Positions 1 through 48,769 of a stretch of DNA of 48,769 bases are shown piece by piece. The notes under the pieces were generated by a model. The model was not told where the DNA came from and ran no database searches. It saw only the letters and a program-made list of their open reading frames with translations. The stretch lies in IMG/VR virus record IMGVR_UViG_2880412407_000007. One strand, 5' to 3'. The first letter of the stretch is position 1, and every line of letters starts with the position of its first letter. The position numbers and the translations under genes are program-made. The DNA comes from a virus. Its lineage: Duplodnaviria > Heunggongvirae > Uroviricota > Caudoviricetes.

Positions 1-10667: not shown

Positions 10668-13309
10668 CGCCCGCTCCCCGATAACATACCGCCATCACGC
10701 AACTGCAGCCGGAGCTCATCCTGCGCCCCCTTGCGGGCCATGTCATACACCGCCTTCATCAGCTGCGGCCCCGCCTGTCCGTTGGTGCCGTCGTTCTGAA
10801 TCACCACGTGATTGTTCTGATTAAAATTAATACCTTCCGCCCGCCGCATCTGCGCCGGACTTCCGGCACCACCCACATAACCACCTTCCGCATAGCCGCG
10901 CATCAGACGGTAAAGATTCCCCACACCTATCCGGCTGGTTGCCTCTTTCGTGAAAACAAACTCCCCGCGGTGAACTATCCCCGCAGGCTCATATTTGCCG
11001 CCCGTCCCCGTAAATCCTCCGGTCGCGAAATGGAAGTTCGCCGCCGCAGCCTCAATGGCCGTCCCCGAGGAAGCAGATGCACCACCACCGAAAGCACCGC
11101 CCATGGCGCTGCCGATACGCCCGACAATGCCCACCATGGCCTGTTTAAGCAGGATTTCTGTCATCATGGACAGCACCGAACGGGTGAATCCCCGCCAGTC
11201 TGCCTCTGCACCGGTCAGCATCGCCGCCATATTCTGTGCAATACCGTCAAAGGTCTGCGTGGCCACGCTTTTAACCTGCGAAAAACTGTCCGTCGCACTT
11301 TCTGCCCACTCGCCCCAGCCGGACTTCAGACCGGCCATCCAGCTTCCACGAAGCTGCTCCTCCGCAGACCAGGTGTTCTTCAGTGCCGATGTGGCCTTCG
11401 CCAGCGCAGCCGGATTATCACCGTACACGTCCCGAAGACGCTGCGCTTCAGACTCCCGCTGCGCCTGACGGTCAGTGAGACCGCGGGCTTTTGCGCTGAT
11501 GGCGGCCTGCTTCGCGCTCTGCTGCTCTTCAAACCGCACCGCCTGCTGTGCCAGCTCATTCAGGCGTTTCTGGTGTTCAACCTTGTCGCCCAGGTCAGCC
11601 AGCTGGCGTTTGTACTCCAGCGTCTCTTTCTCATGGGCCAGCAGGGATTTTTCCTGCCAGGATAACTGCCGTTTCGTGGCAGCCTCTTTCAGGACCGCAT
11701 ACTGACTTTCCGCCTTCCATAAATCACGGCGCTGCCGACTGATTTTCTCATTCGCACCGCTGTGTTTTTCCAGCGTCCTGAGCTCAGCTTCAAGGGCAAG
11801 CAGAGCCTCTCTTGCCTGCTCCTCTTCCCTCTCCCCGGCAGAGCGCGTTTTCGGTGATGTATGCTTTTTACCTGTCAGCTCTTCAGCCAGACGGCTGACG
11901 GCTTCCTGCTGCCCAGGACCTTTGCTGACGCCTGTTGCACGCGAGCGGTTGATGTACCCCATTTCCCCCTGGCGTATACGCGCATCCCGTTCCGCAATGG
12001 ATTTTCTCAGCGCCAGTTCATCGCGTTTTGTTTTCTCAATAAATACGCGGTTCTCTTCTGCCAGTTCACCAAACAACGCACCAACGCCGGGCACATTCTT
12101 TGTCGTTTCCCAGGCTGACTGAATAAATTCAGCCAGCGCCAGATCCCCCTGCACAAGCAGCAGCTTCACTTGTTCAACGGTTCCGGCCACCACGTCAGTG
12201 ATCAGACTGAGTGCCCCAGTGTATGATCACCTATCCATGCCCATGCGTCAGAAGTCCAGGTTTTAACATCGTCCCAGATTTTTTCCACCGGCGTGGCCGC
12301 TTTATCAAGTTGCTCCAGACGTGCATTCATGACATCCGCAAACAGGGACATCGCCTCCGTCACCGCAGCCTGTTTACCTTTCGTGCGCTCAAGCTCATCA
12401 ATATGGCGTAACTGGGAAACGCTCAGGAAGTTATACTGCTGATTCAGGGAGGCCAGCGCCTTCACCGGATCTGCTGCAATCCCTTCAAAGGCTTTTTCCA
12501 CCTTCCCGGCATCGTCCCCACCGTCTGCAGCCATCTCTGAGAGGTTTCCCCATGATCCGTAGCTGCCCGGCGGTATATTTCCCGCTTTCTGCCAGACGGG
12601 CCAGATTTTCTGCCGCCTGTCTGATACCACCACCGGCTTCATCGCTGATCACCCCGGCCATTTTCCACAATTCTGCCGTTGTGGTGGCAGCCGCCCCTCC
12701 GGTCAGGATCAGTGAACGCAATAAGGCCCGGTCAGCCTGCTCTGCCTGCCAGGCGGCGGCAGCAAGCGCGGCCAGTACGGCAACCCCGCCACCTGCCGCC
12801 ACACGGGCCACCGACATAAATCGTCCCAGCTCACCGGCATTCCGGGCATTTTCAGCCAGTGCATTTGCCGTATCTGACAGCGACTCCTCTGATGATTCAG
12901 AGGCATCCCTGATCCCGAGAAGTTCCTCCTTCAGCAGGGTAAGCAGGCTGAGCGGTCCACCGAATGAATCGCTGATCTGCCCCCCCTGCTGCAGCATGAT
13001 AAGGAAGGGATTCTGACCACCGGCAAGCTGAGTGACAATATCCGTGAACTGTGCGGGCAGTGTGCGCATGGCAGCCTTATACTGTCCGACTGATATCCCG
13101 GCTTTTTGTGCAGCCAGCGCCTGTCGGCTCAGCCCCTGTTCAACAGTACTGGCGGTTTTTCTGGCATCCGCCTCCAGACTGGAAAAATGACGGCGTACCC
13201 GGGCCATCTGTTCATCAAACCGGGCCGCATCCAGACTCAAATCAATAACCAGATCACCCGCTGGCTGGACATATCTCACACCTCCGGAAATCCCCGCTGA
13301 AGCCATCAT
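10664..13309 (-). pseudogene. H: tail tape measure protein H, split over three reading frames
   Basis: ORFs 12485..13666, 12202..12642 and 10664..12193 carry the N-terminal, middle and C-terminal parts of a lambda H-like protein (GDLVIDLSLDA...; ...GIVHRGEFVFTKEATSRIG...). Start position uncertain; the T frame runs into H without a stop. Confidence 0.8.
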
Positions 13310-13720
13310 TAATGCAACATCATCCTCGCTGACATCCACCACATCCGCAGAAGGTGAAATATCGCGCCCTCCGTCCCCTCCGAACCGGACGCCTCCGGCA
13401 ACTCCTGTCGCTTTCTGCATCAGCATTTCTTCCTCGTCCGGCATCTCCGTCTGCTCTTCCTCACACGCTGGAGCAAGCAGACTGAAATCCGCCGGATGCA
13501 TATCCGGATCGCCAAAAAACAGGCTGAGTACGGCGTACATCAGCCCGGAAAAATGAGCGTCCAGTTGGGTATCCTGAAAATAATGCGTGCAGTAAAAACG
13601 TCGCCAGTCGGCATATTCGGTGGATGTCATCCCGGCCAGCATGGCGCGCCAGTCGGGTCTCCCCATCTCACGCGCCAGTTTCAGGACAAAGTTCAGCTCG
13701 CCTTCGAATGCTTTTTTGAT
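13310..13720 (-). CDS. T: gpT-like region (-1 frame extension of G, expected to be made as a G-T fusion by programmed frameshift)
   Basis: Per the ORF track this frame is -1 relative to G and lies directly downstream of it; slippery-like heptamers GGGAAAG and AAAAAAG sit in the last 20 codons of G. Boundaries approximate. Confidence 0.45.
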
Positions 13721-14115
13721 GTTACCGGCTCAGTCGCTTCTGCTTTCCCGGTTTGTTCAGGATCGGCATCGTGCCGGTTATCCAGCATACCTGAAAGATA
13801 AAGCACCCGGTTCGTTGCCTGATTCAGTGCATCAGCAGGCCATCCCAGCATCACTTCACGGCGGATCTGCTGCATCTCTGTCTCCGGAGAGGCCAGAGTG
13901 CCTTTGAGGGAATGGGAATGCCATAGCGACATCGCCACAAGCAGGGATGCCGTTTCCAGATATCGCTGGTTAATGTGCACGACATCATGCTTCGTTGTCT
14001 CCTGTTGTTCTGCGTCTGAAACAAACTTTATATAATCAAACCGCTGCAGCGCAGACAATTCGGAAAGCGTGACGGACACACCGTTATATTCAAATTGTTC
14101 TGTTTTCAGAAACAT
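13693..14115 (-). CDS. G: tail assembly chaperone G
   Basis: 140 aa, N-terminus matches lambda gpG (MFLKTE.FE.NGV.VTLSELSALQR). Confidence 0.85.
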   Translation of the reverse strand: MFLKTEQFEYNGVSVTLSELSALQRFDYIKFVSDAEQQETTKHDVVHINQRYLETASLLVAMSLWHSHSLKGTLASPETEMQQIRREVMLGWPADALNQATNRVLYLSGMLDNRHDADPEQTGKAEATEPVTSKKHSKAS

Positions 14116-14128
14116 GTATTACCTCCGT

Positions 14129-14880
14129 TTACCCTGCAGCGCCCGCTTCAGTAACGGTGACTTCAGCCACTGCGGCGAACTGACCATTTCCGCTCACCAC
14201 AGGGATCTGCACCTTACCTGTCGCCACGCCGTTTACCGTAATTGTCATATCTTTCACACTAATGGTGGCTTTCGACGGATCGGCGGAAACCGCTCTGAAC
14301 GTCTTGTCGGTTGCACTTTCCGGCTCAAAAGAAACCGTCAGGGTGGTTGTTTTCCCTTTTGCCACCGTACCGGATGTCGGCGTCACCTTAATCGCAGTGA
14401 CCGGCGTAATTTTGCTGCGTTCTTCCGCTACAGAAGGTTTGCCCACGTTGGTCACTTTCACCGTGCGGGTGATCACTTCTTTCGCCGTCACGGCCTTACC
14501 GATACTGCTGACCCAGCCACGGAACACATCCACCGTGCCATTTGGGAAACGGATTTTATAGGCCCGCACATCCCCGCTTTCAAACCAGCCTATAAGCCCT
14601 TTCTGACCTTCTTCTCCCGGTTTCCAGGCCAGCGTAAAACTGGTATCTCCTGCAGACTTCTGCCCCTGCCCGGTCGCGGTCCAGTCCGCGTCTTCATCAT
14701 CCAGGTAGTTATCATCGTAGGTTCTGCCGTCATCTCGCCCGGCGTCAGATCCTTCACCTTAGCCAGTCGCTGCCAGTCATCGTCTGACAACGGGTTTGCA
14801 TAAGCATCACCCTTGCCGTTGTAAACCCACAGAGTGGTACCGGCACCTTTTACCGGCTCAAGGGGATTTGGTGTTGCCAT
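14129..14880 (-). pseudogene. V: major tail protein V (with C-terminal Ig-like domain), frameshifted
   Basis: ORF 14590..14880 matches V residues 1-~50 then leaves frame; ORF 14129..14569 resumes at [15 protein letters not shown] and runs to the V C-terminus. The middle ~50 aa are in neither ORF. Confidence 0.8.
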
Positions 14881-14887
14881 ATCGTCC

Positions 14888-15283
14888 TCACATCTCGTAT
14901 GTAATGGAATAAGTCAGATCTGCAGAACTCCATAACGCCATATCGTCATCACGACGATACTCATAGCCCTGCGTAACCATCGTGGTAATCAGTCCTGCCA
15001 GTGCCGGGATATCGCTCATCACCGGATAAATCCGGGACTCCATCCACGCATCCAGCTCTGAATCCGGTACCTGAGCAGGCAGGAAAACTTCAATATGCAG
15101 CTCCGCCTGCCAGGTATCGCTGTCCAGCTCTTCGCCCGTGTATTCAGCGCCGGTGAGATAAACGGCAACTGCCGGAAAATCCGCCTCATCAAAAACAGCG
15201 GGGCGACCATCAAAAAGCGTCGCCCCGGTGTCATGCTTCTCCAGTGCATCCAGTACGGCTGCACGGAGTTCAGTATGTTTCAT
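14888..15283 (-). CDS. U: tail terminator protein U
   Basis: 131 aa, near-identical to lambda gpU as recalled. Confidence 0.9.
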
Positions 15284-15857
15284 CGCTTTATTACCATTCT
15301 CAGTTGATGCTGCAGCGCATAGCCCAGCTCTTTCGGAAGACGTTCACGCCGTATCCGTTCAATATTCTGTTTAAATGCCGTGGTCAGCGGCACCGCCATC
15401 GGAATTTTCACCACATCAATGGGGTAACGATTTTTCCCGGCCACACGCTGCATGACATGCCACCGGCCATTTTTCAGTTGCTGAATAAACGCGCCGGGAA
15501 TATGACGGTTACCCACCACAAGCACGCTGCCGCCACCTTTCAGGGATGAACGCTGCCCCTTTTTACGACGCCTGCGGCGCGAAAGGACAACCCGCGCATT
15601 ACCCAGCCTGATTACGGGCAAATCCCCCGGTTAACTTTGATTCTGGCCTGCGGATTTTTGACCGTGGCCCTTTTCAGCCTGGCCCTTTCCTTTACCAGTT
15701 TCCGGCGTACCTTTGTCTCACGGGCAACCTGTGACGCCGACTGCGATATCGCGGATGAAGCAACGCGGTTAATGGCCATTGCGGCGGCACCGGGCACCGC
15801 CGTTTTGCTGATACGGCTGAGGTTTTCAACGGCCTGCTCAAGACCTTTTATGGGCAT
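15280..15857 (-). pseudogene. Z: tail completion protein Z, one frameshift
   Basis: N-terminal 80 aa (ORF 15612..15857) and C-terminal 110 aa (ORF 15280..15621) of lambda gpZ lie in different frames, joining near 15620. Confidence 0.8.
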
Positions 15858-15868
15858 ACCTCCCCCTT

Positions 15869-16222
15869 TCAGCGGCGACGGTTAACGGCAGGCGGCACGC
15901 CACGCCCGAGCCAGAGATGACAGCTTCCACCATCATCCGGCGAAACCCGGTCTATCCAGAAGTTTTCCTCACCGATGGTCAGCGTGTCTCCACGCCGCAG
16001 CTGCCGCACATCATCAGTCCGGACAAACAGGGACGGGCTGGAGCCTTCAACGCGCACGCCCTGTCCGGCATAGCTGATATTTTCAGGGTCATCAAAAACA
16101 CCACGTATTACTGCGCCGGACTGCTCACCGGATGTCATGGTGGCTGACGTTCCCATGTACCCGCGTATCGTTTCATCGGCGCGGACAATGGCAGCATCGA
16201 ACAGGTTATCGAAATCAGCCAC
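15869..16222 (-). CDS. FII: head-tail connector protein FII
   Basis: 117 aa, collinear with lambda gpFII. Confidence 0.9.
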   Translation of the reverse strand: MADFDNLFDAAIVRADETIRGYMGTSATMTSGEQSGAVIRGVFDDPENISYAGQGVRVEGSSPSLFVRTDDVRQLRRGDTLTIGEENFWIDRVSPDDGGSCHLWLGRGVPPAVNRRR

Positions 16223-16233
16223 AGCGCCTCCCG

Positions 16234-16629
16234 TTATTGCATTCTGGCCAGGCCGCGCTCTGTCATTTCGGCTGCCACACCGGCAGAGACACGAAACGCC
16301 GTTCCCGGCAGCACAAATGCCACAGGTTCATCCCGCGTGGCGTGAAGTGCATCGGTATGCAGCGTCACCAGTGCCACAACCGTGACCAGAGCAGCCGTAT
16401 CAGTCACGGTATCCGTCTGTGCTGATACCACCTCATTTTCATGTCCGGTCAGCGCATTTTCCGGGCTGACAGACGAGTCCTGACCGGCTCCGTCATCCGT
16501 GTCATCAAGCTCCTCTTCCAGCTCTGCCACACGGAGCGCCAGTTCTTCTTTCGTCCCCGTCAGGCTGACATCACGGTTCAGTTGCTCACCCAGCGACCGG
16601 AGACGGGCAATCAGTTCATCTTTCGTCAT
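16234..16629 (-). CDS. FI: DNA packaging protein FI
   Basis: Matches lambda gpFI from MTKDELIARLRSLGEQL (internal Met of the tracked ORF) to ...ERGLARMQ. Confidence 0.85.
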   Translation of the reverse strand: MTKDELIARLRSLGEQLNRDVSLTGTKEELALRVAELEEELDDTDDGAGQDSSVSPENALTGHENEVVSAQTDTVTDTAALVTVVALVTLHTDALHATRDEPVAFVLPGTAFRVSAGVAAEMTERGLARMQ

Positions 16630-16669
16630 GGATTCCTCCACAGAGAGAAAATGGCCCTAAGGGCCATGA

Positions 16670-17694
16670 TTACGCCAGTTGAACGGACACGAACTCATCA
16701 GGATCAGCCAGCAGCATCAGCGGTGCTGACTGAATCATGGTGAACTCTCGCGCCGGATCGCCGGATGTCTTCCAGTTTTTCGGATAACGGGGAGACGCAT
16801 TAATACCCTCACTCAATGCATCCGCATCCTGAATACAGCCATAGGTGCGCAGACCGCGTGCATGAGTGTTACCCAGCACCATCGTGTTGTCCGGCAGGAA
16901 GTTCTTTTTGACGCCGTTTTCCACGTACTGTCCGGAATACACGACGATGGCCACATCGCCATACATTCCTTATAAGACACCGCTTTGCCCAGGTCTTTTA
17001 CCGCTGTCTCCAGTTCGGAATGAGAGCCGCGACGGGTATCCAGCTTCTCCCTGACGGCTTTGAAGGAACGGAACAGCGCCCAGCCTTTCGGGTCAAACAC
17101 GATGATATTCACCACGCCGCTGGCGTTCAGCGCGTAGGCTTCGATATCGTCGGTCGGGTCATACGTGGACTTGTCACGCTTGCTCCACTCCGTGCCGCCG
17201 GACTGCGTGATGTTGTTCGTCGCACTGCGGCCCATATCCACCTCAACCGGATCGAAGGCTTCACCGGTCATGGTGTATTTGCCCCTGAGCACGGCAGAAA
17301 CTGCCTGCATCTCTTCGACCTGAGCAATGGCCAGCTCTTCGTCACGCATGTTCTGCATGATGATGCGACGGCGGCGGTAAGCCGGGTCCGCCAGATTCTG
17401 CGGATCTTCATCCGGCAGGCGACGCAGGGTCATCTGCGGATTCACTTCATGCTTGGGTTTGACATATCCCGGCGTAAATTCAGAGGTGGAGCCGCCACGG
17501 GAACGGATAACCTCACCGGAAACAATCGGCGAAACGTACAGCGCCATGTTTACCAGTCCCGGAATTTGTGAGAGATAGACTTTCTCCGTGGTGAAGGGAT
17601 AGCTCTCACGGAAAAAGAGACGCAGAAACAGCGGATCAAACTTAAATTTCTGCTCATTTGCCGCCAGCAGCTGGGCGGTTGTGTACATCGACAT
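16670..17694 (-). pseudogene. E: major capsid protein E, one frameshift near 16960
   Basis: ORF 16813..17721 matches lambda gpE from MSMYTTAQLLAANEQ to ...KAVSYK; the last ~95 aa (MYGDVAIVVYSG...FVSVQLA) are in ORF 16670..16966 in another frame. Confidence 0.85.
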
Positions 17695-17749
17695 AAAAAA
17701 ATCCCGTAAAAAAAGCCGCACAGGCGGCCTTTAGTGATGAAGGGTCAGG

Positions 17750-18082
17750 TTAAACGATGCTGATTGCCGTTCCGGCAAACGCGGTCCGTTTTTTCGTCTC
17801 GTCGCTGGCAGCCTCCGGCCAGAGCACATCCTCATAACGGAACGTGCCGGACTTGTAGAACGTCAGTGTGGTGCTGGTCTGGTCAGCAGCAACTGCAAGA
17901 ATGCCAACGGCAGCACCGTCGGTGGTGCCATCCCACGCAACCAGCTTACGGGTGGAGGTGTCCAGCATCAGCGGGGTCATTGCAGGCGCTTTCGCACTCA
18001 ATCCGCCGGGCGCGGTTGCGGTATGAGCCGGGTCACTGTTGCCCAGCGGCTGGTAATGGGTAAAGGTTTCTTTGCTCGTCAT
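17750..18082 (-). CDS. D: head decoration protein D
   Basis: Matches lambda gpD from [12 protein letters not shown] to ...AGTAISIV. Confidence 0.9.
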
Positions 18083-18091
18083 AAACATCCC

Positions 18092-19389
18092 TTACACTGG
18101 TGTGTTCAGCAAATCGTTAACGGCATCAGATGCCGGGTTACCTGCAGCCAGCGGTGCCGGTGCCCCCTGCATCAGACGATCCAGCGCAGTGTCACTGCGC
18201 GCCTGTGCACTCTGTGGTGCTGCGGCCAGAATACGGCGGGCCGTTTCCACGGTCATACCGGGGGTTTCGGCCAGCACGCATGCCTGTTCTTCGCGTCCGT
18301 GAGCCTCCTCACAGTTGAGGATCCCCATAATGCGACTGTTTTCTGCCGCAACCGCTGCGGTGATCTGCGCGTTCACGTCCGGCTGCGCAGCGCTGGCGTT
18401 CTCGCCCTCCGTCGCTTGCACCACGCCAGTAACGTCAGCCTGCGAAGCAGTGGCTGAAACAGTTGTTGATTGAGTCTCTTTGGTCATTCGCCCTCCTGAG
18501 AGACGGGATTTACGTGCATCCAGTGCATCACGCATGACGGTGATCGCATCGGTACTGTTCACAAGTTCATCAGCCAGTCCGGCATCAATGGCCTCCTGAC
18601 CGCTGTACACTGCAGCCTCGGTACCAGCACAGCCTGCACGGACAGGCCGGTATATGCCGACACCTTCTGTGCAAACATCCGGCGGGTTGCATCCATCCGG
18701 GACTGCAGTGTTTCCCGGACATCATCCGGTAGATGGCTGTAGGGTTGCCATCCACCTTATGGCTGCCGCTGTAAATCAGCGTGATTTCCACGCCCTGTTT
18801 CTCCAGCGCAGCACCGTAATTACTGTGAGCCATCATGACGCCGATGGAGCCTGTCCGGGCGGTCTGCGTGACCAGACGCCGGGAGGCGGCGCTGGCAAGC
18901 AGCTGACCTGCACTGCAGTTCATGTCGTTGGCCAGCGCCCATACCGGTTTTATGTCTCGCACACGGGCGATGATGTCAGCACAGTCAAATGCTCCCGCCA
19001 CCATCCCGCCCGGTGTGTCCATATCCAGCAGAATGCCGTCCACCATCGGATCGCTGGCAGCCTGTTGCAGACGGGCGATAATGCCGTTGTAACCGGTCAT
19101 TCCCGAATACGGCTGCAGCGCCCGCGTCCGGCTGACCAGCGTACCGGACACCGGCAGCACGGCGATGCCGTTCATGACCTGATAACTGCGGGCCTGTCGT
19201 GGTCCGTCATCATCACCGGATAACGCCAGCGTCGCGAGTGCCTCTCCGGCAGTCAGGCTGTCGCCGGATACTGCATCCGTCAGGCGGCTGATCCCAAGCT
19301 GGCCTGCAAGCGCACAAAAGAAAACCCGCGCATAGGCGGGTTCAAGCATCAGCGGCTCATTAAAAGCCATGCTGGCAATATGCGGGAGA

Positions 19390-19409
<20 letters not shown>
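18092..19409 (-). pseudogene. C: capsid assembly protease C (S49/ClpP-like) with nested scaffold Nu3, frameshifted
   Basis: GTG start at 19409 after a GGAGGAG RBS (VTAELRNLPHIASMAFNEPL...). The S49 peptidase region is intact to ...KVDGNP, then out of frame; the C-terminal/Nu3 part resumes in ORF 18092..18610. Confidence 0.8.
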
Positions 19410-23087
<3,678 letters not shown>

Positions 23088-23113
<26 letters not shown>

Positions 23114-23633
23114 TCAGCAACCCCGGTATCAGTTCATCCAGCGCGGCTGCTTTGTTCATGGCTTTGATAATATCCCGTTTCAGGAAATCAACATGTCGGT
23201 TTTCCAGTTCCGGAAAACGCCGCTGTACTGAGAGAGGGATCCCGTCAAGAATACTGGCAATTTCACCTGCGATCCGTGACAGCACGAAAGTACAGAATGC
23301 GGTTTCCACCACTTCTGCGGAGTCTCTGGCATTCTTCAGCTCCTGGGCGTCAGCCTGCGCACGCGTAAGTCGATGGCGTTCGTACTCAATAGTCCCAGGC
23401 TGGAGATCTGCCTCGCTGGCAGCCCTGTAATCCTCAACCTCTTTACGGAGTTTTTCATTTTCGATATCAGCTTCCCTCTGCGCATACCACTGAATTGCCG
23501 TGGCGGTATCAAATACAGATTCAACGCCCTTACCACCTCCGGAGACGCAAGGGAGCCCCTGAGACTGCCAGCGTTCAATCGTTCGCGGATCCACGTTGAA
23601 AATTTCGGCAAGTTTCTTTTTATTAACCTTCAT
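23088..23633 (-). CDS. nu1: terminase small subunit Nu1
   Basis: 181 aa, collinear with lambda Nu1 (C-terminal 110 aa near-identical). Confidence 0.9.
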
Positions 23634-23794
23634 GAAACAGTCTCACAACAAATACAGGGTCCGACATGAAAGTGCCCGAAAATGACTTTTTCAGGCGTTT
23701 TCATGTCGGACCTTTACGGATTCGATATTAGAAAAAACAAATAGTTATGTTCGAGAAGTACCGACATGATTTTCCCCGGAAAATTTTCATAAAT

Positions 23795-23835
23795 AGCGAA
23801 AACCCGCGAGGTCGCCGCCCCGTAACCGGTCGGAT
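23795..23835 (-). other. cos: cos site: lambda-type cosN 12-nt cohesive end plus flanking sequence
   Basis: Minus strand reads ...GGTTACG GGGCGGCGACCT CGCGGGTTTTCGCTATTTATGAAAATTTTCCGG, matching the lambda right end / cosN / left end as recalled. cosN at about 23809-23820, 160 bp upstream of Nu1. Confidence 0.75.
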
Positions 23836-24019
23836 CGCCGGAAAGGACCCGCAAAATGATAATAATTATCATCTACATGTCACAACGTGCATCTACGCCA
23901 TCAAACCACGTCAAATAATCAATTATGACGCAGGTATCGTATTAATTGATCTGCATCAAATTAACGTAAAAGCAACTTCAGATAATACAAATCAGCAACA
24001 CTGAATATGGGGCAACATT

Positions 24020-24244
24020 ATGTCATCAAAGAACAGAACCCGCAGAACAACAACCCGCAACATCCGATTTCCAAACCAGATGATTGAACAAATTAACATC
24101 GCTCTTGATCTGAAAGGTTCAGGAAATTTTTCAGCGTGGGTTATTGAAGCCTGCAGAAGAAGATTAATTAATGAAAAATATTCTCAATTTGTACCCAACA
24201 AAGACAAACACGACCAGAGAACCTGTTCAGACAGGTTTACTTAA
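24020..24244 (+). CDS. small ribbon-helix-helix-type DNA-binding protein (YlcI/DUF3950-like)
   Basis: 74 aa; basic N-terminus then IRFPNQMIEQINIAL...GSGNFSAWVIEACRRRL, an Arc/MetJ-like beta-strand plus two helices. On the opposite strand to the late operon, between cos and the lysis genes. Confidence 0.45.
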   Translation: MSSKNRTRRTTTRNIRFPNQMIEQINIALDLKGSGNFSAWVIEACRRRLINEKYSQFVPNKDKHDQRTCSDRFT

Positions 24245-24325
24245 ACGACTTATATATGACACAAAAAGCGACCACTAAAGTCGCTTTTTCTTATGGTAAC
24301 AGGCAATAACGCTCTCAGATATTTT

Positions 24326-24640
24326 TTAGCATTTTTTTGACCGCGCGTTTCCGGACGTATTCTGTTCTCCTGTCCCTTTATATCGTCGGAATACCCGCCG
24401 CTCTTCAAATCCCATTCCCAACTCAGAATGTAGTCTGTTGACCGCTTGTTTTATTTCGGTCAGGTTCACCGGTGAAACCGGAGTCCGGCGCGCCTTACGC
24501 AAACACTCTGCTCGTTTCTGTGCCGCCACTTTTCTTTTCTGGTCATCACTTAGCTGTACCATCACTTTTGCCCATCGTTCAGCTGCTCTCCGGTACAGTC
24601 CTTTTTTCTCCAGACATTCTGCCAGGTGATCATGTAGCAT
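24326..24640 (-). CDS. PerC-family transcriptional activator (Pch-like), 104 aa
   Basis: N-terminal LAECLEKKGLYRRAAERWAKVM resembles the PerC/Pch signature as recalled; size matches Pch proteins. Sits below a ~450-bp AT-rich region. Confidence 0.5.
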   Translation of the reverse strand: MLHDHLAECLEKKGLYRRAAERWAKVMVQLSDDQKRKVAAQKRAECLRKARRTPVSPVNLTEIKQAVNRLHSELGMGFEERRVFRRYKGTGEQNTSGNARSKKC

Positions 24641-25103
24641 AAGTAACCTCCGTTTATCTACAGACTGCCATCCTGAATTTACCGTCCTTAATAAGACAAC
24701 AATAAAAAACTAATTATATAAAAACAATAAAAATAATATACAAAAAAACTAAACAACAAAGAAAAGCAAATCATATCTGGCATTTTAATTGAAAGAGCAA
24801 TTACCGAACAAAAGACGCTGACTATATACTCAAAACCAAACAACAATTCTGCCAGTCAGGTATCATGGCAACACACGGAATTACCATGTTTTTGCCTTCT
24901 CTGCCCATACAATACGGGCATATACTTCATACTCTATTGTAATATTTCTATCCATGTGCCCCACTCCATTTACCTGTAAATAATATTCAAAATATTTATC
25001 ACAGAAATCGTTTTTGGCCATGAACTGAGCACACTATAAAGTCCGGAACTGACTCTTTGTTAAATTACCTTAACGTTACCAGTAACACCTTCGTAACAAA
25101 ACA

Positions 25104-25577
25104 TCACGGTATACACTGGGTACGGATATATTCCTGTGCTCCTTCCAGTTGCTTCTGCATTGCCATCAGCCGTTCTCTGAGGATGAAATAATCCCGTTCA
25201 GCGGCTTCTGCCAGTCGGGGACCGGTTGCATTATCCACGCCGGAGGTGATGGGGGCTTTACGCAAGGAGCCTGGACAGTTGGCGTTGATGCGCAGGCGCT
25301 TACGACCAGCGGCAACATCAGCACGCAGAGTTTCATTTTCAGCTCTCGCATCAGCTAATTCCCTCGAGTATCTGGCATCAAGTGCAGCAACATCACGCTG
25401 GCGCTGCTGCATATCAGTAATGGTTGCATTTGCCAGCTCCAGCTCACTGACTTTTTTATCGCGCTGCTCTTTGTAGGTTATGGCGTTATCGCGGTAATGA
25501 TTCAGCCCCAGACTAAGCGCACCACAGACCACCAGCAGAATAACGGTAAACGCGGAAAGCATTCGGTTTATGCTCAC
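25104..25577 (-). CDS. Rz: i-spanin Rz
   Basis: 157 aa, N-terminal TM segment then coiled coil; collinear with lambda Rz (NHYRDNAITYK, VAALDA, AERDYF.LRERL). Confidence 0.85.
   Translation of the reverse strand: MSINRMLSAFTVILLVVCGALSLGLNHYRDNAITYKEQRDKKVSELELANATITDMQQRQRDVAALDARYSRELADARAENETLRADVAAGRKRLRINANCPGSLRKAPITSGVDNATGPRLAEAAERDYFILRERLMAMQKQLEGAQEYIRTQCIP
25166..25351 (-). CDS. Rz1: o-spanin Rz1 (lipoprotein), embedded in Rz in the +1 frame
   Basis: Lipobox LPLVVSAC and proline-rich CVKPPSPPAWIMQPVPDWQ as in lambda Rz1. Real start probably an internal Met. Confidence 0.7.
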   Translation of the reverse strand: MRELKMKLCVLMLPLVVSACASTPTVQAPCVKPPSPPAWIMQPVPDWQKPLNGIISSSENG

Positions 25578-25719
25578 CCCACCAGCCCTGCCGAAGTCAA
25601 CGCCATCCAGGCCATGGAAAGAAAAAGAGCAACCAGCATTAGTGAAAATGAAATGCCGACAAGTACACAGAGGCTCTTCACCAGCGTTATGAGTTTATCT
25701 GATATCATTAGCCACCCCA

Positions 25720-36632: not shown

Positions 36633-37457
36633 TCAGAATGTCAATTTGTTACTGGATTTACCGAATTTGTCAGACATGGCTCCCAGGCCAGCCAGGACAT
36701 CGACCTGTCGCTGTCGCCCACCTCCGTGAGCGGCTGGCTGTTGCCAGTAATCTTCGAAGTGACGATCGGGTCCAAAGAACGTCGCAGCCTGCTTCACGAA
36801 CTGTGTGCCGGTATTTCCTGTAGCACGTACCCAGGCGGCATACCGCTTCACGCCATCAAGCATGGTCTCCGGTTTTATTCCCTCCCTGATACGGGCTTTC
36901 CAGGCTTTGAAGGCTGCTGACTTGGAATTGCCACCAGCACGTTTGGGATATTCCTGCCAGGCCTGTTCAAATTCCGGTGAATATTCCTGTCTGGCAGAAC
37001 GCGCTGGTGCAGACGCGTCAGCGGATGCGCCAATAGTTGATTCATTGACTGGTTCTTTGACTGGTTCAAAAGAGTGACTGGTTCTGGGTGAATCTCCTGC
37101 ACTACCCCCTGGTGCAACTCCTGCACCACCTGGTGAATTTGCTGCACTAGGTAGTGAATTATTTGCACTACCACCTGGTGAATCTTTTGCACCATCAAGA
37201 CGAAGAAGATAAATATTGCTCGAGTTCCCTTTTTCACCTTTCCGGGAAACTTTTTTTACCAGTCCAGATTCACAAAGAGCCGTAATATGATTCATCACAG
37301 AACGTTTGCTAATCTCGCACTGATCAGCAATATGCTGATAGCTGGGCCAGCACTCGCCCTGATCGCTGGCATTATCAGCCAGCTTAATCAGAACCAGTTT
37401 TCGCAACGGATTTCCCACACGAATTTTCATCGCTTTCACCATCAGCTCCATGCTCAT
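36633..37457 (-). CDS. replication initiator protein (lambda O-like role; N-terminal winged-HTH, Gly/Ala/Ser/Pro linker)
   Basis: N-terminal HTH (SYQHIADQCEISKRSVMNHITALCESGLVKK); directly upstream of the DnaC-like and DnaB-like genes; repeat-encoded linker. Confidence 0.7.
   Translation of the reverse strand: MSMELMVKAMKIRVGNPLRKLVLIKLADNASDQGECWPSYQHIADQCEISKRSVMNHITALCESGLVKKVSRKGEKGNSSNIYLLRLDGAKDSPGGSANNSLPSAANSPGGAGVAPGGSAGDSPRTSHSFEPVKEPVNESTIGASADASAPARSARQEYSPEFEQAWQEYPKRAGGNSKSAAFKAWKARIREGIKPETMLDGVKRYAAWVRATGNTGTQFVKQAATFFGPDRHFEDYWQQPAAHGGGRQRQVDVLAGLGAMSDKFGKSSNKLTF
37040..37200. repeat. direct-repeat (iteron-like) array inside the initiator gene; candidate origin of replication
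   Basis: TGACTGGTTC three times (37046-37085) and CACC(A/C)CCTGGTG(A/C)A-type repeats three to four times (37100-37195). Confidence 0.45.
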
Positions 37458-37678
37458 AACACACCTCCCAGGCGTTTAAACATTTTTCCAGACAGAAATA
37501 CCGCCAGAGGGTAACTGATGGTGTAGCTACGCCCCTGTAGTTCGCACACGACTTTCTGGCTTTCAGCGTTGACTAGGCAAACCCGCAGAACGTGACCGTT
37601 GCTGGTGGCGAACCACTGCCCCACACGGGGGCAACGGTTGTATCGGTGATACAGGGAATTAACGATGTGGCGGATCAT
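37454..37678 (-). CDS. hypothetical protein (74 aa)
   Basis: ORF only; 4-nt overlap with the flanking genes. Confidence 0.3.
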   Translation of the reverse strand: MIRHIVNSLYHRYNRCPRVGQWFATSNGHVLRVCLVNAESQKVVCELQGRSYTISYPLAVFLSGKMFKRLGGVL

Positions 37679-37869
37679 GGACGCACCTCCGCCGTAGTTA
37701 CGTATTTAACCGGGCTACCTTTCATTGAGATGGTTTCACACATCTCTGCCGCTTTCAGTTCCGCTGTTTTTCTGGATTTATAGCGACGGTGCCAGACAGA
37801 TACATCCGTGCGAACTGATACATCGTTTCTGTATTCCGTAGTGGAGATGATGATTACGTAACTAATCAT
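37675..37869 (-). CDS. hypothetical protein (64 aa)
   Basis: ORF only. Confidence 0.3.
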   Translation of the reverse strand: MISYVIIISTTEYRNDVSVRTDVSVWHRRYKSRKTAELKAAEMCETISMKGSPVKYVTTAEVRP

Positions 37870-38429
37870 GGGCGAACCTCCTTGTCAGAACCATTCAGCC
37901 TGGAATCAACAAGTGCAGCGCCAAAAACAGCATCACCAACACGGTCGTACAGTTTGCTAGCCAGCGGAGATTCAACGGCCTTAAGCATTGGATAAAGCTG
38001 GCTTGTCCAGATTTGATGGATTTCACGCAAATGCAGGTATACGCCTCTGGCATTTCGTGCGACAGCTGACATATCAGACGCATCGGCACCTGATAAACTC
38101 TTCTCCATCAGGTTAAAGGCGTTGATGTATGCCTCTTTGAACCGGGCAGCACGTTTACCCGTGAAACCCATAGCAAGAAATGCAAAACCGTCTCGTGTGA
38201 TTTGATAGCAAGGGAGCTTGCGTGTACCACCGTTCGGTTGATTTACCGAAATCGATGTCTCCGCAAAATTGCGGGCACAAAACTCAGGGGAACAATCCAG
38301 AGTGCGGATCTTTTTCAGCACATCGTCGTGACGCTTGGAGAAGAAGTTGGCAACAGCCAAAGAAGTGGTAACGGCCTGGCCGTTGTCAATGGTGATTTCA
38401 GGTTGAGTGAGGGCTGGGATCGTAGCCAT
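37866..38429 (-). CDS. rha: Rha-family phage regulatory protein
   Basis: Internal ATG at 38429 with GGAGG RBS; N-terminus ITIDNGQAVTTSLAVANFFSKRHDDVLKKIRTLD is the Rha domain signature as recalled. The tracked ORF continues 200 codons upstream without a stop. Confidence 0.6.
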   Translation of the reverse strand: MATIPALTQPEITIDNGQAVTTSLAVANFFSKRHDDVLKKIRTLDCSPEFCARNFAETSISVNQPNGGTRKLPCYQITRDGFAFLAMGFTGKRAARFKEAYINAFNLMEKSLSGADASDMSAVARNARGVYLHLREIHQIWTSQLYPMLKAVESPLASKLYDRVGDAVFGAALVDSRLNGSDKEVRP

Positions 38430-39032
38430 GATGGCAGCCTCCGTTGACAGTGAAAAACTTCCACCACCGGAAACGCCAATTTCACTGGTGGTGAACTGGA
38501 CGGGGTTGGCGTAACCGGCGTCAACGGAGACCGGCGCACCTTTCGGTGCCCCCGCCCAGCCCACCATAATCTGGATGTGAGCAAATGCGGACGATAAAAA
38601 AGACGCTGGCGCGTCATACATCGCCGTTGACAATTTCAGGACGCCAATCCCGGCACCCGCTTTATAAGGTGCAGAGACAGTGTAACGTCCCGGAATTGCA
38701 GAATCAATATGCTGGTGGCGCTTCGCACTCAACAAAATCACGACGAAACAACCATAGTGGGCTGAAGCACTCATCCGGATAACCATCACGCAGGTAAATG
38801 ACCCGCTGTGTTTCAGGCTCCCAGCGTATAACGTGGACGCGACGCCCTCTTCCATCACGGAACCAGCGGTTAAGTTCCTGCACAACTCGCCCCCCACAGT
38901 CAGGTAAAGTTCTCTGTGGTTACTTACAGCCAGGTGATTTGGTAATCTGCATTCATGCCGTAACAACAGGTGTTCAGCGACACTGACCACCAGCTGTTGC
39001 GACAAACGGTTATTTGCCGTTAAACTGTTCAT
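38430..39032 (-). CDS. hypothetical protein / upstream extension of the rha reading frame (unresolved)
   Basis: 200 codons in frame with rha, starting at ATG 39032, 4 nt from the upstream gene's stop. No recognisable domain. Confidence 0.25.
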
Positions 39033-39613
39033 GCGTTAGTTTCTCCACAACCAGAAGCAATCGACGCCACGACGCCCGGAGCTGCACACTTGCGGGCGTT
39101 ACTCTTTTCCGGCGCACAAAAAACACGAAATAACAGTGTTAAATGCTCCTGCCACTTCGCCATTACTTGGTAGCTGTTCTCTTCGATTTGCTCACGCTCA
39201 GCCTGGTCAATAACTCCATCAGCAGTTGCCTTGCGTAAGTACTGGGAATGCTTGCCAATCCATTCTATTGACTCCATCAGCCGCTGATTAATGTCACCAT
39301 TGTCAATGTCATCAATGACCACCAGCGGCACAAACACCCCATTACTACGACGGGCTATTGCATCTGTTACATGCCTGGTACCACTGGCATCCTGTAAAAC
39401 CATGGCCCACTCAAGTGGAAAAATTTGATCCCCACCGCTACGCAGTCTGTTATGCAATTGATCTTTTGCTGGGGTGATATCATCAGATTTATACAAACCA
39501 AGAATTTCTGCTGCTTCCTCATAGCCATGAGGTAAATCAGCAATCGTTCTTCGTATTGCTGCCACCAGCCATGCTGGTTGTTTATCAACTTTCCATTCAG
39601 GTTCTTTACCCAC
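39029..39613 (-). CDS. YdaT-like protein in the cII position
   Basis: 194 aa, immediately downstream of the cro-like gene; family call from memory only. Confidence 0.45.
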   Translation of the reverse strand: MGKEPEWKVDKQPAWLVAAIRRTIADLPHGYEEAAEILGLYKSDDITPAKDQLHNRLRSGGDQIFPLEWAMVLQDASGTRHVTDAIARRSNGVFVPLVVIDDIDNGDINQRLMESIEWIGKHSQYLRKATADGVIDQAEREQIEENSYQVMAKWQEHLTLLFRVFCAPEKSNARKCAAPGVVASIASGCGETNA

Positions 39614-39640
39614 GGTTAATTCCTCATTTCTGTGGTGTTT

Positions 39641-39838
39641 TTATGCCGCAGCACTGTTAGTCTTTTGATATAAAGACACGTCAACTTTCAGTTTCCCGTT
39701 AGTAATTTTTTCTAACTGGTACGCTCGGCCTTCAGGAATAATCTCAGGCCACTCTGAAACAGACGGATGCTTAATACCTAGGGCTTCGGCGGTTTTACAA
39801 ACTCCGCCGAAATAATTAATCACGTCGGATTTCCGCAT
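39641..39838 (-). CDS. cro: Cro-like repressor (YdaS/Cro family HTH)
   Basis: 65 aa; HTH (VINYFGGVCKTAEALGIKHPSVSEW); divergent from cI across a 95-bp operator region. Confidence 0.75.
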   Translation of the reverse strand: MRKSDVINYFGGVCKTAEALGIKHPSVSEWPEIIPEGRAYQLEKITNGKLKVDVSLYQKTNSAAA

Positions 39839-39933
39839 TTCTGTCTCCCGTTAAATTACGTTAAGCAGAAATGTAGGACATCCAACATGACAATGTCAAG
39901 AATCCTACATGGGCATGTGGTAGGATTGCCTAC
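39839..39933. promoter_or_regulatory. OR region: cI-cro intergenic operators with divergent pR/pRM
   Basis: Operator-like sites ATGTAGGACATCCAACAT (about 39869-39886) and CCTACATGGGCATGTGGTAGG (about 39904-39924); the same 18-bp motif recurs downstream of cI. Confidence 0.6.
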
Positions 39934-40587
39934 ATGATGAACATGAGTGATCGTATTCGCCAAAGGCGAAAAGAACTGAACCTGACACAACAAGCACTGG
40001 CTGATTTGACTGGTGTGAACCGTGTCACGGTTACTGGATGGGAAAAGGACGACTACCAACCAAATGGAGCCAACCTTCAAGCCCTAGCCAACGCACTTAA
40101 ATGCGATCCTCTGTGGCTTGTTAGCGGAAAAGGCTCGCCTGAACCAAAGATAAATCTAAAACCTGAAATATTCGCAGTTAAAAAAGTCCCCCTAATCTCG
40201 TGGGTTCAGGCGGGTTCATGGACAATGACGGAGCCTGGTGTCAGGAAAGAAGATGCTGAAGAGTGGGTTTATACTACCGCCCTTGTATCAGAAATGGCAT
40301 TTGCACTACGGGTCCGTGGTGATTCAATGACCAATCCCCTCGGCTCACCATCGATACCAGAAGGTTCTATCGTTATCGTAGAGCCAGATATTATTGATAC
40401 AGAGTGTATTAACGGAAAAATCGTTGTTGCCCATATCAATGGTGGGCAAGAAGCGACACTCAAAAAATTTGTTGAGGACTGGCCGAACAGGTATCTCGTC
40501 CCACTAAATCCTAACTATAAAACTATTGAATGCGGTGAGAACTGCAGAATAGTTGGTCTTGTCAAACAAGTAATAATGGATTTTTGA
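39934..40587 (+). CDS. cI: CI-type phage repressor (N-terminal HTH + C-terminal S24 LexA-like autopeptidase)
   Basis: 217 aa; HTH LTQQALADLTGVNRVTVTGWE; C-terminal S24 motifs (GDSM catalytic Ser, downstream Lys). Confidence 0.85.
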   Translation: MMNMSDRIRQRRKELNLTQQALADLTGVNRVTVTGWEKDDYQPNGANLQALANALKCDPLWLVSGKGSPEPKINLKPEIFAVKKVPLISWVQAGSWTMTEPGVRKEDAEEWVYTTALVSEMAFALRVRGDSMTNPLGSPSIPEGSIVIVEPDIIDTECINGKIVVAHINGGQEATLKKFVEDWPNRYLVPLNPNYKTIECGENCRIVGLVKQVIMDF

Positions 40588-40606
40588 CACATCTTCCTCA
40601 CTATCG

Positions 40607-40633
40607 CAAAACCGGGGTATCCCCGGTTTTTTT
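40607..40633 (+). terminator. rho-independent terminator after cI
   Basis: AAAACCGGGG-TAT-CCCCGG + T7, 20 nt after the cI stop. Confidence 0.7.
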
Positions 40634-40649
40634 ATGAGCCTATCTTTTT

Positions 40650-40705
40650 ATGTAGGATAACCAACATAAACTCTTGACACTCACATGTTGGATATCCTAC
40701 ATTTG
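40650..40705. promoter_or_regulatory. OL region: two operators flanking a candidate pL promoter
   Basis: ATGTAGGATAACCAACAT (40650-40667) and ATGTTGGATATCCTACAT (40685-40702) bracket TTGACA (40674-40679); the second operator overlaps the -10 region. Confidence 0.55.
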
Positions 40706-41044
40706 TTTTTAGAGTTGTGGTGAATGCGCAGGCTGATGCGCGAAAGACATTGCAGCTATTGCGGAAAAGAGCTGTTCGGCGGGGCAATTAAACGCCCGTG
40801 AGAGTCTGAAATAACCGCAAGCCGGAGATCAGCACCGGTCACCACAACAGCCACTGCTTTGGCGGTACCAGTTTGTACACTTGCTTCCGGCTGGTACCGT
40901 CATTTTTACAAAACAGAGAAGAGCATCACCGGACGACGGGCTCATAACTCAATCCATCCGGGCGGCTGTCACCGCAGGTGTTCTTCTCTGTTTTGTGGAG
41001 AAACCAACCGACCTTGCAGGGTCGATATGATGAGGAGCAGCAAA

Positions 41045-41407
41045 ATGGCTAGCGAACGCAGTACTGATGTGCAGGCATTTATCGGGGAGCTGGACGGCGG
41101 CGTATTTGAAACCAAAATCGGCGCTGTTCTCAGTGAAGTCGCTTCCGGTGTGATGAACACGAAAACCAAAGGTAAGGTCTCGCTCAACCTGGAAATCGAA
41201 CCGTTTGATGAGAACCGTGTGAAAATCAAACACAAACTCTCATATGTTCGCCCGACTAACCGCGGGAAAATTTCCGAAGAAGACACCACCGAAACGCCGA
41301 TGTATGTCAATCGCGGTGGTCGCCTGACTATTCTGCAGGAAGACCAGGGACAATTACTGACTCTTGCCGGTGAACCTGACGGAAAACTCCGCGCAGCAGG
41401 TCATTAA
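41045..41407 (+). CDS. hypothetical early-left protein (YfdP-like)
   Basis: Start at MASERSTDV after a GAGGAG RBS; the tracked ORF extends 60 codons upstream without an RBS. Confidence 0.45.
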   Translation: MASERSTDVQAFIGELDGGVFETKIGAVLSEVASGVMNTKTKGKVSLNLEIEPFDENRVKIKHKLSYVRPTNRGKISEEDTTETPMYVNRGGRLTILQEDQGQLLTLAGEPDGKLRAAGH

Positions 41408-41472
41408 TATCGTTCTTAATTAACTGATTATTTATCTCATCACTGAATATCTTTATATAGTGAGGACTTATT

Positions 41473-42297
41473 ATGTCTCAGAACTTAGACGCAACCGCAA
41501 TTAATCAAATCCATGCCCTTATTTCTGCTCAGGGTGTTAATGAAATTATCAGTAAGATTGGTGCCGATGCTGTGGCATTGCCTGAGAATTTCCGCATTCA
41601 TGATCTGGAAAAATTTAATTTAAATCGCTTCCGTTTCCGTGGTGCGCTTTCCACTGCCAGCATCGATGACTTTACCCGTTATTCTAAAGATCTTGCAGAT
41701 GAAGGCACCCGCTGCTTTATCGATGCTGATAATATGCGTGCCGTCAGTGTGCTTAACCTGGGTACTATTGATGAACCAGGTCACGCAGATAACACCGCCA
41801 CTCTCAAACTGAAAAAGACAGCACCGTTCTCTGCTCTGTTGTCTGTTAATGGCGAGCGTAACTCCCAGAAATCACTGGCAGAATGGATTGAAGACTGGGC
41901 CGACTACCTTGTGGGCTTTGATGCTAATGGTGACACCATTCAGGCAACAAAAGCGGCTGCGGCGGTCCGTAAAATCACGATTGAAGCAAACCAGACCGCT
42001 GATTTTGAAGATAATGACTTCAGCGGCAAACGCTCCCTGATGGAGTCTGTCGAAGCGAAGACCAAAGACATTATGCCAGTGGCATTTGAATTTAAATGCA
42101 TTCCGTTTGAAGGTCTGAAAGAACGTCCGTTTAAATTACGCCTCAGCATTATCACTGGCGATCGTCCGGTACTGGTTCTGCGCATTATTCAGCTGGAGGC
42201 GGTGCAGGAAGAAATGGCTAACGAATTTCGTGATCTGCTTGTTGAGAAATTCAAGGACAGCAAAGTAGAAACCTTTATTGGTACTTTCACCGCCTGA
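41473..42297 (+). CDS. hypothetical protein (YfdQ-like), 274 aa
   Basis: RBS-preceded ORF; family call from memory only. Confidence 0.5.
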
Positions 42298-42635
42298 TTT
42301 CATTACTGCAAATGCCCCTGAGGGGGCATTTATGGAAACGTAATTTACTCAATAATCGCCGGATGGTGAGGGATTCTTTTTACCAGAATTCAGCGCGGTG
42401 CAGCGCATATACGTGGAGAACAAAATGTCATTTATTAAAACTTTTTCCGGGAAGCATTTTTATTATGACAGGATAAATAAAGACGACATCGATATTAACG
42501 ATATCGCGGTTTCCCTTTCAAATATCTGTCGCTTTGCCGGTCATCTTTCGCACTTCTACAGCGTCGCCCAACATGCGGTTCTGAACCGCCCCGGAAATCC
42601 TGGAGACTAAACTCCCTGAGAAAGAGGTAAACAGG

Positions 42636-42962
42636 ATGACTAAAAATACTCGTTTTTCCCCCGAAGTCCGTCAGCGGGCGATTCGTATGGTTCTGGAAAG
42701 TCAGGATGAATATGACTCACAGTGGGCGGCAATTTGTTCCATTGCCCCAAAGATTGGCTGTACGCCGGAGACTCTGCGTGTCTGGGTTCGCCAGCATGAG
42801 CGGGATACCGGGGGCGGTGATGGTGGGCTCACCAGCGCTGAACGTCAGCGTCTGAAAGAGCTGGAACGTGAAAATCGTGAACTGCGCCGCAGTAACGATA
42901 TCCTTCGCCAGGCTTCCGCTTATTTTGCGAAGGCGGAGTTCGACCGCCTCTGGAAAAAATGA
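42636..42962 (+). CDS. IS629 transposase OrfA
   Basis: 108 aa, [23 protein letters not shown]... Confidence 0.85.
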
Positions 42963-43849
42963 TGCCACTGCTGGATAAGCTGCGTGAGCAGTACGGGGTC
43001 GGACCGGTATGCAGCGAACTGCATATTGCCCCGTCAACGTATTACCATTGTCAGCAACAGCGACATCATCCGGATAAACGCAGTGCCCGTGCGCAGCACG
43101 ATGACTGGCTGAAGAGAGAGATACAGCGCGTATACGATGAAAATCACCAGGTATACGGTGTGCGTAAAGTCTGGCGTCAGTTGTTACGGGAAGGTATCAG
43201 AGTGGCCAGATGCACTGTGGCACGTCTCATGGCAGTTATGGGACTTACCGGTGTTCTCCGGGGTAAAAAGGTCCGCACTACCGTCAGCCGGAAAGCCGTT
43301 GCCGCAGGCGACCGCGTAAACCGTCAGTTCGTGGCAGAACGTCCAGACCAGTTGTGGGTGGCTGATTTTACCTGGGTAAGCACATGGCAGGGCTTCGTTT
43401 ATGTGGCGTTCATCATTGATGTGTTCGCCGGATACATCGTGGGATGGCGGGTCTCATCATCCATGGAAACGGCATTCGTGCTGGATGCACTGGAGCAGGC
43501 GTTGTGGGCCCGTCGGCCGTCCGGCACAATCCACCACAGTGATAAAGGTTCTCAGTATGTATCGCTGGCCTACACGCAGCGGCTTAAGGAAGCCGGCTTA
43601 CTGGCATCAACAGGGAGTACTGGTGACTCGTATGACAACGCGATGGCGGAGAGCATCAATGGCCTTTACAAAGCGGAGGTAATACACCGTAAGCGCTGGA
43701 AAAACCGTGCAGAAGTGGAACTGGCCACACTAACGTGGGTGGACTGGTATAACAATCGACGATTGCTGGGAAGGCTGGGCCATACTCCTCCGGCAGAAGC
43801 AGAAAAAGCTTATTATGCTTCCATCGGAAACAATGATCTGGCAGCCTGA
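42959..43849 (+). CDS. IS629 transposase OrfB
   Basis: 296 aa, DDE motifs ([29 protein letters not shown]). Confidence 0.85.
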
Positions 43850-44265
43850 GTTCACAGATAAAACACTCTCCAGGAAACCCGGGGCGGTTCAGTTCTTTGC
43901 AGCCAGCTGGTACCGCAGGAATTTGCTTTTGAAGCATTAATGCATGATGCAACAGAAGCGTATTGCCAGGACATCCCCGCTCCACTGAAACGCCTTCTTC
44001 CTGACTATAAACGGATGGAAGAAAAAATTGACGCCGTAATCCGTGAGAAATACGGGTTACCCCCAGTTATGAGTACGCCCGTGAAATATGCCGATCTTAT
44101 CATGCTGGCAACCGAACGCCGCGATCTCGGGCTTGATGATGGCTCTTTCTGGCCTGTACTGGAAGGCATCCCGGCAACAGAGATGTTCAACGTGATTCCA
44201 CTGGCACCTAGCCATGCCTACGGGATGTTTATGGAACGTTTTAACGAGTTATCGGAGTTACACAA

Positions 44266-44616
44266 ATGCGCATGAATGTTTTCGAAATGGAAGGGTTTCT
44301 TCGCGGGAAATGTGTACCGCGAGATCTGAAAGTGAATGAAACAAATGCTGAGTATCTGGTGCGTAAATTCGATGAAGTACGTGCTGAGGCTCGCAACGAG
44401 GGTATTAACTATACCGCAAGCCGTCTTGCTGCTGCTTTCAATCACGGATTTATCAATAAGCCTTTGGCTGAAGTTTTCGACGTTACACGCATGATTCTGT
44501 CAGCAAAAGAAGAGTTAGCTAATGAATCGCATCCGATTGATGGCCTGTCCGGTGAATATGCAGAGAAATCCCTTGAAGAATGGGCGGAACGGCTTCGCAA
44601 AGGAGGCAGCCAGTGA
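44266..44616 (+). CDS. hypothetical protein (116 aa, YfdS-like)
   Basis: ORF translationally coupled to neighbours. Confidence 0.4.
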   Translation: MRMNVFEMEGFLRGKCVPRDLKVNETNAEYLVRKFDEVRAEARNEGINYTASRLAAAFNHGFINKPLAEVFDVTRMILSAKEELANESHPIDGLSGEYAEKSLEEWAERLRKGGSQ

Positions 44617-45086
44617 CTGGACATGCAGCAATCCTCGACATGTGCTGTGGCAGTCGCATGTTCTGGTTCGATAAGAATGACGACCGGGCGATATTTAGCG
44701 ATATCAGAAAGGAAGAGCACACATTGTGTGATGGACGACGCCTGATTATCAGTCCTGATCTGATAGCTGATTTTCGTGCACTACCATTTGCAGACGCATC
44801 TTTTTCGATGGTTATATTCGACCCTCCGCATCTTGAGCGTGTTGGTGATAACGCCTGGATGGGAAAGAAATATGGACGGCTGAATAAAGATACCTGGCGT
44901 GATGATTTGCGGCAGGGATTTAAAGAAGCCTTTCGTGTGTTGCGTCCATCCGGCGTTCTGATTTTTAAATGGAATGAAACGCAAATACCTGTTCGCCAGA
45001 TATTGGTACTGACCGACAGAAAACCTGTTATCGGTCAACGAACAGGAAAAAACGATAAAACCCACTGGATTATTTTTATGAAATAG
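44613..45086 (+). CDS. DNA N6-adenine methyltransferase (small phage-type)
   Basis: GTG start after AGGAGG RBS; SAM-binding LDMCCGSR and catalytic motif IV VIFDPPH (DPPY/H class). Confidence 0.65.
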   Translation: MTGHAAILDMCCGSRMFWFDKNDDRAIFSDIRKEEHTLCDGRRLIISPDLIADFRALPFADASFSMVIFDPPHLERVGDNAWMGKKYGRLNKDTWRDDLRQGFKEAFRVLRPSGVLIFKWNETQIPVRQILVLTDRKPVIGQRTGKNDKTHWIIFMK

Positions 45087-45232
45087 GCATCCAGTGAGTA
45101 GGTTCGTAAGGTTACAGATACGTATATCTGAATAATTAAATTCAGTTCTGTAAATAAAATTTAATCCTTAACCGGAGGGATTCCTGCACCCTCAGAACAT
45201 CAGGAGACCGCCCGAAAGGGCGGTAATGAAAA

Positions 45233-45700
45233 ATGGCTGAATTAACCAAATGGCTACAAAACACGATTACCGGAATTGAAACGGTAGTAGACGATAAATC
45301 GTTTGTATGTGATGAAATAGTATTCAAAATCGATGTGGTTAAAAACGTACTTACCGCATTTAAAGTCGCGCTGGTATCGCTGGAAGCCGAACCGGTGACA
45401 TGGCGATATCGCTACGTGAGAAAAGGCGTTACGAACTTTCAGGAGAAGCCGTGGGTTGGTGACTGGAAATATGTACCGACAAAAGAGGATTGCAACGACA
45501 GGCCGAACTATGAAATTCAGGCGTTATTCACGGCCCAGCCTGTGCCACTGACACCCGAAGGATTGATTAAAGCGGTGCGCTTCTATGAACAGGTTAAGAG
45601 TGAAAATCCGCCAGTCGAAACCGGAGCATGGAAAGACGCTGTTGACTGGGTGCTCAAAGAGGCTTGTCAGGCTGTAAACATTGGCATCAAAGGAGAGTGA
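45233..45700 (+). CDS. hypothetical protein (155 aa)
   Basis: N-terminus (ELTKWLQNTITGIE) is paralogous to the N-terminus of the 45896 gene. Confidence 0.45.
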   Translation: MAELTKWLQNTITGIETVVDDKSFVCDEIVFKIDVVKNVLTAFKVALVSLEAEPVTWRYRYVRKGVTNFQEKPWVGDWKYVPTKEDCNDRPNYEIQALFTAQPVPLTPEGLIKAVRFYEQVKSENPPVETGAWKDAVDWVLKEACQAVNIGIKGE

Positions 45701-45701
45701 G

Positions 45702-45893
45702 ATGAACGGACAAATATCAATTGTTCGACCGGGAGCATGTGACGATCGCGAGATACGAATGATTATTCGTCTGGCGATGGGGAAAACAATAACAGCTCTC
45801 ATTACTCCTGAAAATCTCGCATTAGCATTAACAGGAAAGTCAGACTTGCCAGTAGAGCTAAAGCTGCGAAATGTTGAGATTAAGGTGAAATAG
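45702..45893 (+). CDS. hypothetical small protein (~63 aa)
   Basis: Internal start MNGQISIVRPG; tracked ORF 45681..45893. Confidence 0.3.
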   Translation: MNGQISIVRPGACDDREIRMIIRLAMGKTITALITPENLALALTGKSDLPVELKLRNVEIKVK

Positions 45894-45895
45894 TT

Positions 45896-48769: not shown

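Follow-up and report, generated by a model that had tools for sequence, protein, structure and literature searches.

Sequence comparison points to a pchB cassette between Rz and cos in a lambdoid prophage of Escherichia coli O121:H19

The DNA between the cos site and the lysis genes of the window, by which we mean the whole stretch of 48,769 nucleotides that was analysed, is very probably best explained as the pchB cassette of an O121:H19 lambdoid prophage, made up of about 460 bp of AT-rich upstream DNA, the gene for PchB and a hairpin shared with ylcI. A preliminary description, drawn from the letters of the sequence, had placed a ribbon-helix-helix-type gene, a PerC-like gene and an AT-rich stretch between cos and the lysis genes. 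All three elements were found where it had located them, and so were the flanks, with cosN and Nu1 on one side and Rz/Rz1 on the other. The phage map on the minus strand runs from lysozyme through an antirepressor gene and Rz/Rz1 to a 463-bp gap and a 104-codon ORF, followed by a 74-codon ORF on the opposite strand, cosN, Nu1 and terminase A. The features of the locus and its neighbours are the following:

868-1854, minus strand: nleC (Peptidase_M85, E 8e-113)
23088-23633, minus strand: Nu1, with terminase A further along the same map
23809-23820, minus strand: cosN, GGGCGGCGACCT, marking where the lambda-type map ends on the right; matched exactly once in the sequence and not at all in 100 shuffles, and aligning with the right end of lambda
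24020-24244, plus strand: ylcI-type gene of 74 aa, YlcI/YnfO (DUF3950), opposite to the late operon
24150-24155, no strand: breakpoint of the lambda homology at about codon 45 of ylcI, from the alignment with lambda 47959-48502; cos-side boundary of the cassette
24263-24289, both strands: hairpin AAAAAGCGAC-CACTAAA-GTCGCTTTTT in the gap between ylcI and pch, which converge on it; formed on either strand in both the MFE and the centroid fold
24326-24640, minus strand: pchB, 104 aa, PerC-family group 1 (PchABC) by sequence, sharing the strand of the phage late genes
24641-25103, minus strand: pch upstream region of 463 bp, GC 0.333, putative promoter/regulatory region and leader
24647-24651, minus strand: Shine-Dalgarno GGAGG, 7-11 nt upstream of the pch ATG
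25104-25577, minus strand: Rz spanin gene (Pfam Phage_lysis, E 1.3e-46), last of the lysis genes, bounding the cassette on the lysis side
25166-25351, minus strand: Rz1, embedded in Rz; the equivalent position in Sakai is annotated as a lipoprotein precursor
25720-26289, minus strand: gene with a P22-type antirepressor domain
26560-27093, minus strand: lysozyme

One further ORF of 85 aa at 23747-24004 on the plus strand, which spans cosN and is only 37 aa long in lambda, was rejected as a gene.

The 104-aa protein gave a full-length match to the Pfam PerC profile PF06069 (profile positions 1-89 of 90) with an E-value of 5.4e-44 and 148.8 bits against a cut-off of 22.6, in agreement with the PerC-like character first proposed for it. 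Comparison with the Pch proteins carried the assignment further, returning 104/104 identical residues for PchB of E. coli O157:H7 Sakai and 103/104 for both PchA (L6V) and PchC (V58M). The group 1 genes pchA, pchB and pchC have been reported to differ among themselves only at coding positions 16, 172 and 183 (PMC5931665). At the DNA level the three Sakai loci were compared, namely pchA (ECs1091, prophage Sp4), pchB (ECs2182, Sp11) and pchC (ECs2737, Sp14). The interval 23600-25650, which spans Nu1-cos-ylcI-pch-Rz, showed a single mismatch in 2051 bp to Sp11, located in the upstream tract (alignment column 257, around window position 24855), while the same region was 94.6% identical to the pchA locus and 93.2% identical to the pchC locus. 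RefSeq lists the identical protein, WP_001302717.1, as 'PerC family transcriptional regulator'; another source gives the exact sequence the name 'PchABC family transcriptional regulator'. On this identity the 104-aa ORF is PchB, which published work on the identical protein would make an activator of LEE1/ler. The window shares with the Sakai pchB locus the protein, the position between Rz/Rz1 and cos and the pchB-type upstream tract, but it differs from Sp11 in its host, which is O121:H19 instead of O157:H7, in the immunity/replication region, in a Q gene split by an IS3-family element and in the effector cargo. PerC of typical EPEC belongs to the same Pfam family and likewise activates the LEE1/ler promoter; it is however encoded on the pEAF plasmid within the perABC operon, whereas the Pch cassette stands alone in prophages and occurs several times in a genome.

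Pch is among the EHEC regulators that activate LEE1/ler transcription. [quoted passage not shown] PchA lowers H-NS binding at LEE1 and, together with Ler, also at nleC-nleH-nleD (PMC4764244). PchB made from this prophage would therefore be expected to act in trans at the LEE1 promoter, with ler transcription going up and H-NS occupancy going down, and Ler would in turn act on the remaining LEE and on prophage effector genes, such as those of the nleC-nleH-nleD cluster. The link to virulence regulation suggested earlier for this prophage is supported by the activity of the identical PchB on ler (PMC5931665) and by the occurrence of nleC in the window. The pchB cassette with its AT-rich upstream region is already characterised and the present work adds nothing to the knowledge of pch; what goes slightly beyond the current annotation concerns TPR/ANR-like features in the PerC family and the gene ylcI.

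As to the mode of action, an AlphaFold2 model of PchB predicted three helices within residues 1-50 with pLDDT above 90, followed by two helices and a disordered basic tail. An exhaustive HMMER search recovered only 84 cluster representatives of the PerC family at E <=0.001, and 46 sequences were aligned. NCBIfam ANR (NF033650) was matched weakly by 41 of these 46 members at E <=0.1, with a best value of 5e-7, while PchB itself scored 13.6 bits, below the cut-off of 32, and is not a member. These matches suggest a distant homology between the PerC family and ANR, the known members of which are smaller proteins that act as anti-activators. ANR matches had been noticed before for a PerC-like protein (PMC11773190). 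Searches of the PDB by phmmer and hmmsearch gave no match for PchB or YlcI. It is possible, although we regard it as doubtful, that Pch, with a TPR-like and ANR-homologous N-terminus, relieves LEE1 silencing through protein contacts and not through sequence-specific DNA binding and that, separately, the YlcI core is an overlooked DNA-binding protein of lambda. H-NS did not co-precipitate with PchA, according to an unpublished observation of the authors of PMC4764244, and this argues against a direct contact of Pch with H-NS.

The region upstream of pch stands out by its composition. Its GC content of 0.333, compared with 0.522 for the window, is the lowest of the 450-bp windows in the 48.8 kb (0.13 percentile), with a core at about 24652-24852 of GC <=0.25 and a 150-bp minimum of 0.23; six A or T runs of at least five occur in it. 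The direct and inverted repeats that it contains are short, rich in AT and present in two copies. When aligned with the DNA upstream of the three Sakai genes pchA, pchB and pchC, the tract fell into a distal part of about 320 nt that is almost invariant, a proximal T-rich part of about 100 nt (about 24690-24790) that is of the pchB type here and of another type in pchA and pchC, and the last 50 nt or so, the leader with GGAGG, conserved in all three.

A consensus promoter scan returned no sigma-70-like site on the pch strand within the tract. A PWM scan proposed three moderate candidates with spacers of 18-19 bp. TTGTAT-19-TATAAT, with the -10 element ending at 24713, is found in the pchB type only; TTAACA-19-TATAGT, with its -10 end at 25033, is conserved throughout the copies; the third is TTGTTC-18-TAAAAT, ending at 24782. 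No transcription start is named from sequence. A promoter in the AT-rich tract would drive pch and integrate butyrate and sigma-S/NtrC signals, and the tract would probably be bound by H-NS. Control of pch is exerted also by LrhA and ppGpp/DksA. [quoted passage not shown] Silencing of the tract by H-NS, which had been put forward on account of its AT content, is plausible, as it fits the composition and the published Pch/H-NS biology. The best match to the H-NS motif TCGATAAATT within the tract had two mismatches and was not a close one, and the literature found contained no direct H-NS data for pch promoters, the text and supplements of PMC4764244 being without data for the pch loci.

Since pch is co-oriented with the late operon and the terminator scan detected no terminator-like site between Rz and pch, late read-through could add to pch expression on induction. 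In the extreme, pch would be mainly the tail of the phage late transcript, running from pR' through S, R and Rz into pch, with the AT-rich tract as a spacer and the LEE coupled to induction. Such an arrangement would account for the lack of a convincing sigma-70 consensus in the tract and for the effect of SMX-TM, an SOS condition under which O157 showed, at 12 h, increases of about 3-fold for pchB and about 8-fold for pchC (PMC5931665). We nevertheless consider it unlikely, as pch is expressed and needed for the LEE in uninduced cultures (PMC4764244, PMC6265319), the butyrate response depends on the native upstream DNA of pchA, and the conserved tract is always found together with pch. Moreover, in Sakai Sp4 the block of pchA and the lysis genes is inverted relative to the late operon and pchA is still functional. 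In this prophage the Q antiterminator gene is interrupted by the IS3-family element, at about 31005-33018 (O121 prophage identical to the right half of the window), so late read-through should be weak and the pch promoter should dominate.

At the other end of the gene, the hairpin at 24263-24289 has a stem of 10-11 bp flanked by A and T runs and likely serves, as judged from its predicted fold, as a bidirectional intrinsic terminator for pch and ylcI. A simple terminator scan omitted it, which we attribute to the maximal stem absorbing the T run.

Translation offers a further level of control, the small RNA DicF having been published as boosting that of pchA. DicF from Sakai Sp11 was predicted to form a duplex of -24.7 kcal/mol with pch +79..+105, a target segment identical in pchA, pchB and pchC, and its activation plausibly extends to the pchB copy present here. 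The window has no dicF of its own. The published occlusion of the Shine-Dalgarno sequence by an anti-Shine-Dalgarno segment was not reproduced by partition-function folding, in which GGAGG had a probability of being unpaired of 0.52, no lower than in shuffles.

The tract had been called non-coding, and the lack of family hits and of any RefSeq CDS in identical genomes agrees with this. A 52-aa ORF at 24688-24846 had no family hits and was rejected as a gene. That the tract hides another gene, either the ATG-started ORF of 46 codons at 24881-25021 on the minus strand or a small RNA, the latter in view of a 491-nt tract RNA that folds slightly better than shuffles (z -2.4), appears very improbable. 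The 46-aa ORF has neither a family hit nor a Shine-Dalgarno sequence ahead of it. When the pchB and pchC copies are compared, about 7 of its changes are nonsynonymous and 1 is synonymous, and its last Trp codon is lost in the pchA and pchC copies; it was thus classed as non-coding. The Rfam scan of 23500-25700 with E up to 1 produced only noise from eukaryotic miRNA and lncRNA families, and no small RNA is proposed.

The extent of the cassette was defined by comparison with lambda and other phages. Lambdoid phage records matched the window at 23776-24154 only, in agreement with the breakpoint inside ylcI. As placed by these alignments, the pchB cassette measures about 0.95 kb (about 24155-25103) and lies between Rz and cos in place of lambda bor-p78-p79. 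The earlier proposal that the region fills the slot of lambda bor thus holds for pch and the AT-rich tract but not for the putative ribbon-helix-helix gene, which is present beside cos in lambda as well. The term regulatory island needs the same correction, since this gene is conserved lambda backbone. The cassette resembles lambda bor and other morons between Rz and cos in using the same slot, in carrying an accessory gene for host fitness, in being AT-rich relative to the phage and in having a hairpin terminator, the putative terminator downstream of pch being its own. In contrast, bor runs against the late operon and specifies a lipoprotein, while pch follows the direction of the late genes and its product is a trans-acting regulator.

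Of 5426 complete E. coli genomes, 672 carried the 854-bp segment 24250-25103 (median 3 copies), and each of the 687 matching records covered at least 80% of it, the tract always accompanying pch. Serotypes named in the sampled rows were O157:H7, O145, O103, O45, O26, O111 and similar, besides animal isolates without serotype. Among 50,697 phage records the pch cassette was essentially absent and only short unannotated fragments derived from EDL933 were retrieved.

The 74-aa protein, checked against DUF3950, matched Pfam PF13132 with an E-value of 1.8e-18 and 66.6 bits, well above the cut-off of 25. It also matched NCBIfam YlcI_YnfO_N (NF041551) with 34.6 bits (cut-off 30), and RefSeq names WP_001303940.1 'YlcI/YnfO family protein'. 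Ribbon-helix-helix proteins of the Arc/MetJ/CopG type consist of a beta-strand and two helices joined by a G-x-S/T/N turn and dimerise through the strand. Residues 1-49 of YlcI or so probably form such a core, which would bind DNA; Foldseek returned nothing significant for YlcI. Lambda has the same ORF beside cos, at 48109-48303 on the minus strand, unannotated in NC_001416. The YlcI/YnfO family and the lambda ORF agree with the present gene in the N-terminal 49 residues or so and in position and orientation beside cos, but the tail (residues about 50-74) is unrelated to that of the lambda ORF because the mosaic junction falls inside the gene. Likewise, in 24 homologues residues 1-49 were nearly invariant and the tails unrelated. 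The 45 codons common with lambda carry 9 synonymous and 3 nonsynonymous differences, which indicates that YlcI is under purifying selection. Taken together, the alignments place ylcI in the lambda backbone, outside the acquired island, with each cargo cassette supplying a new C-terminal tail, and YlcI as a conserved backbone gene whose C-terminus is rewritten per cassette goes beyond the current annotation.

The adjacency of ylcI and pch, their convergent orientation, the common hairpin and the probable DNA binding by YlcI might suggest a dedicated pair, in which the putative ribbon-helix-helix protein represses or tunes pch or convergent transcription provides antisense control. There is little to recommend such a pairing, however, as lambda and most E. 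coli genomes lacking pch also have ylcI beside cos. A 1551-bp query gave a partial match in 4625 of 5426 genomes, mostly at 90-95% identity, compared with the 672 that have pch; the partial matches were taken as the cos-ylcI segment because this is the only part matched by lambdoid phage records. In addition, the conserved ylcI core predates the cassette, since the breakpoint of the lambda homology lies inside ylcI, and no literature on YlcI/YnfO function was found.

The functional assignment of the 104-aa protein rests on its identity to PchB and not on family membership, because PchD and PchE have hardly any effect on ler (PMC5931665) and the PICI-encoded PerC-like protein EcCIMP1_025 silences LEE1-lux (PMC11773190). 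Although function diverges to this extent within the family, a PerC-family ORF without LEE activation, inactive like PchD/PchE or repressive like EcCIMP1_025, can practically be dismissed here, as all 104 residues are those of PchB, the strongest ler activator of the five.

Finally, we considered the host from which the window derives. Positions 24000-48769 matched, at 100% identity, prophages in O121:H19 strains of lineage L1, among them 2014C-3599, 2015C-3107 and 16-9255. L1 strains of this serotype are described as having the LEE at pheV (PMC8767318), so that the LEE on which the proposed role in virulence depends would be present in the matching strains. By sequence match the source is a lambdoid prophage of LEE-positive STEC O121:H19, its LEE status being taken from the literature on the lineage. 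The occurrence in O121:H19 of an exact copy of pchB, together with its native upstream DNA, indicates that this non-O157 STEC lineage has the same prophage-to-type III secretion switch. This is of use in annotation and when virulence regulation is compared between the sampled serotypes with pch.

Comparison with closed O121:H19 genomes shows the window to be a hybrid, its two ends matching different prophages. Positions 1 to about 12,000 correspond to the nleC-bearing prophage, with 99.9% identity to FWSEC0006 at 2.77 Mb, and positions above about 26,000 to the prophage with the IS3-split Q, with 100% identity to the 2014C-3599 prophage at about 0.42 Mb. A near-identical stretch of about 14 kb (about 12-26 kb), common to both O121 prophages, lies between them and holds the whole ylcI-pch-Rz locus. 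The hybrid could reflect real recombination between prophages or an assembly join within the repeat; the pchB finding is unaffected by this question, since both prophages have the same ylcI-pch-Rz segment and the annotated proteins are identical.

The T-rich 100 bp proximal to pch (window about 24690-24790, minus strand) occurs in two types, that of pchB and that shared by pchA and pchC, and the window carries the former. In the pchB type a perfect TATAAT is present, with the candidate -10 element ending at 24713, 72 nt upstream of the pch ATG, while the pchA/pchC type of these 100 bp is devoid of that hexamer. This difference in the proximal region may explain a differential regulation of the pch paralogues. 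The segment from +79 to +105 of pch (window 24536-24562, minus strand) is identical in pchA, pchB and pchC, and was predicted to pair with the 5' end of DicF at -24.7 kcal/mol in a duplex that includes the ACCAGAA seed. The window itself holds no dicF, and the DicF sequence used for the pairing was taken from the Sakai prophage Sp11 (L003 45582-45633). The published occlusion of the SD in the pch mRNA was not reproduced by the RNA fold carried out here.

A search of 5426 complete E. coli genomes found the pch cassette (window 24250-25103) in 672, with a median of 3 copies; in 15 places it was plasmid-borne. As the phage collection (50,697 records) returned only short EDL933-derived fragments, the cassette seems to be confined to resident, often defective, prophages.

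On the other side of pch, the ylcI gene has an intact counterpart in phage lambda, for which NC_001416 carries no annotation:

L005 (lambda DNA) 2710-2904, corresponding to NC_001416 48109-48303, minus strand: YlcI/YnfO-type ORF of 64 codons, adjoining cos

Over 45 codons, this ORF and ylcI of the window show 9 synonymous against 3 nonsynonymous differences, and the lambda ORF thus looks like a real gene under selection. The junction of the lambda backbone/cargo mosaic falls within ylcI, at window about 24150-24244 (codons ~45-74). Among 24 homologues, residues 1-49 of YlcI were nearly invariant, and the C-terminal tails were unrelated and differed widely in length, giving proteins of 61-109 aa; each cargo cassette would seem to rewrite the tail. 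Beside cos, a hairpin-forming segment (23655-23717) lies between Nu1 and cos; it gives rise to spurious Rfam miRNA matches, and a terminator-like call falls within it (23696-23674, minus strand).

The two ends of the window, 1-12000 and 26000-48769, correspond to separate prophages in closed O121:H19 genomes (in FWSEC0006, near 2.77 Mb and near 4.98 Mb), and join somewhere inside a ~14-kb stretch (about 12-26 kb) near-identical in both. Either a recombinant prophage or a rearrangement of the chromosome would account for this hybrid, or else the assembly was joined within a repeat. The nleC gene (868-1854, minus strand), with a Peptidase_M85 match (E 8e-113) and an HEIIHH zinc motif, lies downstream of the tail-fibre genes, in agreement with the preliminary description.

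RefSeq annotation of a 100%-identical prophage provided the first two of the following features; the window position of the third comes from our own mapping:

about 31005-33018, minus strand: late antiterminator Q gene, split
about 31380-32557: IS3-family element inside Q
about 42640-43850 (record 420988-422201): second IS3-family copy, interrupting yfdR

Late transcription is probably defective in this prophage. An ALIL hit falls within the second IS3-family copy. Rfam further returned the following RNA genes, the first three located in the interval from the Q region to the lysis genes and the last two in the immunity/early region:

29873-29932, plus strand: AgvB (anti-GcvB sRNA), scoring exactly the gathering score
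29933-30141, minus strand: STnc100
30254-30502, minus strand: three tRNA genes
38484-38571, minus strand: C4 antisense RNA
38596-38672, minus strand: isrK

Finally, the ORF that opens the window (1-819) is a putative transposase-like gene.
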